Shown here: piece by piece, positions 1 through 64,000 of the stretch
Layout of the letters: each line of letters begins with the position of its first letter
How positions within the stretch are numbered: the stretch's first letter is position 1
Source of the DNA: Escherichia coli
Lineage (GTDB): Bacteria; Pseudomonadota; Gammaproteobacteria; Enterobacterales; Enterobacteriaceae
Reading direction: 5' to 3' (one strand)
Assembly (NCBI RefSeq): GCF_046105845.1
Contig: NZ_CP151004.1
DNA: 64,000 bases
Notes under the pieces: generated by a model
What the model was told of the DNA's origin: nothing
The model's database searches: none
The model's input: the letters and a program-made list of their open reading frames with translations, nothing else
Translations under genes and position numbers: made by a program

Positions 1-1487
1 ATCGTAACCGCGACATCATGCTGAAGGTGGCGCTGGCAGAAAACGACCTGCACGTACCGACCTTCACCAAACTGTTCCCGAACGCTAACTGGTATGAGCG
101 TGAAACCTGGGATCTGTTTGGCATTACTTTCGACGGTCACCCGAACCTGCGCCGCATCATGATGCCGCAAACCTGGAAAGGTCATCCGCTGCGTAAAGAT
201 TACCCGGCGCGCGCTACCGAATTCTCGCCGTTTGAGCTGACCAAAGCCAAACAGGATCTGGAAATGGAAGCCCTGACCTTCAAACCGGAAGAGTGGGGGA
301 TGAAGCGCGGCACCGAAAACGAGGACTTCATGTTCCTCAACCTCGGTCCGAACCACCCGTCGGCGCACGGGGCTTTCCGTATCGTTTTACAACTCGATGG
401 CGAAGAGATTGTCGACTGCGTACCAGACATCGGTTACCACCACCGTGGTGCAGAGAAAATGGGCGAACGCCAGTCCTGGCACAGCTACATTCCTTATACC
501 GACCGTATCGAATACCTCGGCGGCTGCGTTAACGAAATGCCTTACGTGCTGGCGGTAGAGAAACTGGCCGGGATCACCGTGCCGGATCGCGTTAACGTCA
601 TTCGCGTAATGCTCTCCGAACTGTTCCGCATCAACAGCCACCTGCTGTATATCTCGACCTTTATTCAGGACGTCGGCGCGATGACGCCAGTGTTCTTCGC
701 CTTTACCGATCGTCAGAAAATTTACGATCTGGTGGAAGCAATCACTGGTTTTCGTATGCACCCGGCGTGGTTCCGTATTGGCGGCGTAGCGCACGACCTG
801 CCGCGTGGCTGGGATCGCCTGCTGCGTGAGTTCCTCGACTGGATGCCGAAACGTCTGGCGTCTTACGAGAAAGCGGCGCTGCAAAATACTATTCTGAAAG
901 GTCGTTCCCAGGGCGTTGCCGCCTATGGCGCGAAAGAGGCACTGGAGTGGGGCACCACTGGCGCGGGCCTGCGTGCTACCGGGATCGACTTCGACGTGCG
1001 TAAGGCGCGTCCGTATTCTGGCTATGAAAACTTCGACTTTGAAATCCCGGTGGGTGGTGGTGTTTCTGACTGCTACACCCGCGTAATGCTGAAAGTGGAA
1101 GAGCTGCGCCAGAGTCTGCGCATTCTTGAGCAGTGCCTCAACAACATGCCGGAAGGCCCGTTCAAAGCGGATCACCCGCTGACCACGCCGCCGCCGAAAG
1201 AGCGCACGCTGCAACATATCGAAACCCTGATCACCCACTTCCTGCAAGTGTCGTGGGGTCCGGTGATGCCTGCCAATGAATCCTTCCAGATGATTGAGGC
1301 GACCAAAGGGATCAACAGTTACTACCTGACCAGCGACGGTAGCACCATGAGTTATCGCACTCGTATCCGCACGCCGAGTTATGCGCATTTGCAGCAAATT
1401 CCGGCGGCGATCCGCGGCAGCCTGGTGTCTGACCTGATTGTTTATCTGGGCAGTATCGATTTTGTTATGTCAGATGTGGACCGCTAA
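1..1487 (+). CDS. nuoC: NADH-quinone oxidoreductase subunit C/D (fused NuoCD), 5'-truncated by window edge
   Basis: ORF 18..1487 in frame to window start; translation matches NuoD-type 49 kDa subunit ([23 protein letters not shown]); followed by nuoE-N in canonical order. Confidence 0.95.
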
Positions 1488-1489
1488 TT

Positions 1490-1990
1490 ATGCACGAGAA
1501 TCAACAACCACAAACCGAGGCTTTTGAGCTGAGTGCGGCAGAGCGTGAAGCGATTGAGCACGAGATGCACCACTACGAAGACCCGCGTGCGGCGTCCATT
1601 GAAGCGCTGAAAATCGTTCAGAAGCAGCGTGGCTGGGTGCCGGATGGCGCGATCCACGCGATCGCCGATGTGCTGGGTATTCCGGCGAGCGACGTCGAAG
1701 GCGTGGCAACGTTCTATAGCCAGATCTTCCGCCAGCCGGTTGGTCGCCATGTGATCCGTTATTGCGACAGCGTGGTCTGTCACATCAACGGTTACCAGGG
1801 TATTCAGGCGGCGCTGGAGAAAAAGCTGAACATCAAACCAGGGCAAACGACATTTGATGGCCGCTTTACGCTGCTGCCAACTTGCTGCCTGGGGAACTGC
1901 GACAAAGGGCCAAACATGATGATCGATGAGGACACTCACGCGCATCTGACCCCGGAAGCGATTCCTGAACTGCTGGAGCGGTATAAATGA
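1490..1990 (+). CDS. nuoE: NADH-quinone oxidoreductase subunit E (2Fe-2S)
   Basis: 166 aa; Cys motifs CDSVVCH and [14 protein letters not shown]; position in nuo operon. Confidence 0.95.
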
Positions 1991-3324
1991 AAAACATTAT
2001 CCGAACTCCCGAAACGCATCCGCTGACCTGGCGTCTGCGCGATGACAAACAGCCAGTGTGGCTGGACGAATACCGCAGCAAAAACGGTTACGAAGGCGCG
2101 CGTAAGGCGCTGACCGGGCTGTCTCCGGACGAAATCGTTAATCAGGTAAAAGACGCTGGTCTGAAAGGGCGCGGCGGCGCGGGCTTCTCGACTGGCCTGA
2201 AATGGAGCCTGATGCCGAAAGACGAATCCATGAACATCCGTTACCTGCTGTGTAACGCGGATGAAATGGAGCCGGGCACCTATAAAGACCGCCTGCTGAT
2301 GGAGCAACTGCCGCACCTGCTGGTGGAAGGTATGCTTATCTCCGCGTTTGCGCTGAAAGCGTACCGTGGCTACATCTTCCTGCGTGGCGAGTATATCGAA
2401 GCGGCAGTGAATCTGCGCCGTGCCATTGCCGAAGCCACCGAAGCGGGTCTGCTTGGCAAAAACATTATGGGAACAGGTTTCGACTTCGAATTGTTCGTCC
2501 ATACAGGGGCTGGGCGCTACATCTGCGGTGAAGAAACAGCGTTAATCAACTCCCTGGAAGGGCGTCGCGCTAACCCACGCTCGAAGCCTCCATTCCCGGC
2601 AACCTCCGGTGCATGGGGCAAACCGACCTGTGTCAATAACGTCGAAACCCTGTGTAACGTTCCGGCGATCCTCGCTAACGGCGTGGAGTGGTATCAGAAC
2701 ATCTCGAAAAGTAAAGATGCTGGCACCAAGCTGATGGGCTTCTCCGGTCGGGTGAAAAATCCGGGCCTGTGGGAACTGCCATTCGGCACCACCGCACGCG
2801 AGATCCTCGAAGATTACGCCGGTGGTATGCGTGACGGTCTGAAATTCAAAGCCTGGCAGCCAGGCGGTGCTGGTACTGACTTCCTGACTGAAGCGCACCT
2901 TGACCTGCCGATGGAATTCGAAAGTATCGGTAAAGCGGGAAGCCGTCTGGGTACGGCGCTGGCGATGGCGGTTGACCATGAGATCAACATGGTGTCGCTG
3001 GTGCGTAACCTGGAAGAGTTTTTCGCCCGTGAGTCCTGCGGCTGGTGTACGCCGTGCCGTGACGGTCTGCCGTGGAGCGTGAAAATTCTGCGCGCGCTGG
3101 AACGTGGCGAAGGTCAACCGGGCGATATCGAAACACTTGAGCAACTGTGTCGATTCTTAGGCCCGGGTAAAACTTTCTGTGCCCACGCACCTGGTGCAGT
3201 GGAGCCGTTACAGAGCGCCATCAAATATTTCCGCGAAGAATTTGAGGCGGGAATCAAACAGCCGTTCAGCAATACCCATTTGATTAATGGGATTCAGCCG
3301 AACCTGCTGAAAGAGCGCTGGTAA
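1987..3324 (+). CDS. nuoF: NADH-quinone oxidoreductase subunit F (NADH/FMN binding, 4Fe-4S)
   Basis: 445 aa; [10 protein letters not shown] and [12 protein letters not shown] motifs; ATGA overlap with nuoE. Confidence 0.95.
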
Positions 3325-3376
3325 CCGAATTTCGATTAACGCTCAGTCTCTGACTGAGAAAACTGGAAGCATGCTA

Positions 3377-6103
3377 ATGGCTACAATTCATGTAGACGGC
3401 AAAGAATACGAGGTCAACGGAGCGGACAACCTGCTGGAAGCTTGTCTGTCTCTGGGCCTTGATATTCCTTACTTTTGCTGGCATCCGGCGCTGGGAAGCG
3501 TCGGTGCTTGCCGCCAGTGTGCGGTGAAGCAATACCAAAACGCGGAAGACACGCGTGGTCGCCTGGTGATGTCCTGTATGACACCGGCTTCCGATGGCAC
3601 CTTTATTTCCATTGACGACGAAGAAGCGAAACAGTTCCGTGAAAGTGTGGTCGAGTGGTTAATGACCAACCACCCGCACGACTGTCCGGTATGTGAAGAG
3701 GGCGGTAACTGCCATCTTCAGGATATGACTGTGATGACCGGACACAGCTTCCGTCGCTACCGTTTCACCAAACGTACCCACCGTAATCAGGATTTGGGGC
3801 CATTCATCTCTCACGAAATGAACCGCTGCATCGCCTGCTACCGCTGCGTGCGTTACTACAAAGATTACGCTGACGGCACGGACCTGGGCGTTTACGGTGC
3901 GCACGACAACGTCTACTTCGGTCGCCCGGAAGACGGCACGCTGGAAAGCGAATTTTCCGGTAACCTGGTCGAAATTTGCCCGACCGGCGTATTCACCGAC
4001 AAAACGCACTCCGAGCGTTACAACCGTAAATGGGATATGCAGTTTGCGCCGAGCATCTGCCAGCAATGTTCCATCGGCTGTAACATCAGCCCCGGCGAGC
4101 GTTATGGCGAACTGCGTCGTATCGAAAACCGTTACAACGGTACGGTAAACCACTACTTCCTCTGCGACCGTGGTCGTTTCGGTTACGGTTACGTCAACCT
4201 GAAAGATCGTCCGCGTCAGCCAGTACAGCGTCGTGGCGATGATTTCATTACCCTCAACGCCGAACAGGCAATGCAGGGCGCGGCAGATATTCTGCGTCAG
4301 TCGAAGAAAGTGATCGGCATTGGTTCTCCGCGTGCCAGCGTGGAAAGCAACTTTGCGCTGCGTGAGCTGGTGGGCGAAGAAAACTTCTACACCGGTATCG
4401 CTCACGGTGAGCAGGAACGTCTGCAACTGGCGCTGAAAGTGCTGCGTGAAGGCGGCATTTATACGCCGGCACTGCGCGAAATCGAATCTTACGATGCGGT
4501 ACTGGTGCTGGGCGAAGACGTTACCCAGACCGGCGCGCGCGTCGCGCTGGCAGTTCGTCAGGCGGTGAAAGGTAAAGCACGCGAAATGGCGGCAGCACAG
4601 AAAGTGGCTGACTGGCAAATTGCGGCAATCCTCAACATCGGCCAACGTGCGAAGCATCCGCTGTTTGTTACCAACGTTGATGACACCCGTCTGGATGATA
4701 TCGCGGCGTGGACTTACCGCGCACCGGTTGAAGATCAGGCGCGTTTAGGTTTTGCCATCGCTCATGCGCTGGACAACTCCGCACCAGCGGTTGACGGTAT
4801 CGAACCTGAGCTGCAAAGCAAAATCGACGTCATCGTGCAGGCTCTGGCGGGTGCGAAGAAACCGTTGATTATCTCCGGGACGAACGCCGGTAGCGCTGAA
4901 GTGATTCAGGCTGCGGCTAACGTGGCGAAAGCCCTGAAAGGTCGCGGCGCTAACGTCGGTATCACCATGATTGCCCGTTCCGTCAACAGCATGGGGCTGG
5001 GCATTATGGGCGGTGGATCGCTTGAAGAAGCGTTAACCGAACTGGAAACCGGACGCGCCGATGCGGTGGTGGTGCTGGAAAACGATCTGCATCGTCACGC
5101 TTCCGCTACCCGCGTGAATGCTGCGCTGGCGAAAGCGCCGCTGGTGATGGTGGTTGACCATCAACGCACAGCGATTATGGAAAACGCCCATCTGGTACTT
5201 TCCGCCGCCAGCTTTGCTGAAAGCGACGGTACGGTAATTAATAATGAAGGTCGCGCCCAACGTTTCTTCCAGGTTTACGATCCGGCTTATTACGACAGCA
5301 AAACTGTCATGCTGGAAAGCTGGCGCTGGTTACACTCGCTGCACAGCACCCTGCTGAGCCGTGAAGTGGACTGGACGCAGCTCGACCACGTGATTGACGC
5401 TGTTGTGGCGAAAATCCCGGAACTGGCAGGTATCAAAGATGCTGCGCCGGATGCGACATTCCGTATTCGTGGGCAGAAACTGGCCCGTGAGCCGCACCGT
5501 TACAGCGGTCGTACCGCCATGCGCGCCAACATCAGCGTTCATGAGCCGCGTCAGCCGCAGGATATTGACACCATGTTCACCTTCTCGATGGAAGGTAACA
5601 ACCAGCCGACCGCGCACCGTTCGCAAGTGCCGTTTGCCTGGGCACCGGGCTGGAACTCCCCGCAGGCGTGGAACAAATTCCAGGACGAAGTGGGCGGCAA
5701 ACTGCGCTTTGGCGATCCAGGTGTGCGTCTGTTTGAAACCAGCGAAAACGGTCTGGATTACTTCACCAGCGTACCGGCACGCTTCCAGCCGCAGGCAGGG
5801 AAATGGCGTATCGCGCCGTACTACCACCTGTTTGGCAGCGATGAATTGTCACAGCGTGCTCCGGTTTTCCAGAGCCGTATGCCACAGCCGTACATCAAAC
5901 TTAACCCGGCGGATGCCGCGAAGTTGGGTGTGAACGCGGGCACTCGCGTCTCCTTTAGCTACGATGGCAACACGGTCACGCTGCCGGTTGAAATCGCCGA
6001 AGGGCTGACGGCAGGGCAGGTTGGCTTGCCGATGGGTATGTCCGGCATTGCTCCGGTGCTGGCGGGCGCGCATCTTGAGGATCTCAAGGAGGCACAACAA
6101 TGA
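3377..6103 (+). CDS. nuoG: NADH-quinone oxidoreductase subunit G
   Basis: 908 aa from [11 protein letters not shown]; GGAAG RBS 7 nt upstream of ATG at 3377 (ORF track starts 6 nt earlier at 3371); N-terminal ferredoxin-like Cys clusters. Confidence 0.93.
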
Positions 6104-7077
6104 GTTGGATATCACCGGAACTGATTGAGATCCTGCTGACCATCCTCAAAGCGGTGGTGATCCTGCTGGTGGTTGTCACCTGTGGGGCATTCATGAGCTT
6201 TGGCGAACGTCGCCTGCTGGGTCTGTTCCAGAACCGTTACGGACCTAACCGTGTTGGCTGGGGCGGTTCGCTCCAGCTGGTCGCGGACATGATCAAGATG
6301 TTCTTTAAAGAAGACTGGATCCCGAAATTCTCGGATCGCGTCATCTTTACCCTGGCACCGATGATTGCCTTTACCTCGCTGCTGCTGGCCTTTGCGATTG
6401 TGCCAGTCAGCCCAGGTTGGGTGGTTGCCGACCTGAACATCGGGATTTTGTTCTTCCTGATGATGGCCGGTCTTGCGGTCTACGCGGTGCTGTTTGCGGG
6501 CTGGTCAAGTAACAACAAATACTCGCTGCTGGGTGCGATGCGTGCTTCTGCGCAGACTCTGAGCTACGAAGTGTTCCTCGGGCTTTCCCTGATGGGCGTG
6601 GTGGCGCAGGCCGGTTCATTCAACATGACCGACATCGTCAACAGCCAGGCGCATGTGTGGAACGTCATCCCGCAATTCTTTGGTTTTATTACCTTTGCCA
6701 TCGCGGGCGTGGCGGTGTGTCACCGTCACCCGTTTGACCAGCCGGAAGCCGAGCAGGAACTGGCGGATGGTTACCACATTGAATATTCCGGCATGAAGTT
6801 CGGTCTGTTCTTCGTGGGCGAATACATCGGGATTGTGACCATCTCTGCACTGATGGTGACGCTGTTCTTCGGTGGCTGGCAAGGCCCGTTGTTACCGCCA
6901 TTCATCTGGTTCGCGCTGAAAACCGCGTTCTTTATGATGATGTTCATTTTGATTCGTGCGTCGTTACCGCGTCCGCGTTATGACCAGGTAATGTCCTTCG
7001 GCTGGAAAATCTGCCTGCCGCTGACGCTGATCAACTTGCTGGTAACGGCGGCTGTCATTCTCTGGCAGGCGCAATAA
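6100..7077 (+). CDS. nuoH: NADH-quinone oxidoreductase subunit H (membrane)
   Basis: 325 aa polytopic membrane protein; overlaps nuoG stop by 4 nt. Confidence 0.95.
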
Positions 7078-7091
7078 GGGGCAATAAGACC

Positions 7092-7634
7092 ATGACCTTA
7101 AAAGAATTGTTAGTAGGTTTCGGCACCCAGATTCGTAGTATCTGGATGATCGGCCTGCACGCGTTCGCCAAACGCGAAACGCGAATGTACCCGGAAGAGC
7201 CGGTCTATCTGCCGCCCCGTTATCGTGGTCGTATCGTTCTGACCCGCGACCCGGACGGCGAAGAGCGTTGCGTAGCCTGTAACCTCTGTGCGGTAGCCTG
7301 CCCGGTCGGCTGTATCTCGCTGCAAAAAGCAGAAACCAAAGACGGTCGCTGGTATCCGGAATTTTTCCGCATCAACTTCTCACGCTGCATTTTCTGTGGC
7401 CTGTGCGAAGAAGCCTGTCCGACCACGGCGATTCAGTTAACCCCGGATTTCGAAATGGGGGAATACAAGCGCCAGGATCTGGTTTACGAGAAAGAGGATC
7501 TGCTGATCTCCGGTCCGGGCAAATACCCGGAATATAACTTCTACCGGATGGCAGGTATGGCAATCGACGGCAAAGATAAGGGCGAAGCAGAGAACGAAGC
7601 CAAGCCTATCGACGTCAAGAGCCTGTTACCGTAA
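7092..7634 (+). CDS. nuoI: NADH-quinone oxidoreductase subunit I (2x4Fe-4S ferredoxin)
   Basis: 180 aa; [12 protein letters not shown] and [12 protein letters not shown] motifs. Confidence 0.95.
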
Positions 7635-7645
7635 GGAGAGGGGCA

Positions 7646-8200
7646 ATGGAGTTCGCTTTTTATATCTGTGGCCTGATAGCCATACTTGCGACCTTGCGAG
7701 TGATCACCCATACCAATCCGGTACACGCACTGCTGTACCTGATTATTTCGCTGCTGGCGATCTCTGGGGTGTTCTTCTCACTGGGCGCTTACTTTGCCGG
7801 TGCGCTGGAAATTATCGTCTACGCGGGTGCCATTATGGTGCTGTTCGTGTTCGTGGTGATGATGCTCAACCTGGGCGGTTCAGAAATTGAACAGGAACGC
7901 CAGTGGCTGAAACCGCAGGTGTGGATTGGTCCGGCGATTTTGTCGGCCATCATGCTGGTGGTGATTGTTTACGCCATTCTCGGTGTTAACGATCAAGGTA
8001 TCGACGGTACGCCAATCAGTGCTAAAGCAGTGGGTATTACGCTGTTCGGGCCTTACGTACTGGCGGTGGAACTGGCTTCTATGCTGCTGCTCGCGGGTCT
8101 GGTTGTGGCCTTCCACGTCGGTCGTGAAGAGCGTGCGGGTGAAGTGCTGAGCAATCGTAAAGACGACAGCGCGAAAAGAAAAACGGAGGAGCACGCATGA
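7646..8200 (+). CDS. nuoJ: NADH-quinone oxidoreductase subunit J
   Basis: 184 aa hydrophobic protein, operon position. Confidence 0.95.
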
Positions 8201-8499
8201 TCCCCTTACAACATGGACTGATCCTCGCGGCAATCTTATTCGTTCTTGGCTTAACTGGTCTGGTTATCCGTCGCAATCTGCTGTTTATGCTGATTGGTCT
8301 GGAAATCATGATTAACGCCTCTGCGCTGGCCTTTGTGGTCGCCGGAAGCTACTGGGGCCAGACCGACGGTCAGGTGATGTATATTCTCGCCATCAGCCTC
8401 GCGGCGGCAGAAGCGAGTATCGGCCTAGCGCTGCTGCTGCAACTTCACCGTCGTCGCCAGAACCTGAACATCGATTCAGTAAGTGAGATGCGCGGATGA
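8197..8499 (+). CDS. nuoK: NADH-quinone oxidoreductase subunit K
   Basis: 100 aa, 3 TM segments, overlaps nuoJ stop. Confidence 0.95.
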
Positions 8500-10337
8500 A
8501 TATGCTTGCCTTAACCATTATTTTGCCATTGATTGGCTTTGTCCTGCTGGCGTTCTCCCGTGGGCGCTGGTCTGAAAACGTCTCGGCGATCGTTGGCGTT
8601 GGCTCTGTAGGCCTGGCGGCACTGGTAACTGCCTTTATTGGCGTCGACTTCTTCGCTAACGGCGAGCAGGCATACAGCCAGCCGCTGTGGACATGGATGT
8701 CGGTAGGCGACTTTAACATCGGTTTTAACCTGGTGCTGGACGGCCTGTCGCTGACCATGCTCTCGGTGGTTACTGGTGTGGGTTTCCTTATTCACATGTA
8801 CGCCTCCTGGTATATGCGCGGTGAAGAGGGCTACTCTCGCTTCTTCGCTTACACCAACCTGTTCATCGCCAGCATGGTAGTTCTGGTGCTTGCCGACAAC
8901 CTGCTGCTGATGTACCTCGGCTGGGAAGGCGTGGGCCTGTGCTCCTATCTGCTGATCGGTTTCTATTACACCGATCCGAAGAATGGCGCAGCGGCAATGA
9001 AAGCGTTCGTCGTGACCCGTGTGGGTGACGTCTTCCTCGCTTTCGCGCTGTTCATTCTTTACAACGAACTGGGCACCCTGAACTTCCGCGAAATGGTGGA
9101 ACTGGCACCAGCGCACTTTGCTGACGGCAATAACATGCTGATGTGGGCGACGCTGATGCTGCTGGGCGGTGCGGTCGGTAAATCTGCGCAGTTGCCGTTG
9201 CAGACATGGCTTGCCGACGCGATGGCGGGCCCGACGCCTGTCTCCGCGCTGATCCACGCCGCAACGATGGTAACCGCGGGTGTCTACCTGATCGCCCGTA
9301 CCCACGGCCTGTTCCTGATGACGCCGGAAGTTCTGCATCTGGTGGGCATTGTTGGGGCGGTTACGCTGCTGCTGGCCGGTTTTGCGGCGCTGGTACAGAC
9401 CGACATCAAACGTGTTCTCGCTTACTCTACCATGAGCCAGATTGGCTACATGTTCCTCGCGCTTGGCGTACAGGCATGGGATGCGGCGATTTTCCACTTG
9501 ATGACTCACGCGTTCTTTAAAGCGCTGCTGTTCCTGGCATCCGGTTCCGTCATTCTGGCCTGCCATCACGAACAGAACATCTTCAAGATGGGCGGTCTGC
9601 GTAAATCTATTCCGCTGGTTTATCTCTGCTTCCTGGTGGGCGGCGCAGCACTGTCGGCACTGCCGCTGGTCACTGCGGGCTTCTTCAGTAAGGATGAGAT
9701 CCTCGCGGGTGCGATGGCGAATGGTCATATCAATCTGATGGTGGCTGGTCTGGTCGGTGCGTTTATGACCTCGCTCTACACCTTCCGTATGATTTTCATC
9801 GTCTTCCACGGAAAAGAACAAATTCACGCTCACGCCGTGAAAGGGGTAACTCACAGCCTGCCGCTGATTGTGCTGCTGATCCTTTCCACCTTCGTTGGCG
9901 CACTGATTGTACCGCCGCTGCAGGGCGTGCTTCCGCAAACGACGGTGCTGGCGCACGGCAGCATGTTGACCCTGGAAATTACCTCTGGTGTGGTCGCGGT
10001 GGTCGGCATTCTGCTGGCAGCCTGGCTGTGGCTGGGTAAACGTACTCTGGTGACCTCCATCGCCAACAGTGCGCCGGGCCGTCTGCTGGGCACCTGGTGG
10101 TACAACGCCTGGGGCTTTGACTGGCTGTACGACAAAGTGTTCGTCAAGCCGTTCCTGGGTATTGCCTGGTTGCTGAAACGCGATCCGCTGAACTCAATGA
10201 TGAACATCCCGGCTGTCCTTTCCCGCTTTGCAGGTAAAGGTCTGCTGTTAAGCGAGAACGGTTATCTGCGCTGGTATGTGGCATCCATGAGCATCGGTGC
10301 GGTCGTGGTGCTGGCACTGTTGATGGTACTGCGTTGA
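8496..10337 (+). CDS. nuoL: NADH-quinone oxidoreductase subunit L (antiporter-like)
   Basis: 613 aa polytopic membrane protein. Confidence 0.95.
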
Positions 10338-10471
10338 GTTGTTGGCTGAGTGAATATACCCGGCGTTGCGCCGGGTCTGTGAACTAAGAATAAATTTTAG
10401 GTAACTGTTCCTGAAGTACAGGCGTCATCGGCGAAGTCAGACCGGATACCGCCAGCGCACAGCAACCGGAG

Positions 10472-10485
10472 CGTACTTAAGTACG
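10472..10485. other. Perfect 14-bp palindrome CGTACTTAAGTACG inside the 230-bp nuoL-nuoM spacer
   Basis: Read directly from sequence; a separate GC hairpin CCCGGCG-TTG-CGCCGGG lies at about 10361-10377. Confidence 0.5.
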
Positions 10486-10567
10486 TGAGGATTGCGAGCA
10501 CTGCCGGGATTCGGGCTGGCGAGTGAGATAGCCTGAGCAGGAGTAAATATAAGGGACATACTTAGCT

Positions 10568-12097
10568 ATGTTATTACCCTGGTTAATACTAATCCCCTTT
10601 ATTGGCGGCTTCCTGTGCTGGCAGACCGAACGCTTTGGCGTCAAGGTGCCGCGCTGGATCGCGCTGATCACCATGGGATTGACGCTGGCGCTGTCGCTGC
10701 AACTGTGGTTGCAGGGCGGTTATTCACTGACGCAATCCGCCGGAATTCCGCAGTGGCAGTCTGAATTCGACATGCCGTGGATCCCGCGTTTTGGTATCTC
10801 TATCCATCTCGCCATTGACGGGCTATCGCTGCTGATGGTCGTGCTGACCGGTCTGCTCGGTGTGCTGGCGGTACTCTGTTCGTGGAAAGAGATCGAAAAA
10901 TATCAGGGCTTCTTCCACCTCAACCTGATGTGGATCCTGGGCGGCGTTATCGGCGTGTTCCTTGCCATCGACATGTTCCTGTTCTTCTTCTTCTGGGAAA
11001 TGATGCTGGTGCCGATGTACTTCCTGATCGCACTGTGGGGGCATAAAGCCTCTGACGGTAAAACGCGTATCACGGCGGCAACCAAGTTCTTCATTTACAC
11101 CCAGGCGAGTGGTCTGGTGATGTTGATCGCCATCCTGGCGCTGGTTTTTGTTCACTACAATGCGACTGGCGTCTGGACCTTCAACTATGAAGAGCTGCTG
11201 AATACGCCAATGTCTAACGGCGTGGAATATTTGCTGATGCTGGGCTTCTTCATCGCATTTGCGGTGAAAATGCCGGTGGTTCCGCTGCATGGCTGGCTGC
11301 CGGATGCGCACTCCCAGGCTCCGACCGCCGGTTCCGTGGACCTCGCGGGGATCTTGCTGAAAACCGCTGCTTATGGTCTGCTGCGTTTCTCCCTGCCGCT
11401 GTTCCCGAACGCGTCGGCAGAGTTCGCGCCAATCGCCATGTGGCTGGGTGTTATCGGCATCTTCTACGGTGCGTGGATGGCCTTCGCCCAGACCGATATC
11501 AAACGTCTGATCGCCTACACCTCGGTTTCCCACATGGGCTTCGTGCTGATTGCTATCTATACCGGCAGCCAGTTGGCCTACCAGGGCGCGGTAATCCAGA
11601 TGATTGCGCACGGCTTGTCGGCAGCGGGTCTGTTTATTCTCTGCGGTCAGCTTTATGAACGTATCCATACCCGCGACATGCGCATGATGGGCGGTCTGTG
11701 GAGCAAGATGAAATGGCTGCCAGCACTGTCACTGTTCTTTGCGGTGGCAACGCTTGGGATGCCTGGCACCGGTAACTTCGTCGGCGAATTTATGATTCTG
11801 TTCGGCAGCTTCCAGGTTGTCCCGGTGATTACCGTTATCTCTACCTTTGGGCTGGTCTTTGCATCTGTTTATTCGCTGGCGATGTTGCATCGCGCTTACT
11901 TCGGTAAAGCGAAAAGCCAGATTGCTAGCCAGGAACTGCCAGGGATGTCGCTGCGTGAGCTGTTTATGATCCTGTTGCTGGTGGTGCTGCTGGTACTGCT
12001 GGGCTTCTATCCGCAGCCGATTCTGGATACCTCGCACTCCGCGATTGGCAATATCCAGCAGTGGTTTGTTAATTCCGTTACTACTACAAGGCCGTAA
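10568..12097 (+). CDS. nuoM: NADH-quinone oxidoreductase subunit M (antiporter-like)
   Basis: 509 aa polytopic membrane protein. Confidence 0.95.
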   Translation: MLLPWLILIPFIGGFLCWQTERFGVKVPRWIALITMGLTLALSLQLWLQGGYSLTQSAGIPQWQSEFDMPWIPRFGISIHLAIDGLSLLMVVLTGLLGVLAVLCSWKEIEKYQGFFHLNLMWILGGVIGVFLAIDMFLFFFFWEMMLVPMYFLIALWGHKASDGKTRITAATKFFIYTQASGLVMLIAILALVFVHYNATGVWTFNYEELLNTPMSNGVEYLLMLGFFIAFAVKMPVVPLHGWLPDAHSQAPTAGSVDLAGILLKTAAYGLLRFSLPLFPNASAEFAPIAMWLGVIGIFYGAWMAFAQTDIKRLIAYTSVSHMGFVLIAIYTGSQLAYQGAVIQMIAHGLSAAGLFILCGQLYERIHTRDMRMMGGLWSKMKWLPALSLFFAVATLGMPGTGNFVGEFMILFGSFQVVPVITVISTFGLVFASVYSLAMLHRAYFGKAKSQIASQELPGMSLRELFMILLLVVLLVLLGFYPQPILDTSHSAIGNIQQWFVNSVTTTRP

Positions 12098-12103
12098 ATC
12101 GCC

Positions 12104-23569: not shown

Positions 23570-24531
23570 TGCGTAGCGCGCAGGTATACCGCTGGCAGAT
23601 CCCCATGGACGCGGGGGTGGTTCTGCGCGACAGGCGGTTAAAAACCCGCGACGGGCTGTATGTTTGCCTGCGTGAGGGCGAGCGCGAAGGGTGGGGGGAG
23701 ATCTCCCCACTACCGGGCTTCAGCCAGGAAACCTGGGAAGAGGCACAAAGCGTGCTGCTTGCTTGGGTAAATATCTGGCTGGCAGGTGATAGCGAGCTAC
23801 CGCAAATGCCTTCCGTGGCCTTTGGCGTAAGCTGTGCATTGGCAGAACTGACCGATGCGTTGCCGCAAGCAGCCAACTACCGTGCGGCACCGCTGTGTAA
23901 TGGCGATCCTGACGATCTGATCCTCAAACTTGCCGATATGCCTGGCGAGAAAGTGGCGAAGGTCAAAGTGGGATTGTACGAAGCCGTGCGCGACGGCATG
24001 GTGGTCAATCTGTTGCTGGAGGCAATTCCGGATCTGCATTTGCGTCTTGACGCGAACCGCGCCTGGACGCCGCTGAAAGGCCAGCAGTTTGCCAAATACG
24101 TTAACCCGGATTATCGCGACCGCATCGCGTTTCTCGAAGAGCCGTGCAAAACCCGCGATGATTCCCGTGCGTTTGCCCGTGAAACCGGCATTGCCATTGC
24201 CTGGGATGAAAGCCTGCGCGAGCCGGATTTTGCCTTTGTGGCTGAAGAGGGCGTGCGCGCGGTAGTTATCAAACCTACGCTCACGGGCAGCCTGGAGAAA
24301 GTACGCGAGCAGGTGCAGGCGGCGCATGCGCTGGGGCTGACGGCGGTGATCAGTTCATCTATTGAGTCGAGCTTAGGCTTAACGCAACTGGCGCGGATTG
24401 CCGCCTGGTTAACACCAGAGACTATTCCAGGGCTGGACACGCTGGATCTGATGCAGGTGCAGCAGGTACGTCGCTGGCCGGGTAGCACGCTGCCTGTCGT
24501 GGAAGTTGATGAGCTGGAGCGGTTGTTATGA
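23569..24531 (+). CDS. menC: o-succinylbenzoate synthase (enolase superfamily)
   Basis: 320 aa. Confidence 0.95.
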
Positions 24532-25883
24532 TCTTCTCTGACTGGCCGTGGCGTCACTGGCGGCAAGTGCGGGGAGAAGCCATCGCCTTACGTCTTAATG
24601 ACGAGCAACTCAACTGGCGCGGGCTTTGTGCTCGCGTCGATGAATTAGCCTCCGGCTTTGCGGCGCAGGGCGTTGTTGAGGGCAGCGGTGTGATGTTGCG
24701 GGCGTGGAATACGCCACAAACGCTGCTCGCCTGGCTGGCGTTACTGCAATGCGGGGCGCGGGTGCTGCCCGTGAACCCTCAGCTGCCGCAACCGTTGCTT
24801 GAAGAATTGCTGCCCAATCTGACGCTGCAATTTGCGCTGGTGCCGGATGGGGAAAACACGTTTCCGGCGTTAACGTCGCTGCACATTCAGCTGGTTGAAG
24901 GCGCACATGCCGCTGCGTGGCAGCCGACGCGTCTGTGCTCAATGACGTTGACCTCCGGCTCTACCGGTTTGCCGAAAGCCGCTGTTCATACTTATCAGGC
25001 CCATCTTGCCAGTGCGCAAGGTGTGTTATCGCTGATACCGTTTGGCGAGCACGATGACTGGTTGCTCTCTTTACCGCTGTTTCACGTCTCCGGTCAGGGA
25101 ATTATGTGGCGCTGGTTGTACGCTGGTGCGCGGATGACGGTACGTGATAAACAGCCATTGGATCAAATGCTGGCAGGCTGTACGCACGCTTCACTGGTGC
25201 CAACACAACTCTGGCGTTTGCTGGTTAACCGCAGTTCCGTTTCCCTGAAAGCGGTGTTACTTGGCGGCGCGGCTATCCCGGTCGAGTTGACGGAACAGGC
25301 GCGCGAGCAGGGGATTCGTTGCTTTTGCGGCTATGGTCTGACCGAGTTTGCCTCCACGGTGTGTGCGAAAGAAGCCGACGGTCTGGCAGACGTCGGTTCG
25401 CCGCTGCCGGGTCGGGAAGTGAAAATCGTAAACGACGAAGTGTGGCTGCGGGCTGCCAGCATGGCAGAAGGTTACTGGCGTAACGGGCAACTGGTTCCAC
25501 TGGTTAATGACGAAGGCTGGTACGCCACGCGCGATCGCGGTGAGATGCATAATGGCAAGCTGACCATTGTCGGACGTTTAGACAATCTGTTCTTCAGTGG
25601 TGGCGAAGGCATTCAGCCAGAAGAAGTCGAGCGCGTTATTGCTGCACATCCTGCGGTTTTGCAGGTGTTTATCGTTCCCGTTGCCGACAAGGAGTTTGGT
25701 CATCGACCGGTAGCGGTGGTGGAGTATGACCAGCAAACCGTTGATCTTGACGAATGGGTGAAAGATAAGCTGGCTCGTTTTCAACAACCGGTGCGTTGGC
25801 TGACGCTTCCACCTGAACTGAAAAACGGTGGTATTAAAATTTCACGTCAGGCGCTAAAAGAGTGGGTGCAACGCCAGCAATAA
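24528..25883 (+). CDS. menE: o-succinylbenzoate-CoA ligase
   Basis: 451 aa; AMP-binding motif [10 protein letters not shown]. Confidence 0.95.
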
Positions 25884-25992
25884 TTAACCATCCGTTTCAC
25901 TTCTCATTTCTGCCATTCCATTGCCGTTGATAAAGAGTTTATCTGTTAATCTGTAAATTGATGTGAAAACTCTTAGCAAACAGGATAATGCA

Positions 25993-26259
25993 ATGGAATG
26001 GCTGGTCAAAAAATCGTGCTGCGATAAACAAGATAACAGACATGTACTTATGCTCTGCGATGCTGGCGGCGCGATAAAAATGATCGCCGAAGTGAAGAGT
26101 GACTTCGCCGTGAAAGTGGGCGATTTACTCTCCCCTTTGCAGAATGCGCTTTACTGTATTAATCGTGAAAAGCTGCACACGGTGAAAGTCCTCTCGGCAA
26201 GCAGTTACAGCCCCGATGAGTGGGAACGGCAGTGTACAGCGGCAGGGAAAACTCAGTAA
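25993..26259 (+). CDS. pmrD: PmrD, connector protein between PhoPQ and PmrAB/BasRS signalling
   Basis: 88 aa from [10 protein letters not shown]; located between menE and the arn operon. Confidence 0.85.
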
Positions 26260-26639
26260 CGTTGTTTTGTCGTGGGCAGGAAAATCAACATCAACCCGCT
26301 CATAATACAAGCAACTCCCAGTAGTGCCTTCAGCGAAAAAGTTCCTTCCCAGTCGGGAAGTATCATTGATGCAATCCATACCAGCACATAGCTCATACTG
26401 AGTAAGGCATAGGCTTTGCTTAACGCAAGTTTATGTAGCGTTTTATACCAACAAAAAACGGAAAGCAGATAACCCAGCAGCCCGAGTAACAGTATCCGGG
26501 CATCCAGGCCAAAAGCTAACAGCGCCGCGATAAAATCCCATAAGTGCGTCATCGGCGGTAGATGACTCGCCGCATAACCCAGGCTTAATTGCGCAGCTGA
26601 GGCAATAATGACGCTGAATAATCCCCACATCAGGCCCAT
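26253..26639 (-). CDS. arnF: Undecaprenyl-phosphate-L-Ara4N flippase subunit ArnF
   Basis: 128 aa from [10 protein letters not shown], 4 TM; the 222-aa ORF in the track is an upstream extension in arnE territory. Confidence 0.85.
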
Positions 26640-26974
26640 TACACCGTACTCCCGAGGATCACAATGCCGCCAATAATGAACGCTACCCCACACCAGTGAC
26701 GCAGCGATACCGGCTCGTGCCACAGTTTTACCGCAGCCAGCGTCACCCAGACAAAATTCAGACTTAACATCGGGTAGGCAATGCCTACCGGTACGTTCTG
26801 CAAGACCAGCAGCCAGAGCACCATGGCAAGGCCAAGACAAGCCAGCGCCAGTCCCAGCCACAGCACGATATGTTTGCGCCGTTTGTTTATTGCCACAAAG
26901 CAGGTTGCCTGTTTCTGACACAACTGCCCGGCAACGCTAAGCAAGCTGGCAAAGACTAATGTTAGCCAGATCAT
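26639..26974 (-). CDS. arnE: Undecaprenyl-phosphate-L-Ara4N flippase subunit ArnE
   Basis: 111 aa small membrane protein. Confidence 0.85.
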
Positions 26975-28623
26975 TTGGGACGATACTGAATCAGCACCAG
27001 ACGCTCCTGACGATCGATGGCATCTGCGGGCGGAATGGCGAGACTGTTGATATCTTCATCGCGGTCAACCGAAAGCACGAGTGTAATAATCCCCTCCTGA
27101 CGATGTTGATTAAGCCAGTTTGCGAACTCATCACCGCTGACAAATCTCCCTTTCGCATCCGGATAATTAAGGCCGTATTTCAACTCACCTGTCTGGCGAT
27201 ACATGATGATGTCATCGCGTTGCAGGCTCCATGCCAGACCTGCGGCAACACCCACGCTGTCAGTAAGAATATAGCGGCTTGGCTGCAGTGATTCTTGTGT
27301 CATCTCGACAAAAAATTGCGGATGTTTTCCTTCCATGACTCTGTCAGGAATTGAAAATCCTACCAGCAACGCCAGCCCCAGCGGGCAAAGCGCGGCAAAA
27401 GACCAGGTCTTTTCGACGTTTGTTAAGGTGTACCAGCCGAAAAATGCCCATAGCGAAAAAATCGACCAGGCACAAAAGACTTTATAGCTCTCGAAGGTTT
27501 GCCACACTGGCGTGTTCATTGGTCCCCATGGGGAGACCACAAATGTGGCAATAATGCCAGTGACACCAAAAGCGATGTTAATCCAGCCATTAATCCGCAG
27601 CGCCAGAGGATTATTTTTTGCTGCCAGCAAAGCGTAATGCGCCATCAGCATTGCCAGAGGTGCAAAGCAGGAAAGAATATAGGTGGGCAATTTGCCTTTA
27701 GCGACGGAGAAAAACAGCAGCGGCATTATCGTCCAGCTCAACAAATAGACGGTTGCGGAATGCTTGCGGTTTTTCCAGCCTGCGTACAGTGCTCCGGGGA
27801 GTAATCCCAGCCACGGCAGGCTACCGGCAATGATGACCGGCAAGTAGTACCAGAACGGAGCTCTATGCTGAGCATCATCCATTGCAAAGCGTTGAATATG
27901 CTCAACCCAGAAAAAATAGTGCCAGAAGTCAGGCTCCCGCTGCGCTATCGCCAGTCCCCAGGGGAGAACCGTCAGTACGCAACTGATAACCGCCAGCCAG
28001 CCGTAAATAAAGAGATCTTTCCAGCGTTTTTGCGTCGCCACCCATGGCAGCACGCTTAATACCGGCACGGCAAGGGCGAGAAAACCTTTGGTCATCACTC
28101 CCATGCCGCAAGTGATTCCCAGCAGTAAAAATCCCGCGCTTTTGCCTTTCCACGTCTGTGCCTGCATTGCCAGCCAGAAGCTGCACATTCCCGCCACCAG
28201 CCAGAATGCAATAAACGGATCGAGCACGGCATAAGTGCCAATGGCATAGACAATAAACAATGAGAGATAAATCACTGCGGCGAGTAGAGCCAGACGTTTA
28301 TCGCGCCATAAGCGCAGAGTAAACCAGGCCACCAGCGCGGCAGTTAACAGGGTCGCAAAGATAACGCCTGCCCGCACACCAAAGTTATTTGCGCCAAATA
28401 GCCATTGCCCAATGCTGTTAATCCAGTATCCGGCAATGGGTTTTTCGAAATAACGTAGCCCTAACAGATGGGGCACAATCCAGTCGCCGGATGCCAGCAT
28501 TTCCCGACTGATTTCCGCATAACGCGTTTCATCGGGTTGCCAGAGCAGACGCGTGCTGATCGGTAACAGGTAATAGCAGGCAATAAACGCGAAGAGGCCG
28601 ATAAGGTAACGTACCGATTTCAT
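26971..28623 (-). CDS. arnT: Lipid A 4-amino-4-deoxy-L-arabinose transferase
   Basis: 550 aa polytopic membrane glycosyltransferase. Confidence 0.95.
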
Positions 28624-29513
28624 CAGCGACTACCCGCAATTTGTTGGCAACCCAGCCAGCCTTCACGTCCGGCAATATTTCCGCGAACAACTTGCCCGAG
28701 CGGCAACGTCCCTGATAACAGTTCGCTTAAAGGGCAAAATGTCACGCCTTCCTGGGCTGCCCGTTTCAGGAGATCCACAAAATTATGCTGATAAGCGCAG
28801 CCTTCAACTTCTGCATGAATGGTATAAACCGGCGTGCCTTTATCTCGCAGGATGCGGTTGAGTAACCAACCGTTAAAATCTTCTGCTTTCACATCCCGAC
28901 CAATCACTTCATCCCAGGTGGGTAAGGTCACCGGAATTTGCGCAGTGCCAGGGTTTCCTGATTCGAGCAGTGGACGGAACGGCATGGCCCCACGACAATC
29001 GCTGTTGTAGCGCAAATGGAACGCTTCTTTTGCTTCGATCACCTGCTGGTCGGCACGCCAGCCCGCAGCGGCAGAACAGGTTACCGGTTGACCGATAATC
29101 TCTTCCAGAGTGCGAAGGCCGCGTGCAATATCGTCGACCAATGTTTGCCGATCCCAGTTACCGCTATGGGCTTGCCAGGCATGGTGATCCCAGGCGTGCA
29201 GGCCGACTTCGTGGTGTTTAGCCGCTTCACGAATGATATCGGCATTGGCATGACCAATCTCTTTACCTGGCCAGGCCGTACCTGCCAATAAAATATCCCA
29301 GCCATAAAGCGATGCTGCGTTTGAGCGCAGCATCTTCCACAAAAACTGTGGCTTCACCAGTCGCCAGAGATGGCGGCCCATATTGTCCGGCCCGACGCTG
29401 AAAAAAATGCTGGCCTGAATATTATGCTTACTCAAGATTTCCAGCAGACGCGGCACGCCTTCACGGGTGCCACGAAAGGTATCGACATCAATGCGTAAGC
29501 CTACTTTGGTCAT
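28623..29513 (-). CDS. arnD: Undecaprenyl-phosphate-Ara4FN deformylase
   Basis: 296 aa, polysaccharide deacetylase fold. Confidence 0.95.
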
Positions 29514-31491
29514 GATGGTTTATCCGTAAGCTCGACGGTGCGCAAGAAGAAATCCAGCGTTTCGTCGATGGTTTCCTGCATATCAATTTTCGGCTCCCAG
29601 TCCAGGCAGCGGCGGGCATTGCGGATGCTTGGTTTACGATGCTCTACGTCCTGATATCCTTTGCCGTAGTAGCTGCTACTTTCGACAACGCGAAAGCCCG
29701 CAAACGGTGGGAAGTGATGGCGCAGCGGATGTTTTTCGAAGCTCGCCAGCAGCATCTCGCCCAGTTCCTCAATGCTCGCTTCGTTCTCAGGATTGCCAAT
29801 GTTGATAATTTCGCCGTCGCAGCGATTTCCCGCATTTTCGATAATGCGGTACAACGCCTCGATACCATCCCGGATATCAGTAAAGCAGCGTTTTTGTTTT
29901 CCGCCATCAATTAGCTTAATTGGTGAACCTTCTACCAGATTGAGAATGAGTTGCGTAATAGCGCGGGAGCTGCCAATTCGCGCTGCATTAAGGTTATCCA
30001 GTCGTGGCCCCATCCAGTTAAACGGGCGGAAGAGGGTGAACTGTAAACCCTCTTTTTCGCCATAGGCCCAGATCACCCGATCAAGTAATTGTTTAGACAC
30101 CGAATAAATCCAGCGTGGTTTATTCACCGGGCCGACGATTAAATTAGAATGGTCCTCATCGAAGTATTTATCGCTACACATCCCATAAACTTCTGAAGTC
30201 GACGGGAAGATGATTCGCTTACGGTACTTCACGCAGTAGCGGATAATGCGTAGATTCTCTTCAAAATCGAGTTCAAATACGCGCAGTGGGTTGCGGGTAT
30301 ATTCAATCGGCGTGGCTATCGCCACCAGCGGCAAGACGACATCACATTTTTTGATGTGATACTCAATCCATTCGGAATGAATACTGATATCGCCTTCGAC
30401 AAAGTGAAAATGCGGATGATTCAGAAAACGGCTTATCGCATCGCTGCCAATATCCAGACCGTAAACTTCATAATGATCTTCGCGCAGCAGGCGTTCTGTC
30501 AGATGGTTGCCAATAAAGCCATTCACCCCGAGGATGAGTACCCGGGTACGGCGTCGGGCGGTGCAGGCAGGCTGGCTATTCAAGCGTGAACCTTGCACCA
30601 GGCCCAGCGTCTGCGCTAATTGCGAGCCCTGCATAGTAATGCCGTCGCCCGCCTGTCCGGTGACGATTTCCAGCGCGCCATCGCCACAGGCAATCAGCAG
30701 TGGCGCAACAGAAATCACGCTCCCCGGTTGTGCTGCGGGCGCATGAGAATGCACGCGTGACGACCAGACGGTAAATTTCTGATTACCAACATAGCTGAAG
30801 GCACCCGGCCACGGATCGGCAACGGCACGCACCATGTTGTGCAGCACGGATGCCGGTTTATGCCATTCGAGGAAACTGTCTTCCGGTGTTCTGCGACCAA
30901 AACAGGTGGCTTCGTTTTCGCGCTGGGCGATTTCCAGAATATTACCGTGTTTAATGGCGGGTAATGTCTGCTCCAGTAGCTGGCGCGCGGCATGGCACAA
31001 TTTATGATGCAGCGTAATAGCGATATCGTCTGGCGCAATGGCAATGCGCAGTTGCGCCACAATGGCCCCGGCATCGGCACGTTTCACCATTCGGTGCAAT
31101 GTAACGCCAGTTTCCGTTTCACCGTTCACCAGCACCCAGTTCAGCGGCGCGCGACCACGATATTTTGGTAACAGCGAACCATGCAGATTAAATGCACCTG
31201 CGGGAGCGAGCTGCAAAATCTCGTCGCAAATAAGATGGCGATAATAAAAAGAGAAAATCACATCTGGTGATAGTTGGGCAATGCGTTCCACCCACAGCGG
31301 ATGATTAACGTTATCCGGCGCATAAACCGGAATGCCCCTTTCCGCCGCCAGACGAGCTACCGAACCATAAAAGGCTTTTTCACCGGGATTATCAGTATGA
31401 GTAAAAATAGCGCTAATTTCGTAACCGGCAGCCAGCAGGGCTTCAATACCGAGGCATCCCATATCGTGGTAGGCAAAAACGACGGTTTTCA

Positions 31492-31492
<1 letters not shown>
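29510..31492 (-). CDS. arnA: Bifunctional UDP-GlcA decarboxylase / UDP-Ara4N formyltransferase
   Basis: 660 aa; N-terminal formyltransferase domain, C-terminal SDR domain with [10 protein letters not shown]. Confidence 0.95.
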
Positions 31493-32463
<971 letters not shown>

Positions 32464-33621
32464 TTATTGTCCTGCGAGTTGCTGAAGGGCTGTGATGACG
32501 CGGTCGGCATCGGCGGTAGTCATATCCGGGAACAGCGGCAACGAACAGATGCGTTCGCTATTCCATTCGGTATTCGGTAACGACAGCGTGGGAAAACGCT
32601 CGCGATAATATTTTTGTGTGTGAGCGGCGCGGAAATGTAACCCGGTACCAATACCTCTTTCTTTTAACGCTTCCATCAACGCATCGCGACTGATACCACA
32701 ACGTTGTTCATCGACACGAATAATAAACAGATGCCAGGCGTGAACGTGCGGCCAGGCGGGAAGGCTTAATGGCTGAAAGGGGAGAGCTGCCAGTGCTTGC
32801 TGATATTGCTGGGCAATTTCGCGCCGACGGGTGTTGAGGTGCTCTAATTTGGCTAACTGGGTCAGGGCAATCGCGGCGTTAATATCGGTCAGATTATACT
32901 TATAGCCCGGCGTTAAGACTTCAGCTTGCGGTGCACGGCCCCAGGTTTGTCTGTCATAGGCATCGACACCCAGACCGTGAAATTTTAGCATCCGTAGCTG
33001 GCGGGCAAGGTTTTCATTATCAGTAACAATCAGGCCACCTTCCGCACAGGTAATATTTTTGATGGCGTGAAACGAAAAAATAGCGGTACCTTTTGCGCCA
33101 ATATGTCGGCCTTTGTAATACGTACCGACGGCATGGGCAGCATCTTCGATAACTGCGATGCCGTAACGTTCGCCAATGGCGCGAATGGCGTCAATATCTG
33201 CTGGCGCACCGGCATAATGCACCGGAATGATGGCTTTAGTGCGTGGCGTAATGGCTGACTCGATCGCTTCAGGCGTGACCATCAGCGTATCGTGGTCGAC
33301 ATCCACCATTACCGGCGTTGCACCCAACAAGGAAATCATATTGAGGGTTGAAACCCAGGTCAGGGAAGGCGTAATCACTTCATCGCCCTTGCCAATTTCC
33401 AACGCCATTAGCGTGATATGCATTCCGGCGGTGGCTGAATTGACCGCGATGGCATGCTGATTTCCCGTCAACTGGCAAAAGGCTTGTTCAAGCGCCTGAT
33501 TCTTCGGACCGGTTGTGATCCAACCGGATTCGAGAACCTCTTTAACTGCAGCGAGTTCCTCCACGCCCATTGCTGGTCGCGAAAAAGGCAAAAATTCTGA
33601 CATTGTTTTTCCTTCCGCCAT
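32464..33621 (-). CDS. arnB: UDP-4-amino-4-deoxy-L-arabinose aminotransferase (DegT family)
   Basis: 385 aa from [10 protein letters not shown]; PLP-lysine region [13 protein letters not shown]. Confidence 0.93.
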
Positions 33622-33701
33622 TGAATACCTGTCCACTTATATTTGCTATAAAGAGTGTTGTGTATATTTTGCCATTTGGAGCGAAATTTTAAGGATAGAA
33701 T

Positions 33702-33718
33702 ATTAACTTAACCTTAAG
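33702..33718 (-). promoter_or_regulatory. Candidate PmrA/BasR box in arnB promoter
   Basis: On the arnB sense strand reads CTTAAG-GTTAA-GTTAAT, two hexamer half-sites with 5-nt spacer; TAAAAT -10-like element follows. Confidence 0.6.
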
Positions 33719-33910
33719 AAACTAATATTAGACGTAAATATTGAAATTTTTATATTTTTTCTTATTTAGGCTTTGCATTTGGCAAAATTTTGAGGCATTT
33801 TGCCGGCATCGCAGGATTTTTAATATTACACCAACTGCTAATTATCGCCAGAAATGTCGCTCAATTTCACGGTAATTGTCTGGTTGCGCTTGTCTATAGG
33901 TGGAGTTTAC

Positions 33911-34513
33911 GTGTTAGCTTTTTGCCGCTCTTCGTTGAAGTCAAAAAAATATTTCATCATTTTACTGGCGCTCGCTGCAATTGCCGGACTGGGTACTCAT
34001 GCCGCCTGGAGTAGCAATGGTTTGCCACGTATCGACAATAAAACGCTGGCCAGACTGGCACAGCAGCATCCGGTTGTCGTTTTGTTTCGCCATGCTGAAC
34101 GTTGCGATCGTTCAACCAACCAATGCTTGTCAGATAAAACAGGTATTACGGTTAAAGGTACCCAGGATGCCCGTGAACTGGGCAACGCTTTTAGTGCTGA
34201 TATCCCTGATTTCGATCTTTATTCCAGTAATACCGTCCGGACCATTCAGTCGGCGACCTGGTTTTCAGCGGGTAAAAAGCTGACGGTAGATAAACGACTT
34301 CTTCAGTGCGGTAATGAGATTTATAGTGCAATTAAGGACTTACAAAGCAAAGCGCCTGATAAAAATATCGTTATTTTCACCCATAATCATTGCCTGACAT
34401 ATATTGCTAAAGATAAGCGTGATGCGACATTTAAACCTGATTATCTGGATGGTTTAGTCATGCATGTGGAAAAAGGCAAAGTTTATCTGGATGGGGAATT
34501 CGTTAACCACTAA
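33911..34513 (+). CDS. ais: Ais/PmrG-like LPS core heptose(II)-phosphate phosphatase (histidine phosphatase fold)
   Basis: 200 aa from GTG at 33911; signal peptide; RHAER catalytic-His motif; divergent from arnB. Confidence 0.8.
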
Positions 34514-34523
34514 ATTTTCAATC

Positions 34524-34545
34524 TGACAGCCAGTAATGGCTGTCA
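34524..34545. terminator. Hairpin between convergent ais and nudI
   Basis: 8-bp stem TGACAGCC/GGCTGTCA, 6-nt loop. Confidence 0.45.
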
Positions 34546-34551
34546 TCATTG

Positions 34552-34977
34552 TTACAGAAGACCTTTCAAACGTAACGTTTTTCGGGTGGCGACATTCAAA
34601 TCATAATGCACCAGATCTTCAGGTTTTACCCACGCGTAGTCCTGAAACTCTTCGTTTATTTTCACTTCTCGGTTGGCAGAAACGCAGTCAAAAATCAGGT
34701 AAATCATATAAATCTCTTCCTTGCGACCATCTGCATACGTCTTGGTGCGAATATCATCGCTGAAGGTCCACGGCGTGATTTCTGTCAAAAGCAGCTGTTC
34801 TCCCAGTTCTTCGCGAATTTCGCGGCGTAGTGCCTCTTCAATTCGTTCGCCAGGCTCCACGCCGCCACCCGAAAGCGCCCATTGACCGGGGAAAACGCCG
34901 CGATCGTCGGCCATTTTACACAGCAAATAAGCACCATCATTTTGAATCAAAGGGCATACAATAGTCCGTTGTCGCAC
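34552..34977 (-). CDS. nudI: Nudix hydrolase NudI
   Basis: 141 aa from GTG start; Nudix box [24 protein letters not shown]. Confidence 0.85.
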
Positions 34978-35255
34978 GGGGATATTCCTTATAAATAAAA
35001 AGAAACCATGAGAATACGGTAACTCAGAAATATGTGAAAGTGACAGTAATCTCTTTTGCGATGATAACTGCACTTATTATTATTTTTGTGTGTATCGATA
35101 AAGTGTGTTTATTTTTTCGGCGTTTAATTATTTAAGAAGTATTTAGTTACAATAAGTGACTAGATCCCTTTTTTCGCTCATTGAATCCTCTGTGCCAGGC
35201 AGTACAATCCCGCAGCTTTGGGAATTTTGATTTATTGCTTGTGGGAGAGGGGAAA

Positions 35256-35798
35256 ATGAAAAAAATTGCGCTAGCAGGTCTGGCCGGAATGCTGTTGGTT
35301 TCTGCATCGGTCAATGCAATGAGCATCAGCGGCCAGGCGGGTAAAGAATACACCAATATTGGTGTCGGTTTTGGGACTGAATCGACGGGCCTGGCGTTAA
35401 GCGGTAACTGGACACATAACGACGACGACGGTGACGTCGCGGGCGTGGGGCTGGGGTTGAATCTGCCTCTCGGGCCGTTAATGGCGACCGTTGGCGGAAA
35501 AGGCGTTTACACCAACCCGAATTACGGCGATGAAGGTTATGCCGCAGCGGTAGGAGGTGGTTTGCAGTGGAAAATTGGCAACAGCTTCCATTTGTTTGGC
35601 GAGTATTACTACTCTCCGGATTCGCTCTCCAGCGGTATTAAAAGTTATGAGGAAGCGAATGCGGGCGCGCGTTACACCATTATGCGTCCAGTGAGTATTG
35701 AGGCGGGCTATCGCTACCTGAACCTTTCTGGTAAAGACGGTAACCGCGACAACGCCGTGGCTGACGGCCCGTATGTTGGGGTTAACGCCAGTTTCTGA
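35256..35798 (+). CDS. yfaZ: Small outer-membrane beta-barrel protein YfaZ
   Basis: 180 aa from MKKIALAGLAGMLLVSASVNA signal peptide; C-terminal aromatic residue. Confidence 0.85.
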   Translation: MKKIALAGLAGMLLVSASVNAMSISGQAGKEYTNIGVGFGTESTGLALSGNWTHNDDDGDVAGVGLGLNLPLGPLMATVGGKGVYTNPNYGDEGYAAAVGGGLQWKIGNSFHLFGEYYYSPDSLSSGIKSYEEANAGARYTIMRPVSIEAGYRYLNLSGKDGNRDNAVADGPYVGVNASF

Positions 35799-35897
35799 TC
35801 CCTTCCGGCGCGGCATTCTGTCGCGCCATTCAGTTTCTTACTACGCCTTATCTCCCTTTGCGTTATAGTGATTCGATAACAAAAGCAGGAGATAACC

Positions 35898-37100
35898 ATG
35901 TTAAAAGTGGAAATGCTATCCACCGGGGATGAAGTGTTACACGGGCAAATCGTTGACACTAACGCTGCCTGGCTGGCCGATTTTTTCTTTCATCAGGGGT
36001 TGCCATTATCTCGCCGCAATACGGTGGGAGATAACCTTGATGACTTAGTGACCATTCTTCGCGAACGGAGTCAGCACGCCGATGTGCTGATCGTTAACGG
36101 CGGGCTGGGGCCGACCAGTGATGATTTAAGCGCACTCGCCGCTGCAACAGCAAAAGGGGAAGGCCTGGTGCTGCATGAGGCCTGGCTCAAAGAGATGGAA
36201 CGCTATTTCCACGAACGTGGACGAGTAATGGCACCGAGCAACCGTAAACAAGCGGAGCTGCCTGCCAGTGCTGAATTTATCAATAACCCGGTAGGCACCG
36301 CCTGTGGTTTTGCCGTGCAGCTTAATCGTTGCCTGATGTTCTTTACCCCCGGCGTACCGTCAGAATTTAAGGTGATGGTCGAGCACGAAATCCTGCCGCG
36401 CCTGCGCGAGCGTTTTTCTTTACCGCAGCCGCCGGTTTGCCTGCGTTTGACTACCTTTGGTCGTTCGGAAAGCGATCTGGCACAAAGCCTGGACACTCTA
36501 CAATTGCCGCCGGGCGTAACAATGGGCTATCGCTCTTCTATGCCGATTATCGAACTGAAACTCACCGGACCGGCAAGCGAGAAACAGGCGATGGAAAAAT
36601 TGTGGCTGGACGTTAAACGTATTGCCGGACAGAGCGTGATTTTCGAAGGTACCGAAGGACTGCCCGCGCAGATCAGCCGCGAATTGCAAAACCGCCAGTT
36701 CAGCCTGACGTTGAGCGAGCAATTCACCGGTGGTTTATTGGCTTTGCAACTTTCTCGCGCAGGTGCTCCATTGCTGGCGTGTGAAGTGGTTCCTTCACAG
36801 GAAGAAACCCTGGCGCAAACGGCGCACTGGATTACAGAACGGCGGGCCAACCATTTTGCCGGGCTGGCACTGGCTGTTTCGGGTTTCGAGAACGAGCATC
36901 TCAACTTTGCGCTAGCCACGCCAGATGGCACTTTCGCTCTGCGTGTACGTTTCAGCACTACACGCTACAGCCTGGCTATCCGTCAGGAAGTGTGCGCAAT
37001 GATGGCACTGAATATGCTGCGCCGTTGGTTAAACGGTCAGGACATCGCCAGTGAGCATGGCTGGATTGAGGTTGTTGAGTCCATGACTTTATCTGTCTGA
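35898..37100 (+). CDS. yfaY: CinA-like (MoCF-binding) domain protein YfaY
   Basis: 400 aa, CinA N-terminal domain-like. Confidence 0.85.
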   Translation: MLKVEMLSTGDEVLHGQIVDTNAAWLADFFFHQGLPLSRRNTVGDNLDDLVTILRERSQHADVLIVNGGLGPTSDDLSALAAATAKGEGLVLHEAWLKEMERYFHERGRVMAPSNRKQAELPASAEFINNPVGTACGFAVQLNRCLMFFTPGVPSEFKVMVEHEILPRLRERFSLPQPPVCLRLTTFGRSESDLAQSLDTLQLPPGVTMGYRSSMPIIELKLTGPASEKQAMEKLWLDVKRIAGQSVIFEGTEGLPAQISRELQNRQFSLTLSEQFTGGLLALQLSRAGAPLLACEVVPSQEETLAQTAHWITERRANHFAGLALAVSGFENEHLNFALATPDGTFALRVRFSTTRYSLAIRQEVCAMMALNMLRRWLNGQDIASEHGWIEVVESMTLSV

Positions 37101-37112
37101 TTCCGCCACTCT

Positions 37113-37135
37113 GTGCCGGTTTACTGCACCGGCAC
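37113..37135 (+). terminator. Hairpin after yfaY
   Basis: 8-bp stem GTGCCGGT/ACCGGCAC, no clear U-tract. Confidence 0.4.
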
Positions 37136-37325
37136 ATTCCCCCTCCGGCAAAATTTGTCCAACCTGTTGTACTCAATAAGAAAAAATCCGTGCGCTGATT
37201 CACAAATTTGTGCGTAATTTCTCCAGTCCGCTGGACGAGGAGTGGGATTTGATGCGCTTCACAATTTTACTCCCCCTGAGCAACGACAACGAGACTGATT
37301 CCAGTATCTAAGACTGGAGTCCAGT

Positions 37326-38108
37326 ATGTTGGAATCAAGCAAAGTTCCCGCCCTGACACGGGCTATTGATATTCTCAATTTGATTGCCCGCATTGGCCCC
37401 TGTAGTGCTGCGACGATCATTGACACATTGGGGATCCCTAAAAGCACGGCCTATTTGCTGCTTAATGAACTCAGGCGTCAGCGTTTTCTTAGCCTTGATC
37501 ACCAGGAAAATTTTTGTTTGTGGACCAAGCTGGTGGAGCTTTCCGGTCATGCGTTAAGCAAGATGGATCTCCGGGAACTGGCTCGACCGCGTTTGACGCA
37601 ACTGATGGATACCACCGGGCTGTTATGTCACCTGGGGATTATTGATAACGGCAGCGCTTATTACATTTTGAAAGTGGAGTCATCAGCCACTATCAGCGTG
37701 CGTTCCCATGAAGGAAAAAGCCTTTCGCTTTATCGCTCCGGAATAGGTAAATGCCTGCTTGCCTGGCAACCTGCAGCTGTACAGCAAAGTATTATCGAAG
37801 GGCTGGTCTGGGAGCAGGCGACACCCACAACGATTACTCATCCACAGCAACTTCACGAAGAACTGGCGCGTATTCGCCGTCAGGGCTGGAGTTATGACAA
37901 CGGCGAAGATTATGCCGATGTCCGTTGTGTCGCTGCGCCGGTGTTTAACGCCAATAACGAGCTTACCGCTGCGATTTCGGTGGTCGGTACCCGCTTACAA
38001 ATCAATGAAGAATACCGTGATTATCTGGCGGGCAAGGCCATTGCCTGCGCCAGGGATATTTCACGTCTGTTGGGATGGAAAAGTCCCTTTGACTTACAGG
38101 CCTCATAA
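37326..38108 (+). CDS. rhmR: IclR-family regulator of L-rhamnonate operon
   Basis: 260 aa, N-terminal HTH, IclR effector domain. Confidence 0.9.
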
Positions 38109-38110
38109 CA

Positions 38111-39328
38111 ATGGAGAACATCATGACCCTACCAAAAATCAAACAGGTTCGCGCCTGGTTTACTGGCGGTGCGACAGCAGAAAAAGGCGCTGGCGGTGGT
38201 GATTATCACGACCAGGGGGCGAATCACTGGATTGACGATCATATTGCCACCCCGATGAGTAAATACCGCGATTACGAGCAGTCACGCCAGTCATTTGGCA
38301 TTAACGTTCTTGGCACGTTGATTGTTGAAGTCGAAGCAGAAAACGGCCAGACCGGATTCGCCGTTTCGACAGCCGGTGAAATGGGCTGTTTTATTGTCGA
38401 AAAACACCTTAACCGTTTCATTGAGGGTAAATGTGTCAGTGATATCAAACTGATCCACGATCAAATGCTCAATGCCACCCTGTATTACTCCGGCTCTGGT
38501 GGCCTGGTGATGAATACGATTTCCTGTGTCGATCTGGCTCTGTGGGATCTGTTCGGCAAAGTGGTCGGGCTTCCGGTTTATAAACTTTTAGGCGGCGCAG
38601 TTCGTGATGAGATTCAGTTCTACGCCACAGGTGCGCGTCCGGATCTGGCAAAAGAGATGGGCTTTATCGGTGGCAAAATGCCGACGCACTGGGGGCCACA
38701 TGATGGCGATGCGGGGATCCGCAAAGATGCCGCTATGGTCGCGGATATGCGTGAAAAATGCGGTGAGGATTTCTGGTTAATGCTCGACTGCTGGATGAGT
38801 CAGGACGTGAACTATGCCACCAAACTGGCCCACGCTTGCGCGCCTTATAACCTGAAATGGATCGAAGAGTGCCTGCCGCCACAGCAGTATGAAGGTTATC
38901 GCGAACTGAAACGCAACGCGCCAGTCGGAATGATGGTCACCAGCGGTGAGCATCACGGCACACTGCAATCTTTCCGTACGCTTTCAGAAACCGGTATCGA
39001 CATTATGCAGCCGGATGTTGGCTGGTGCGGTGGCTTAACCACGCTGGTGGAAATTGCCGCAATCGCCAAATCCAGGGGGCAACTGGTGGTGCCGCACGGT
39101 TCGTCTGTTTACTCTCACCATGCGGTGATCACCTTCACCAATACGCCATTCAGCGAATTCCTGATGACCAGCCCGGATTGTTCAACGATGCGTCCGCAAT
39201 TTGATCCGATTCTGCTTAATGAGCCAGTGCCGGTGAATGGTCGTATTCATAAATCAGTGCTTGATAAACCCGGTTTCGGCGTCGAACTCAATCGTGACTG
39301 CAATTTGAAACGCCCCTACAGCCACTAA
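38111..39328 (+). CDS. rhmD: L-rhamnonate dehydratase (enolase superfamily)
   Basis: 405 aa; alternative start at 38123 (MTLPKIKQ) would give 401 aa. Confidence 0.9.
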
Positions 39329-39384
39329 TCACTCCGGGCGTTGCTGTGACAACGGTAACGCCCACATATTCTAAGGAGCTTTTT

Positions 39385-40674
39385 ATGAGCACCGCTTTGC
39401 TTGACGCCGTGGTGAAGAAAAACCGCGCGCGTTTAATTCCGTTTATGTTGGCGCTTTATGTGCTGGCGTTTCTCGACCGTTCGAATATTGGTTTTGCCAA
39501 ACAGACCTACCAGATTGATACCGGGCTGAGTAATGAAGCTTATGCGCTGGGAGCAGGCATTTTCTTTGTGGTATACGCGTTTCTGGGGGTTCCGGCGAAT
39601 CTTTTGATGCGAAAACTGGGGGCCAGAACCTGGATTGGTACGACAACACTGCTGTGGGGATTTCTTTCGGCAGCCATGGCATGGGCCGATACTGAAGCGA
39701 AATTTCTGATCGTTCGCACTCTGCTTGGTGCTGCGGAGGCCGGGTTTTTCCCTGGTATGATTTATCTCACCTCGCAATGGTTTCCGCAGCGTAATCGCGC
39801 CAGCATTATGGGGTTGTTCTATATGGGCGCACCGCTGGCGTTAACACTGGGATCACCGCTTTCCGGCGCGCTGCTGGAGATGCATGGATTTATGGGGCAT
39901 CCCGGCTGGTTCTGGATGTTTGTGATTGAAGGATTGCTGGCAGTCGGCGCTGGGGTATTCACATTCTTTTGGCTTGATGACACACCGGAGCAGGCACGTT
40001 TTCTGAGTAAACAAGAAAAAACGTTGCTTATCAATCAACTGGCAAGTGAAGAACAACAGAAAGTGACTTCTCGATTGAGCGATGCGCTGCGTAATGGCCG
40101 AGTCTGGCAACTGGCGATTATCTACCTGACCATTCAGGTGGCGGTTTACGGATTAATTTTCTTCCTGCCGACCCAGGTTGCTGCATTGCTGGGGACAAAA
40201 GTGGGTTTTACGGCGTCGGTGGTCACCGCCATTCCGTGGGTTGCGGCCTTGTTTGGGACCTGGCTTATTCCGCGCTATTCCGATAAAACCGGCGAACGGC
40301 GTAATGTCGCAGCGCTGACATTACTGGCGGCGGGCATTGGTATTGGTCTGTCCGGGCTGCTTTCTCCAGTACTGGCGATCGTAGCGCTGTGTGTTGCAGC
40401 CATCGGGTTTATTGCCGTGCAGCCGGTGTTCTGGACGATGCCGACACAACTGCTTTCCGGTACGGCGCTGGCGGCGGGGATTGGTTTTGTAAACCTGTTT
40501 GGTGCAGTGGGTGGGTTTATTGCCCCGATCCTGCGCGTGAAAGCAGAAACGTTGTTTGCCAGCGATGCGGCGGGATTACTGACGCTGGCAGCGGTGGCGG
40601 TCATCGGTTCGCTGATTATTTTCACTCTGCGTGTAAATCGCACTGTTGCGCAGACCGACGTGGCACATCATTAA
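39385..40674 (+). CDS. rhmT: L-rhamnonate MFS transporter
   Basis: 429 aa from [10 protein letters not shown]; 12-TM MFS. Confidence 0.88.
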
Positions 40675-40690
40675 TAGGTTAAGGAACACC

Positions 40691-41494
40691 ATGAACGCAT
40701 TATTAAGCAATCCCTTTAAAGAACGTTTACGCAAGGGCGAAGTGCAAATTGGTCTGTGGTTAAGCTCGACTACTTCTTATATGGCAGAAATTGCCGCCAC
40801 TTCCGGTTATGATTGGTTGCTGATTGACGGGGAGCACGCGCCAAACACCATTCAGGATCTTTATCACCAGCTACAGGCGGTAGCGCCCTATGCCAGCCAA
40901 CCCGTGATCCGTCCGGTGGAAGGTAGTAAACCGCTGATTAAACAAGTCCTGGATATTGGCGCGCAAACTCTACTGATCCCGATGGTCGATACTGCCGATC
41001 AGGCACGTCAGGTGGTGTCTGCCACGCGCTATCCTCCCTACGGTGAGCGTGGTGTCGGGGCCAGTGTGGCACGGGCTGCTCGCTGGGGACGCATTGAGAA
41101 TTACATGGCGCAAGTCAACGATTCGCTTTGTCTGTTGGTGCAGGTGGAAAGTAAAACAGCACTGGATAACCTGGACGAAATCCTCGACGTCGAAGGGATT
41201 GACGGCGTGTTTATTGGACCTGCGGATCTTTCTGCGTCGTTGGGCTACCCGGATAACGCCGGGCACCCGGAAGTGCAGCGAATTATTGAAACCAGTATTC
41301 GGCGGATCCGTGCTGCGGGTAAAGCGGCTGGTTTTCTGGCTGTGGCTCCTGATATGGCGCAGCAATGCCTGGCGTGGGGAGCGAACTTTGTCGCTGTTGG
41401 CGTTGACACGATGCTCTACAGCGATGCCCTGGATCAACGACTGGCGATGTTTAAATCAGGCAAAAATGGGCCACGCATAAAAGGTAGTTATTGA
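40691..41494 (+). CDS. rhmA: 2-keto-3-deoxy-L-rhamnonate aldolase (HpcH/HpaI family)
   Basis: 267 aa from [10 protein letters not shown]. Confidence 0.9.
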
Positions 41495-41500
41495 TATCAA

Positions 41501-41527
41501 AGGCCCATGGGGATCGGCTGTGGGCCT
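41501..41527. terminator. Hairpin between convergent rhmA and rpnE
   Basis: 7-bp stem AGGCCCA/TGGGCCT with 13-nt loop. Confidence 0.4.
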
Positions 41528-41534
41528 GTGTTAA

Positions 41535-42437
41535 TTAGTGGTTATTCGCTGCCAGATCGGCTTCGCTTAGCTGGGTGGCAGCGAGCACCAGGTCACGATC
41601 AATGCCCTGTTCCAGCATGCGCAAGGCAATTTTAATGGCTTGTTCATGCATACCTTCCTGCCAGCCAATTTGGTGTCCTTCCTGCCGTAGCCGTTCAGCA
41701 ATAGTCATTAATCTCTCCTTTTGTAGTGGTGAACGTTCGGCAATCTCCTCAATAAAACGGGTGAAACGGGAGGTATCGCCGCATTGCAGCAGATAATTAA
41801 ACAGCGTTTGTAGCTGGCTGTCATTAGTGAAGCCTCTAACCAAAAGCGTGGTGATCCTGTCGACCATACCGATTAAATCGCGGTCGCGAATATGCTTTTG
41901 AATCAGTTCCAGCAGAGCTATACGCCGATGTTGCATGATCTCATCGTCAGGTACGATGGTGATATCCACCAACGGAAAAGCTTCGGTGTACAACTGCCGG
42001 GCAAGTTGCGGATCGTCAAACTCATCCAGCCAGTTGAGTGAGTACGGGTAGGGCGAGGTTTCGCCATGATAAAACAGTAACGGTACCACCAGCGGGACTC
42101 TGTCATAGCCTTTGTCCAGATGACGTTGCATGGCGGCAGTGGCATAGCGCATTAGCCGAAAGGCCATATTCTTTTCCGCTGAACTTTGATGTTCAATCAC
42201 GCAGTAGATATAGCCGTCACCGTCGCTGGTTTCCACCGACCACAAAACATCTGAGTAGTAAGCGCGTAAACTTTTTTCAATAAAACTGGTGGGTTCCAGG
42301 CGTAAGGTTTGCAGGTTACAAAGCTTGCGCAGTGGTTCTGGTAAATGTATTTCGAGAAAATCTCGCGCCGTATCGGGCGAGAACATAAAGGTTTTAAATA
42401 CCGCATCATGCGGGGAGGAGGTTGTTGATTCGGTCAT
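41535..42437 (-). CDS. rpnE: Rpn-family recombination-promoting nuclease (transposase_31 / PD-(D/E)XK-like), YfaD/RpnE-like
   Basis: 300 aa; N-terminal DAVFKTFM signature typical of YhgA/Rpn family. Confidence 0.8.
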
Positions 42438-42578
42438 GGTTGTCCGTCACCTGATATTTATGATGACGCGACATTACGGTTATCCCAGGCCTTTGACATC
42501 TGCCAGTTTCAGCCTTTGCGAGACGTTTTCAGAGGAATTTTCACTGCGTTGCAACGCATACACTGGGCACGGAATCGT

Positions 42579-42608
42579 GTACGCAAAAATGCCCGGTAAC
42601 AACATGCT
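42579..42608 (-). terminator. Intrinsic terminator of glpACB
   Basis: 11-bp stem ATGCCCGGTAA/TTACCGGGCAT followed on the minus strand by a U-run (revcomp of AAAAA at 42575-42579). Confidence 0.65.
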
Positions 42609-42629
42609 TACCGGGCATCAGAAAGGAGT

Positions 42630-46694
<4,065 letters not shown>

Positions 46695-46840
46695 TGTTAT
46701 CCCTCTGAAGTTCGTTTTTTACCATTTAGCCATAGTAAAAATATGAATTGTTTGATTTCGCGCATATTCGCTCATAATTCGAAAGTGAAACGTGATTCCA
46801 TGCGTCATTCTGAACATTTAACCCATCGTATTTAATAATG

Positions 46841-46856
46841 TGTGCGGTAATTCACA
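46841..46856. promoter_or_regulatory. CRP binding site in divergent glpACB / glpTQ control region
   Basis: TGTGCGGTAATTCACA matches CRP consensus TGTGA-N6-TCACA with one mismatch. Confidence 0.6.
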
Positions 46857-46966
46857 TTTAATTTATGAATGTTTTCTTAACATCGCGGCAACTCAAGAAA
46901 CGGCAGGTTCTCCCACTGAATCAGGCTGTTAATCATAAATAAGACCACGGGCCACGGAGGCTTTCA

Positions 46967-48325
46967 ATGTTGAGTATTTTTAAACCAGCGCCACACAAAG
47001 CGCGCTTACCTGCCGCGGAGATCGATCCGACTTATCGTCGATTGCGTTGGCAAATTTTCCTGGGGATATTCTTTGGTTATGCTGCTTACTATTTGGTTCG
47101 TAAGAACTTTGCCCTCGCTATGCCTTATCTGGTCGAGCAGGGCTTCTCACGCGGTGATTTAGGTTTTGCCCTTTCGGGGATCTCGATCGCTTATGGATTT
47201 TCGAAATTCATCATGGGCTCGGTGTCGGATCGCTCGAATCCGCGCGTTTTCCTGCCCGCAGGTTTGATTCTGGCGGCGGCAGTGATGTTGTTTATGGGCT
47301 TTGTGCCGTGGGCGACGTCGAGCATCGCGGTGATGTTTGTACTGTTGTTCCTCTGCGGTTGGTTCCAGGGGATGGGGTGGCCGCCGTGTGGTCGTACTAT
47401 GGTGCACTGGTGGTCGCAGAAAGAACGTGGCGGCATTGTGTCAGTGTGGAACTGTGCACACAACGTCGGTGGTGGTATTCCGCCGCTGCTGTTCCTGCTG
47501 GGGATGGCCTGGTTCAATGACTGGCACGCGGCGCTCTATATGCCCGCTTTCTGCGCCATTCTGGTGGCACTGTTCGCCTTTGCGATGATGCGCGATACCC
47601 CGCAATCTTGTGGCCTGCCGCCGATCGAAGAGTACAAAAATGATTATCCGGACGACTATAACGAAAAAGCGGAACAGGAGCTGACGGCGAAGCAAATCTT
47701 CATGCAGTACGTGCTGCCGAACAAATTGCTGTGGTACATCGCTATCGCCAACGTGTTCGTTTATCTGCTGCGTTACGGCATCCTCGACTGGTCACCGACT
47801 TATCTGAAAGAGGTGAAACACTTCGCGCTGGATAAATCCTCCTGGGCCTACTTCTTCTATGAGTATGCGGGCATTCCGGGCACCCTGCTGTGCGGCTGGA
47901 TGTCGGATAAAGTCTTCCGTGGCAACCGTGGGGCCACCGGCGTCTTCTTTATGACACTGGTGACCATCGCGACTATCGTTTACTGGATGAACCCGGCAGG
48001 TAACCCAACCGTAGATATGATTTGTATGATTGTTATCGGCTTCCTGATCTACGGCCCTGTGATGCTGATCGGTCTGCATGCGCTGGAACTGGCACCGAAA
48101 AAAGCGGCAGGTACGGCAGCGGGCTTTACCGGGCTGTTTGGTTACCTGGGCGGTTCGGTGGCGGCGAGCGCGATTGTTGGCTACACAGTGGACTTCTTCG
48201 GCTGGGATGGCGGCTTTATGGTAATGATTGGCGGCAGCATTCTGGCGGTTATCTTGTTGATTGTTGTGATGATTGGCGAAAAACGTCGCCATCAGGAATT
48301 ACTGCAAAAACGCAACGGAGGCTAA
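46967..48325 (+). CDS. glpT: Glycerol-3-phosphate:phosphate antiporter (MFS)
   Basis: 452 aa, 12 TM. Confidence 0.95.
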
Positions 48326-48329
48326 TGGC

Positions 48330-49406
48330 ATGAAATTGACGCTGAAAAACCTTAGCATGGCGATCATGATGAGTGGAATGATCATGGGAAGCAGTGCAAT
48401 GGCGGCGGACAGCAACGAAAAAATAGTCATCGCCCATCGCGGTGCCAGTGGATATTTGCCGGAGCATACGCTGCCAGCAAAAGCGATGGCGTATGCGCAG
48501 GGAGCGGATTATCTGGAACAAGATTTAGTGATGACGAAGGATGACCATCTGGTTGTTCTGCATGACCATTATCTCGATCGTGTTACTGATGTTGCCGATC
48601 GTTTCCCGGATCGGGCGCGCAAAGACGGTCGTTACTACGCGATAGATTTCACGCTCGATGAAATTAAGTCACTGAAATTTACCGAAGGTTTCGATATTGA
48701 AAATGGTAAGAAAGTACAGACTTATCCGGGGCGTTTCCCGATGGGTAAATCTGACTTCCGGGTACACACTTTCGAGGAAGAGATTGAATTTGTTCAGGGG
48801 TTAAATCACTCTACCGGGAAAAATATCGGTATCTATCCAGAAATTAAAGCGCCGTGGTTCCATCATCAGGAAGGGAAGGATATTGCGGCAAAAACGCTGG
48901 AAGTGCTGAAGAAATATGGTTACAGCGGTAAGGACGACAAAGTTTATTTGCAATGTTTTGATGCCGATGAACTGAAGCGTATTAAGAATGAGCTGGAACC
49001 TAAAATGGGCATGGACCTCAATCTGGTACAGCTGATTGCCTATACCGACTGGAACGAAACTCAGCAGAAACAGCCGGACGGAAGCTGGGTTAATTACAAC
49101 TACGACTGGATGTTTAAGCCGGGGGCCATGAAACAGGTGGCGGAATATGCTGATGGTATTGGTCCGGATTATCATATGTTGATTGAGGAGACATCGCAGC
49201 CAGGTAATATCAAACTCACTGGCATGGTGCAAGATGCTCAGCAGAACAAGCTGGTAGTGCATCCTTATACCGTGCGGTCAGATAAACTGCCTGAATACAC
49301 TACTGATGTGAATCAGTTATATGATGCTCTGTATAACAAAGCGGGTGTAAATGGGCTGTTTACTGATTTCCCTGATAAGGCAGTAAAATTCCTTAATAAA
49401 GAGTAA
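48330..49406 (+). CDS. glpQ: Periplasmic glycerophosphodiester phosphodiesterase
   Basis: 358 aa from MKLTLKNLSM signal peptide; IVIAHRGASGYLPEHT motif. Confidence 0.95.
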   Translation: MKLTLKNLSMAIMMSGMIMGSSAMAADSNEKIVIAHRGASGYLPEHTLPAKAMAYAQGADYLEQDLVMTKDDHLVVLHDHYLDRVTDVADRFPDRARKDGRYYAIDFTLDEIKSLKFTEGFDIENGKKVQTYPGRFPMGKSDFRVHTFEEEIEFVQGLNHSTGKNIGIYPEIKAPWFHHQEGKDIAAKTLEVLKKYGYSGKDDKVYLQCFDADELKRIKNELEPKMGMDLNLVQLIAYTDWNETQQKQPDGSWVNYNYDWMFKPGAMKQVAEYADGIGPDYHMLIEETSQPGNIKLTGMVQDAQQNKLVVHPYTVRSDKLPEYTTDVNQLYDALYNKAGVNGLFTDFPDKAVKFLNKE

Positions 49407-49415
49407 TGCTATTGC

Positions 49416-49439
49416 AGGATGGCGTTCATGCGCCATCCT
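49416..49439 (+). terminator. Hairpin after glpQ
   Basis: 9-bp stem AGGATGGCG/CGCCATCCT. Confidence 0.45.
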
Positions 49440-49626
49440 CTGCTAAAGCGAAATAATGCTACTTCCGGTTGTTCTATTCATTAACCGGTGCATCCTGTTA
49501 AAAAAGATGCCAACATATTTGCATAAAACTCATTCGTTAAGAAAGCTAACACTGGGCATTGTTATTCCTTAAACAGTATGAATTGGGTTCAATAATAAAT
49601 TGTATTGCAGTTTATACTGTAAAGTA

Positions 49627-50697
49627 TTATTCGCATTTCGGGAAAGTAAAGAAAATATTAATGTATCTTATTAATTTATTATATTGTTCTTGAGTGAATG
49701 CTATTTGCACACCTTCAGGATAATATTCACCAGTAATAACCAGTTGTCCATTGCTGTGTTGTACCATTAAACCTTTTTTTTCCTTTGGATCTTCAAACTT
49801 AGAATTATCAAACGTGAAGATGTTATTTTCCTGTTTTGAGTAAGCAAAGAAATCTCGTGTATAGCTGAAACTATCATTTATTAATGGTGCTAACTTTTTG
49901 TCGGCGATATCGATAAGCTCACCACTTAATTTATTGATGTATTTCATTTGGTTCAATTTTTTCTGCGCTTGTACAATTTGCTTGTAGGTATTTTTAATTT
50001 CCTTAGAAGAATTCTTGAATTTATCATAGCGTTCCACGGAGGATGCGTATTTGTACCATTCTGTATTTTTCTCAGAATGTAGTAGCAGGTCTGTATATTT
50101 TTTTTGATCGCTGTAAAGTTGACTTTTAATACTTTCCTCACTGCTGGTTTTATAAGGTTTATCAGAGCTGTTTATTTTTGAAATGTCTTTTTCTGTCGGT
50201 GACTGGACCGTGTTGTGGATATTTTCTTTTATAACATGTTCATTGATGATGTTAATTGCAGTTTCATATTCATTTAAGTTTATTGTTCTTTGTGAAATAA
50301 ACCCTTCTTTGCTTTCGACACTCAAAATACCTTCGTTGTTTTCACCTCGGGTAAAGGTAAGGGTATAGGGTTCATAATCCGCTGCAAATTCATTTTTATA
50401 CGTTATGACATGTTCGACAAAATGTCTTATTGGTACGAAACCATAACTGTGAACGTCAATTTTTTGGGTCTTGATACTATCAATTGCATCTGAGGCTTTC
50501 GTGAAAAAAGCCAATAAATTAGCTATGCTGTCTGCTGAAGTTGATAACCCGTATCTACTTTGAGATATTTTTAGAAACTCATCGCAAAAAAACTCAAGTT
50601 TCGCGGTTTGTTGTGATTCTTTGTAAATTTCTGCTGGTTGCAATTTATTATTTTGTAAAATATTACAGCGAGATAAGTGAATAGATGTATTTGGCAT
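49627..50697 (-). CDS. Uncharacterised AT-rich ORF (hypothetical cytoplasmic protein, Lys/Asn/Glu-rich)
   Basis: 368-codon open frame on the ORF track; GGAA RBS 7 nt before the internal ATG at 50697 gives 356 aa; no signal peptide or TM; no motif I recognise; base composition strongly AT-rich compared with glpQ and inaA flanks. Confidence 0.7.
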   Translation of the reverse strand: MPNTSIHLSRCNILQNNKLQPAEIYKESQQTAKLEFFCDEFLKISQSRYGLSTSADSIANLLAFFTKASDAIDSIKTQKIDVHSYGFVPIRHFVEHVITYKNEFAADYEPYTLTFTRGENNEGILSVESKEGFISQRTINLNEYETAINIINEHVIKENIHNTVQSPTEKDISKINSSDKPYKTSSEESIKSQLYSDQKKYTDLLLHSEKNTEWYKYASSVERYDKFKNSSKEIKNTYKQIVQAQKKLNQMKYINKLSGELIDIADKKLAPLINDSFSYTRDFFAYSKQENNIFTFDNSKFEDPKEKKGLMVQHSNGQLVITGEYYPEGVQIAFTQEQYNKLIRYINIFFTFPKCE

Positions 50698-50766
50698 AAA
50701 TGATTCCTTGTATTGTGAGTTAACAAGATACAATCTAATCTTTGCAAAATATATTCACTATCAAAT

Positions 50767-50985
50767 TTAGCTCATTTTATTACGAAGACCTTTACGCATG
50801 GTAGAAAGTATCATTATTGTTAATAAATACGGTAATAAGTAACAAACAGATATTGATAACTTCCCTGAAAAGTTACTAGGTATCCCACTTGAAGATTGAG
50901 AATGGCTCCAGAGTAAACTGTGTACTGTTCGCCGGAGTGTCATTACTCTCAACGATCGGTTTTGACAGTGAGTCGGGCGCTTCAT
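50767..50985 (-). CDS. Possible small membrane protein upstream of the ORFan (speculative)
   Basis: 72-aa ORF with hydrophobic stretch ISVCYLLPYLLTIMILSTM; no clear RBS identified; could be non-coding. Confidence 0.2.
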   Translation of the reverse strand: MKRPTHCQNRSLRVMTLRRTVHSLLWSHSQSSSGIPSNFSGKLSISVCYLLPYLLTIMILSTMRKGLRNKMS

Positions 50986-51162
50986 ACCGGTTTCTACCTG
51001 GAGTCATTGTCACTTCTCCCAACTGGATAAATATATATCGCCAATTCACAAAGTGGGCCAAAATCAGGTGAAAACGAATTATTACGCCTGGTAAAGGCTA
51101 TAGTACAACTAAGTGTGGCGAATCAGGCAGTCTTGCATTTGTCATCAATCTCATGTCTTACA

Positions 51163-52041
51163 TCAAATTTTTCCACTCACCACGAGTTGTTCCGTACACG
51201 TTTGTAGTAAAAACAGTGGACTGCCTTCTACCGGCTTTTCTTTAGCCAGCAACGAAATCTGTCGATAGAAGGTTGGTTCGAGAGGAACGGAACACAATTC
51301 ATCTGCAATGGTTTTCAGCGTTAACTCTGGTAATAAGGCGATGCCTAATCCCTGTCGAATAAAACTGATCGCTGTATCCGGGTGATTAAATTCATATTTT
51401 ATCTGTGGGGTAATATTCTTTTCTTTAAATAGTGCCATAATGCTTAATTCATAGCGTCCTTTACTAATAATTAATGGTTCACCCATTAACTCTTCCACTG
51501 TAATAGTGCTGTTTTTTGCCAGAGCATGGTTGGGCGGTAACACTACGGTGAATTTATCCTGATAAATGGGCACGGAGTACATTCCGCTCACCGGAAAATG
51601 AACAAAACCGGCATCAATGGATTCATTCTGAAGGGAATCAATAATCGCTGTGCTATTTTCCTCAAAAGGAATAATTTTTATATTCGGATGATGAATTTCA
51701 AAGTAGCGAATCACAGCCGGTAAGATACAGGCGCAGACGCTGGGGAAACAACCAAGTCTCAGCGTTCTTTGAGGGTTCTGCTTTTCCTGCTCGGCTATCT
51801 CTTTTACTGCGTTCACTTCCCGATTAATGGCGCGCAGATGATGCATAATGCGGTGACCTGCAGAGGTCAGTTGTATAGCTTTACGGCGATCGCGTAACAG
51901 TATATTCACGCCAAGTTCTTGTTCGAGGGCAGCAATTGCCTGACTTACCGCCGACTGCGTCATGAACAATCGCTTGCTGGCTTCAGTAAAGCCACCGTAA
52001 TCCAGCACGGCGAGTAAAGAATTTATTTGGGTAAGAGTCAT
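51163..52041 (-). CDS. LysR-family transcriptional regulator (intact counterpart of K-12 yfaH fragment)
   Basis: 292 aa; N-terminal HTH FTEASKRLFMTQSAVSQAIAALE; divergent from MFS gene. Confidence 0.85.
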   Translation of the reverse strand: MTLTQINSLLAVLDYGGFTEASKRLFMTQSAVSQAIAALEQELGVNILLRDRRKAIQLTSAGHRIMHHLRAINREVNAVKEIAEQEKQNPQRTLRLGCFPSVCACILPAVIRYFEIHHPNIKIIPFEENSTAIIDSLQNESIDAGFVHFPVSGMYSVPIYQDKFTVVLPPNHALAKNSTITVEELMGEPLIISKGRYELSIMALFKEKNITPQIKYEFNHPDTAISFIRQGLGIALLPELTLKTIADELCSVPLEPTFYRQISLLAKEKPVEGSPLFLLQTCTEQLVVSGKI

Positions 52042-52192
52042 TAGAGTTTGCTAATCAATAATATTAAAACGATTAATTTCTCTAATAGCATGCCGCCATT
52101 TATACTTCTGTTCTGCAAAGTACATCACAATTTGACGCAACCGCAGTAACGGGAGTGTTGTCTGCGTGCGTCATCCTGACAGGCGGTAGGGT

Positions 52193-53383
52193 ATGAAAGA
52201 GAAGTTATGGACGAAGGATTTTTGGGCAATAACCATCATCAGCTTTATTATTTTCTTCGTCTTTTATGTTTTACTAACATTGTTGCCAATTTATATCTCT
52301 GACCGCTTGCATGCCTCTCCTGATAAAGCCGGTTTATTGGTGACTTTATTTTTAATTGCCGCCATTGTTATTCGCCCATTTGCCGGGCAATGGGTGGGTA
52401 AATACTCGAATAAAACTATTCTGGTGCTCTCTTCTCTGGCCTTTTTATTGGTCACAGCGTTGTATCCTTTTTGCCACTCAATTGAATCACTGCTTTTTAT
52501 TCGGGTGCTTCATGGTATTACCTTCGGGGTTATCACTACGGTAAAAGGAACGATTTCCGCGCGGCTGATCCCGGCCTCCCGACGTGGGGAGGGCATCAGT
52601 TTTTTCTCTCTGGCAATGGGGCTGGCAATGGTGGTCGGGCCGTGGATTGGCCTGAATATGGCGCGCTGGGAGGCCTTTAATATGGCTTTCTGGTTATGCA
52701 CCGGCGTGGCAGCGGTGGGGATTATTCTGTCGCTGATTATGACAGTGCCGCCGGTTATCAGCCATGCTGATGGTTCAACGCCGAAAATGGGCTTCGCCGC
52801 CATGTTCGATCGCGCGGCGTTGCCATTTGCGATGGTCACCTTTTTTATGACCTTTTCGTATGCCGGGGTTTCTGCTTTTCTGGCGCTTTATGCACGCGAA
52901 CTTAACCTGATGTCGGCAGCCAGTAATTTCCTGCTTTGCTACGCTATCTTCCTGATGATTTGCCGTACCTTTACCGGCAATGTCTGCGACAAAAAAGGAC
53001 CGAAATATGTGGTTTACCCTTGCCTTGTGTTCTTTACGGTAGGACTGGTGGTTCTCGGCTACACCCAGGGAAGCATAATGATGGTTGTTTCTGGCGCATT
53101 GATTGGTATCGGGTATGGTTCCGTGACGCCAGTTTTTCAGACGCAGATTATCAGTTCAGTGGAACCGCATAAAATCGGTGTCGCAAACTCCCTCTTCTTC
53201 AATGCGATGGATGCAGGCCTGGCGCTGGGAGCCTTTGTGATGGGGATGATGGTTGCACATACTGGCTACCGAATGATTTATCTGCTGGGTGCACTATTAG
53301 TGGTGGTGGCTGGTGGAGTCTATGCGCTGCAAATGAAGGGTAAAAGCGGTGTCGCGCTAGTAGTGGCAAAAGAAATTCATTAA
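52193..53383 (+). CDS. MFS transporter (probable LysR target)
   Basis: 396 aa, about 12 TM segments, divergently transcribed from the LysR gene. Confidence 0.85.
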   Translation: MKEKLWTKDFWAITIISFIIFFVFYVLLTLLPIYISDRLHASPDKAGLLVTLFLIAAIVIRPFAGQWVGKYSNKTILVLSSLAFLLVTALYPFCHSIESLLFIRVLHGITFGVITTVKGTISARLIPASRRGEGISFFSLAMGLAMVVGPWIGLNMARWEAFNMAFWLCTGVAAVGIILSLIMTVPPVISHADGSTPKMGFAAMFDRAALPFAMVTFFMTFSYAGVSAFLALYARELNLMSAASNFLLCYAIFLMICRTFTGNVCDKKGPKYVVYPCLVFFTVGLVVLGYTQGSIMMVVSGALIGIGYGSVTPVFQTQIISSVEPHKIGVANSLFFNAMDAGLALGAFVMGMMVAHTGYRMIYLLGALLVVVAGGVYALQMKGKSGVALVVAKEIH

Positions 53384-53463
53384 TACGACACGTTTCATTA
53401 AGATTTTTCGCAGGTAACCACCTATAGTCATTGTCGTTAATAAAAAATGACAGGCGATAGGGT

Positions 53464-54114
53464 ATGGCAGTTTCAGCAAAGCACGACGAATTTAATCACT
53501 GGTGGGCAACAGAGGGCGACTGGGTTGAAGAGCCTAACTATCGCCGTAATGGTATGAGCGGGGTGCAATGCGTCGAGCGCAACGGCAAAAAGCTATATGT
53601 AAAGCGCATGACGCATCATCTGTTTCATTCCGTACGTTATCCGTTCGGCCGACCAACGATTGTCCGTGAGGTTGCGGTAATTAAAGAACTGGAACGGGCC
53701 GGTGTCATCGTGCCGAAGATCGTTTTTGGTGAAGCAGTGAAAATTGAGGGGGAATGGCGCGCGTTGCTGGTGACTGAAGATATGGCGGGGTTCATCAGCA
53801 TTGCTGACTGGTATGCCCAGCATGCAGTAACGCCCTATTCTGACGAAGTACGGCAAGCCATGTTGAAAGCAGTGGCGCTGGCGTTTAAGAAAATGCATAG
53901 CGTTAATCGTCAGCATGGCTGTTGCTATGTTCGCCATATCTATGTGAAAACAGAAGGTAAGGCAGAAGCTGGTTTTCTTGATCTGGAGAAAAGTCGTCGC
54001 CGCTTGCGTCGCGATAAAGCGATTAATCATGACTTCCGCCAGCTGGAAAAATATCTGGAGCCGATCCCTAAAGCGGACTGGGAGCAGGTGAAAGCGTATT
54101 ACTACGCCATGTAA
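53464..54114 (+). CDS. inaA: InaA, Kdo/WaaP-like lipopolysaccharide kinase family protein
   Basis: 216 aa. Confidence 0.9.
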   Translation: MAVSAKHDEFNHWWATEGDWVEEPNYRRNGMSGVQCVERNGKKLYVKRMTHHLFHSVRYPFGRPTIVREVAVIKELERAGVIVPKIVFGEAVKIEGEWRALLVTEDMAGFISIADWYAQHAVTPYSDEVRQAMLKAVALAFKKMHSVNRQHGCCYVRHIYVKTEGKAEAGFLDLEKSRRRLRRDKAINHDFRQLEKYLEPIPKADWEQVKAYYYAM

Positions 54115-54123
54115 TCGTTGTAG

Positions 54124-54156
54124 GCCAGATAATACGCGTAAGCGTCGTATCTGGCG
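54124..54156. terminator. Hairpin between convergent inaA and yfaE
   Basis: 8-bp stem GCCAGATA/TATCTGGC with 17-nt loop. Confidence 0.4.
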
Positions 54157-54167
54157 CTAGTACCCGA

Positions 54168-54422
54168 TCACAACTCGATTTCAATATCGCCTTTTGCCCG
54201 GCAACAACAGGGCAAAATTTCCCCCGGCTGAATAAAGGCTAACGGTTCGGCAATCCAGTCCACCTGGCCTGCAACAAGGCGCGTGCGACAGGAACCGCAG
54301 TAACCTTCGCGGCACTGGTACTCAACCGCCACATTGTGGGATTCCAGCGCCGCCAGAAGGGAAGGGTGTTCATCCTGGCACAGCAGTTGTGTGCCAGTGA
54401 TGCGCAGGGTAACGCGAGCCAT
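54168..54422 (-). CDS. yfaE: 2Fe-2S ferredoxin for NrdB diferric-tyrosyl cofactor maintenance
   Basis: 84 aa; CREGYCGSCR cluster; 1-nt overlap with nrdB stop. Confidence 0.9.
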   Translation of the reverse strand: MARVTLRITGTQLLCQDEHPSLLAALESHNVAVEYQCREGYCGSCRTRLVAGQVDWIAEPLAFIQPGEILPCCCRAKGDIEIEL

Positions 54423-55552
54423 CAGAGCTGGAAGTTACTCAAATCGTCGGTGTCCACTTCCGAGTCAATCTGCCCGACCAGATAAGAACTGACTTCCACT
54501 TCCTGCGGAGCAACCTGCACGTTATCAGACACCAGCCAGGTATTGATCCACGGGATCGGGTTGGAGCGTGTCTGGAACGGCAGATCCAAACCGACTGCCT
54601 GCATACGGATATTGGTGATGTATTCAACGTACTGGCAGAGAATGTCTTTATTCAGACCAATCATCGAACCGTCACGGAACAGATAATCCGCCCAGTCTTT
54701 CTCTTGCTGTGCCGCCTGGACAAACAGGTCATAGCTCTCCTGCTTACATTCTTCGGCAATTTCCGCCATCTCCGGATCATCCGCACCGCTGCGCAGCAGA
54801 TTCAGCATATGCTGAGTACCGGTCAGGTGCAGGGCTTCGTCGCGGGCAATCAGGCGAATAATTTTGGCGTTACCTTCCATCAGTTCGCGTTCTGCAAAGG
54901 CAAAGGAACAAGCAAAGCTGACGTAGAAGCGGATCGCTTCCAGCGCGTTAACGCTCATCAGGCAGAGATACAGTTTTTTCTTCAGCTCGCGCAGGCTAAC
55001 GGTTACGGTTTTACCGTTAACGGTGTGGGTACCTTCGCCCAGCAGATGCCAGTAGCTGGTCATTTCGATCAGCTCATCGTAATAGCTGGAGATCCCTTCC
55101 GCACGTTTCTGGATCTGCTCGTTGGTGACGATATCATCAAACACAACGGACGGATCGTTAACGATATTACGAATGATATGGGTATAAGAACGAGAGTGAA
55201 TGGTTTCTGAGAACGCCCAGGTTTCGACCCAGGTTTCCAGTTCAGGGATCGAGATCAGCGGCAGCAGTGCCACGTTCGGGCTGCGACCCTGAATGGAGTC
55301 CAGCAACGTCTGATATTTCAGGTTGCTGATAAAGATGTGTTTTTCGTGTTCAGGCAGTGCCTGGTAATCGATACGGTCACGAGAAACGTCAACTTCTTCC
55401 GGACGCCAGAAGAAAGAGAGCTGCTTTTCGATCAGCTTTTCGAAGATGTCATATTTTTGCTGATCGTAGCGAGCCACGTTGACCGGCTGACCAAAGAACA
55501 TCGGTTCTTTCAGCTGATCATTTTTCGTCTGTGAAAAGGTGGTATATGCCAT
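54422..55552 (-). CDS. nrdB: Ribonucleotide reductase class Ia beta subunit
   Basis: 376 aa from [11 protein letters not shown]; diiron ligand motifs [10 protein letters not shown] and RDEALHL; ORF track extends 48 codons upstream into REP region. Confidence 0.95.
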
Positions 55553-55574
55553 GAATGTGTCCTGTTGGGAGTTT

Positions 55575-55692
55575 AATGCCGGATAAGGCATTTTACGCCG
55601 CATCCTGTGCCTGATGCGACGCTGGCGCGTCTTATCAGGCCTACAAATCCGAGCCGTAGGCCAGATAAGGCGTTCACGCCGCATCCGGCATC
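55575..55692. repeat. REP/BIME cluster between nrdA and nrdB
   Basis: Palindromic units such as GCCTGATGCGACGCTGGCGCGTCTTATCAGGC and GCCGGATAAGGCG / CGCCGCATCCGGCA. Confidence 0.6.
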
Positions 55693-55698
55693 TCAAAA

Positions 55699-57984
55699 TC
55701 AGATCTTACATGCGCCGCTTTCGCAGCCATCGTCCTGGATTGACGGCACCAGATCGTCTTGTGCGTCTTCAGCACCGTCACGGGTGTTCTGATAATACAG
55801 CGTTTTAACCCCGAATTTGTAGGCGGTGAGCAGGTCTTTCAGCAGTTGCTGCATCGGCACTTTTCCTGACGGGAAGCGTGACGGATCGTAGTTGGTGTTA
55901 GCAGAGATCGACTGATCGATAAATTTCTGCATGATACCCACCAGTTGCAGATAGCCATCGTTACCCGGCATTTCCCACAGCAGTTCATAGGCGTCGTGCA
56001 GATGCTCGTAGTCCGGCACCACCTGGCGCAGAATACCGTCTTTCGACGCTTTGATGCTGACGTAACCACGCGGCGGTTCAATACCGTTAGTGGCGTTAGA
56101 GATCTGCGAAGAGGTCTCGGACGGCATCAGAGCAGAAAGCGTGGAGTTACGCAGGCCGTGCGTTTTGATTGACTCACGCAGTGCTTCCCAGTCGTAATGC
56201 AGCGGCTCATTAGCGATGGCATCCAGATCTTTCTTATAGGTATCGATCGGCAGGATCCCTTTCGCGTAAGTGGTTTCGTTAAACCACGGGCACGCGCCTT
56301 GCTCTTTCGCCAGCTCATTAGAGGCTTTCAGCAGGTAATACTGAATCGCTTCGAAGGTTTTATGCGTCAGGTTGTTGGCGCTGCCGTCGGAGTAGCGTTT
56401 ACCGTGCTTCGCCAGGTAGTAAGCGAAGTTGATCACTCCAATACCCAGCGTACGACGACCCATCGCTCCACGTTTGGCGGCCGGGATCGGGTAATCCTGA
56501 TAGTCCAGCAGCGCGTCGAGTGCGCGTACCGCCAGAATCGCCAGCTCTTCCAGTTCATCAAGGCTGTTAATTGCGCCCAGGTTGAAAGCAGACAACGTAC
56601 ACAGCGCGATTTCACCGTTCTCGTCGTTGACATCATTCAGCGGTTTGGTCGGCAGGGCGATTTCCAGGCACAGGTTAGACTGGCGCACTGGCGCGATGGC
56701 CGGATCAAACGGGCTATGGGTATTGCAGTGGTCAACGTTCTGAATATAGATACGACCGGTAGACGCACGTTCCTGCATCATCAGCGAGAACAGCTCAACG
56801 GCTTTCACACGCTGCTTGCGGATGCTGTCGTCTTTCTCATATTTGGTGTACAGGCGTTCAAACTCTTCCTGATCGGCGAAGAACGCGTCGTACAGCCCCG
56901 GTACGTCGGACGGGCTGAACAGGGTGATATCTTCACCTTTCAGCAGACGGGTATACATCAGTTTGTTGATTTGTACCCCGTAGTCCATATGACGCACGCG
57001 GTTGCCTTCCACCCCACGGTTGTTTTTCAACACCAGCAGGCTTTCCACTTCCAGATGCCACATCGGGTAGAACAGCGTAGCCGCACCGCCACGCACACCG
57101 CCCTGAGAGCAGGATTTCACCGCTGTCTGGAAATGCTTATAGAACGGAATACAACCGGTATGGAACGCTTCGCCACCGCGAATCGGGCTACCCAGCGCAC
57201 GAATACGCCCGGCATTGATGCCGATCCCGGCACGCTGGGAAACGTATTTAACAATCGCGCTGGAGGTGGCGTTAATGGAATCCAGGCTGTCACCGCACTC
57301 GATCAGTACGCAGGAGCTGAACTGACGAGTCGGGGTACGCACGCCGGACATGATTGGCGTCGGCAGCGAAATTTTAAATGTGGAAACCGCGTCGTAAAAA
57401 CGCTTCACGTATTGCAGGCGCGTTTCACGCGGGTAGTTCGAGAACAGGCACGCGGCAACCAGAATATAAAGGAACTGGGCGCTTTCGTAGATTTCGCCGG
57501 TCACACGGTTCTGCACCAGATATTTGCCTTCCAGCTGCTTAACGGCAGCATAAGAGAAGGTCATATCACGGTCGTGATCGATAAACGTGTCCATCTGCTT
57601 GAACTCTTCTTCCGTGTAGTCTTCCAGCAGATGATTATCGTATTTGCCCATCTCGACCATTTTCACCACGTGGTCGTACAGCGCAGGCGGCTCAAACTGG
57701 CCGTAGGCTTTTTTACGCAGGTGGAAGATTGCCAGGCGCGCGGCGAGATACTGATAATCCGGCGCATCACGGGAGATCAGGTCTGCGGCAGCCTTGATAA
57801 TGGTTTCGTGGATGTCAGAGGTCTTGATACCGTCATAAAACTGAATGTGGGAGCGCAGTTCGACCTGGGAAATCGAAACGTTATGCAGTCCTTCTGCCGC
57901 CCAATCCAGAACGCGATGGATTTTGTCGAGATTGATGCGCTCTGTGCTACCGTCGCGCTTTGTCACCAGCAGATTCTGATTCAT
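55699..57984 (-). CDS. nrdA: Ribonucleotide reductase class Ia alpha subunit
   Basis: 761 aa; N-terminal ATP-cone, C-terminal redox tail CESGACKI. Confidence 0.97.
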
Positions 57985-58061
57985 GTATGTCGTACCTGTT
58001 TTTGGAATTCTTTCCGCAATAGTTTCGTGCAGACTACCTGTAGTACGGGAAGCTGCTTAGA

Positions 58062-58108
58062 ACACTATATATAGGGGGTATGTTTGGGATTCACTGCAAG
58101 ATAGTGTG
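58062..58108 (-). promoter_or_regulatory. Candidate NrdR boxes upstream of nrdA
   Basis: ACACTATATATAGGG and CACTGCAAGATAGTGTG resemble the NrdR palindrome acaCwAtATaTwGtgt; exact boundaries uncertain. Confidence 0.45.
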
Positions 58109-58137
58109 AAAATGGCCCTCTTGCAAGTGCATAACTT

Positions 58138-58146
58138 TGTGGATAA
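58138..58146 (-). promoter_or_regulatory. DnaA box in nrdAB promoter region
   Basis: TGTGGATAA on plus strand = TTATCCACA consensus on minus strand. Confidence 0.55.
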
Positions 58147-58679
58147 CTCAGGAAGGAAAAAGTGGCTTTCGCGCACCTTAGGTCAGACAAGGTGTCCGGG
58201 AAAGTCAATGGGAAGAGAAAAATTTGTTAAAAATAACTGTTCGGCGATTTCTTGAACGGAAGAATAGGTTAGATAAATTGATATAGATGGTTTATTAATC
58301 TTTTGGCTAATGATTGCAAAAATTGATCTAAGCACGAATCATCGCATAATCTGATGTATCAGTTCTGGTCAATATATAAGCGAATGTAAGCGATTGTTGA
58401 TATCGAAATGGTTGTTTTCTCTTCGGTTATTGTTAAATGCGAAGCCATTTTGTTAATTTACCTTATATTATAAGAAAATTATTCATTACTTTAATTCAGT
58501 TTAAATATAACTAATATCCCTTAAGGTGATTAACTTGAATTATGACGCACTGATATTATTCATGAAATAATAACAAAATAGCCATTGCACGGGGTTGAAC
58601 AATTTACAAAAGAAAAATAACCCATATCGTATAATGCGATTAAATATGCCGTCTTATAGAAAATGATGGTCAGATTAAT

Positions 58680-61600
58680 ATGCGGATTATTTTTCTACGC
58701 AAGGAGTATTTATCTTTACTCCCGTCAATGATTGCGTCTCTTTTCTCTGCTAACGGTGTCGCGGCGGCCATTGATTTATGCCAGGGATATGATATCAAAG
58801 CGAGTTGTCACGCCAGCAGGCAAAGCCTTTCAAGCTTTACGCAGGACTGGAGCATCGCCGATGGGCAATGGCTGGTTTTTTCGGATATGACTAATAACGC
58901 CAGCGGTGGGGCCGTATTTTTGCAACAAGGAGCGGAGTTTTCTCTATCGCCAGAAAATGAAACTGGAATGACTCTGTTTGCCAATAATACTGTCTCAGGA
59001 GAATATAATAACGGCGGGGCAATATTTGCTAAAGAAAACTCAACGCTGAATCTTACTAATGTTATTTTTTCCGGTAACGTTGCAGGTGGCTATGGTGGCG
59101 CAATCTATTCTTCTGGTACTAACGATACCGGTGTCGTCGATTTAAGTGTCACTAACGCCGTGTTTCGCAATAACATCGCTAATGACGGCAAAGGTGGTGC
59201 AATTTATACCATCAACAATGACGTCTATTTAAGTGAAGTTATTTTTGACAATAACCAGGCATATACATCAACAAGTTACAGTGATGGCGATGGGGGCGCA
59301 ATCGATGTCACCGATAATAATAGCGATATCACGCATCCGTCAGGTTTCACAATAATAAATAACACCGCATTTACAAATAACACTGCCGAAGGTTATGGCG
59401 GGGCAATTTATACCAATAGCGTGACGGCTCCCTATCTTATTGATATTTCGATTGATGACAGCTACAGCCAGAACGGCGGCGTGTTAATCGATGAGAACAA
59501 TAGCGCGGCAGGTTATGGGGATGGTCCTTCCACTGCGGCGGGCGGCTTTATGTATCTCGGCTTAAGTGAAGTTACCTTTGATATTGCCGACGGAAAAACG
59601 CTGGTTATCGGCAATACAGAGAATGACGGAGCTGTTGACTCTATTGCTGGTACCGGGGTAATCACCAAAACAGGTTCCGGCGATCTGGTACTTAATGCAG
59701 ATAACAATGACTTTACTGGCGAGATGCAGATAGAAAACGGTGAGGTTACCCTGGGTCGCAGCAACTCCCTGATGAATGTCGGCGATACGCATTGCCAGGA
59801 CGATCCGCAAGACTGCTACGGTCTGACGATAGGGAGTATTGATCAGTATCAGAATCAGGCTGAGCTAAACGTTGGCTCGACCCAACAAACTTTTGTGCAC
59901 GCATTGACGTGCTTTCAGAATGGCACTTTAAATATCGATGCTGGTGGCAATGTTACTGTTAATCAAGGCAGTTTTGCTGGCACCATCGAAGGTGCTGGTC
60001 AGCTCACCATTGCGCAAAACGGCAGCTACGTGCTGGCAGGGGCACAGTCGATGGCGCTAACCGGCGATATAGTGGTGGATGCTGGTGCGGTGCTTTCGCT
60101 GGAAGGCGACGCGGCAGATCTTGCCGCTCTCCAGGACGATCCGCAGTCGATCGTGTTAAACGGCGGTGTGCTTGATCTCTCTGATTTCGCCACCTGGCAG
60201 AGCGGCACATCATACAACGATGGCCTTGCAGTCAGCGGCAGCGGCGGTACGGTTATCGGCAGTCAGGATGTGGTGGATCTCGCAGGTGGCGACAATTTGC
60301 ATATCGGCGGCGACGGGAAAGATGGCGTCTACGTGGTGATCGATGCGGGCGACGGGCTGGTTAGCCTGGCAAACAATAATAGTTACCTGGGCACCACGCA
60401 AATCGCTTCCGGTACGCTGGTGGTGAGCGACAACTCGCAGCTTGGAGATACCCATTACAACCGCCAGGTTATCTTTACCGATAATCAACAAGAAAGCGTG
60501 ATGGAGATTACTGCCAATGTCGATACTCGCTCTACAACGACTGAGCATGGGCGTGATATTGAAATGCGCGCCGACGGTGAAGTGGCAGTTGATGCGGGGG
60601 TAGACACGCAGTGGGGCGCACTGATGGCTGACAGCAGCGGGCAGCATCAGGATGAGGGTAGCACATTGACGAAAACGGGGGCGGGTACGCTGGAGCTGAC
60701 CGCCAGCGGTACAACGCAGTCGGCGGTACGTGTCGAAGAAGGCACCCTGAAAGGTGATGTTGCGGATATCCTTCCTTATGCTTCGTCACTGTGGGTTGGT
60801 GATGGGGCAACGTTCGTTACTGGCGCGGATCAGGATATTCAGTCAATTGATGTTACTTCCAGCGGCACTATCGACATCAGCGATGGTACGGTTTTGCGCC
60901 TGACCGGGCAGGATACTTCCGTCGCACTTAATGCCTCACTGTTTAACGGCGATGGGACGCTGGTGAATGCCACCGATGGCGTGACGTTGACAGGCGAGCT
61001 TAATACCAACCTTGAAACTGACAGCCTGACTTATCTTTCCGACGTAACAGTTAATGGCAATCTGACCAATACGTCCGGTGCGGTCAGCCTGCAAAATGGC
61101 GTCGCTGGCGACACGCTGACGGTAAACGGTGATTATACCGGCGGTGGTACGCTACTGCTCGATAGCGAATTAAACGGCGATGACTCGGCAAGTGACCAAC
61201 TGGTGTTGAACGGTAATACTGCTGGCAACACGACCGTGGTAATTAATCCCATTACGGGTATTGGTGAGCCGACATCTACAGGCATTAAAGTGGTTGATTT
61301 CGCAGCCGATCCAACGCAGTTTCAAAACAATGCGCAATTCAGTCTGGCAGGCAGCGGCTACGTCAATATGGGAGCATATGACTACACGCTGGTGGAAGAT
61401 AACAACGACTGGTATCTGCGATCGCAAGAAGTAACGCCACCATCGCCACCTGATCCAGACCCGACTCCCGATCCTGATCCCACGCCGGATCCTGATCCAA
61501 CACCCGACCCGGCCCCGGACCCTACGCCTGCCTACCAGCCGGTGTTGAATGCCAAAGTTGGTGGATATTTTAATAACCTGCGGGCGGCAAATCAGGCGTT

Positions 61601-62438
61601 TGTGATGGAGCGACACGATCACGCTGGTGGCGATGGTCAGACGCTGAATTTACGTGTTATCGGCGGAGATTATCATTACACAGCAGCGGGGCAACTGGCT
61701 CAGCATGAAGACACTTCTACGGTGCAGCTTAGCGGCGACTTGTTTAGCGGGTGCTGGGGCACGGATGGCGAGTGGATGCTTGGGGCGGTTGGTGGCTACA
61801 GTGATAACCAGGGCGACAGCCGCTCGAATATGACCGGAACTCGCGCCGATAACCAGAACCACGGTTATGCCGTTGGTCTGACCTCAAGCTGGTTTCAGCA
61901 CGGTAATCAGAAGCAGGGGGCCTGGCTGGATAGCTGGCTGCAATACGCGTGGTTTAACAATGATGTTTCCGAACATGAAGATGGCGTGGATCATTACCAC
62001 TCATCGGGGATTATCGCCTCGCTGGAAGCCGGGTATCAGTGGTTACCGGGGCATGGAGTGGTGATTGAACCACAGGCGCAGGTGATTTATCAGGGCGTGC
62101 AGCAGGATGATTTTACAGCCGCTAACCATGCGCGCGTGTCACAATCGCAGGGCGATGATATTCAGACGCGGCTGGGTTTACACAGCGAATGGCGTACCGC
62201 TGTTCATGTCACACCAACATTAGATCTGAATTATTATTACGATCCCCATTCGACGAAAATTGAAGAAGATGGCAGCACTATCAGTGACGAAGCGGTAAAA
62301 CAACGGGGGGAAATAAAAGTGGGAGTCACGGGCAATATCAGTCAGCGAGTGTCCCTGCGTGGTAGCGTGGCGTGGCAGAAAGGGAGTGATGATTTTGCCC
62401 AGACGGCAGGGTTTTTGTCGATGACGGTGAAATGGTAA
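58680..62438 (+). CDS. yfaL: AIDA-I-type autotransporter adhesin
   Basis: 1252 aa; extended signal region; passenger rich in G/N/T beta-helix-type repeats; Pro/Asp/Thr linker; C-terminal beta-barrel ending in KW. Confidence 0.9.
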   Translation: MRIIFLRKEYLSLLPSMIASLFSANGVAAAIDLCQGYDIKASCHASRQSLSSFTQDWSIADGQWLVFSDMTNNASGGAVFLQQGAEFSLSPENETGMTLFANNTVSGEYNNGGAIFAKENSTLNLTNVIFSGNVAGGYGGAIYSSGTNDTGVVDLSVTNAVFRNNIANDGKGGAIYTINNDVYLSEVIFDNNQAYTSTSYSDGDGGAIDVTDNNSDITHPSGFTIINNTAFTNNTAEGYGGAIYTNSVTAPYLIDISIDDSYSQNGGVLIDENNSAAGYGDGPSTAAGGFMYLGLSEVTFDIADGKTLVIGNTENDGAVDSIAGTGVITKTGSGDLVLNADNNDFTGEMQIENGEVTLGRSNSLMNVGDTHCQDDPQDCYGLTIGSIDQYQNQAELNVGSTQQTFVHALTCFQNGTLNIDAGGNVTVNQGSFAGTIEGAGQLTIAQNGSYVLAGAQSMALTGDIVVDAGAVLSLEGDAADLAALQDDPQSIVLNGGVLDLSDFATWQSGTSYNDGLAVSGSGGTVIGSQDVVDLAGGDNLHIGGDGKDGVYVVIDAGDGLVSLANNNSYLGTTQIASGTLVVSDNSQLGDTHYNRQVIFTDNQQESVMEITANVDTRSTTTEHGRDIEMRADGEVAVDAGVDTQWGALMADSSGQHQDEGSTLTKTGAGTLELTASGTTQSAVRVEEGTLKGDVADILPYASSLWVGDGATFVTGADQDIQSIDVTSSGTIDISDGTVLRLTGQDTSVALNASLFNGDGTLVNATDGVTLTGELNTNLETDSLTYLSDVTVNGNLTNTSGAVSLQNGVAGDTLTVNGDYTGGGTLLLDSELNGDDSASDQLVLNGNTAGNTTVVINPITGIGEPTSTGIKVVDFAADPTQFQNNAQFSLAGSGYVNMGAYDYTLVEDNNDWYLRSQEVTPPSPPDPDPTPDPDPTPDPDPTPDPAPDPTPAYQPVLNAKVGGYFNNLRAANQAFVMERHDHAGGDGQTLNLRVIGGDYHYTAAGQLAQHEDTSTVQLSGDLFSGCWGTDGEWMLGAVGGYSDNQGDSRSNMTGTRADNQNHGYAVGLTSSWFQHGNQKQGAWLDSWLQYAWFNNDVSEHEDGVDHYHSSGIIASLEAGYQWLPGHGVVIEPQAQVIYQGVQQDDFTAANHARVSQSQGDDIQTRLGLHSEWRTAVHVTPTLDLNYYYDPHSTKIEEDGSTISDEAVKQRGEIKVGVTGNISQRVSLRGSVAWQKGSDDFAQTAGFLSMTVKW
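61447..61530 (+). repeat. Tandem imperfect 18-bp repeats encoding (PDPDPT)n linker inside yfaL
   Basis: Protein segment PPSPPDPDPTPDPDPTPDPDPTPDPAPDPTP; DNA repeats of GATCC(A/T)GA(C/T)CC(G/C)AC(T/G/A)CC. Confidence 0.7.
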
Positions 62439-62457
62439 TCGCTGTCTGACCGGCACT

Positions 62458-62575
62458 ATTGCCGGATGCGGCGTAAACGCCTTATCTGGCCTACGGAGAG
62501 CATTTGTAGGCCTGATAAGACGCGGCAAGCGTCGCATCAGGCATTGGCACGGTTGCCGGATGAATCCAAACAACA
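62458..62575. repeat. REP/BIME cluster between yfaL and ubiG
   Basis: GCCGGATGCGGCGTAAACGCCTTATCTGGCCTAC and GTAGGCCTGATAAGACGCGGCAAGCGTCGCATCAGGC palindromic units. Confidence 0.6.
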
Positions 62576-62578
62576 ACC

Positions 62579-63301
62579 TCACTTATTCTGCGTGTGCAGC
62601 ATATAGTTCACATCAACGCCGGGGCCGAGCTTAAAGGAATTAGTGATCGGGTTGTAATGCAGCCCAGTGATATGCCGCTCTTTTAAACTGGTCTGATCCA
62701 CCCAGCCCAGCAGCTCTGCCGGTTTAATAAACTTCTTCACATCATGCGTACCTTTGGGCACCATGCGCAAAATATATTCCGCGCCAACCACCGCCATCAG
62801 CCATGACTTGCCGTTGCGGTTAAGCGTTGAGAAAAAGACATCGCCGCCCGGTTTCACCAGTTGCGCACAGGCTCTGACCACTGACTGCGGATCGGGCACG
62901 TGCTCCAGCATCTCCATGCAGGTCACCACATCATACTGCCCGGCATGTTTTGCCGCGTGCTCTTCCACGGTTTCCTGCACGTACTCTACCTGAATGCCAC
63001 TTTCCAGCGCGTGCAACTTTGCCACCTGCAATGGCTCAAAGCCCATATCCAGACCGGTCACCGTCGCGCCTTCGCGCGCCATACTCTCGGCCAGAATGCC
63101 GCCGCCACAACCGACATCGAGCACCTTTTTGCCAAATAAACCGCCAGCACGCTCGGCAATATAGCCCAGACGCAGCGGGTTAATGCGGTGCAGCGGTTTG
63201 AACTCACCTTCAAGATCCCACCAGCGGGAGGCGACAGCTTCAAATTTAGCGATCTCTTCGTGGTCTACGTTATGGTTTACCGGCGATTTTTCGGCATTCA
63301 T
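62579..63301 (-). CDS. ubiG: Ubiquinone biosynthesis O-methyltransferase
   Basis: 240 aa from [10 protein letters not shown]; SAM motif [13 protein letters not shown]. Confidence 0.93.
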
Positions 63302-63394
63302 TGGCACTTCTACTCCGTAATTGGCAAGACAAACGAGTATATCAGGCATTGGATGTGAATAAAGCGTATAGGTTTACCTCAAACTGCGCGGCTG

Positions 63395-63403
63395 TGTTAT
63401 AAT
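63395..63403 (+). promoter_or_regulatory. gyrA promoter extended -10 element
   Basis: TGTTATAAT (TGnTATAAT) about 45 bp upstream of the gyrA ATG; TTTACC -35-like hexamer at 63372-63377. Confidence 0.5.

Positions 63404-64000: not shown

Follow-up and report, generated by a model that had tools for sequence, protein, structure and literature searches.

The 230-bp spacer between nuoL and nuoM in this Escherichia coli genome contains, as its core, one copy of a dispersed palindromic (MITE-like) repeat of about 150 bp of the Enterobacterales. The element is a new, lineage-variable member of an old and barely studied repeat family, which we call RSA-type because of its length and copy count. On balance, the evidence tilts toward a repeat-derived RNA hairpin that is part of the nuo mRNA, that is an old resident of this junction, and whose two E. 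coli spacer forms have been exchanged between lineages by homologous recombination.

The window, by which we mean the whole 64,000-nucleotide stretch that was analysed, includes the nuoL coding sequence at positions 8496 to 10337 (+ strand; a 613-amino-acid ORF named from annotated E. coli records that are 99.5% to 100% identical) and the nuoM coding sequence at 10568 to 12097 (+ strand; a 509-amino-acid ORF whose homologues are named NADH-quinone oxidoreductase subunit M). The spacer between the nuoL end at 10337 and the nuoM start at 10568 occupies 10338 to 10567 (+ strand), so that the ORF coordinates confirm the 230-bp separation reported in an earlier note on this DNA. That note had also described most nuo genes as overlapping or lying less than 15 bp apart. 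The remaining gaps are, in order, 2, -4, 46, -4, 14, 11, -4, -4, and 6 bp, and the description holds for all of these except the 46 bp between nuoF and nuoG. The nuoF-nuoG gap contains a nuoG RNA motif (Rfam RF01748; window 3327 to 3369, + strand; 50.3 bits versus a gathering score of 33). Like the hairpin in the nuoL-nuoM spacer, it is a conserved hairpin in a spacer of the nuo operon, but it is a 43-nt single-copy motif and not a dispersed repeat; we know of no function for it. The region surrounding the nuoL-nuoM spacer (10238 to 10667) matches strain 06-00048 at 100% identity and O157:H7 at 99.5%.

The spacer begins with a GC-rich hairpin (10358 to 10376, + strand) located 21 nt past the nuoL stop codon, in which 10358 to 10365 pair with 10369 to 10376 to form an 8-bp stem with a TTG loop (-14.9 kcal/mol). 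This is followed by an A+T-rich linker (10377 to 10405, + strand) that is partly paired, as a short weak helix, in the predicted fold, and then by a long imperfect hairpin of about 140 nt (10406 to 10545, + strand), which is the RSA-type repeat copy. The nearly invariant central core of this hairpin (10449 to 10507, + strand) contains both CAGCGCNNAGNAACCGGAGCGTA, which served as a search pattern, and GTACGTGAGGATTGCGAGCACTG, and its tip is a perfect 14-bp palindrome, CGTACTTAAGTACG (10472 to 10485). A Shine-Dalgarno-like AAGGGA for nuoM (10551 to 10556, + strand) lies just beyond the hairpin, 11 nt ahead of the ATG, and (A)GGGA is found at the same spacing before nuoM in other relatives, including the 18-bp spacer of Yersinia. 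The GC hairpin and the 14-bp palindrome are both present at the positions given in the earlier note.

Taken singly, the 14-bp palindrome and the GC hairpin are each at chance level for 64 kb. The window contains six perfect 7+7 palindromes versus about 3.9 expected, and four perfect 7/3/7 hairpins versus about 3.9 expected. What is beyond chance is the larger fold, together with the match to a dispersed repeat family. RNA fold prediction, which had been proposed as a check, gives a structured spacer with one long imperfect hairpin at 10405 to 10550; this region folds at -61.3 kcal/mol (z = -4.7), a value matched by none of 200 shuffles. For the whole spacer the folding energy is -89.1 kcal/mol (z = -4.6). 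The predicted fold of the mRNA-sense strand of the element is 8 kcal/mol more stable than that of the antisense strand and includes seven G-U pairs. The fold of the element is conserved, with compensatory changes in 11 of 40 pairs among same-site copies from five genera. Across 92 copies of the family, 95% of the pairs in the hairpin are canonical and 16 of 31 are compensated.

To place the element, we compared the spacer by BLAST with 5,426 complete E. coli genomes. The segment 10419 to 10536 recurs at 77% to 80% identity in other intergenic regions of every genome (median four places), with related copies between pheM and pheS, pyrH and frr, and qseE and qseG. When 92 copies were combined into an nhmmer profile, it matched the window once, at 10410 to 10537 (E = 5.2e-34; profile positions 7 to 135 of 142). 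An exact scan with the shared core CAGCGCNNAGNAACCGGAGCGTA, using one genome per bacterial species, identified at least 120 loci, and those listed include Escherichia, Citrobacter, Salmonella, Klebsiella, Enterobacter, Serratia, Yersinia, Pectobacterium, Dickeya, Erwinia, Pantoea, Rahnella, and Aeromonas, as well as Burkholderiales and Xanthomonas. The core (10449 to 10507) is conserved in the 92 family members, including those of Aeromonas and Burkholderiales, an invariance that is partly built in, since copies were collected with the 23-nt core pattern. Canonical copies measure about 141 to 150 bp from end to end and have inverted-repeat termini, GAGCCTATCCCAGTAGGCG, with TAA/TTA next to each of them. 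These termini are missing from the nuoL-nuoM copy, whose outer stems are instead specific to the site, with CCTGA on either side; its subfamily has GCAACC...GGATTGC in place of GAAACC...GGATTTC. At the tip, other copies keep the CGTAC/GTACG stem and have a variable loop.

Among family copies, 29 are in sense and 33 in antisense orientation relative to the flanking genes, with no preference for co-oriented gene pairs, and this absence of bias counts against a general strand-specific RNA role. Some copies (six loci) have a hairpin-like insertion of about 60 nt at a fixed point of the 3' arm just past GTGAGGATT, near the tip; enlarged ERIC elements with similar insertions have been described. Matches to the repeat are also present in 145 plasmid records, where they are intergenic or adjoin efflux and transport genes. 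In the best 30 of the plasmid rows, the features given for the matches themselves include no transposase. One of these copies, 88.6% identical to a Citrobacter copy, is located beside an RND efflux permease gene on many plasmids of Klebsiella, Citrobacter, Enterobacter, and E. coli. Copies of the same subfamily as the nuoL-nuoM copy are present between dnaN and recF at nine loci from Pluralibacter, Citrobacter, a Klebsiella MAG, Pectobacterium, Serratia, and Siccibacter; these have a common site-specific signature across genera and are, at about 93% by a rough visual count, better conserved than the beginning of recF. At eight further loci, from Pantoea, Erwinia, and related symbionts, a copy is located just upstream of a yebC-like gene, whose protein begins with MAGHSKWAN.

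The repeat family is probably the RSA of E. coli K-12, an identification made by length and copy number only. RSA is given as 150/151 bp with six copies in the K-12 GenBank record (PMC5172473, Table 1), and we found six family places with copies of about 150 bp in each of the K-12 strains MG1655, C600, J53, ME8067, and ER1709. The RSA of the 1997 K-12 genome record and the family described here are thus alike in unit length (150/151 bp versus about 141 to 150 bp for canonical copies), in the number of K-12 copies, and in being palindromic and intergenic. They differ in that the nuoL-nuoM copy is absent from K-12 and belongs to a variant subfamily without canonical termini. The version of the NC_000913.3 annotation in which we looked for RSA coordinates lists no repeat features. 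Our literature search on RSA, on the sequence, and on the nuoL-nuoM spacer returned no description of the nuoL-nuoM copy, no RSA sequence or coordinates, and no functional study of this repeat family. A 12-nt match in a paper on a group II intron is a coincidence with a PCR primer.

Several named elements were considered for the same sequence. In size and hairpin shape the element resembles ERIC (IRU), the 127-bp enterobacterial intergenic repeat, and both are long imperfect palindromes of transcribed intergenic regions whose presence varies among strains. The centre of ERIC is by description better conserved than its ends, which is likewise true of the nuoL-nuoM element, and the central palindrome GGAGCGTACTTAAGTACGTGA is identical to the ERIC core GGAGCTTACATAAGTAAGTGA at 18 of 21 positions. 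However, the likeness is limited to these 21 nt, and its score of 27 falls within the shuffle scores of 27 to 34. The family profile (nhmmer) has no match at E <= 100 in the E. coli or Salmonella ERIC sequence, the two being taken from PMC2759123, and an exact search with the 44-nt ERIC core, reconstructed from the ERIC-PCR primers, found nothing in seven loci. The RSA-type copy number is also much lower than that of ERIC. Since the 127-bp consensus is unalignable beyond the central 21 nt and has no profile match, ERIC membership is refuted, and we regard an ERIC identity of the element as extremely improbable. The earlier note had offered a REP-like insertion as one of four options, and this came nearest, in that the spacer does contain a copy of a dispersed palindromic repeat; the element is an RSA-type repeat of about 150 bp, however, and not a REP. 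At about 130 nt it is much longer than REP/BIME units (about 35 to 40 nt) and is unrelated in sequence, and the GC hairpin at 10358 to 10376 lacks the GTAG tag. What the spacer hairpins share with REP/BIME is that they are stable hairpins following stop codons within operons, and REP-like, GTAG-tagged palindromes do occupy the place of the GC hairpin in the spacers of K-12, Klebsiella, and Citrobacter. The element also differs in sequence from the RU-2/YPAL and RU-3 repeats of Delihas, of which RU-3 is a REP pair.

Rfam scans of the spacer and of other family copies returned nothing at threshold, with only sub-threshold matches to sX9 and chance matches to microRNAs. Family copies align on their minus strand to the sX9 model (RF02228), with 38 to 42.5 bits in Burkholderiales and Xanthomonas and 29 to 31 bits in canonical E. 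coli copies. The sX9 RNA ranks among the "sRNAs" annotated most frequently in bacterial genomes (PMC9029176), as a repeat would be expected to. One rival reading is that the element is or includes a gene for a small RNA akin to Xanthomonas sX9, transcribed antisense to nuo. The nuoL-nuoM copy scores 16 bits (E = 4.8) versus a gathering score of 44; the sole minus-strand promoter-like site is a 9/12 match, which is chance frequency, and a terminator is absent. We consider such a gene in this spacer scarcely credible. On the opposite strand, one half of the repeat core falls within the model, which comes near its threshold on the Burkholderiales and Xanthomonas copies, whereas the copy in the window is far below threshold and has no sign of independent transcription. 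These matches suggest that one half of a dispersed repeat has been entered in Rfam as the "sRNA" sX9. Five palindromic repeats from Burkholderiales (Polaromonas, Rhodoferax) and Xanthomonas have the same core as the family with different arms, and score 34 to 42.5 bits on sX9.

Comparison of the spacer with other E. coli, which the earlier note had called for, reveals two forms, of 230 and 163 bp. The 230-bp form is present in 723 to 724 of about 5,425 complete genomes (approximately 13%), and its carriers include O157:H7, O55:H7, O127:H6 E2348/69, the E. coli B derivative NEBExpress, O102:H6, and ETEC and APEC strains. Among the sampled carriers, 43 of 45 are 100% identical. In the remaining 87% or so, K-12 among them, the spacer is 163 bp long and contains a REP-like palindrome tagged with GTAG, together with a small hairpin ahead of the ribosome-binding site. 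Between the E. coli B derivative and K-12 there are no differences over nuoG-nuoK or nuoN; the two differ in a patch of about 3 kb centred on the spacer (window approximately 9000 to 12000), a recombination tract that carries the alternative spacer form. Four carriers that represent E. coli phylogroups have no differences in the bin 10251 to 10500, and 1 to 13 differences in neighbouring 250-bp bins.

The same junction varies considerably in related genera. The notion that the spacer might be identical and unstructured in all relatives is contradicted by the two E. coli forms, by spacer lengths of 18 to 289 bp in relatives, and by compensatory changes that keep the hairpin. The element is located directly before nuoM in three Citrobacter genomes and two MAGs, with REP-like palindromes upstream of it, and in five Pantoea/Winslowiella genomes, with a GC hairpin upstream of it. 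Yersinia enterocolitica has an 18-bp spacer without the element, and the element was not detected in the spacers of Serratia (95 bp) and Erwinia billingiae (97 bp). Klebsiella has two REP-like palindromes in 169 bp, Rahnella has a possible remnant, seen by eye, in 96 bp, and the Enterobacter-like locus L137 has a 152-bp spacer with the same GC hairpin, linker, and outer stem and with the interior missing. A GC hairpin is present at the equivalent place in L137, in Pantoea/Winslowiella, and in Erwinia. Our profile search for remnants found nothing significant in the spacers of K-12, Klebsiella, Salmonella, E. kobei, Serratia, Erwinia, Yersinia, and L137, and gave E = 0.99 for Rahnella; by-eye alignment suggests that L137 and Rahnella may be internally deleted derivatives. 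The 76-bp spacers of Salmonella enterica Rissen and E. kobei have a small hairpin right before the nuoM ribosome-binding site, with AGGCCTC...GAGGCCT in one and AGGCCCC...GGGGCCT in the other. These two compensated changes suggest that a hairpin is kept at the nuoM site even without the repeat. It is a matter of speculation that the small hairpin of K-12 and Salmonella (GGTCCTGACGGGAC / AGGCCTCTGTCAGAGGCCT) is an excision scar. Despite differences in sequence, nearly all relatives have one stable hairpin past nuoL and another just before the nuoM ribosome-binding site.

The spacer is also identical beyond the species boundary. A 274-bp tract (10329 to 10602) has no differences from Salmonella enterica subsp. 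arizonae, in which the flanking nuoL and nuoM are 82% to 92% identical, and the same tract is identical in Escherichia whittamii, so that the E. whittamii spacer is 100% identical to that of the window. Identity across three named species would imply either short-patch interspecies transfer or very strong constraint. Because the S. arizonae identity spans the linker, which varies in L137, we read it mainly as recent short-patch transfer and not as selection on each base. Selection on the core has separate support from other copies: in Citrobacter, same-site copies are 93% to 96% identical over the 120-nt element versus about 89% over the nuo genes, and the core (10449 to 10507) is nearly invariant among same-site copies from E. 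coli to Pantoea, with variation confined to the apical loop, the two positions left free in the search pattern, and four single-sequence substitutions. In our reading, the copy has been resident at the nuoL-nuoM junction for a long time, since the element also precedes nuoM in Citrobacter and Pantoea.

A competing account is that the element is a passenger only, a decaying selfish palindromic repeat without a host role, whose conservation reflects recent horizontal spread by short-patch homologous recombination. The absence of orientation or context bias in the family is what a DNA-level mobile element would show, the TAA/TTA-flanked terminal inverted repeats of canonical copies are mobile-element-like, and family copies occur on plasmids. 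Further, the element is missing from this site in most E. coli, as well as in Salmonella enterica subsp. enterica, Enterobacter kobei, Klebsiella, Serratia, and Yersinia; a recombination patch of about 3 kb separates E. coli B from K-12, and the S. arizonae identity takes in the unstructured linker. Against this, the same-site Citrobacter copies and the dnaN-recF copies are more conserved than the adjoining coding DNA, and substitutions in the outer stems are compensated. The core is nearly invariant between E. coli and Pantoea although their NuoM proteins are about 87% identical, a contrast of which the search pattern explains part. Conservation of the core at the same junctions across genera is far above what a decaying mobile element should show, and we judge the passenger account unlikely but not negligible. 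At the other extreme, the core of about 59 nt and the compensated outer stems could be a selected cis-acting module that was recruited into Enterobacterales housekeeping operons (nuoL-nuoM, dnaN-recF, and upstream of yebC) and has relatives in Aeromonas, Burkholderiales, and Xanthomonas (sX9); it would be either a DNA site or an RNA that an RNase or RNA-binding protein recognizes. We hold this to be the more doubtful of the two. The near-invariance in sequence of the central 59 nt means that the element may be a protein-binding site, another of the options in the earlier note. Two conserved GGA motifs were considered as CsrA sites, but the likeness was too weak to claim.

The scan of the + strand of the spacer found no promoter-like and no terminator-like site, from which we infer that the element is transcribed within the nuo mRNA. 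Two stable hairpins inside the operon might also suggest that transcription is attenuated or terminated there, so that nuoMN is transcribed less, an internal attenuator being one of the options in the earlier note. The stems are followed by CTGTGAAC and TAAATATA, respectively, and neither has a T-run after it; with no terminator-like site in the spacer either, the proposal finds no footing in the sequence. All Nuo subunits are needed 1:1, so nuoM and nuoN are required in the same amount as the others, and attenuation at this junction is very improbable.

An effect on mRNA stability or processing, the remaining option of the earlier note, is the preferred functional reading, and a plausible candidate role. 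The order of stop codon, GC hairpin, A+U-rich linker, long hairpin, and Shine-Dalgarno sequence matches that of an intercistronic stability or processing site, and we tentatively suggest, well short of an assertion, that the three parts are such a module. In this scheme, the hairpin of about 140 nt would fold just upstream of the nuoM ribosome-binding site, and the GC hairpin past the nuoL stop codon would shield the nuoA-L segment from 3' exonucleases. RNase E might cut within the A+U-rich linker (10377 to 10405, a candidate site), or RNase III might cut the long helix, after which the long hairpin would cap the 5' end of the nuoMN segment. Any effect on the stability of nuoA-L and nuoMN would be modulatory and not essential. 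The 1:1 requirement for Nuo subunits leaves differential stability of the segments without an obvious purpose, and the absence of orientation or context bias in the family counts against a strong mRNA role. That the element is not essential follows from its absence in approximately 87% of E. coli and from the 18-bp spacer of Yersinia enterocolitica. The stability proposal is made by analogy with ERIC hairpins in Yersinia mRNAs, which alter transcript stability via RNase E (PMC2229807), and with Correia elements (NEMIS) of Neisseria, which are cut by RNase III (PMC10969869). Like the nuoL-nuoM element, these are co-transcribed palindromic repeats that form long hairpins, and their RNase III cleavage or RNase E sites shift transcript levels (PMC10969869, PMC2229807); they belong to other families, whereas the nuoL-nuoM element is known here from its sequence and predicted fold.

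If the hairpin is without effect, the element is an ordinary fossil repeat that is useful as a recombination marker. K-12 is the strain in which complex I has been best studied, and it differs from the sampled B derivative (NEBExpress) at this junction of the complex I operon, a difference that could matter for comparisons of respiration or expression between B and K-12. If the hairpin affects the fate of nuoA-L or nuoMN mRNA, it would be a natural, allele-swappable, repeat-derived RNA element in the operon of an essential pathway. If the reading as a selected module were true, the 230-bp RSA-type and 163-bp REP-type spacers would amount to a functional polymorphism that tunes the expression of complex I and sets the two main laboratory lineages, B and K-12, apart.

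Follow-up and report, generated by a model that had tools for sequence, protein, structure and literature searches.

PmrD is a PhoP-induced connector protein that protects and stabilizes phospho-PmrA, and the arnBCADTEF operon is activated by PmrA. In Escherichia coli, pmrD and arnF, the last gene of that operon, are convergent neighbors, and several described systems bear on this arrangement. The closest are the convergent overlapping gene pairs of bacteria in general, which lie on opposite strands, with each stop codon inside the last codons of the other gene, and in which the overlap is short and falls in unconstrained C-termini. A census of E. coli found 663 overlapping adjacent pairs, 75 of them convergent (PMC4161906), and convergent CDS overlaps have been ascribed to the movement of stop codons (PMC4161906, PMC2716372). 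The pmrD/arnF pair shows no structural difference from such pairs; what distinguishes it is that both genes belong to one circuit (PhoP to PmrD to PmrA to arn).

Convergent genes have also been described at the level of their transcripts. In the ExcludonFinder analysis (Sanmartin et al., NAR 2025, PMC12288877), arnF-pmrD is one of 165 convergent excludons of MG1655, all of them present in 50% or more of 58 transcriptomes (RNA-seq), and the authors point to the pathway that its two genes share. The likeness is that of adjacent convergent genes whose transcription units overlap in RNA-seq coverage. In a classical excludon, however, the two genes are expressed reciprocally, each to the exclusion of the other, and RNase III processes the transcripts, whereas pmrD and arnF would be expected to be co-induced in low Mg2+ rather than to alternate. 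The pair also resembles the convergent pairs of the Ju/Liu SEnd-seq study (bioRxiv 10.1101/2022.10.23.513370), where RNA polymerases arriving from the two directions converge close to the gene boundary, but the bidirectional terminators and RNAP collisions of that study need a stem-loop between the gene boundaries, and the pmrD/arnF junction has neither intergenic space nor a palindromic terminator. Finally, PmrA represses pmrD in Salmonella, forming a negative feedback (Kato, Latifi & Groisman 2003, as summarized in PMC3140997).

We analyzed a stretch of 64,000 nucleotides of the E. coli chromosome (hereafter, the window), whose sequence at this locus shares 99.5% identity with strain N3 and ~97% with K-12 derivatives. 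The features around the junction are as follows:

24528-25883, plus strand: menE, the upstream co-directional neighbor of pmrD
25993-26259, plus strand: pmrD CDS, 88 aa, ATG at 25993, stop TAA at 26257-26259 (direct reading and ORF list)
26253-26259: tail-to-tail CDS overlap TCAGTAA, 7 nt common to pmrD and arnF
26639-26253, minus strand: arnF CDS, 128 aa, ATG at 26639, stop TGA at 26255-26253, last gene of the arnBCADTEF operon
26639-26974, minus strand: arnE
26971-28623, minus strand: arnT
26639-33603, minus strand: rest of the arn operon upstream of arnF (arnE, arnT, arnD, arnA, arnC and arnB, the last reaching 33603)

A preliminary description of this DNA had placed the pmrD stop within the last codons of arnF at 26253-26259, and direct reading together with the ORF list showed these coordinates to be exact. 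In the pmrD frame, the shared bases comprise the final base of an ACT codon plus the codons CAG and TAA; in the arnF frame, they make up the final base of CGT plus TAC and TGA (tca on the plus strand). The genes thus lie on opposite strands, 3' to 3', each with its stop inside the other CDS. The mechanical ORF list starts pmrD at an upstream GTG (25963) instead of the ATG at 25993 that begins the 88-aa protein. As stop codons are set by the reading frame, the overlap is independent of the choice of start codon.

An overlap of this kind could in principle be an artefact, in that one of the stops is wrong through annotation or sequencing, or one of the ORFs is no real gene. Some PmrD variants in the databases do have other C-termini (103-109 aa), evidence that the 3' end is subject to frameshifts or homopolymer errors. 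However, the products of both genes score far above the cutoffs of their NCBIfam equivalogs (PmrD 172 bits, cutoff 96; ArnF 138 bits, cutoff 99), the structures of the 88-residue E. coli PmrD ending in GKTQ (2JSO, 4HN7) were solved with exactly this C-terminus, and thousands of complete genomes, obtained independently, carry the identical junction. In all four strains inspected (N3, Origami2, which is a K-12 derivative, A24 and OkiPb01675), the RefSeq/PGAP annotation shows this 7-nt overlap, and in N3 the locus is collinear with the window and has identical coordinates. The equivalog matches, the PDB structures and the RefSeq annotation identify both ORFs as genuine protein-coding genes. With the recurrence across genomes, these data effectively refute the idea of an annotation artefact, to which we attach almost no probability, and the 7-nt overlap of pmrD and arnF is confirmed as real.

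The variant C-termini merit a brief description. The pmrD 3' end carries an A-run, GGGAAAAC, at 26245-26252. Two E. coli PmrD variants, P0006 (109 aa) and P0017 (103 aa), are frameshifted and have extended C-termini; that of P0006 follows the frame of an ORF at 26220-26324 of the window, and its overlap with arnF would grow to ~70 nt. These extensions could be real alleles or homopolymer sequencing errors.

Within its own surroundings the overlap is unremarkable. The 50 kb around the site hold five convergent pairs, with spacings of -7, +19, +38, +40 and +66 nt, and one of the five overlaps. The pmrD/arnF overlap is therefore no statistical anomaly. The CDS overlap is a standard annotated feature of E. 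coli, already known, and the overlap of the transcripts has already been published, and as it stands the finding confirms a genome feature of textbook type and adds little to it.

To place the junction in a wider context, we compared it across genomes. The locus was found in 5404 of 5426 complete E. coli genomes. The exact 47-nt junction core (26241-26287) was present in 3392 of the 5426, and a further 1842 had it with one or two mismatches; both pmrD and arnF were annotated under the 47-nt junction in all of the matches listed. In related taxa the CDS ends were arranged as follows:

Escherichia albertii: 7-nt overlap; pmrD ends in TAG, which is a silent change in arnF
Salmonella enterica and subsp. 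diarizonae: 6-nt overlap in an unrelated palindrome, TCATGA; PmrD of 85 aa, ArnF of 125 aa
Citrobacter amalonaticus: CDS ends separated by +3 or +9 nt

The overlap is thus reproducible across independent genomes, being -7 nt in E. coli and E. albertii and -6 nt in Salmonella. The preliminary description had proposed conservation of the overlap in other Enterobacteriaceae as a check, and the outcome was divided: an overlap is found in Escherichia (7 nt) and in Salmonella (6 nt, with a different sequence), but C. amalonaticus has gaps of 3-9 nt. It is the near-zero-spacer, tail-to-tail packing that is kept in Escherichia, Salmonella and Citrobacter, and not the sequence of the overlap. Distant PmrD homologues recovered by profile search are not beside arnF on the contigs for P0082, P0080 and P0076; adjacency was judged only where the flanking DNA sufficed, and the P0073 contig is too short for this. 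The C. amalonaticus gaps and the distant pmrD genes indicate that the linkage is not essential to PmrD function.

The protein families give a similar picture of the shared bases. The match to the PmrD profile spans positions 1-85 of 85 and ends before the overlap, and the match to the ArnF profile reaches residue 122 of 128 and likewise ends before it. Since the family profiles stop short of the overlap, the shared bases encode dispensable C-terminal tails.

Several genomes showed further changes near the junction. The arn operon is apparently deleted in Escherichia sp. MOD1-EC7003 (L004 3260-3920) and in "E. coli" SCPM-O-B-8794 (L005 3250-3680), where arnF is reduced to a 3' remnant between pmrD and ais, and pmrD persists without its convergent partner. 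The PmrD C-terminus of SCPM-O-B-8794 is changed and ends in CKSANNVVLQ. In Salmonella enterica subsp. arizonae CCUG 6322T (L011 ~3290-3320), arnF is apparently frameshifted near its 3' end by a 7-nt duplication (CACAATG CACAATA), which shifts its stop 23 nt away from pmrD; this arnF is either a pseudogene or an assembly error.

Based on these data, we consider that this is probably an ordinary compact convergent junction, in which the overlap arose from stop-codon drift and is not a conserved element, and from which each transcript runs into the opposite gene. The two genes would simply abut tail to tail without an intergenic spacer, and the bases that they share, in poorly conserved C-terminal tails, would reflect the drift of two stop codons. 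Two observations sit less easily with such a neutral origin. The spacing of -7 to +9 nt persists in Escherichia, Salmonella and Citrobacter despite turnover of the junction, which could indicate selection for an obligatory overlap of the transcripts, and in several lineages a hairpin within arnF (described below) exceeds the stability expected from synonymous recoding.

The preliminary description had also held that the 3' ends of the pmrD and arnF transcripts must overlap. This follows from the CDS overlap, which makes the two mRNAs overlap by at least 7 nt, and it agrees with the RNA-seq analysis of MG1655 (PMC12288877). The actual extent is likely to be larger. A scan for canonical promoters and terminators over 25500-27100 showed no terminator past either stop, with minus-strand hits only inside arnF, and Rfam searched at a permissive E-value gave no match over the same interval. 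The two stops leave no intergenic space between them, and no bidirectional intrinsic terminator (a G+C-rich palindromic stem-loop with A- and U-tracts) lies there. An intergenic terminator would have no room here, and we detected none; each RNA polymerase must therefore enter the opposite gene. A relaxed scan for hairpins and U-runs returned weak intragenic candidates alone, 140-180 nt inside the opposite gene. The complementarity between the pmrD and arnF mRNAs is probably 100-200 nt or more.

How these transcripts end can be considered from the same data. Rho normally curtails untranslated read-through, and across the first ~130 nt beyond the pmrD stop the C/G ratio is 1.3-1.85, so the read-through RNA of pmrD is C-rich and compatible with Rho loading on untranslated RNA. 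If the junction is an ordinary one, as we favor, the transcripts would most likely end via Rho on this untranslated, fairly C-rich RNA, at the weak intragenic hairpin/U-run sites or through head-on collisions. We infer this mode of termination, as we do any effect on expression, and the default expectation is that the effect of the overlap on expression is small. Published catalogues of 3' ends gave little further information on the junction: the Term-seq supplements of Adams 2021 hold no pmrD or arnF entry among those listed, and the TRS 2023 catalogue holds no end on the 3' side of pmrD or arnF among the entries listed, such absences being weak evidence.

Two related observations come from the same catalogues. 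The TRS catalogue (PMC10687069, Supplementary Data 3) reports an "Internal" sense 3' terminus in MG1655 pmrD, ~15 nt into the gene (~26008, plus strand) and directly after AUGGAAUGGCUGGUCA, which suggests premature termination or processing at the start of the gene. The convergent-excludon list also includes pmrR-basS (basS locus, outside the window; Table 1 of PMC12288877), and the PmrA/PmrB polymyxin circuit thus has two gene pairs catalogued as 3'-overlapping transcripts.

The relaxed scan raised a second way in which the transcripts could end, namely at a dedicated terminator inside each opposite CDS. The candidate structures are as follows:

26398-26446, plus strand: weak candidate 3' structure for pmrD read-through; hairpin core at 26398-26423, antisense of the arnF codons for LSKAYALLS
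26110-26074, minus strand: weak candidate 3' structure for arn read-through; hairpin CGGCGAAGT-loop-ACTTCGGCG at 26110-26085, then AUCAUUUUUAU

The plus-strand candidate has its U-run, CGTTTTAT, at 26439-26446 (from 26439 it is also given as CGUUUUAU) and lies ~140-185 nt beyond the pmrD stop; the minus-strand candidate lies ~145-180 nt beyond the arnF stop, in pmrD antisense. Were both used, the overlap of the transcripts would be a defined stretch of ~330 nt, an arrangement compatible with a neutral junction and equally with a regulatory one. Candidates occur at a similar distance (160-181 nt) on the plus strand in E. coli, E. albertii and Salmonella and on the minus strand in E. coli and Salmonella, but the minus-strand candidate is missing in E. 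albertii. Among the convergent excludons of E. coli, 146 of 165 have overlapping predicted terminators (PMC12288877), a set-wide figure that is not specific to this pair. Against dedicated terminators, neither of the embedded hairpin/U-run sites is a canonical terminator in the standard scan, and their U-runs are short and 5-17 nt off the main stem.

The arnF hairpin was also compared with synonymous alternatives. The stability of the native plus strand was set against that of 1000 synonymous recodings, and the fraction of recodings at least as stable as the native sequence was:

C. amalonaticus AUH: 0.001
E. albertii: 0.02
K-12: 0.04
S. enterica: 0.04
S. diarizonae: 0.07
C. amalonaticus ku-bf3: 0.17
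Window strain: 0.23
C. amalonaticus S646: 0.64

The native hairpin therefore beats its recodings in K-12, E. albertii, S. enterica and C. amalonaticus AUH (p ~0.04, 0.02, 0.04 and 0.001), which favors a dedicated site, but it is no more stable than recodings in the window strain and in C. amalonaticus S646. Moreover, the region was picked post hoc, and 8 of the 11 pairs follow from the invariant peptide LSKAYALLS itself; only the three third-position pairs can vary, and their complementarity is not consistent across lineages. The hairpin is about equally stable on the arnF sense strand, so it is not assignable to the pmrD transcript. We did not adopt a conserved arnF RNA structure as the pmrD terminator, given the peptide-forced pairs, the inconsistent free pairs and the non-significant result in the window strain. 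The stability of the hairpin in several lineages hints at a constraint at the RNA level. Overall, termination at dedicated sites inside the opposite genes is an unlikely account of the junction, with perhaps a modest chance of being correct. Apart from any role in termination, LSKAYALLS (26398-26423) is in effect a "codon-palindromic" peptide, in that the invariant ArnF sequence gives a hairpin of 11 bp on either strand in every genus examined.

The preliminary description had further raised the potential for transcriptional interference or antisense pairing. Because pmrD and arnF are linked in one feedback circuit, a regulatory role is more plausible than it would be for a random pair. The regulatory elements relevant to such a role are as follows:

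25925-25941, plus strand: PhoP-box-like repeat CGTTGATAAAGAGTTTA upstream of pmrD; weak, with 3 mismatches, a consensus match only
33702-33718, minus strand: PmrA/BasR-box-like direct repeat CTTAAGGTTAAGTTAAT, ~100 nt upstream of arnB, with 2 mismatches to CTTAAT-N5-CTTAAT

The scans for PhoP and PmrA boxes yield matches at the level of a consensus, which we took as context and not as evidence. The repeat at 33702-33718 is presumably the operator of the arn promoter, a function that we assign from knowledge of the PmrA regulon. The menE-pmrD spacer is 109 nt long and contains the pmrD promoter region, and in the window strain it has no PmrA-box-like site at three or fewer mismatches.

A functional excludon at this locus would constitute a negative feedback, in which read-through of the arn operon runs antisense across pmrD and its promoter and lowers pmrD expression. 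PmrA-P would activate the 7.4-kb arn operon, and polymerases passing the arnF stop would continue antisense through the 267-nt pmrD and cross the PhoP-dependent pmrD promoter, only ~330 nt away. Expression of pmrD could then be lowered by collision, by promoter occlusion or by RNase III cleavage of the duplex, and conversely arnF and arnE could be dampened by read-through from pmrD. Such a feedback would gain from there being no terminator between the arnF stop and pmrD with its promoter, from the reported overlap of the MG1655 transcripts, in which the pair was highlighted as belonging to the same pathway (PMC12288877), and from the tight spacing kept in three genera. It would also accord with the PmrA-mediated negative feedback on pmrD already known in Salmonella (PMC3140997). 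The logic is alike, in that active PmrA lowers pmrD expression, but the known Salmonella mechanism is the binding of a protein at the pmrD promoter and not antisense transcription, and we found nothing that ties it to the 3' overlap. As the spacer of the window strain has no PmrA-box-like site, which likewise speaks for the proposal, another route of feedback is conceivable there.

Other data weigh against this proposal. Our literature search found no locus-specific evidence for interference or dsRNA at pmrD/arnF. The supplements of the p19 dsRNA capture study hold no pmrD/arnF cluster among the entries listed, a result that says little, as pmrD and arnF are both expressed at a low level in standard media, and in the same study RNase III products were far scarcer at convergent overlaps than at divergent ones. 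Untranslated read-through is also normally curtailed by Rho. In addition, pmrD was kept in the two Escherichia genomes in which the arn operon was apparently deleted, small gaps are tolerated in C. amalonaticus, and the distant pmrD homologues sit elsewhere in their genomes. On balance, we regard a functional excludon of this kind as doubtful, although the logic of the circuit makes negative feedback by arn read-through the most attractive regulatory hypothesis. A more specific form of the idea is that, in Escherichia, PmrA-driven arn read-through antisense over pmrD and its promoter forms a negative feedback that supplements or replaces promoter-level repression by PmrA, with the zero-spacer geometry (-7 to +9 nt) then having been selected; this we consider improbable. 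Read-through feedback, if real, would bring a cis-acting transcriptional level of control into the well-studied PhoP-PmrD-PmrA circuit, which governs lipid A modification and polymyxin/colistin resistance, and might help to explain differences between species in the behavior of the circuit.

During the comparison with strain N3, we noted additional differences elsewhere in the window. Collinearity with N3 breaks at ~41.6-41.9 kb and at ~49.4-51.2 kb of the window; one of the breaks corresponds to an ISNCY transposase in N3 and the other to ~1.7 kb that is present in the window and absent from N3. Identity to N3 elsewhere is ~97-98%. By homology to N3, the window also contains at 15596-16818 a gene for an ElaD/SseL-family deubiquitinase, which is annotated as frameshifted in strain N3.

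Follow-up and report, generated by a model that had tools for sequence, protein, structure and literature searches.

The 17-bp direct repeat between arnB and ais is, with a probability of roughly 0.9, the BasR (PmrA) operator of the arnBCADTEF promoter, at which arnB is activated. [quoted passage not shown] The repeat, CTTAAGGTTAAGTTAAT, is found at positions 33702-33718 on the minus strand of the analyzed window (a stretch of 64 kb of Escherichia coli DNA), which is the sense strand of arnB. As such the element was already known, since its exact sequence has been published and the motif had been recovered before: the same 17-mer was reported in 2023 as PmrA site of the arn promoter of enteropathogenic E. 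coli and addressed as a 'slight modification' of the consensus (PMC10729948), while the PmrA motif of yfbE (arnB) was earlier described to be conserved among Salmonella, E. coli and Yersinia (PMC1525208). Thus the window carries the BasR/PmrA box of the arnB promoter in its wild-type, previously described form, and its finding is correct, though not new. The arn operon provides the modification of lipid A with 4-amino-arabinose and is a main route to chromosomal polymyxin/colistin resistance. The arnB box is the on-switch of this operon, and since the window carries the standard allele, unchanged in more than 99% of the complete E. coli genomes, it adds nothing new on resistance. What is gained is a precise promoter annotation, comprising box, -10 hexamer, start sites and leaders, together with the confirmation that the box is far more strongly constrained than its surrounding DNA.

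On the sequence level the box consists of two half-sites on the minus strand, CTTAAG at 33713-33718 and GTTAAT at 33702-33707, which are separated by the 5-bp spacer GTTAA and thus lie 11 bp apart from centre to centre. The first half-site is a palindrome, identical to its own reverse complement. Experimentally verified PmrA boxes of Salmonella comprise CTTAAG as half-site 1, 5 bp, and XTTAAT as half-site 2 (PMC3973317), and the arnB box fits this description exactly. The sequence-only reading of this DNA had proposed a CTTAAG-N5-GTTAAT direct repeat on the arnB sense strand with the architecture of a PmrA/BasR box, and both statements hold, as half-sites and spacer length agree with the published box. 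An exact pattern search delivered a single match to CTTAAG-N5-GTTAAT in the 64-kb window and none in 100 dinucleotide-preserving shuffles of it. If the stricter YTTAAK consensus is applied, the box comprises one mismatch, the G at the first base of half-site 2, where the consensus demands C or T. Matches to the looser consensus with one mismatch allowed were not enriched in the window, with six found and 2.9 expected. Consequently, the case is not built on motif counting but on how exactly the box fits, where it lies and how well it is conserved.

The weight-matrix scan for PmrA that had been recommended along with the sequence-only reading was run as well. The matrix was derived from only the three other BasR promoters of K-12 (eptA, ugd and waaH), while arnB was left out. 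The arnB box ranked first in the window with 19.5 bits, followed by a runner-up at 13.9 bits. Shuffled windows (n = 50) reached a mean maximum of 14.4 bits (sd 2.1), and one of the 50 exceeded the arnB box with 24.1 bits. Thus, the weight-matrix score alone, without position and conservation, is not conclusive.

The position of the box can be related to mapped transcription start sites. Cappable-seq of K-12 MG1655 placed the primary start sites of arnB and ais at 2365854 (+) and 2365723 (-), respectively (Table 1 of PMC12987492), and the start sites of arnB, ais and ugd were found to be induced together in that study. We carried the start sites over by means of an alignment with K-12 (A1), the window being identical to K-12 over that stretch: it equals MG1655 base for base, beginning shortly upstream of the ais start and ending 3 nt short of the ATG at 33603. 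Accordingly, arnB is transcribed from 33677 on the minus strand, which places the box at -41 to -25 of this site; in K-12 the box corresponds to 2365813-2365829. The hexamer TAAAAT, read from the sequence at 33686-33691 on the minus strand, follows the box at a distance of 10 bp. It covers -14 to -9 and thus ends 9 nt short of the start, a distance near the upper limit of what is normal. A -35-like hexamer is absent from the arnB promoter, where the best candidate agrees with TTGACA in only two of six positions. Instead, the box, oriented toward arnB, overlaps the -35 position. In line with this, a simple sigma-70 scan revealed no -35/-10 pair at the arnB promoter, as is expected where the -35 element is missing; neither of the two mapped promoters, arnB or ais, was recovered by it, and the two matches it returned correspond to the chance level. 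Activator-dependent promoters are typically built in this way, with a box, a 10-bp gap and a -10 hexamer in the absence of a -35 element. The spacing, which had been named as a possible point of failure, is therefore compatible with the mapped start. As a side observation, position 33683, which lies downstream of the -10 hexamer at -6 relative to the arnB start, is a sense-strand C in the window. Strain EC5931 and the oligonucleotide from EPEC O125ac:H6 in PMC10729948 both have a T there, which makes it a natural polymorphism.

From this geometry and from the orthologous systems a mechanism can be envisioned. Phosphorylated BasR, a dimer of the OmpR/PhoB family, would bind head-to-tail to the two hexamers with their TTAA core. 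Bound at -41 to -25, it would fill the place usually taken by the -35 element, and, judged by the orthologues and the geometry, may recruit sigma-70 RNA polymerase to a promoter with a good -10 hexamer, TAAAAT, yet without -35. Transcription from 33677 into arnB would then lead to the enzymes for the attachment of 4-amino-arabinose to lipid A. This fits to the PmrA-dependent expression of pbgP (arnB) that was reported for E. coli (PMC3140997). For the orthologous pbgP promoter of Klebsiella, PmrA was demonstrated on the box by footprint, NMR and fluorescence, and was found to bind head-to-tail to two hexamers 5 bp apart (PMC2565834; PMC3973317). Other sites of the OmpR/PhoB family, for example PhoP boxes located over the -35 position, are likewise direct hexamer repeats with a period of 11 bp that replace the -35 element, while the half-sites differ, with a TTAA core in the arnB box and GTTTA in case of PhoP.

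The same layout is found at the other BasR promoters of K-12. The boxes of eptA (CTTAAGGTTGGCTTAAT), ugd (CTTAATATTAACTTAAT) and waaH (CTTAATAGTTTCTTAAT) belong to the same regulon, share the 17-bp architecture with the arnB box, and are each followed after 10 bp by a -10-like hexamer, namely TATTCT for ugd, TAAAAC for waaH and the weaker GAGCAT for eptA. The ugd box spans -39 to -23 of the ugd start site. However, the arnB box differs from all three in the first base of half-site 2, which is G instead of C, and in its spacer, which holds a third copy of TTAAG.

Beyond K-12, we scanned the 300 bp upstream of arnB in 80 loci from other Enterobacterales for the pattern [CT]TTAA[GT]N5N[CT]TAA[GT]. 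Sense-orientation matches were detected in 62 of the 80 loci and antisense matches in two, while the control, 290,794 bases covering arnB and the sequence downstream of it, delivered no match on either strand. Nearly all sense matches are followed after 10 bp by a TAnnnT hexamer. The 18 loci without strict match stem mostly from the Citrobacter freundii group and E. albertii, and most of them carry CTTAAGG(A/T)TAA(A/G)TTAAC, which matches in 10 of 11 positions. Thus the half-sites, whose lack of conservation in orthologous promoters would have spoken against the box, are conserved in Escherichia, Salmonella, Citrobacter, Klebsiella, Enterobacter, Kosakonia, Erwinia, Pantoea and Dickeya. An alignment of the intergenic region of Escherichia, Citrobacter and Salmonella revealed two conserved islands, of which one is formed by the box and the other by the ais core promoter.

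Two of these orthologous promoters deserve a closer comparison. The pbgP (pmrH) promoter of Salmonella enterica has the same divergent neighbor, pmrG/ais. The box of S. diarizonae, CTTAATGTTAATTTAAT, has the half-sites, the 5-bp spacer and the GTTAA in common with E. coli and shows two differences in 17 bp, and in both Salmonella and E. coli 98 nt separate the box from the arnB start codon. The -10 hexamer in contrast is TAGGGT in Salmonella pbgP and TAAAAT in E. coli arnB. The comparison with K-12 and Salmonella that had been suggested before hence yields an identical box in K-12, and shared half-sites and spacer in Salmonella. At the level of upstream signaling, both organisms differ as well, as PmrD links PhoPQ to PmrAB with differing effectiveness. 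In Klebsiella pneumoniae, the pbgP box1 CTTAATATTATCCTAAG, which our scan detected in the Klebsiella and Raoultella loci, precedes the orthologous gene, comprises CCTAAG as half-site 2 and is located about 150 nt from the start codon. Klebsiella pbgP furthermore possesses a PhoP box and a second promoter, reported to be absent from E. coli (PMC2565834).

Within the species, the box is more strongly constrained than the surrounding DNA. Of 5426 complete E. coli genomes, 5417 matched the 401 bp around it, most closely an O157:H7 strain with 99.8% identity. For a 45-mer with the box at its centre (33688-33732), identical copies exist in 5372 of 5414 genomes (99.2%). In contrast, neighboring 45-mers are identical in just 16-30% of the genomes, namely 1630 of 5412 for a 45-mer in the ais leader (33830-33874) and 849 of 5413 for the ais start region (33778-33822). 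The latter count also demonstrates that E. coli genomes vary in the ais start region, and positions 33806 and 33812, which flank the ais start, differ from K-12 in the window (columns 127 and 121 of A1). The box itself is identical in K-12 and O157. All intergenic differences between the window and K-12 fall into the ais leader and the surroundings of the ais start (columns 75, 94, 121 and 127 of A1), while one more is located at 33606, just before the arnB ATG. The suggestion that any sequence change in this region could alter polymyxin tolerance consequently has no object here, given that the arnB promoter is identical to that of K-12 MG1655 from box to start.

Two other readings of the arnB box have to be considered. 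One might argue that the repeat is a functionless chance match in AT-rich intergenic DNA. The intergenic region indeed has a GC content of 32.5% compared to 51.5% for the window, with about 2% of the same-length stretches in the window being equally AT-rich as 33622-33910. The lack of enrichment of one-mismatch patterns (6 vs. 2.9 expected) and the one shuffled window above the weight-matrix score point in the same direction. However, a chance match is not expected to lie on the right strand and in the right place relative to the start site, to be kept across genera, and to remain near-invariant in E. coli while its flanks vary. We regard this reading as refuted by the conservation and positional data and give it a negligible probability. 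A different function was put forward in PMC10729948, according to which the box is mainly used by QseB, a paralogue of PmrA, while PmrA blocks RNA polymerase and is not an activator. In that study, phosphorylated QseB shifted a 60-bp oligonucleotide containing the arnB box, and a pmrA qseC double mutant over-expressed arnB and eptA and was 16-fold more colistin resistant. However, in four K-12 BasR promoters and in many genera the box takes the place of the -35 element at a fixed distance of 10 bp from the -10 hexamer. Since this fixed geometry corresponds to a layout for activation and not for occlusion, the blocking model is disfavored. Furthermore, PmrA-dependent activation of pbgP was reported in E. 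coli, Salmonella and Klebsiella (PMC3140997; PMC2565834). The gel-shift fragment of PMC10729948 was undissected, QseB may simply bind the PmrA box, and a PmrA binding or repression assay is not reported there. Taken together, we consider a primary use of the box by QseB improbable, while cross-binding of QseB as an additional input at the arnB box, otherwise activated by BasR, is plausible.

On the other side of the intergenic region, transcription of ais starts at 33808 on the plus strand (K-12 2365723, Cappable-seq of PMC12987492, transferred through A1). The start sites of ais and arnB are thus arranged back to back, 131 bp apart. The putative ais core promoter extends from 33772 to 33801 on the plus strand and would comprise TTTGCA (33772-33777), an 18-bp spacer and CATTTT (33796-33801). 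It is followed by a 5' leader of 103 nt (33808-33910) with a GGAG Shine-Dalgarno sequence before the GTG start codon at 33911. The ais (pmrG) coding sequence, at 33911-34513 on the plus strand, encodes a protein of 200 aa with a signal peptide, which is 99% identical to the annotated Ais of K-12/O157. Among the arnB loci examined, the divergent ais is limited to Escherichia, Salmonella and one Citrobacter locus. The control region had been delimited to 33637-33910 by the sequence-only reading. This span lies inside the arnB-ais intergenic region and its right edge is exact, as the ais GTG begins at 33911. However, its left edge was set by the longest open reading frame (GTG 33636) and not by the annotated arnB starts at 33603 or 33621.

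The same AT-rich region had also been claimed to serve ais. With an ais start at 33808 in this very region, the notion of a divergent control region holds, yet no canonical box is located where it could activate ais. The only second PmrA box candidate there is a weak TTTGSC-N5-TTTAAG with three to four mismatches at -30 to -14, located over the ais spacer. We rejected it as activator site, the A of TTTAAG being lost in E. coli. Two further candidates were dismissed: TGGCAAAATTTTGAG near ais as a sigma-54 promoter, whose -12 element and spacing were found unfit by inspection, and the inverted repeat GGCAAAAT/ATTTTGCC (33781-33804) as a regulator site, which is not conserved in Salmonella or Citrobacter.

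Alternatively, the arnB box might also control ais from about -98. This could happen through upstream contact in reverse orientation or indirectly. Indirect routes could be relief of H-NS silencing or negative supercoiling behind arnB transcription; the former is suggested by the listing of the ais/arnB intergenic region as an H-NS-associated 'promoter island' (PMC3661553). The start sites of ais, arnB and ugd are co-induced in the same Cappable-seq data (PMC12987492), and PMC3140997 counts pmrG (ais) among the PmrA-activated genes of E. coli. In addition, the arnB box read in reverse complement, ATTAACTTAACCTTAAG, gives the best box in ais orientation, with its centre about 98 bp upstream, and no other conserved near-consensus box is present. 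However, such a distance and orientation would be unusual for simple promoters of the OmpR/PhoB family, ais has a recognizable -35/-10 of its own, and no result of this study ties the box to ais transcription. We therefore consider control of ais by the arnB box as a tentative possibility, somewhat below even odds. The more specific version, in which one hexamer-palindromic BasR box drives both promoters, that of ais from about -98 and possibly by displacing H-NS, appears rather doubtful. A ready-made natural test of a shared box is offered by E. coli EC5931 (NZ_CP104592.1), a human blood isolate in which an IS1 is inserted inside the PmrA box (1729-2510 of its arnB locus, L086). The insertion generated a 9-bp target duplication, CTTAAGGTT. 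As a consequence, the full box is regenerated on the arnB side, while the ais side is left with half-site 1 alone and the IS1 in between.

Downstream of its start site, arnB is preceded by a 5' leader at 33604-33676 on the minus strand, with the Shine-Dalgarno sequence AAGGA at 33610-33614. The coding sequence, at 32464-33603 on the minus strand according to the PGAP start, is the first gene of an intact arnBCADTEF operon. Its start codon is ambiguous, as ATG 33603 is annotated by PGAP in a near-identical genome, whereas the curated K-12 annotation uses ATG 33621, located 18 nt further upstream. Both the ATG equivalent to 33603 and the AAGGAA located 7-9 nt ahead of it are conserved in the 80 loci. 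The upstream in-frame ATG in contrast is missing in most genera, and in the Citrobacter freundii group a stop follows it (ATGGCTTGA). This comparison of sequences thus favors ATG 33603 as the probable start of arnB.

Within the leader, position 33606, 3 nt before the arnB ATG (AAAAACAATG), attracts attention. The window carries a sense-strand A, while all 5415 of 5415 complete E. coli genomes carry a G, and the best match of the 45-mer 33585-33629 among complete E. coli genomes is 97.8%. E. albertii has an A at the equivalent position, as found in the window. The base either follows the Shine-Dalgarno sequence and precedes the start codon or, in the 385-aa reading of arnB, changes Ala6 to Thr.

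Besides these promoter elements, short repeats were observed in the intergenic region. The sequence ATTTTGCC occurs twice, at 33666-33673 and 33797-33804, and the 131 bp between both copies equal the distance between the two start sites. Furthermore, GCGAAATTTTAAGG (33681-33694), the reversed -10 region of arnB, resembles GCAAAATTTTGAGG (33782-33795) just upstream of the ais -10 hexamer. Both observations may be due to chance in AT-rich DNA. Rfam scans of the whole window, and of 33500-34000 at a permissive threshold, detected no RNA family in the intergenic region. The sole Rfam family above threshold in the 64-kb window is the nuoG RNA motif (RF01748), found at 3327-3369 with 50.3 bits.

Follow-up and report, generated by a model that had tools for sequence, protein, structure and literature searches.

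The glpTQ-glpACB control region of Escherichia coli: a CRP site and an array of GlpR operators on the published K-12 map

The spacer analysed here separates the divergent genes glpA and glpT within a 64,000-nucleotide stretch of Escherichia coli DNA (hereafter the window; Table 1). Both genes are recognized by NCBIfam equivalog models, as are glpB and glpC, which come after glpA, and glpQ, which comes after glpT. A 461-bp query centred on the spacer matches 5,419 of 5,426 complete E. coli genomes, and every one of these matches sits between annotated glpA and glpT in the RefSeq annotation. Aligned with K-12 MG1655, the spacer is 98% identical and free of indels; the C at 46810 and the AACCC at 46820-24 make up a natural allele that is also carried by E. 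coli 042. NCBIfam models, RefSeq annotation and the K-12 alignment therefore agree with the original prediction that this is the glpACB-glpTQ divergent control region. The locus is the E. coli glpTQ-glpACB control region, and its biology is already known. A search for Rfam families within the spacer found none. The sole Rfam match above gathering score in the window is a nuoG RNA cis-regulatory element at 3327-3369 (50.3 bits), which indicates that the window also holds part of the nuo operon.

The K-12 control region was reportedly mapped by Larson, Cantwell and van Loo-Bhattacharya in 1992 and by Yang, Gerhardt and Larson in 1997, and the title of the 1992 paper is said to imply distant GlpR operators. 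The spacer is among the most densely mapped in E. coli and is of little value for discovery. RegulonDB 8.5 assigns 21 sites to glpTQ, distributed over five factors (PMC4280137). Four GlpR operators have been described in the spacer, together with a repression loop and with induction by CRP of only one of the two operons (PMC2946308); GlpR is released by glycerol-3-phosphate (PMC4790336, PMC7567609).

Table 1 Features of the glpA-glpT spacer and its flanking genes. The glpA start and the four operators are placed through GlpR coordinates relayed in one sentence of PMC3050690; operator names give positions relative to that start, and GlpR scores are matches out of 20.
Feature	Coordinates	Strand	Remarks
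glpA	45066-46694	-	NCBIfam equivalog model
Spacer	46695-46966		272 bp, between divergent glpA (-) and glpT (+)
GlpR operator +33..+52	46707-46726	.	GAAGTTCGTTTTTTACCATT; glpA leader; 14/20
Invariant block	46724-46734	-	ATTTAGCCATA (glpA strand TATGGCTAAAT); candidate extended -10
GlpR operator -8..+12	46747-46766	.	ATTGTTTGATTTCGCGCATA; over start 46758, overlaps FNR-like site
FNR-like site	46752-46765	.	TTGAT-TTCG-CGCAT; centre 46758.5
Mapped glpA start (+1)	46758	-	placed from the anchored published coordinates
Likely glpA -10	46764-46769	-	GAATAT; predicted
GlpR operator -28..-9	46767-46786	.	TTCGCTCATAATTCGAAAGT; contains ATAATTCGAAAG; over glpA -10 region
GlpR operator -60..-41	46799-46818	.	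CATGCGTCATTCTGAACATT; 12/20 here, 13/20 in K-12
Stretch equivalent to published CRP-cAMP footprint	46836-46858		
CRP-cAMP site	46841-46856	.	TGTGC-GGTAAT-TCACA; centre 46848.5; 9/10 core, 15/22 full consensus
glpT -10 hexamer	46878-46883	+	TAACAT; conserved as TA(A/C)nAT; predicted assignment
IHF-like core	46919-46931	+	AATCAGGCTGTTA; glpT leader; pattern match to WATCAANNNNTTR with one relaxed position
glpT Shine-Dalgarno	46956-46960	+	GGAGG; inside conserved GCCACGGAGGCT, 7 nt before ATG, kept in nearly all taxa
glpT	46967-48325	+	NCBIfam equivalog model

Three strings had been singled out in the spacer, and all three are found where they were placed: TGTGCGGTAATTCACA (46841-46856), called a near-consensus CRP site, and ATGCGTCATTCTGAACATT (46800-18) and ATAATTCGAAAG (46774-85), both likened to degenerate GlpR operator half-sites. 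The CRP call is well founded, resting on the core, on conserved half-sites and on a near-identical published CRP-cAMP footprint (PMC5352689); the wording "near-consensus" suits the core, with nine of ten positions matched, and is slightly generous for the full site, which matches only 15 of 22. Core matches to TGTGA-N6-TCACA at the 9/10 level are seen three times in 64 kb where 1.65 are expected, and the chance expectation of such a match is about 0.007 per 272-bp spacer. Measured against the 22-bp consensus, the site is the joint best in the window, and the lac site scores the same by this count. Conservation was followed in an alignment of 27 Enterobacteriaceae spacers (that of the window and those of 26 other taxa), gathered with GlpT as query. 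Mean identity in this alignment is 0.92 and 0.91 in the two CRP half-sites, 0.64 in the 6-bp spacer between them and 0.45 in the flanks. Position by position across the 26 other taxa, conservation amounts to 85-100% in the half-sites and 38-81% in their spacer, and in 23 of these taxa the aligned core is still at least 8/10.

Direct binding data come from EHEC, where a CRP-cAMP DNase I footprint lies on AATGTGTGCGGCAATTCACATT (-30..-52 of glpT) and overlaps the -35 position, and where crp and cyaA mutants show no detectable activity of the glpT promoter (PMC5352689). The corresponding sequence here differs from AATGTGTGCGGCAATTCACATT by a single base of the CRP spacer, T in place of the C shared by EHEC and K-12; in the consensus this position makes no contact. 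In K-12, glpA/glpT was also recovered by CRP SELEX-chip (PMC3105977). The predicted glpT -10 hexamer has a mean identity of 0.88, against 0.45 in its flanks, in the 27-taxon alignment. The glpT start would fall at 46888 by the numbering of PMC5352689 and at 46890 by the usual 7-nt gap after TAACAT; the CRP site is accordingly centred at about -39.5 for the former and -41.5 for the latter, and at -90.5 of glpA. Judged from this geometry, with the exact start a predicted one, the CRP arrangement at glpT is of class II. A generic sigma-70 scan of the spacer gave one weak, unconserved match, a rate no higher than that of shuffled sequences.

The stretch from the CRP site to the glpT -10 (46857-46877) exists as two very different alleles within Escherichia: TTAATTTATGAATGTTTTC in K-12 and in the window, and TCATGAAATGAATGATTAA in E. 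coli SCPM-O-B-8794, E. whittamii and E. albertii. Both are of equal length and leave the flanking elements intact.

The consensus used here for operators of GlpR, a DeoR-family regulator, is the 20-bp dyad WATGTTCGWTAWCGAACATW and reportedly goes back to Zhao et al. 1994; all GlpR scores are match counts out of 20. As a control, it scores the K-12 glpD operator at 20/20 and its tandem neighbour at 14/20, and it picks out a tandem array at glpFK too. It also agrees with the RegulonDB-derived consensus ATGTTCGTTATTGATCATTT in the Reg-Seq supplement (PMC7567609). Against this consensus the two GlpR-like strings reach 12/20 (46799-818) and 11/20 (46774-93), and 20-mers of at least 12/20 occur at a mean of 2.9 per spacer in 5000 dinucleotide-preserving shuffles. 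On a half-site PWM trained only on the K-12 glpD and glpFK operators, both strings stay below 4 bits. Neither string on its own therefore exceeds chance expectation. Enrichment does show over the full spacer, where three 20-mers reach 14 or more (P=0.0006, 5000 shuffles): 46747-66 at 15/20, and 46707-26 and the CRP site at 14/20 each. The PWM half-site matches at 46707, 46747, 46757 and 46767 stand in exact 10-bp register. GlpR-like 20-mers of 13-14/20 are also present inside the glpA/glpT coding sequence, at 46301-46320, 45179-45198 and 47196-47215.

The presence of the CRP site in this trio is itself instructive. Read as the 20-mer 46839-46858, a true CRP site reaches 14/20 against the GlpR dyad, which in turn holds six of the ten positions of a CRP core. 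The two motif models thus cross-react, so that weak sites are not assignable to one factor by score alone.

Position in the published K-12 map provides a separate approach. The GlpR sites of glpACB are given there as -60..-41, -28..-9, -8..+12 and +33..+52, coordinates from Larson et al. 1992 that are available here second-hand, from one sentence in PMC3050690. The four operator starts (0/+40/+60/+92) were slid as a template along the whole 64-kb window and the consensus scores summed. The sum shows a single maximum of 51 at 46707, for a window mean of 23.6 (s.d. 4.2); the next best placement, at 43, is a self-shift of the same array. This unique fit puts the glpA +1 at 46758, provided that the relayed coordinates are accurate, and as a cross-check the +33..+52 operator falls inside the 64-nt glpA leader, as that sentence of PMC3050690 says. 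In K-12 numbering the array would correspond to 2352615-34 (46707-26), 2352575-94 (46747-66), 2352555-74 (46767-86) and 2352523-42 (46799-818), with the glpA +1 at 2352583. On the map so anchored, the first string, ATGCGTCATTCTGAACATT, is the -60..-41 operator, and the second, ATAATTCGAAAG, lies inside the -28..-9 operator. The comparison with the mapped K-12 operators thus upholds both calls, the relayed spacing fitting one position in the window and covering both strings. The original prediction had the CRP site and two of the GlpR operators; it had missed the operators at 46747-66 and 46707-26 as well as the FNR-like and IHF sites. A search for the operator sequences in published full texts returned only unrelated matches or a PCR primer, and the supplements of PMC4280137, Reg-Seq, Myers 2013, Federowicz 2014 and Kim 2012 contained no glpA/glpT site coordinates or 5' ends.

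The two operators that had been missed are stronger and better conserved than the two strings. That at -8..+12 is one of only four 20-mers in 64 kb to score as high as 15/20; its aligned counterparts score 14-17/20 in 24 of the 26 other taxa, the last two falling below 13/20, and its mean column identity is 0.88. The +33..+52 operator has a left half worth 7.0 bits on the half-site PWM and is kept at 13-16/20 in 20 of the 26, or in 21 when one match shifted by 2 bp is included. With starts at 46707, 46747 and 46767 (0, 40 and 60), three of the operators stand in register over the glp promoter. As a dyad, the -28..-9 operator reaches no more than 10/20; the half-site PWM gives 6.9 bits for its left part, TATGAGCGAA (46767-76, minus strand). 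The neighbouring register 46774-93 reaches at least 13/20 in two of the 26 other taxa. At -60..-41, the C at 46810 in place of the T of K-12 lowers the match from 13 to 12/20, and at least 13/20 is reached at the aligned position in nine of the 26. Short motifs within these two operators are shared widely: CGAAA (46780-84) is kept in nearly all taxa and TGCG (46801-04) in many, and CGAAAGTG recurs at glpD, where it forms the right half of the tandem operator.

The operators 46799-818 and 46767-86 are thus weak ones, meaningful only within a cooperative array. Their PWM scores lie at background, a result that would refute both strings if taken alone and would wrongly reject two mapped operators. 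This is a methodological caution: no motif model lifts two operators reported as footprinted above background, and true sites would have been lost to a PWM threshold; it was the anchored multi-site template, built on the relayed K-12 coordinates and combined with phylogenetic footprinting, that resolved them.

The -8..+12 operator shares its position with the FNR-like site, which matches TTGAT-N4-ATCAA at 7/10, a level met 330 times in the window. The core rises to 9/10 at the same position in Cedecea, Buttiauxella, Yersinia, Serratia, Dickeya, Pectobacterium and Providencia. An FNR(D154A) footprint of about 70 bp includes this FNR-like sequence, there named -123..-136 of glpT (PMC5352689); it ends 32 bp upstream of the CRP site and maps here to approximately 46734-46803. 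FNR ChIP shows no peak at the spacer in the wild type, and a peak only in an hns stpA mutant. On the anchored map the site sits on the glpA +1, an odd place for an activator of glpA. Nearby lies the most conserved element of the spacer across the 27 Enterobacteriaceae, an invariant block of the form ATTTAGCCA(C/T)A, in which nine of 11 columns have an identity of 0.9 or more and the other two, 46733 and 46734, have less. Yersinia and Serratia have the block too, and its distance from the start of the TGTTTGAT site (46747) is constant at 23 bp; it corresponds to +25..+35 of the mapped glpA leader, mostly outside the published operators as relayed. Read on the glpA strand (TGGCTAAAT), it is placed where a class II extended -10 would be for an FNR-like centre at 46758.5. 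This geometry of FNR-like site and block is conserved outside the Enterobacteriaceae, whereas the -10 of the mapped promoter is not.

Such an arrangement allows a different reading, in which 46747-66 would primarily be an FNR site driving a second glpA promoter with a start near 46717 and with the block as its extended -10. In that case, the operators 46747-66 and 46707-26 would exert repression through competition with FNR and occupation of this second start. It would account for an operator at +33..+52, and the FNR(D154A) footprint (PMC5352689) spans the stretch concerned. A TG followed by nnnAAT stands exactly 29.5 bp downstream of the FNR-like centre in nearly all of the seven genera with the 9/10 core, and two of these genera have a canonical -10 at the corresponding place, TATATT in Providencia and CACTAT in Dickeya. 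However, the hexamer here, CTAAAT, has another base in place of the near-invariant -11 A, the K-12 start as relayed is 46758, and the supplements of Myers 2013, Federowicz 2014 and Kim 2012 offer no supporting 5' ends. The central TCG and the preceding TGT, needed by GlpR and not by FNR, are kept in the 27 Enterobacteriaceae taxa, although the TCG is lost in more distant Enterobacterales. The wild-type FNR ChIP result also argues against it. We therefore hold a second FNR-dependent glpA promoter, acting besides that at 46758 and ancestral to Enterobacterales, to be a tentative proposal with the balance of the evidence somewhat against it, and likewise the view of 46747-66 as primarily an FNR site. 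As the mapped start itself, a position of about 46717 (the FNR-like site being taken as -41.5) is ruled out: the relayed operator map fits only +1 = 46758, and the +33..+52 operator must lie in the 5' UTR. The position survives only as that of a possible second promoter.

The preferred reading of the two original strings, as GlpR operators, has two further competitors. The better of these sees in ATGCGTCATTCTGAACAT, wholly or in addition, a weak second CRP site (TGCGT-CATTCT-GAACA, centre 46808.5) 40 bp upstream of the main one. Several CRP sites have been stated for the spacer (PMC4790336, PMC3105977), the GlpR consensus and the CRP core resemble each other to the extent described above, and both sites have a copy of the 8-bp sequence ACATTTAA at their right edge, the two standing 40 bp apart. 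Yet the core matches at only 6/10, under the cut-off of at least 7/10 applied in the conservation scan, the EHEC CRP footprint is a single protected region (PMC5352689), and the published -60..-41 GlpR operator, as relayed, coincides base for base with the string; we consider a second CRP site improbable. That both strings are a chance resemblance in AT-rich DNA and have no function is very improbable indeed: their consensus and PWM scores are at the shuffled-spacer level and below 4 bits, and they vary within E. coli (C or T at 46810, and TACG for TTCG in SCPM-O-B-8794), but on a map anchored by two strong sites their positions are exactly those of two of the four published footprints, and the conserved CGAAA and TGCG and the recurrence of CGAAAGTG at glpD point the same way. 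The repeat ACATTTAA itself is an exact 8-bp direct repeat, its copies at 46814-46821 and 46854-46861 lying at the right edges of the -60..-41 operator and of the CRP site.

Overlapping the -60..-41 operator is a further sequence, CGTGA-TTCCAT-GCGTC (46791-46806), centred at -40.5 of the mapped glpA start. Its CRP core matches at 5/10 in E. coli and at 7-8/10 in nine other taxa (TGTGA-N6-GCTCA or GCGCA); it may be a candidate class II activator site for glpA.

On the glpT side, IHF sites have been reported at +15..+51 and +193..+227 of glpT (Yang et al. 1997, as relayed in PMC3050690). The first corresponds to 46902-46940 here and contains the IHF-like core. The RNA structure of the glpT leader was not significant (z = -0.67).

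Based on the above data, we are confident that the spacer is the glpTQ-glpACB control region working as described for K-12. The proposed mechanism uses a single CRP-cAMP dimer, which would overlap the glpT -35 position, be needed for glpT transcription in a class II manner and at the same time stand at -90.5 of glpA. When glycerol-3-phosphate is absent, GlpR would occupy all four operators, an array that would cover the glpA start, its -10, its upstream activator position and its leader. The -8..+12 and -28..-9 operators would occlude the start and the predicted -10, and the -60..-41 operator would cover the upstream activator position. With operators over its start, -10 and leader, glpA would be blocked directly; the glpT promoter has no operator of its own and would hence be repressed at a distance from the array, probably by looping aided by IHF in the glpT leader. 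An anaerobic input could be provided by FNR, which would bind the same stretch as the operators. Should the second glpA promoter exist, the -8..+12 operator would compete with FNR and the +33..+52 operator would cover the start of that promoter. In this model, the present analysis supplies the K-12 identity, the motif matches, their conservation and the single position at which the published operator map fits, and protein binding, CRP dependence, looping and IHF come from the cited papers; the exact starts and -10 hexamers are our own placements, and the allele itself is known from sequence alone.

The closest comparison is K-12 itself, with the same locus, the same gene order and a 272-bp spacer that is 98% identical without indels. 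No base differs between the two in the CRP half-sites, both -10 regions, the FNR-like site, the IHF core or three of the four GlpR operators. The differences lie at eight places (46742, 46798, 46810, 46820-24, 46828, 46848, 46913 and 46963); among these, 46810 is in the -60..-41 operator, 46848 is in the CRP spacer, and 46820-24 reads AACCC here and TGTAA in K-12. The EHEC glpT promoter (Kurabayashi et al. 2017, PMC5352689) carries both the AATGTGTGCGGCAATTCACATT footprint, with its one-base difference, and TTGAT-TTCG-CGCAT, at the same spacing from the ATG. The K-12 glpD and glpFK promoters have the same family of 20-bp dyads, arranged head to tail in 20-bp steps over the promoter. However, glpD has a perfect 20/20 operator, whereas the best here is 15/20 and two stand at 10-12/20. 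With operators weaker than the perfect one of glpD, repression here must lean more on cooperativity and looping.

GlpT is an entry route for fosfomycin, and susceptibility is set by how CRP and FNR control glpT (PMC5352689). A slight shift in repression could result from natural alleles of the spacer, 46810C and the 46820-24 patch among them.

Two minor features remain. The glpA leader contains a tiny upstream frame, AUG GCU AAA UGG UAA (MAKW; 46719-46733, minus strand), of which the nucleotides are conserved and the frame is not: a conserved small ORF was not found in the spacer, this frame being specific to E. coli and absent in Citrobacter and beyond. Between the -60..-41 operator and the CRP site, the aligned positions 46819-46837 read TGTCATA-N4-TGTAACA in Citrobacter, Klebsiella, Enterobacter, Raoultella and others, a sequence whose reverse complement resembles an ArcA-type direct repeat. 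This stretch has diverged in Escherichia and is polymorphic in E. coli, with AACCC in the window and 042 and TGTAA in K-12.

Follow-up and report, generated by a model that had tools for sequence, protein, structure and literature searches.

The E. coli DNA analyzed here, a window of 64,000 nucleotides, carries an intact pair of divergent genes for a LysR-type regulator and an MFS transporter. This pair is probably an ancestral unit in which an autoregulated LysR activator controls an efflux pump, and which K-12 lost through a single deletion. The two genes diverge from a short common spacer between glpQ and inaA (Table 1); the glpQ side also carries glpT, and the inaA side yfaE and nrdB. The preliminary description of this DNA had proposed a divergent pair of full-length LysR and MFS genes, and open reading frames at exactly those positions, together with Pfam domains in both products, bear this out.

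Table 1. Coordinates of genes, control elements, and deletion endpoints at the LysR/MFS locus, numbered from the first nucleotide of the window.
Feature	Position	Strand	Basis
LysR-type transcriptional regulator, 292 aa, ATG start; Z3495 orthologue (EHEC)	51163..52041	-	ORF and Pfam
MFS transporter, 396 aa, ATG start, 12 predicted TM segments; Z3494 orthologue (EHEC)	52193..53383	+	ORF and Pfam
Control region common to both genes, 151 bp; wholly gone in the K-12 deletion	52042..52192		
36-bp block conserved in 8/8 genera; predicted LysR operator region	52051..52086		Alignment and per-genus listing
Candidate LysR recognition site ATTAAAACGATTAAT, dyad ATTAA-N5-TTAAT containing T-N11-A	52063..52077		
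Second invariant element, TGTGAT toward LysR (ATCACA on the + strand)	52124..52129		Alignment
Left copy of the 8-bp microhomology TTTATCTG, endpoint of the K-12-type deletion	51398..51405		Junction sequences
Right copy of the 8-bp microhomology TTTATCTG, endpoint of the K-12-type deletion	53277..53284		

The module is an already known element, O island 97 (OI-97; z3494/z3495) of EHEC O157:H7. In strain EDL933, the same genes occupy the same locus with the same glpQ-side and inaA-side flanks, and the O157:H7 proteins are 98 to 99% identical to those of the window (287/292 residues for the regulator and 391/396 for the transporter). Published primers for recombineering and cloning of z3494/z3495 map to window positions 51123-51162, 52018-52079, 52153-52192, and 53277-53316; seven primers or primer arms match at 38 to 40 of 40 positions or over their full length, the z3495 arms at 40/40. 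The window nonetheless represents another lineage, with 96.9% nucleotide identity to OI-97 over the module and a mosaic patch in the MFS gene. Literature searches on ECs3121-3123 and OI-98 returned nothing, and no papers were found under STM2280/STM2281, our guessed tags for the Salmonella orthologues.

The corresponding interval of K-12 is strikingly reduced. Between inaA and glpQ, the sole annotation in MG1655 is the pseudogene yfaH (b2238, 2349687-2349893), and the K-12 region matches the window by BLAST only at 51151-51409 and then from 53277 onward. Between the two copies of TTTATCTG, K-12 is missing 1,879 bp (51406-53284 or, equivalently, 51398-53276); at the junction, the 3' end of the LysR gene (yfaH) is joined directly to the 3'-terminal ~100 bp of the MFS gene. 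One deletion between these 8-bp direct repeats removed the 5' halves of both genes along with the control region, leaving yfaH. K-12 is the derived, deleted state because the pair occupies the same site in other genera and truncated 3' ends of both genes surround the microhomology junction. Two earlier claims thereby hold: that K-12 keeps a short yfaH LysR fragment between inaA and glpQ, now confirmed by annotation and BLAST, and that the present strain retains a module which the laboratory strain has lost. The ~100-bp MFS remnant in K-12 is a detail missing from the preliminary description.

K-12 yfaH represents the last ~80 codons of the window's LysR gene (92% identical over 247 bp) and has lost the HTH domain and most of the effector domain, together with the promoter and the transporter gene that partners it; all of these are intact in the window. 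The NCBIfam model NF007272, a 68-aa model of the K-12 "YfaH," matches residues 226-292 of the regulator (144.7 bits; cutoff, 139). In the literature, we found yfaH only as a neutral marker site in MG1655. With promoter, HTH domain, and partner gone, K-12 is unusable for studying the regulator, and experiments that rely on mapping to a K-12 reference genome will miss the locus.

We then determined the state of the locus across 5,426 complete E. coli genomes. The intact form, defined as at least 80% of the module, was present in 1,215 genomes (22%), and the K-12 deletion junction, counted at ≥80% coverage of an 80-bp junction probe, was present in 3,116 (57%). A further 1,057 genomes (19.5%) carried an empty site of the EcN/B2 type, a clean loss separate from the K-12 type, and IS1-associated losses of the module also occur. 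In B2-type strains, the unit was lost separately and completely. Most commensal and laboratory E. coli strains have lost the module.

This patchy distribution bears on the origin of the pair. Wang et al. (2024; PMC10819331) interpret OI-97 as laterally acquired, whereas the evidence assembled here indicates an ancestral module deleted in K-12. Under the former interpretation, the pair would be a genomic islet gained independently by O157 and other pathogenic lineages and never present in K-12. Absence from K-12 and patchiness within E. coli fit such a history, as do the somewhat low GC contents (43% for the LysR gene and 48% for the MFS gene versus 51.5% for the window) and the strongly divergent LysR allele of the F8111-1SC3 sub-lineage, which shows that recombination occurs at the locus. 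However, the 3' ends of both genes survive in K-12, correctly oriented, around the 8-bp microhomology, which is the signature of a deletion, a scar rather than an empty site. Moreover, six other genera carry the pair at the same place next to yfaE. Salmonella, Citrobacter, E. albertii, and Pluralibacter show the order nrdA-nrdB-yfaE, MFS, LysR, glpQ-glpT; the same slot is occupied in Scandinavium, where glpQ is absent, and in Klebsiella, where glpQT is replaced. Protein identities fall with phylogenetic distance, dS is saturated at the expected depth, and neither the open reading frames of the window nor the surroundings revealed an integrase, tRNA, or flanking repeats at the locus. We therefore rejected a laterally acquired genomic island, a history that we consider highly improbable.

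In Leminorella, the pair is still together, although its neighborhood is different. Orthologues are 292 and 396 aa long throughout eight genera, except in Leminorella (295 and 393 aa), and no internal stops were found in the orthologues of either gene in these genera. With dN/dS values of 0.02 to 0.09, both genes are under strong purifying selection. The pair is best described as an ancestral enterobacterial two-gene unit, inherited at one chromosomal position across the Enterobacteriaceae, not laterally acquired. OI-97 can accordingly be reread as an ancestral module instead of a pathogen acquisition, which changes the evolutionary argument of PMC10819331.

An orphan open reading frame neighbors the pair. 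Its homologues were confined to Escherichia in two large protein searches, it had no match in Pfam, NCBIfam, PHROG, or PADLOC, and its AlphaFold model (mean pLDDT, 40.6) was too poor for a fold search.

The regulator has the architecture of a LysR-type protein, with an N-terminal HTH, a C-terminal effector domain, and a length of 292 aa where ~300 aa is expected. Residues 3-63 match HTH_1 (PF00126; E = 4e-18; 65.6 bits against a cutoff of 26.6) and residues 88-267 match LysR_substrate (PF03466; E = 9e-37; 126.9 bits against a cutoff of 28). It also aligns over its full length with the solved structures of CysB, BenM, and OxyR. No equivalog-level similarity to a characterized LysR regulator was found in NCBIfam; the best matches, GltC, CidR, AlsR, and CynR, fell far below their cutoffs. 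PADLOC matches of the regulator and the transporter were marginal (E = 0.002 to 0.008) and were dismissed.

The spacer contains a plausible site of action for such a regulator. The preliminary description had suggested searching it for a LysR T-N11-A box, and one is present, conserved across genera, within a 36-bp block that reads, toward LysR, ATTAG-NN-AAATTAATC-R-TTTTAAT-N5-T-N-ATTAG. We regard the ATTAAAACGATTAAT box as the predicted operator for the LysR regulator. It lies 21 nt from the LysR ATG and 115 nt from the MFS ATG, and the 21-nt spacing does not vary among 11 sequences that represent 8 genera. By chance, 0.07 occurrences of the box pattern would be expected in 64 kb. An extended 24-nt pattern occurs at 27 places in 100,044 species genomes, and 21 of these 27 places are beside orthologues of the LysR and MFS genes.

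The second invariant element, TGTGAT, is 79 to 82 nt from the LysR ATG in every sequence other than Citrobacter, and between 63 and 114 nt separate it from the MFS ATG. The element could serve the MFS promoter as its -10 region or be the binding site of another factor. The center of the box is ~56 nt from TGTGAT and, were TGTGAT the -10 region, would fall near -65; in one Citrobacter strain, a 56-nt insertion between box and TGTGAT breaks this proposed -65/-10 spacing. A consensus scan of the spacer found no sigma-70 promoter and no terminators, and the promoter geometry sketched here is putative throughout. A CRP site at TGTGAT was considered but not assigned, as only the left half-site is conserved across genera when the alignment is inspected by eye. 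The E. coli spacer also holds a 7-bp inverted repeat, TGACGCA/TGCGTCA, at 52133-52173. A conserved leader RNA 5' of the MFS gene was rejected, the eight-genus consensus fold being negligible (-1.56 kcal/mol, 5 pairs), and an Rfam scan of 49300-53600 gave only a spurious sub-threshold match to a eukaryotic lncRNA.

The transporter was assigned by HMM search, as had been suggested, to MFS_1 (PF07690; E = 2e-59; 201.7 bits against a cutoff of 33.4), and a Kyte-Doolittle scan found 12 hydrophobic segments, as befits a member of this superfamily. Beyond this level, relationships are remote. All NCBIfam functional models scored far below cutoff, including the best, PRK05122 (110.9 bits against 374) and PRK12382 (84 against 364); sub-threshold similarity extended to YfcJ, YhhS, and CntE. 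The transporter aligns with K-12 YhhS over its full length at 24% identity, and with YfcJ only over a 119-aa stretch. An MFS_YfcJ motif has been reported in Z3494 (PMC10819331). As the cutoffs were not reached, we rejected membership in the YfcJ/YhhS subfamily and regard the protein as related to it. The protein instead represents a separate, uncharacterized MFS subfamily confined to Enterobacterales. A search of the PDB showed similarity to NorA (E = 6e-13) in the N-terminal half of the transporter only, and SotB was also matched.

These comparisons and a partial motif are what we infer the direction of transport from. The transporter is most likely an exporter, proton-coupled and acting on the inducer or on some related compound, a leaning that follows from its nearest relatives (NorA, YhhS, SotB, and CntE) and from the antiporter-type GP motif in TM5. 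Here the sequence GLAMVVGPWIG (residues 143-153) partially matches motif C (G-x-x-x-G-P-x-x-G-G), with GP..G present and the second G missing. For motif A, a good match occurs only in loop 8-9 (GNVCDKKGPK, residues 262-271); the version in loop 2-3 (GQWVGKYSNK) is degenerate. Alternatively, the transporter might be an importer, a nutrient symporter, with its LysR partner activating the uptake of a substrate that other parts of metabolism use. MFS families hold importers and exporters alike, so that sequence alone cannot fix direction, and symporter families, among them those for aromatic acid, sialate, MhpT, and lactate, give weak sub-threshold matches; two GMC oxidoreductase genes adjoin the LysR gene in one Klebsiella genome. 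Yet catabolic genes do not accompany the pair in other genera, the strongest similarities are to the exporters NorA, YhhS/YfcJ, CntE, and SotB, and the motif-C-like GP in TM5 points the same way. An importer is therefore quite unlikely in our judgment.

For the favored reading, an efflux pump under an autoregulated activator, we envisage the following mechanism. The regulator would bind the conserved ATTAA-N5-TTAAT dyad upstream of its own start codon and from there repress its own transcription. With a small-molecule inducer bound, it would activate the MFS promoter on the other side, and the transporter would export the inducer or a related compound in a proton-coupled manner. The effect of the regulator on LEE and rcsF in EHEC would then be a secondary or lineage-specific output.

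Experimental work on the regulator has come from EHEC, where Z3495 is reported to raise LEE expression via rcsF (PMC10819331). It is possible to argue from this work that global or virulence control through rcsF, the Rcs phosphorelay, and LEE is the main role of the regulator, with the MFS gene functionally unrelated and the divergent arrangement incidental. Deletion of z3495 lowers LEE expression, adherence, and mouse colonization, whereas deletion of z3494 gives no virulence phenotype, and binding of Z3495 at the rcsF promoter was supported in EHEC by EMSA and ChIP-qPCR (PMC10819331). Genera that have no LEE, however, also conserve the pair as a unit, its members stay together even in the different neighborhood of Leminorella, and the best-conserved noncoding sequence is a LysR-type dyad in their common spacer. 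The rcsF fragment is without this dyad: no good copy of the box occurs in the published target fragment (K-12 copy), the best having 3 mismatches at the 10 specified positions. Either the box captures only part of the recognition code or binding at rcsF is noncanonical.

The ChIP-seq data of the same study also argue against a primarily virulence-related role. In the part of its peak table available to us, Z3495 enrichments are low (log2 of 1.2 to 1.8), and the portion covering the coordinates around rcsF (219.6 kb) lists no interval near that gene (PMC10819331); a term search of the whole file returned no "rcsF." Coordinates in the available part of the table coincide with MG1655 gene positions, and therefore OI-97 itself may not have been assayable by ChIP-seq. 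We judge it unlikely that virulence control is the main role of this regulator. A further reading joins the two functions. A core, ancient metabolite-sensing efflux unit with a conserved operator of its own would have been inactivated in E. coli on three or more separate occasions, through the microhomology deletion of the K-12 type, the clean loss of the B2 type, and IS1 events, and these repeated losses would be adaptive rather than neutral. In strains that keep the unit, such as EHEC, its inducer would link a metabolite signal from the gut or host to Rcs/LEE virulence control. This we put forward tentatively, as an unlikely reading.

The efflux-unit reading has the merit of offering a specific, testable operator, the 36-bp block with its ATTAA-N5-TTAAT core. 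It also makes the MFS gene the obvious candidate for primary target and provides the shortest route to the inducer.

Several known systems resemble the two proteins and their arrangement. The transporter shares the 12-TM MFS fold family with YhhS/YfcJ-type proteins (CDD MFS_YfcJ_like; PRK12382/PRK05122) and with the DHA1 pump NorA. For the pair as a whole, a parallel is found in the classical divergent units of a LysR regulator and its target with a T-N11-A site, such as AaeR-aaeXAB in E. coli. Like them, the pair described here is divergent, shares a common spacer of ~150 bp, and has a T-N11-A dyad close to the start of the regulator gene.

An ORF check placed a LysR-type regulator gene and a divergently transcribed MFS transporter gene at exactly the coordinates that the preliminary description had given. 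In Pfam searches, the regulator consists of an HTH_1 domain (residues 3-63) and a LysR_substrate domain (residues 88-267), while the transporter matches MFS_1 over residues 14-346 and shows 12 hydrophobic segments in a hydropathy scan.

Coordinates of the divergent pair, its neighbors, and sequence elements in the window
Feature	Position	Strand	Details
Second ATTAA-N5-TTAAT match	15979-15993		ATTAAAACTATTAAT
AT-rich ORF with second match	15595-16818	minus	407 aa
glpT	46967-48325		neighbor of pair
glpQ	end at 49406		neighbor of pair
Orphan segment	49440-51150		1.7 kb, 34% GC
Orphan ORF, AT-rich	49627-50733	minus	between glpQ and LysR gene
Orphan ORF, ATG-start version	49627-50697		356 aa
LysR regulator ORF	51163-52041	minus	ATG start, 292 aa
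Divergent spacer	52042-52192		151 bp
Conserved spacer block	52051-52086		36 bp
Dyad core of block	52063-52077		ATTAA-N5-TTAAT
TGTGAT element	52124-52129
TGACGCA/TGCGTCA repeat	52133-52139 and 52167-52173		perfect 7-bp inverted repeat
MFS transporter ORF	52193-53383	plus	ATG start, 396 aa
inaA	53464-54114		neighbor on MFS side, then yfaE, nrdB, nrdA

In MG1655, the sole annotated feature between inaA and glpQ is the pseudogene yfaH (b2238, 2349687-2349893). We compared the K-12 region with the window by BLAST and global alignment. The orphan segment is missing from K-12, which aligned to window positions 51151-51397 and then resumed directly at 53277. Because TTTATCTG occurs twice in the window, at 51398-51405 and 53277-53284, and once in K-12, at the junction, K-12 carries a single 1,879-bp deletion between 8-bp direct repeats. 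Lost with it are ~212 codons from the 5' end of the regulator gene, the entire control region, and the first ~363 codons of the transporter, leaving the regulator 3' end fused to ~100 bp of the transporter 3' end; PGAP labels both stubs "incomplete" in a K-12 derivative. The NCBIfam model NF007272 (68 aa, "hypothetical protein"), which scores above its cutoff on residues 226-292 of the intact regulator, is the yfaH fragment and nothing more. The statement that K-12 keeps only a yfaH fragment was thus correct: the genes intact here are truncated in K-12, and the preliminary description holds in both observation and interpretation.

We counted the states of the locus over 5,426 complete E. coli genomes. 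At least 80% of the 2.2-kb module was kept in 1,215 (22%), and the K-12-type junction, scored as a match to at least 80% of an 80-bp probe across the junction, was found in 3,116 (57%). The EcN-type arrangement, in which 71 unrelated bp stand in place of everything from the glpQ downstream region to the transporter stop codon, accounted for 1,057 (19.5%), and the other few dozen include IS1 insertions and IS1-associated deletions. Among regulator sequences in the protein database, truncated forms are likewise common. Whether a strain has the orphan segment is independent of whether it has the K-12-type deletion; strain 19KM1776, for example, has both.

There was also allelic diversity among E. 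coli strains. In F8111-1SC3, the equivalent of ~51100-52390 is a replacement allele carried by a sub-lineage, with 76-83% identity to the window from the LysR gene through the spacer and ~200 bp into the MFS gene, the remainder of which is ~99% identical. The allele (LysR, 84% aa identity) is more divergent than the Escherichia albertii sequence. The 80-90% identity bin of the module search over complete E. coli genomes held 98 genomes. Compared with O157:H7, a patch of ~400 bp in the MFS gene (~52687-53087) is 89-93% identical and its sides are 97-100% identical, a mosaic that suggests intragenic recombination at the locus.

To determine whether the intact pair was ancestral or acquired, regulator orthologues and their genomic context were obtained from seven other genera. 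Salmonella, Citrobacter, E. albertii, and Pluralibacter share the gene order nrdA-nrdB-yfaE / MFS / LysR / glpQ-glpT. The pair occupies the same slot without glpQ in Scandinavium, adjoins yfaE in Klebsiella, where glpQ-glpT is swapped for other genes, and stays together in a different neighborhood in Leminorella. Amino acid identity to the window drops with phylogenetic distance for LysR and MFS, respectively, from 89 and 93% in E. albertii through 80 and 86% in Salmonella, 76 and 86% in Citrobacter, and 69 and 85% in Klebsiella to 60 and 79% in Leminorella. For both genes dN/dS was 0.02-0.09 wherever dS was unsaturated, and mobility genes are absent from the flanks. Along with the K-12 scar, these comparisons indicate that the intact pair is the ancestral state and that the K-12 and B2 states arose by separate losses; lateral acquisition is contradicted by both the synteny and the scar.

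Several further observations concern the surroundings of the pair. Only in E. coli is the MFS gene separated from yfaE by inaA; because these two genes are directly adjacent in E. albertii, Salmonella, Citrobacter, and Pluralibacter, insertion of inaA at its present site, or its relocation there, appears to have taken place in the E. coli lineage. In Kluyvera genomosp. 3 YDC799 (~8632-9506), tblastn split the LysR orthologue into two adjoining alignments (residues 1-59 and 60-292), which suggests a frameshift and thus possible regulator decay outside E. coli too. A 3.5-kb contig labeled "MAG: Collinsella sp." (JAIJJM010000334.1), with 99-100% protein identity to the E. coli pair, almost certainly represents contaminating E. 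coli DNA in that MAG. In contrast to the pair, the orphan segment appears to be a genuine lineage-specific insertion. K-12, EcN, E. albertii, and Salmonella all lack it, and a 4-kb query spanning it is matched over at least 80% of its length in ~710 complete E. coli genomes. The ORF itself (32% GC) is annotated as frameshifted in some strains. Its product matched nothing in Pfam, NCBIfam, PHROG, or PADLOC, two very large protein searches yielded no homologue beyond Escherichia, and its AlphaFold model is poor (pLDDT 40.6).

An alignment of the spacer from eight genera revealed an almost invariant 36-bp block, which reads toward the regulator as ATTAG-NN-AAATTAATC-R-TTTTAAT-N5-T-N-ATTAG. The LysR T-N11-A box that had been proposed for the spacer is present within its dyad core. 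This box lies exactly 21 nt from the regulator ATG in 11 of 11 sequences, and the strongly divergent F8111-type allele keeps both box and spacing. By chance, 0.07 core matches would be expected per 64-kb window, and two were observed. The second, 14/15 identical to the operator core, sits in an ORF that we take to be elaD and is probably a chance match. When a 24-nt extended pattern was scanned over 100,044 species (one genome each), 21 of the 27 matches lay beside orthologues of both genes, in Citrobacter, Kluyvera, Superficieibacter, Pluralibacter, Klebsiella spallanzanii, Salmonella subspecies, Leminorella, cryptic Escherichia, and, in one case, the "Collinsella" contig; the other six were chance matches in AT-rich non-enteric genomes. 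The chance expectation, the fixed spacing, and the species-wide scan all support the 36-bp block as a predicted operator.

The second invariant element, TGTGAT, lies at a constant 79-82 nt from the regulator ATG and a variable 63 to 114 nt from that of the transporter; in one Citrobacter strain, 56 nt are inserted between it and the box. A consensus promoter scan found no promoter in the spacer, and neither a leader RNA conserved across genera nor an Rfam family was found there. E. coli and E. albertii both have the TGACGCA/TGCGTCA repeat in what is presumed to be the MFS leader; it is unsupported across genera as a conserved structure.

In the most likely mechanism, the regulator would bind the dyad, located inside its own promoter or immediately downstream of it, and repress itself; on binding a co-inducer, it would activate the transporter promoter. 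The centers of the box and TGTGAT are ~56 nt apart, so if TGTGAT overlaps the transporter -10 region, the box would fall near -65, the classical position of a LysR site.

HMM searches assigned the transporter to MFS_1, with all NCBIfam subfamily matches below threshold, the best being YfcJ/YhhS-type transporters and the staphylopine exporter CntE. Its closest relatives of solved structure are NorA (N-terminal half, E 6e-13) and SotB, the entire transporter aligns with K-12 YhhS at 24% identity, and TM5 carries a partial antiporter motif C. On these similarities it is most likely an exporter. By score it falls outside both the YfcJ and YhhS subfamilies. For the regulator, NCBIfam gave no equivalog-level match to any characterized LysR protein.

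A literature search on neighboring EDL933 locus tags led us to O island 97 (OI-97) of O157:H7, an island of 2,006 bp that comprises z3494 (MFS_YfcJ motif) and z3495 (LysR) (Wang et al. 2024, PMC10819331). That study treats the island as laterally acquired, contrary to the synteny and scar described above. Cloning primers and homology arms from its Table S3 map to 51123-51162, 52018-52079, 52153-52192, and 53277-53316 with 38-40/40 or full-length matches, and 287/292 LysR and 391/396 MFS residues are identical to the O157 proteins, a direct correspondence that identifies the pair as OI-97. Deletion of z3495, but not of z3494, lowered LEE expression, adherence, and mouse colonization, and Z3495 bound the rcsF promoter (PMC10819331). 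Because the box has no good match in the rcsF fragment (K-12 copy) of the published EMSA, we consider the rcsF/LEE effect to be secondary or lineage-specific. In the ChIP-seq peak table (Table S4), enrichments are low (log2 ~1.2-1.8) and mostly over highly expressed genes, and peak coordinates coincide with the MG1655 positions of the named genes, such as glpQ, glpT, and glpA at 2.351-2.353 Mb. Part 1 of 2 of that table, which covers this coordinate range, contains no interval near rcsF (219.6-220.0 kb in MG1655), and a term search of the whole file returned no "rcsF." The reference genome may have been one without OI-97; with a K-12 reference, the OI-97 spacer would be unscorable. The pair is already known, as OI-97 and as the K-12 pseudogene yfaH. 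To this we add the exact anatomy of the deletion, a population structure of three locus states, evidence that the module is ancestral rather than acquired, and a specific conserved candidate operator with an obvious candidate regulator-target link.

Follow-up and report, generated by a model that had tools for sequence, protein, structure and literature searches.

Organization of the nrdA-yfaL spacer

The long intergenic spacer between nrdA and yfaL in Escherichia coli raises the question of how much of it serves the control of ribonucleotide reductase (RNR), and what the remainder, on the yfaL side, may hold. We analyzed this spacer within a 64,000-nucleotide stretch of the E. coli chromosome (hereafter the window); on the K-12 map, the gene order at this locus is gyrA-ubiG-yfaL-ypaB-nrdA-nrdB. 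The genes nrdA (55699-57984, minus strand) and yfaL (an adhesin gene, 58680-62438, plus strand) flank a spacer of 695 bp (57985-58679) with a GC content of 0.34, compared to 0.515 for the whole window, which bears out the AT-rich divergent region described in an earlier interpretation of the letters alone (referred to as the sequence-only reading). The whole spacer is present in 5422 of 5426 complete E. coli genomes.

The spacer falls into two units that differ in origin and in function, with the junction at about 58257. The first (57985-58257) is the long-studied control region of nrdAB, the main RNR operon of E. coli, and the second is an AT-rich flank of yfaL reported to be coated by H-NS. 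We hold this two-part reading with high confidence. The motif coordinates, the constraint on the proximal unit, the neutrality of the distal unit, the conservation across genera and the insertion junction were computed in this study, while protein binding and regulatory effects are taken from the literature.

Constraint on the nrdA-proximal unit

The divergence from K-12 at third codon positions of nrdA (6.2%) was used as the neutral rate. At this rate, about 17 differences from K-12 are expected in the proximal 275 bp, and two are found (P = 4e-6): a C for T two bases past NrdR box 2, and a C/T difference between the -35 and -10 hexamers. All motifs named below are identical to those at the same locus in K-12. 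The distal 420 bp hold 24 of the 26 spacer differences (about 5.7% divergence), in agreement with neutrality (P = 0.39). Among E. coli records, the proximal part is at least 99% identical in 3821, whereas the distal part is just 80-95% identical in most. The proximal 275 bp are thus under strong purifying selection. We further compared 80 Enterobacterales nrdA upstream regions, and found that in Yersinia, Serratia, Hafnia, Dickeya, and Edwardsiella the DnaA box, the -35 and -10 hexamers, NrdR box 1, and the left half of NrdR box 2 all align.

Promoter core, leader, and upstream elements

On the minus strand, a -35 hexamer TTGCAA (58121-58126) is separated by 17 bp from a hexamer TATCTT (58098-58103), whose role as the -10 of the nrdAB sigma-70 promoter follows from its spacing and the literature. 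The sequence around the -10 (CACTATCTTG) is kept in 21 of 21 aligned sequences of what we term type U, and that around the -35 (CACTTGCAA) is kept in type U genera. Based on promoter geometry and on published descriptions of a historical NrdR box (box 0) as covering the -10 and the start, we infer that transcription starts near 58094; this promoter would then fire into an untranslated nrdA leader of about 110 nt (57985-58094, minus strand). Just before the nrdA ATG, a block ACAGGTA (57991-57997), conserved across 79 orthologs in the upstream comparison, is probably the ribosome-binding region.

Further upstream are two published boxes for HusR (YnfL) from the ypaB/nrdA genomic-SELEX peak (PMC12844172), which we located by sequence match: CACTTTTTCCTTCCTG at 58149-58164 on the minus strand and CAGACAAGGTGTCCGG at 58184-58199 on the plus strand. 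They are followed by a conserved upstream activating region (58198-58257, minus strand) consisting of an ATTGAC block (58204-58209), T-tracts (58213-58241), and GTTCAAGAAATCG (58245-58257), all of which are conserved in both promoter types across the Enterobacteriaceae. This region is likely the place of the published Fis sites and the AT-rich cis-element. The literature on nrdAB names DnaA, Fis, IciA, and HusR as regulators, and H-NS and NrdR as repressors; Fis, IciA, and HusR would activate the operon from these conserved upstream blocks, and H-NS would repress it. Further regulators had been anticipated by the sequence-only reading, and Fis, IciA, H-NS, and HusR, which are published to act upstream of nrdA, answer to that description. 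A 45-bp inverted repeat has been published as needed for cell-cycle control, and our repeat search of the region returned just short AT-rich inverted repeats and the direct repeat formed by the DnaA boxes.

DnaA boxes upstream of the -35

A motif scan with the 9-mer consensus TTATNCACA confirmed the perfect DnaA box TTATCCACA at 58138-58146 (minus strand) that had been proposed upstream of nrdA, a site at which DnaA binding and regulation are published. A second box, TTATGCACT (58126-58134, minus strand), matches the consensus at 8 of 9 positions, lies 3 bp downstream of the perfect box as part of a direct repeat (D2), and abuts the -35. A DnaA-regulated promoter is expected to carry one or more such 9-mers, and both lie just upstream of the nrdA -35. 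According to published work, DnaA-ADP or low DnaA-ATP aids RNA polymerase at nrdAB, while DnaA-ATP at high levels oligomerizes over the -35 and represses. On this model, DnaA would occupy the two 9-mers, centered about 48 and 36 bp upstream of the nrdAB start, and its nucleotide state would tie dNTP synthesis to replication initiation.

Among the 80 upstream regions, 27 have a perfect DnaA box at the homologous place, while in 50 the DnaA boxes are downstream of NrdR box 1 instead of upstream of the -35. The loss of a promoter-proximal position in orthologs, which the sequence-only reading had named as grounds for doubt, thus does occur for DnaA, albeit in the qualified form of a displacement past box 1. 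This displaced layout, which we refer to as type D, is found in Salmonella, Citrobacter, Klebsiella, and Enterobacter (the Salmonella sequence was taken from chromosome fragments filed as plasmids). Type D promoters share with E. coli the homologous upstream blocks (GAAGAAATC, T-tract, and ATTGAC), as well as a box 0 and a near-invariant box 1 with a homologous 16-bp linker. They differ from E. coli in their -35 and -10 hexamers (TTGTAC and TAGAAT), in lacking NrdR box 2 and yfaL, and in having three DnaA boxes in the leader, which are located, counting from the start of box 1, at +16 (TTATCCACA), +28 (TTAGTCACA), and +46/47 (inverted TGTGGATAA). The E. coli layout therefore differs from that of its closest relatives, which matters when results on the control of dNTP synthesis by DnaA are carried over to Salmonella or Klebsiella.

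NrdR boxes in the leader

An NrdR operator consists of two partly palindromic 16-bp boxes (acaCwAtATaTwGtgt) with a C at position 4 and a G at position 13, joined by a linker of 15-16 bp. When the window was scanned with the consensus ACACWATATATWGTGT allowing up to 3 mismatches, the sole match was box 1 (CCCCTATATATAGTGT, 58062-58077, minus strand), the main recognition box, with 2 mismatches and both C4 and G13; 0.53 matches are expected by chance. Two weaker boxes flank it on the same strand, each with 6 mismatches and both C4 and G13: box 2 (GTACTACAGGTAGTCT, 58031-58046), which has a central AG and lies 15 bp downstream of box 1, and box 0 (TCACACTATCTTGCAG, 58094-58109), the historical prediction, which overlaps the -10 and the start and whose position 6 is a C where the consensus has an A. 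Box 1 and box 2 are thus joined by a linker of the expected length, and the NrdR boxes are 47-125 bp upstream of the nrdA ATG, in the promoter and leader of an RNR operon where such an operator is expected. With C4, G13, and up to 5 mismatches, box 1 occurs in every one of the 80 upstream regions, so that for this box no displacement of the kind seen for DnaA was found.

Which two boxes form the operator has been revised by recent work. The interval proposed by the sequence-only reading (58062-58108) includes box 1, which is real; its pairing, however, is the older one of box 0 with box 1, and box 2 lies outside it. Box 0 plus box 1 was the formerly accepted prediction (Rodionov and Gelfand, 2005; Torrents, 2007, as represented in papers citing them), under which the pair (58094-58109 and 58062-58077) would occlude RNA polymerase, and the 16 bp between them are a canonical spacing. 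Moreover, Citrobacter, Klebsiella, Enterobacter, and Salmonella have a far better box at the box 0 position (ACTCACCATATAGCGT, 4 mismatches), and in Salmonella mutation of either NrdR box is reported to have raised expression. In E. coli, however, NrdR binds a box 1+2 probe with a KD of about 113 nM and a box 0+1 probe with a KD of more than 6000 nM, and mutation of box 1 abolishes binding (PMC12176259). E. coli box 0 is very weakly bound and, beyond its 6 mismatches, carries its C at the critical position 6, where a C6A change gave a ten-fold higher affinity (PMC12176259; 2026 preprint). We consider it improbable that box 0 and box 1 are the operator in E. coli.

The NrdR site of E. coli is box 1 and box 2 according to the work of 2025-26, with which the 2026 preprint agrees, and box 0 is not part of the bound pair. 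The window has the same site: its box 2 has exactly the sequence of the corresponding oligonucleotide in PMC12176259, and the box 1+2 oligonucleotide matches it save for one flanking base. E. albertii retains the box 2 core (CACTAC..GTAG), and a conserved ACACTAC/T found in Yersinia, Serratia, and related genera lines up with the left half of the box. With box 1 and box 2 as the operator, an NrdR tetramer loaded with ATP and dATP would bind both boxes (about +18 to +33 and +49 to +64, respectively) within the transcribed leader, and would repress nrdAB when dATP is plentiful. Because Citrobacter, Klebsiella, Enterobacter, and Salmonella have no box-2-like partner after box 1, box 0 and box 1 are probably the working pair in these genera and on the plasmid copies described below.

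Taken singly, each of these motifs should turn up about 0.5 times by chance in 64 kb and is not significant alone; for instance, TTATCCACA occurs once in the window with 0.46 expected, and 37 of 100 shuffles contain at least one copy. It might be supposed, then, that the DnaA and NrdR motifs are functionless chance matches, an explanation to which we give a negligible probability. The motifs are grouped within 120 bp ahead of an RNR gene, with box 1 in 80 of 80 and a perfect DnaA box in 27 of 80 of the regions compared, and we therefore regard them as more than chance. For the DnaA boxes the case lies in this conservation at the homologous place and in the DnaA boxes that 50 of the 80 regions carry at another position. 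Across an entire bacterial order the motifs keep their homologous places, in a region under strong purifying selection, and published binding and genetics support their function; the conservation and the binding data together already refute the chance explanation. The dNTP-responsive and replication-coupled control of nrdA that the sequence-only reading had drawn from these motifs is likewise in print, as DnaA and NrdR are both known to act at these places. The observation of this control region is real but ordinary, its biology (DnaA, NrdR, Fis, IciA, H-NS, and HusR) being already known and published.

The annotated ORF ypaB

RefSeq annotates a 47-aa ORF, ypaB (58112-58255, plus strand), antisense to the nrdA promoter, so the description of the roughly 500 bp toward yfaL as free of ORFs holds for the distal part (58256-58679, no ORF of at least 30 aa) but not here. 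If ypaB were a genuine coding gene, the conservation of 58112-58255 might be due to it instead of to regulatory DNA, which we consider unlikely. Besides its annotation in RefSeq genomes, the 47-aa frame is uninterrupted in both E. coli and a Pseudocitrobacter assembly even though 15 amino acids have changed, it has counterparts in P1 (UpfO) and P7 (Upf91.6), and a HusR-dependent ypaB mRNA has been measured (PMC12844172). Yet in E. albertii the frame is truncated after 17 aa, its C-terminus varies among phage copies, and YpaB matches no Pfam or NCBIfam family. The conserved stretch runs past the ORF on both sides and matches the positions of the DnaA and HusR boxes, the -35, and the upstream blocks, which are kept in genera where the ypaB frame is not. 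A CRISPRi phenotype of ypaB has also been attributed in the literature to the nrdA promoter that ypaB contains. ypaB is probably not a real protein gene, although the report of its HusR-dependent mRNA means that some antisense transcription across the nrdA promoter may be real.

The AT-rich flank of yfaL

Homology to genera without yfaL stops at about 58257. In about 65 of 80 loci ubiG is directly upstream of nrdA, and yfaL is found in just 4 of 80. By this comparative evidence, yfaL and its AT-rich flank appear as a horizontally acquired insertion between ubiG and nrdA, and the flank (58258-58679, 29% GC; GC 0.29 in 58256-58679) as its nrdA-side end. It overlaps a published H-NS-bound promoter island, 2342143_534 (yfaL/ypaB), one of 78 such islands and H-NS-bound in all ChIP studies compared (Panyukov and Ozoline, 2013), which corresponds to about 58195-58728 after conversion of the coordinates in this analysis. 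A simple consensus scan found 7 promoter-like sites in the spacer compared to 3.6 +/- 1.6 in shuffles, a modest excess. A putative sigma-70 promoter facing yfaL was found by consensus scan at 58323-58350 (TTGATC-16-CATAAT, plus strand), and a genomic-SELEX catalogue gives the same hexamers for the yfaL/nrdA spacer on its yfaL side, with H-NS marked. The flank is thus AT-rich, adjacent to a foreign gene, and enriched in promoter-like sites, as expected of an H-NS-silenced promoter island, and its island is tied to predicted foreign genes (Panyukov and Ozoline, 2013); its H-NS occupancy is taken from the literature. We see no difference in kind between those islands and the distal spacer, the promoter-site excess being modest here by a simple scan. 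H-NS would coat 58258-58679, and the promoter-like sites may bind RNA polymerase but yield little full-length RNA, so that the yfaL adhesin gene would be kept silent.

The sequence-only reading had suggested that this part may hold a small RNA. That 58258-58679 encodes an unrecognized small RNA or small protein could be argued from the several promoter-like sites on both strands of the distal 420 bp, from the constitutive RpoD promoter reported there in the genomic-SELEX catalogue, and from short blocks shared by divergent yfaL alleles and genera (TTACATTCGCT..AT.ATGA.CA near 58366-58390, and TTGTAA near 58603). These blocks, however, are equally well explained as promoter or operator elements of yfaL. 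A small RNA gene would be recognized by a family match, or by a promoter and terminator with above-neutral conservation, and the distal spacer presents neither: an Rfam search of 57500-59200 gave no match at E<=1, a terminator scan of the spacer found no terminator-like site, and divergence from K-12 is at the neutral rate. The longest ORF in 58256-58679 is 29 aa, and published catalogues list the region as a promoter island covered by H-NS and making just 9-14-nt abortive products. For these reasons the suggestion of a small RNA was not sustained, and we regard an unrecognized small RNA or protein here as very unlikely.

We weighed the idea that the distal spacer falls into two deep E. coli haplotypes and set it aside, as the very divergent allele in question (L007) resembles E. 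albertii. Alleles like that of L007 are absent from the 5422 complete E. coli genomes, in which the distal spacer is always at least 80% identical.

Phage and plasmid copies of the promoter module

A segment of the control region, from the -10 to about 148 bp upstream of the start (58101-58241), is common to P1/P7-like and SSU5-like phage-plasmids. The "nrdA-like promoter" of P1 (GenBank M95666; NC_005856), which P1 records annotate with a dnaA box, is 83% identical to 58101-58241, and the P7 copy is 94-95% identical. Both phage copies include the two DnaA boxes and the -35. Unlike the chromosomal version, the phage copy ends at the -10 and thus does not contain NrdR boxes 1 and 2. Its NrdR-like box over the -10 (TTTCTACATATTGTGG) is a better one, and the copy faces an unannotated hydrophobic ORF of 45 aa (in P1) instead of an RNR gene.

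Copies of the nrdA promoter module are also found in other enterobacterial plasmids, some conjugative, IncFIB, or RepB, from Escherichia, Salmonella, Citrobacter, Enterobacter, Kosakonia, Klebsiella, and Leclercia. Their type tends to follow that of the chromosomal promoter in the plasmid's host genus: E. coli-type copies have the DnaA boxes, and Citrobacter/Enterobacter-type copies have an intact pair of box 0 and box 1.

In all 10 modules examined, small hydrophobic ORFs of 26-45 aa, similar to type I toxins, are located 270-420 nt downstream on the same strand. One of these peptides is DinQ-like, with an AgrB-like antisense RNA near threshold. Pfam and NCBIfam searches with the small peptides and YpaB turned up a single hit, below threshold: the peptide from Leclercia scored 15.3 bits to DqlB, a DinQ-like toxin, where the cut-off is 35. 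An ORF of 117 aa annotated in L090 has no family match and is not conserved in related plasmids. For the ORF-poor module of 700 bp that follows the plasmid copies, a ColE1-like RNAII/RNAI origin was weighed and set aside, because no small Col plasmid shares the module, its match to RNAI falls below threshold, and it contains conserved small ORFs.

We tentatively propose that the nrdA promoter module may be a portable cassette of about 140-225 bp, with the upstream activating blocks at one end and the -10 or NrdR box 1 at the other, that wires membrane-toxin modules to the host's NrdR and DnaA sensors of dNTP levels and replication, a possibility that in our estimate falls somewhat short of an even chance.

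Implications

For E. coli, the published promoter elements and regulator boxes of nrdAB are now placed on exact coordinates of the window, and the outdated pair of NrdR boxes is replaced, which is of value for annotation. The portable cassette, if real, would parallel the dinQ and tisB toxins, which LexA controls, but would act independently of the SOS response. If confirmed, it would mean that mobile elements borrow a dNTP- and replication-responsive promoter of their host to control small toxin-like peptides, and this would outweigh the other results presented here.

Regulatory sites in the nrdA-yfaL spacer

The window is a piece of E. coli chromosome carrying the gene order gyrA-ubiG-yfaL-ypaB-nrdA-nrdB-yfaE of the K-12 map, reversed in the window. 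The 695-bp spacer at 57985-58679, between nrdA (55699..57984, minus strand) and yfaL (58680..62438, plus strand), was found in 5422 of 5426 complete E. coli genomes (top identity 99.6%), and has a GC content of 0.34 (0.29 in 58256-58679; 0.515 in the window). The sequence-only reading had described the gene positions, the AT-richness and the location of the motifs correctly. The feature is already known, and the interpretation placed on it is supported in part.

The DnaA box TTATCCACA (58138-58146, minus strand) occurs once in the window, and a second box, TTATGCACT, with an 8/9 match (58126-58134, minus strand), abuts the -35 element TTGCAA (58121-58126, minus strand), which is 17 bp from the -10 element TATCTT (58098-58103, minus strand). 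A motif scan of the 64-kb window gave 58062-58077 as the sole match to the NrdR consensus with three or fewer mismatches. About 0.5 matches per 64 kb are expected by chance for the DnaA and the NrdR motif, each taken singly; the significance of these sites therefore comes from their clustering, conservation and literature rather than from individual matches. DnaA-box-like 9-mers are present in the window at chance level (6 found, 5.4 expected); a further one, TTATTCACA, lies at 63354-63362 (minus strand), just upstream of the ubiG ORF (62579-63349, minus strand) and toward gyrA.

In the literature, DnaA is described as binding the nrdAB promoter via two nucleotide-indifferent boxes and one DnaA-ATP-specific box, with activation or repression depending on the DnaA level and bound nucleotide. 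Published work also names Fis and IciA as activators and H-NS and NrdR as repressors, and states that cell-cycle control of nrdAB requires a 45-bp inverted repeat together with an AT-rich element located upstream. A 2026 paper added HusR (YnfL) as a regulator (PMC12844172), and we located its published boxes at 58149-58164 (minus strand) and 58184-58199 (plus strand).

The interval proposed as NrdR boxes by the sequence-only reading, 58062-58108, corresponds to the pair predicted in 2005-2007. In current nomenclature these are box 1 (58062-58077, minus strand) and box 0 (58094-58109, minus strand, over the -10 and start site), while box 2, GTACTACAGGTAGTCT (58031-58046, minus strand), lies 15 bp downstream of box 1. 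The KD of NrdR is 113 nM for boxes 1 and 2, versus >6000 nM for boxes 0 and 1 (Rozman Grinberg et al., FEBS J 2025; PMC12176259), so one of the two proposed boxes, box 1, is the key box, whereas its true partner is not box 0 but box 2, on the opposite side of box 1. According to a 2026 preprint, box 0 fails because of a C at position 6.

Conservation of the promoter and two DnaA layouts

For a comparison across genera we assembled 80 nrdA loci from genomes of Enterobacterales species (L007-L086, our records of these loci) and examined the 350 bp in front of each nrdA start codon; 79 of the loci retained the upstream region and entered the comparison. NrdR box 1 is present in every region compared, while the DnaA boxes occur in two layouts. 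In 27/80, a perfect DnaA box lies upstream of the -35, 69-79 bp upstream of box 1; this group (Escherichia, a Pseudocitrobacter assembly, Yersinia, Serratia, Hafnia, Dickeya, Brenneria, Rahnella, Edwardsiella and others) aligns with E. coli at the DnaA box, CACTTGCAA, CACTATCTTG, box 1, and ACACTAC/T at the box 2 position. In 50/80 (Citrobacter, Klebsiella, Enterobacter, Kluyvera, Kosakonia, Pantoea, Erwinia, Mixta and others), the DnaA boxes lie directly downstream of box 1 in the leader, the -35 and -10 differ, and box 0 is a much better match. Salmonella, examined separately, has this second layout as well. The Escherichia layout differs from that of its nearest relatives. Given the universal box 1 and the two DnaA layouts, the possibility that the motifs fall outside the promoter-proximal region in orthologues does not hold for NrdR; for DnaA it holds in part, as the boxes themselves are conserved but where they sit with respect to the promoter depends on the lineage.

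Within E. coli, 26 of the 695 spacer positions differ between the window and K-12, 24 of them in 58260-58679 and only two in 57985-58259. Taking the divergence at nrdA third codon positions (6.2% between the window and K-12) as the neutral rate, the nrdA-proximal part is depleted of differences about nine-fold (P = 4e-6), whereas the distal part has diverged as expected under neutrality (P = 0.39). In the E. coli population, the proximal 275 bp reach 99% identity or more in 3821 records, and the distal 420 bp are mostly 80-95% identical. A common variant (L087 801-1062) has 91.6% identity over the proximal 275 bp; it lacks 13 bp, CGGAAAGAATTCC, of the nrdA leader (58004-58016), and the first two bases of its box 2 are TC rather than GT, while the remaining motifs are intact.

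The conserved part includes ypaB, annotated in RefSeq as a 47-aa ORF (58112-58255, plus strand). E. coli and the Pseudocitrobacter assembly keep the full ORF, but in E. albertii (L008) it is truncated to 17 aa, although the DNA there is still conserved; its phage counterparts, P1 UpfO and P7 Upf91.6, differ at the C-terminus. The product has no protein family match, and the conserved DNA reaches past the ORF and coincides with the regulatory motifs. Judged by these comparisons, ypaB is probably not a protein gene. Antisense transcription across the nrdA promoter has been reported in the literature.

The distal AT-rich stretch and the yfaL insertion

Most loci of the Enterobacterales set have ubiG upstream of nrdA in the same orientation, at a distance of 350-550 bp; just four carry yfaL, namely those of E. 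coli, E. albertii, the Pseudocitrobacter assembly, and strain RIT691. Compared with L009-L086, the segment made up of yfaL and its AT-rich 5' flank is a ~4.2-kb insertion between ubiG and nrdA (window ~58257 and 62439-62578). Homology to the yfaL-less genera and the low E. coli polymorphism stop at the same point, ~58257; the distal stretch is therefore the nrdA-side end of this insertion. The record titled E. coli strain SCPM-O-B-8794 (L007) carries a yfaL allele at 80% amino-acid identity; its yfaL and distal spacer (L007 4296-5003) resemble those of E. albertii (L008 4297-5003), unlike those of the 5422 complete E. coli genomes, and this strain may be a member of a cryptic Escherichia lineage.

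The distal stretch has been catalogued among 78 E. coli "promoter islands" (2342143_534, yfaL/ypaB). This island is bound by H-NS in every ChIP data set compared and is linked to predicted foreign genes; as a class, such islands form open complexes, yet make only short abortive RNAs. In a genomic-SELEX catalogue, TTGATC-16-CATAAT is entered as a constitutive RpoD promoter directed toward yfaL, with H-NS marked there; our window scan placed it at 58323-58350 (plus strand). The suggestion of a small RNA in the AT-rich part fared poorly: in the distal spacer, Rfam returned nothing, the terminator scan found no candidate site, and the longest ORF is 29 aa, and it is for these reasons very unlikely that the stretch encodes a small RNA or a small protein.

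Mobile copies of the nrdA promoter

The nrdA promoter core at 58101-58241 (from the -10 to a point ~148 bp before the start site, including both DnaA boxes) matches 246 plasmid records. About 240 of them are true plasmids, P1/P7-like and SSU5-like phage-plasmids of Escherichia, Salmonella, and Shigella, mostly IncY P1/P7-like at 94-95% identity. Identity is 83% for P1, 82-84% for SSU5-like elements (pLF82, phage Cyrano), and 99.3% for one plasmid; copies lie, for example, at L002 4001-4141, L004 1501-1615, L006 1501-1629, and L096 3001-3139 (phage or plasmid records). These mobile copies are partly known, since an "nrdA-like promoter" with a dnaA box is already annotated in P1 records; we did not find that phrase in the literature searched.

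With the Citrobacter-type region as query, we found a corresponding set of some 25 plasmids, hosted by Citrobacter, Enterobacter, Kosakonia, Klebsiella, Leclercia, and Atlantibacter and including P1-like, SSU5-like, conjugative, IncFIB, and RepB types. These Citrobacter/Enterobacter-type copies (plasmid records L088 3995-4215, L090 2501-2708, L091 2501-2674, L092 2501-2700, L093 2501-2663, and L094 2501-2665) extend from GAAGAAATC through box 1 and stop right after it, with boxes 0 and 1 intact and 15-16 bp apart and the linker diverged. Of the four copies that match better, three are most similar, within the set, to the chromosome of the genus that hosts them and not to another plasmid copy (e.g., 92% for a C. 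freundii plasmid and Citrobacter, 86% for an Enterobacter plasmid and Enterobacter); the fourth, on a K. pneumoniae plasmid, is nearest to an Enterobacter plasmid copy (91%).

Downstream of the mobile copies, on the same strand, an ORF-poor leader of 270-420 nt is followed by small hydrophobic ORFs (minus strand: L004 1094-1231, L006 1093-1230, and L002 3603-3737; plus strand: L090 3076-3162 and 3187-3267, plasmid record L097 3139-3222, and L094 about 2997-3092). A 45-aa ORF is present in 13/13 matching P1-family phage records, P1 and P7 among them; in P1 it is unannotated and partly antisense to upfM. Other plasmids encode one or two peptides of 26-28 aa (e.g., MQMLLLFLKLAHPVAVIIMTLLGYWKDR), and Leclercia a DinQ-like 31-aa peptide with a sub-threshold match to the DqlB model, adjoined by an AgrB match (38.6 bits; gathering score 40). 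In one peptide family, substitutions are distributed 35:17:49 by codon position, the pattern expected for coding sequence. We hypothesize that the small ORFs downstream of these nrdA-like promoters are putative type I toxin modules, and it is the mobile promoter copies, rather than the chromosomal region, that represent the most novel candidate.

Follow-up and report, generated by a model that had tools for sequence, protein, structure and literature searches.

The question raised by this locus is whether the repeat-encoded linker of a surface adhesin of Escherichia coli acts as a rapidly switching element or represents a polymorphism that changes slowly between strains. The stretch of DNA analysed, hereafter the window, comprises 64,000 nucleotides of one strand of an E. 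coli genome (GCF_046105845.1, NZ_CP151004.1). In our reading, to which we assign a probability of roughly 85%, the region carries the yfaL (ehaC) gene of the chromosome, whose product is an adhesin of the classical type Va (AIDA-I-type) autotransporter class, with slow linker polymorphism caused by slippage and recombination. It should be noted that yfaL is an already characterised and widely conserved autotransporter gene of E. coli, and that the window copy is ordinary.

The identity of the gene is supported by several lines of evidence. The open reading frame begins with an ATG that corresponds to the start codon used by RefSeq in orthologues, as judged from annotated loci and alignment, and it contains no internal stop. 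Residues 1-1252 of its product align to positions 1-1250 of the NCBIfam equivalog profile NF007285 (YfaL/EhaC), with a score of 2778.5 bits compared to a cut-off of 1459. Together with the domain hits (Chlam_PMP, PATR, AC_1 and Autotransporter), this end-to-end match bears out the claim of an earlier annotation, made from the DNA alone and referred to here as the sequence-only reading, that yfaL is intact and full length. The gene order nrdA-ypaB-yfaL-ubiG is kept in every E. coli genome inspected (18 annotated loci), and the window gene shares its locus, domain order, upstream promoter hexamers and full-length equivalog match with YfaL/EhaC of K-12 and O157:H7. The protein is 94.3% identical to that of the K-12-type allele and 98.3% identical to that of strain ST2747, which also provides the closest whole-gene match (98.3%) to what is a mosaic gene; the exact protein sequence had no match in a collection of 15 billion proteins. 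The features of the locus are given in Table 1.

Table 1. Features of the yfaL locus, in coordinates of the window
Feature	Position	Strand	Evidence
nrdA	55699-57984	-	ORF call in window
nrdAB promoter/leader part of the spacer, nrdA-proximal, ~265 bp, 42.5% GC	57985-58250	-	GC content, DnaA box, ypaB
ypaB small ORF	58112-58255	+	RefSeq ypaB annotation in orthologous loci
DnaA box, perfect	58138-58146	-	Motif in spacer
Very AT-rich yfaL upstream region, orthologous to the H-NS-bound K-12 promoter island	58250-58679	+	GC scan, spacer alignment, PMC3661553, PMC3946193
Sigma-70-like promoter, TTGATC-16-CATAAT	58323-58350	+	Identical to the K-12 yfaL constitutive promoter from genomic SELEX
yfaL/ehaC CDS, intact, 1252 aa	58680-62438	+	ORF call, domain and equivalog profiles
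Putative signal peptide, 28 aa	58680-58763	+	First 29 residues identical to K-12-type YfaL
Autochaperone domain, residues 794-904, C-terminal part of the beta-helical passenger	61059-61391	+	Pfam PF18883 (AC_1), 2.4e-18; similarity to IcsA autochaperone 3ML3/5KE1 (sequence and fold)
Pro/Asp/Thr linker, residues 920-950	61437-61529	+	TRF, in-frame reading, AF2 coil, strain comparison
Alpha-helical segment, expected in the barrel pore, residues 958-972	61551-61595	+	AF2 model helix 179-193; 4MEE match
12-stranded outer-membrane beta-barrel, residues 988-1251	61641-62432	+	PF03797 (991-1230), TIGR01414, AF2 model, Foldseek
Palindromic elements of REP/BIME-like type in the yfaL-ubiG interval, outside yfaL	62448-62592	.	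Sub-threshold naRNA4 (REP-derived) hits
ubiG	62579-63349	-	ORF call in window

Profiles and an AF2 model agree on the architecture of a type Va autotransporter, in which a beta-helical passenger with an autochaperone is followed by a pore helix and a 12-stranded barrel. By sequence, the N-terminus shows an n-region that is basic, followed by a hydrophobic core and GVA-A; PMC13101318 gives the signal peptide of K-12 YfaL as 28 aa long. The model of residues 780-1252 (mean pLDDT 84.6) places a beta-helix (780-914), a low-confidence coil (917-954), the pore helix and the barrel in this order, with pLDDT values of 46-50 for the linker. The top structural match found by Foldseek is the transport unit of AIDA-I (4MEE; TM 0.92, rmsd 1.6 Å), on which the barrel and pore helix of YfaL superpose at 26% identity, and the autochaperone region matches that of IcsA (3ML3/5KE1) at about 30% identity. 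AIDA-I and IcsA, however, are paralogues and not orthologues of YfaL, and the PDPDPT repeat is absent from their junction regions; related enterobacterial autotransporters have different Pro-rich linkers at the same position. Based on this architecture, YfaL would be delivered to the periplasm through its putative Sec signal peptide, and its C-terminal barrel would insert into the outer membrane. The passenger would then be threaded outward, folding from its autochaperone end, and would remain tethered to the barrel by the pore helix and a Pro/Asp/Thr spacer of ~31 residues, for which an extended, unstructured conformation is predicted. In work by Roux et al. from 2005, forced expression of YfaL in K-12 reportedly resulted in adhesion or biofilm formation. 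According to PMC13101318, YfaL serves as a surface-display scaffold.

The spacer is encoded by an imperfect tandem repeat. TRF reports an array at positions 61452-61507 with a period of 18 bp, 3.1 copies, 78% matches and a score of 63, which is the only array scoring at least 50 in the 64-kb window. Read in frame, three 18-bp units (61449-61466, 61467-61484 and 61485-61502) each encode PDPDPT and are followed by the degenerate tail PDPAPDPTP (61503-61529), which includes a tandem CCCGGC/CCCGGA hexamer. The position previously proposed for the repeats, 61447-61530, was therefore essentially correct. Residues 916-950 include 17 P, 8 D and 5 T. Pairs of units have 13-15 of their 18 bases in common, and the longest run common to the units is 11 bp. 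The linker is two amino acids longer in the window allele than in K-12-type YfaL, PDPAPDPTP replacing PDPEPTP by way of the tandem CCCGGN hexamer.

The length of this linker differs between strains, as had been expected from the repeats. In two systematic 60-row samples of the 5,419 complete genomes of E. coli, a set skewed to clinical and laboratory strains, the linker span had the K-12 length in 78 of 120 cases (~65%), was 18 bp shorter in 25 (~21%) and 24 bp shorter in 5, and had the length of the window allele (+6 bp) in 9 (~7.5%). Junctions were also counted by exact matches to 36-mers chosen so as not to seed on any other allele, a count that junctions altered by a SNP escape. It gave 174 genomes with the -24-bp junction, 293 with the +6 hexamer-duplication junction, and 26 with the window allele shortened by precisely one 18-bp unit. 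A 168-bp linker deletion is a singleton (1 of 5,426 genomes) on an allele that is otherwise 100.0% identical to that of K-12, and a short B1-type linker, 14 residues below the K-12 length, is represented by one database protein. Alleles thus contain three or two full PDPDPT units, in addition to the +6, -24 and short B1-type classes, and these genome counts contradict an invariant repeat number. Among 16 intact alleles of 3.7 kb each, a single indel, of 6 bp and near position 60318, falls elsewhere than in the linker region; the linker is the indel hotspot of yfaL. In intact genes, all variants seen change the length by multiples of 6 bp and so preserve the reading frame, and no frameshifting linker variant was found among the intact alleles examined.

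One alternative is that these differences are assembly artefacts of a repetitive, GC-rich stretch. Short-read contigs do break at the linker, the span measures 370 bp in the assembly N39, whose yfaL contains 25 stops, and one contig folds back at a 12-nt inverted repeat. Yet the exact junctions counted above recur identically in 26, 174 and 293 independent complete genomes, all lengths are in frame, and the lengths correlate with the flanking SNP haplotypes, which makes an artefactual origin barely credible. An inverted repeat of 12-13 nt flanks the linker and the pore helix (61439-61450 and 61626-61637). None of the 5,426 complete genomes contains the predicted K-12-type inversion junction, and an invertible segment was rejected as a fixed state.

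The deletion end points suggest how the length classes may have arisen. The deletion in the -18 allele ends on the 11-bp direct repeat GATCCTGATCC, and the 168-bp deletion ends on the 12-bp direct repeat CTGATCCCACGC, an anatomy that points to slippage. Short direct repeats in the linker DNA, such as GATCCTGATCC and the CCCGGN hexamer, would occasionally permit replication slippage, leading to the in-frame gain or loss of 6, 18, 24 or more bp. Homologous recombination would then carry linker types between allele backgrounds, and as a net outcome strains would fall into a small number of stable length classes. The gene is mosaic: its passengers form two families that are about 82% identical to each other, and in the alleles L010 and L011 a B2-type passenger is joined to a linker and barrel start of the window type. 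Length class largely follows allele family, the short type being found in B1-like and the NPTPPP type in B2-like alleles, and because of this many of the length differences may be old.

Taken further, the tracking of length class with allele family and the evident mosaicism, including the L010/L011 combinations, would fit a scenario in which the length classes are purely ancient allelic lineages that have been shuffled by homologous recombination, the repeats having no mutational role today. We consider this unlikely, since three lengths, including the exact loss of one unit, occur inside a single sub-family of 96-98% identity (the window, 1190, STN0717-11, Br_112 and 2012C-4221), and the unique 168-bp deletion sits on a K-12-identical allele. 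Moreover, all end points lie on direct repeats, and in paralogous autotransporters, too, the (TP)n at this position is variable. The proposal of the sequence-only reading that the repeats are a substrate for slippage or recombination is therefore supported, with the qualification that most of the differences are in-frame steps of 6, 18 or 24 bp that travel with allele lineages, and that change is rare on epidemiological time scales.

A much faster process has also to be considered, namely that the linker is a hypermutable contingency locus in which frequent slipped-strand mispairing causes within-population heterogeneity and rapid antigenic or functional switching. Like the simple-sequence loci that undergo phase variation, yfaL carries a tandem repeat within the coding sequence of a surface protein, the only array of the window with a TRF score of at least 50, and its indels fall at the boundaries of the repeats. 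The singleton deletion on a background identical to the K-12 allele would fit such a process, and public short-read assemblies often break within the linker, which in principle could reflect within-sample heterogeneity. However, the units of yfaL are of 18 bp (or 6 bp) and as imperfect as described above, without near-perfect short repeats that would shift the frame or the promoter spacing. Since the repeats are too imperfect and the changes always in frame, they do not provide an on/off switch. Length heterogeneity among very close relatives is also lacking: the 1,921 genomes that are at least 99% identical to the 375-bp linker region of K-12 contain no indel, the 168-bp deletion remains the one singleton in 5,426 genomes, and within each of the sampled groups K-12 derivatives, O157:H7 and ST131 the linker has a single length. 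A synthetic query for a four-unit expansion of the window allele had no match in 5,419 genomes, its top hits being the two-unit allele. Because linker length is uniform within clones, we regard hypermutability as very improbable. Linker variation in yfaL is a slow allelic polymorphism, probably driven by slippage and recombination, as in pertactin, and not a high-frequency switch or phase variation.

The short-read contig breaks at the linker are recurrent in Shigella sonnei and E. coli. One scaffold has about 250 N at the S. sonnei break site. As to an insertion sequence in the S. sonnei linker, the contig ends carry yfaL sequence only, with zero IS bases, and searches of protein databases gave mostly partial proteins and no YfaL of S. 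sonnei in full length. The breaks may correspond to real within-sample heterogeneity or to a lineage-specific insertion or expansion; the length of the linker could be tuned by selection to the projection of the passenger through the O-antigen or capsule layer; and recombination between interchangeable modules, passenger and barrel, might preferentially take place at the linker. As a set, these ideas appear quite improbable to us.

Pertactin of Bordetella provides a close parallel to the slow polymorphism that we favour. Its R1 and R2 regions are Pro-rich repeats in a beta-helical autotransporter, R2 being unstructured and near the C-terminus of the passenger (PMC8931430), and, as in yfaL, the number of units differs between alleles on a slow, between-strain scale. 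The two systems differ in that the repeats are GGxxP/PQP in pertactin and PDPDPT in YfaL, that pertactin is cleaved from its barrel, and that variation in pertactin has been linked to vaccine-era allele shifts. We know of no immune or functional role for the YfaL linker. The census of linker alleles is the modestly new part of this work, H-NS binding at the upstream spacer having been published already, and it identifies the Pro/Asp/Thr spacer as the place where yfaL gains and loses sequence, slowly and in frame. It cautions against calling yfaL phase-variable, provides a minor typing marker, and indicates to users of the display scaffold that natural linkers tolerate lengths from 24 bp below that of K-12 (1242 aa) to the +6 bp of the window. 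Beyond such bookkeeping, its importance is small.

The expression of yfaL raises a separate question. The nrdA-yfaL spacer (57985-58679) is 695 bp long with 34.1% GC, and the 600 bp preceding the ATG have 32.7% GC; its yfaL-proximal core, with 28.8% GC, is the lowest 430-bp stretch of the window (mean 51.5%, sd 6.4%). The sequence-only reading of about 600 bp of very AT-rich, likely H-NS-silenced DNA was thus roughly right about the base composition, although the very AT-rich stretch extends over only about 430-500 bp. The spacer has the features of a promoter island, that is, AT-rich intergenic DNA with a surplus of promoter-like sites (7, compared to 3.6 +/- 1.6 expected), and the orthologous K-12 segment between yfaL and ypaB is listed as such an island, bound by H-NS in all ChIP-chip studies compiled (PMC3661553, Table 1). 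Genomic SELEX likewise flags this K-12 spacer for HNS and gives its promoter as TTGATC-16-CATAAT (PMC3946193). The likeness of the window spacer to these islands rests on orthology, H-NS occupancy being known from K-12; the promoter hexamers are the same, and a five-strain alignment of the spacer has a mean column identity of about 96%. A scan with the H-NS consensus gave a single site with one mismatch, TAGATAAATT at 58270-58279, which is weak evidence. H-NS binding is thus published for the K-12 spacer, and silencing of yfaL is inferred from it; in the literature consulted, no demonstration was found that H-NS represses yfaL or that yfaL is derepressed in an hns mutant. Since transcription would start inside a very AT-rich spacer that is coated by H-NS in K-12, yfaL is probably kept at low expression under laboratory conditions.

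The spacer is common to yfaL and nrdAB, and it may be argued that it is mainly nrdAB regulatory DNA whose AT-richness says little about yfaL expression: it includes the ypaB/nrdA leader as well as the perfect DnaA box, and H-NS has been described as a repressor of nrdAB, the class Ia RNR genes (PMC4009431). This is distinctly unlikely, given that the extremely AT-rich core is the yfaL-proximal half, which bears the SELEX-defined yfaL promoter, and that the published island is placed between yfaL and ypaB and not at the nrdA promoter (PMC3661553).

On the downstream side, an Rfam scan of positions 57800-62800 gave only sub-threshold REP-derived hits, all of them beyond the end of yfaL. The REP/BIME-like part of the query had a median of 11 matching places per genome, and in strain ST2747 a copy of IS1397 is inserted between yfaL and ubiG.

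The uninterrupted ORF at 58680-62438 (+ strand) matches over its whole length the NCBIfam equivalog for the YfaL/EhaC AIDA-I-family autotransporter adhesin (2778.5 bits; cut-off, 1459 bits), which bears out the sequence-only reading of yfaL as an intact, full-length gene for a 1252-aa protein. The gene order nrdA-ypaB-yfaL-ubiG is annotated in all E. coli chromosomes inspected, and at least 80% of a 4.6-kb query is held by 5,415 of the 5,426 complete E. coli genomes: yfaL is a core-genome gene, and the whole locus fits the known biology of a known gene. The features of the locus and of the protein are listed in the table.

Features of the yfaL locus (window positions) and of the YfaL protein (residues)
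Feature	Position	Strand	Source or remark
nrdA	55699-57984	-	neighbour of yfaL
ypaB small ORF	58112-58255		intact, 47 aa; overlaps nrdAB promoter region
DnaA box TTATCCACA	58138-58146	-	perfect, sole one in window; inside ypaB ORF
12-nt inverted repeat	61439-61450 and 61626-61637		flanks linker and pore helix
ubiG	62579-63349	-	neighbour of yfaL
Chlamydia-PMP and PATR repeats	YfaL passenger		Pfam
Autochaperone domain	residues 794-904		Pfam
Autotransporter beta-domain	residues 991-1230		Pfam
Beta-helix / autochaperone	residues 780-914		AlphaFold2
Low-confidence coil (Pro/Asp/Thr stretch)	residues 917-954		AlphaFold2, pLDDT 46-50
Helix	residues 958-972		AlphaFold2
Barrel	residues 988-1251		AlphaFold2

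The AlphaFold2 prediction for residues 780-1252 (mean pLDDT 84.6) resembles the IcsA autochaperone in its N-terminal part and, over the barrel and helix, superposes on the transport unit of AIDA-I (4MEE; TM 0.92, rmsd 1.6 Å). Since the low-confidence coil lies between the beta-helix and the pore helix and barrel, where a linker between passenger and barrel had been proposed, the repeat-encoded stretch is predicted to be a flexible spacer that joins the folded passenger to the pore helix. This stretch is indeed encoded by tandem imperfect 18-bp repeats: TRF reports an array at 61452-61507 (period 18, 3.1 copies, 78% matches, score 63), with no second array scoring at least 50 anywhere in the 64-kb window, and the three in-frame units, CCTGATCCAGACCCGACT, CCCGATCCTGATCCCACG and CCGGATCCTGATCCAACA, each encode PDPDPT, have 13-15 of 18 bases in common pairwise, and are followed by a tail, CCCGACCCGGCCCCGGACCCTACGCCT, that encodes PDPAPDPTP. 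The linker also contains five GATC (Dam) sites within 43 bp (61452-61497), and another lies at 61420; nowhere else in the window are GATC sites so densely clustered, which follows from the GAT-CCN (Asp-Pro) codon pairs.

Linker length is variable between strains, as the sequence-only reading had expected. With a 381-bp query spanning the linker, 5,419 genomes gave matches, and two evenly spaced 60-row samples, one for the window-allele query and one for the K-12-allele query, were pooled (n=120). The span was 375 bp in 78 (65%; the length of K-12, O157:H7 and ST131), 357 bp in 25 (21%; the short B1-type linker), 381 bp in nine (7.5%; the length of the window allele) and 351 bp in five (4%; K-12 length minus 24 bp); one row had 370 bp (the frameshifted pseudogene of N39), and the two partial matches were both VTB97022v, once per sample. 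Exact junction counts, based on 36-mers unable to seed on other alleles, gave 293 genomes with the CCCGGC-CCCGGA hexamer duplication of the window type, 174 with the 24-bp deletion junction, 26 with a window-type allele that lacks exactly one 18-bp unit (encoding a 1246-aa protein, e.g. in strain 2012C-4221), and one of 5,426 with a 168-bp in-frame deletion. When 16 intact alleles were aligned, all length differences fell in the linker except a 6-bp indel near 60318, which separates two deep passenger families; the protein lengths found were 1254, 1252, 1250, 1246, 1244, 1242 and 1194 aa. The protein database additionally holds a B1-type linker without one unit and a longer form in Escherichia sp. 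isolate KS167_9B, and the (TP)n found at the equivalent position differs among paralogous autotransporters. In E. coli 118UI, the linker has K-12 length and a PDPDPTP tail, giving four regular PDPDPT units through point substitution, not an indel.

This variation is slow, in frame and largely lineage-associated. Every variant within intact genes is a multiple of 6 bp; 1,921 genomes have at least 99% identity to the K-12 linker region and therefore no indel; and in both samples, K-12 derivatives, O157:H7 and ST131 genomes each show one length. The window allele expanded to four units was found in none of the 5,419 genomes. The multiples of 6 bp, the uniform clones and the lack of a four-unit allele argue against the linker being a phase-variable contingency locus; its behaviour is that of pertactin's proline-rich repeat regions, which vary slowly (PMC8931430).

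The end points of the length changes lie on short direct repeats, a pattern typical of replication slippage or of deletion between short homologies. Recombination contributes too. The one-unit loss ends on two copies of GATCCTGATCC, and the extra 6 bp of the window allele is a tandem CCCGGN hexamer. The 168-bp deletion of VTB97022v lies between two copies of a 12-bp direct repeat, CTGATCCCACGC, in the passenger and in unit 2; it corresponds to about 61306-61479 of the window and takes away the autochaperone end together with the initial part of the linker, leaving 1194 aa. Apart from the deletion, this allele shows 100.0% identity to the K-12 type. The yfaL alleles are block mosaics: the passenger (58830-60930) falls into two deep families of about 82% nucleotide identity, with 40-48 differences per 150 bp, the barrel side (60930-62438) is far more conserved, and in strains 23CRST013 and CRECJHTL34 a B2-type passenger precedes a linker and barrel start of the window type. 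The window allele, whose linker is of the longest common class, is itself a patchwork in which every segment is identical or nearly so to some other allele; it is 98.3% identical to its nearest complete-genome allele, that of ST2747, and at the protein level it shares 94.3% identity with the K-12 type. No exact copy of the protein is present in a 15-billion-protein collection, as expected for a recombining surface-protein gene.

Hundreds of public short-read assemblies, notably of Shigella sonnei, have contig ends within or next to the linker, and in one scaffold a run of about 250 N occupies this place. No IS bases were found at the contig ends in the set of public S. sonnei and E. coli contigs inspected. 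In one contig, the first 122 nt form a fold-back with its switch point at the 12-nt inverted repeat ACCATCGCCACC / GGTGGCGATGGT; the K-12-type inversion junction occurs in none of the 5,426 complete E. coli genomes.

Upstream, about 600 bp of very AT-rich, probably H-NS-silenced DNA had been proposed. The nrdA-yfaL spacer (695 bp, 34.1% GC; 96% mean column identity in a five-strain alignment) is AT-rich, with 32.7% GC in the 600 bp ahead of the ATG, but the very AT-rich part spans just about 430-500 bp and the spacer also serves nrdAB: 58250-58679 has 28.8% GC, the minimum among 430-bp windows of the 64 kb (mean 51.5%, sd 6.4%), and the ~265 bp nearest nrdA (42.5% GC) are nrdAB promoter and leader DNA. 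The regions at about 14900-16500 and about 49200-50600 are also below 36% GC, comparable to that upstream of yfaL. In K-12, the yfaL/ypaB spacer figures among 78 "promoter islands" and is H-NS-bound in all compiled ChIP-chip sets (PMC3661553 Table 1), and genomic SELEX assigned to yfaL both an H-NS site and a promoter, TTGATC-16-CATAAT (PMC3946193), to which the hexamers at 58323-58350 are identical; repression of nrdAB by H-NS from the shared spacer has been reported (PMC4009431). Binding at the orthologous K-12 spacer is thus published, but repression of yfaL itself is likely by extension from it.

Downstream, yfaL and ubiG are separated by REP/BIME-like palindromes (62448-62592), with sub-threshold naRNA4 matches; this part of the query has a median of 11 matching places per genome. 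In the same spacer, ST2747 has an insertion of the IS1397 family (4827-6175 of its locus, L002). In 23CRST013 and CRECJHTL34, ubiG is followed by a frameshifted gene for a GntR-family regulator and an MFS transporter gene, and in the other strains examined by gyrA.
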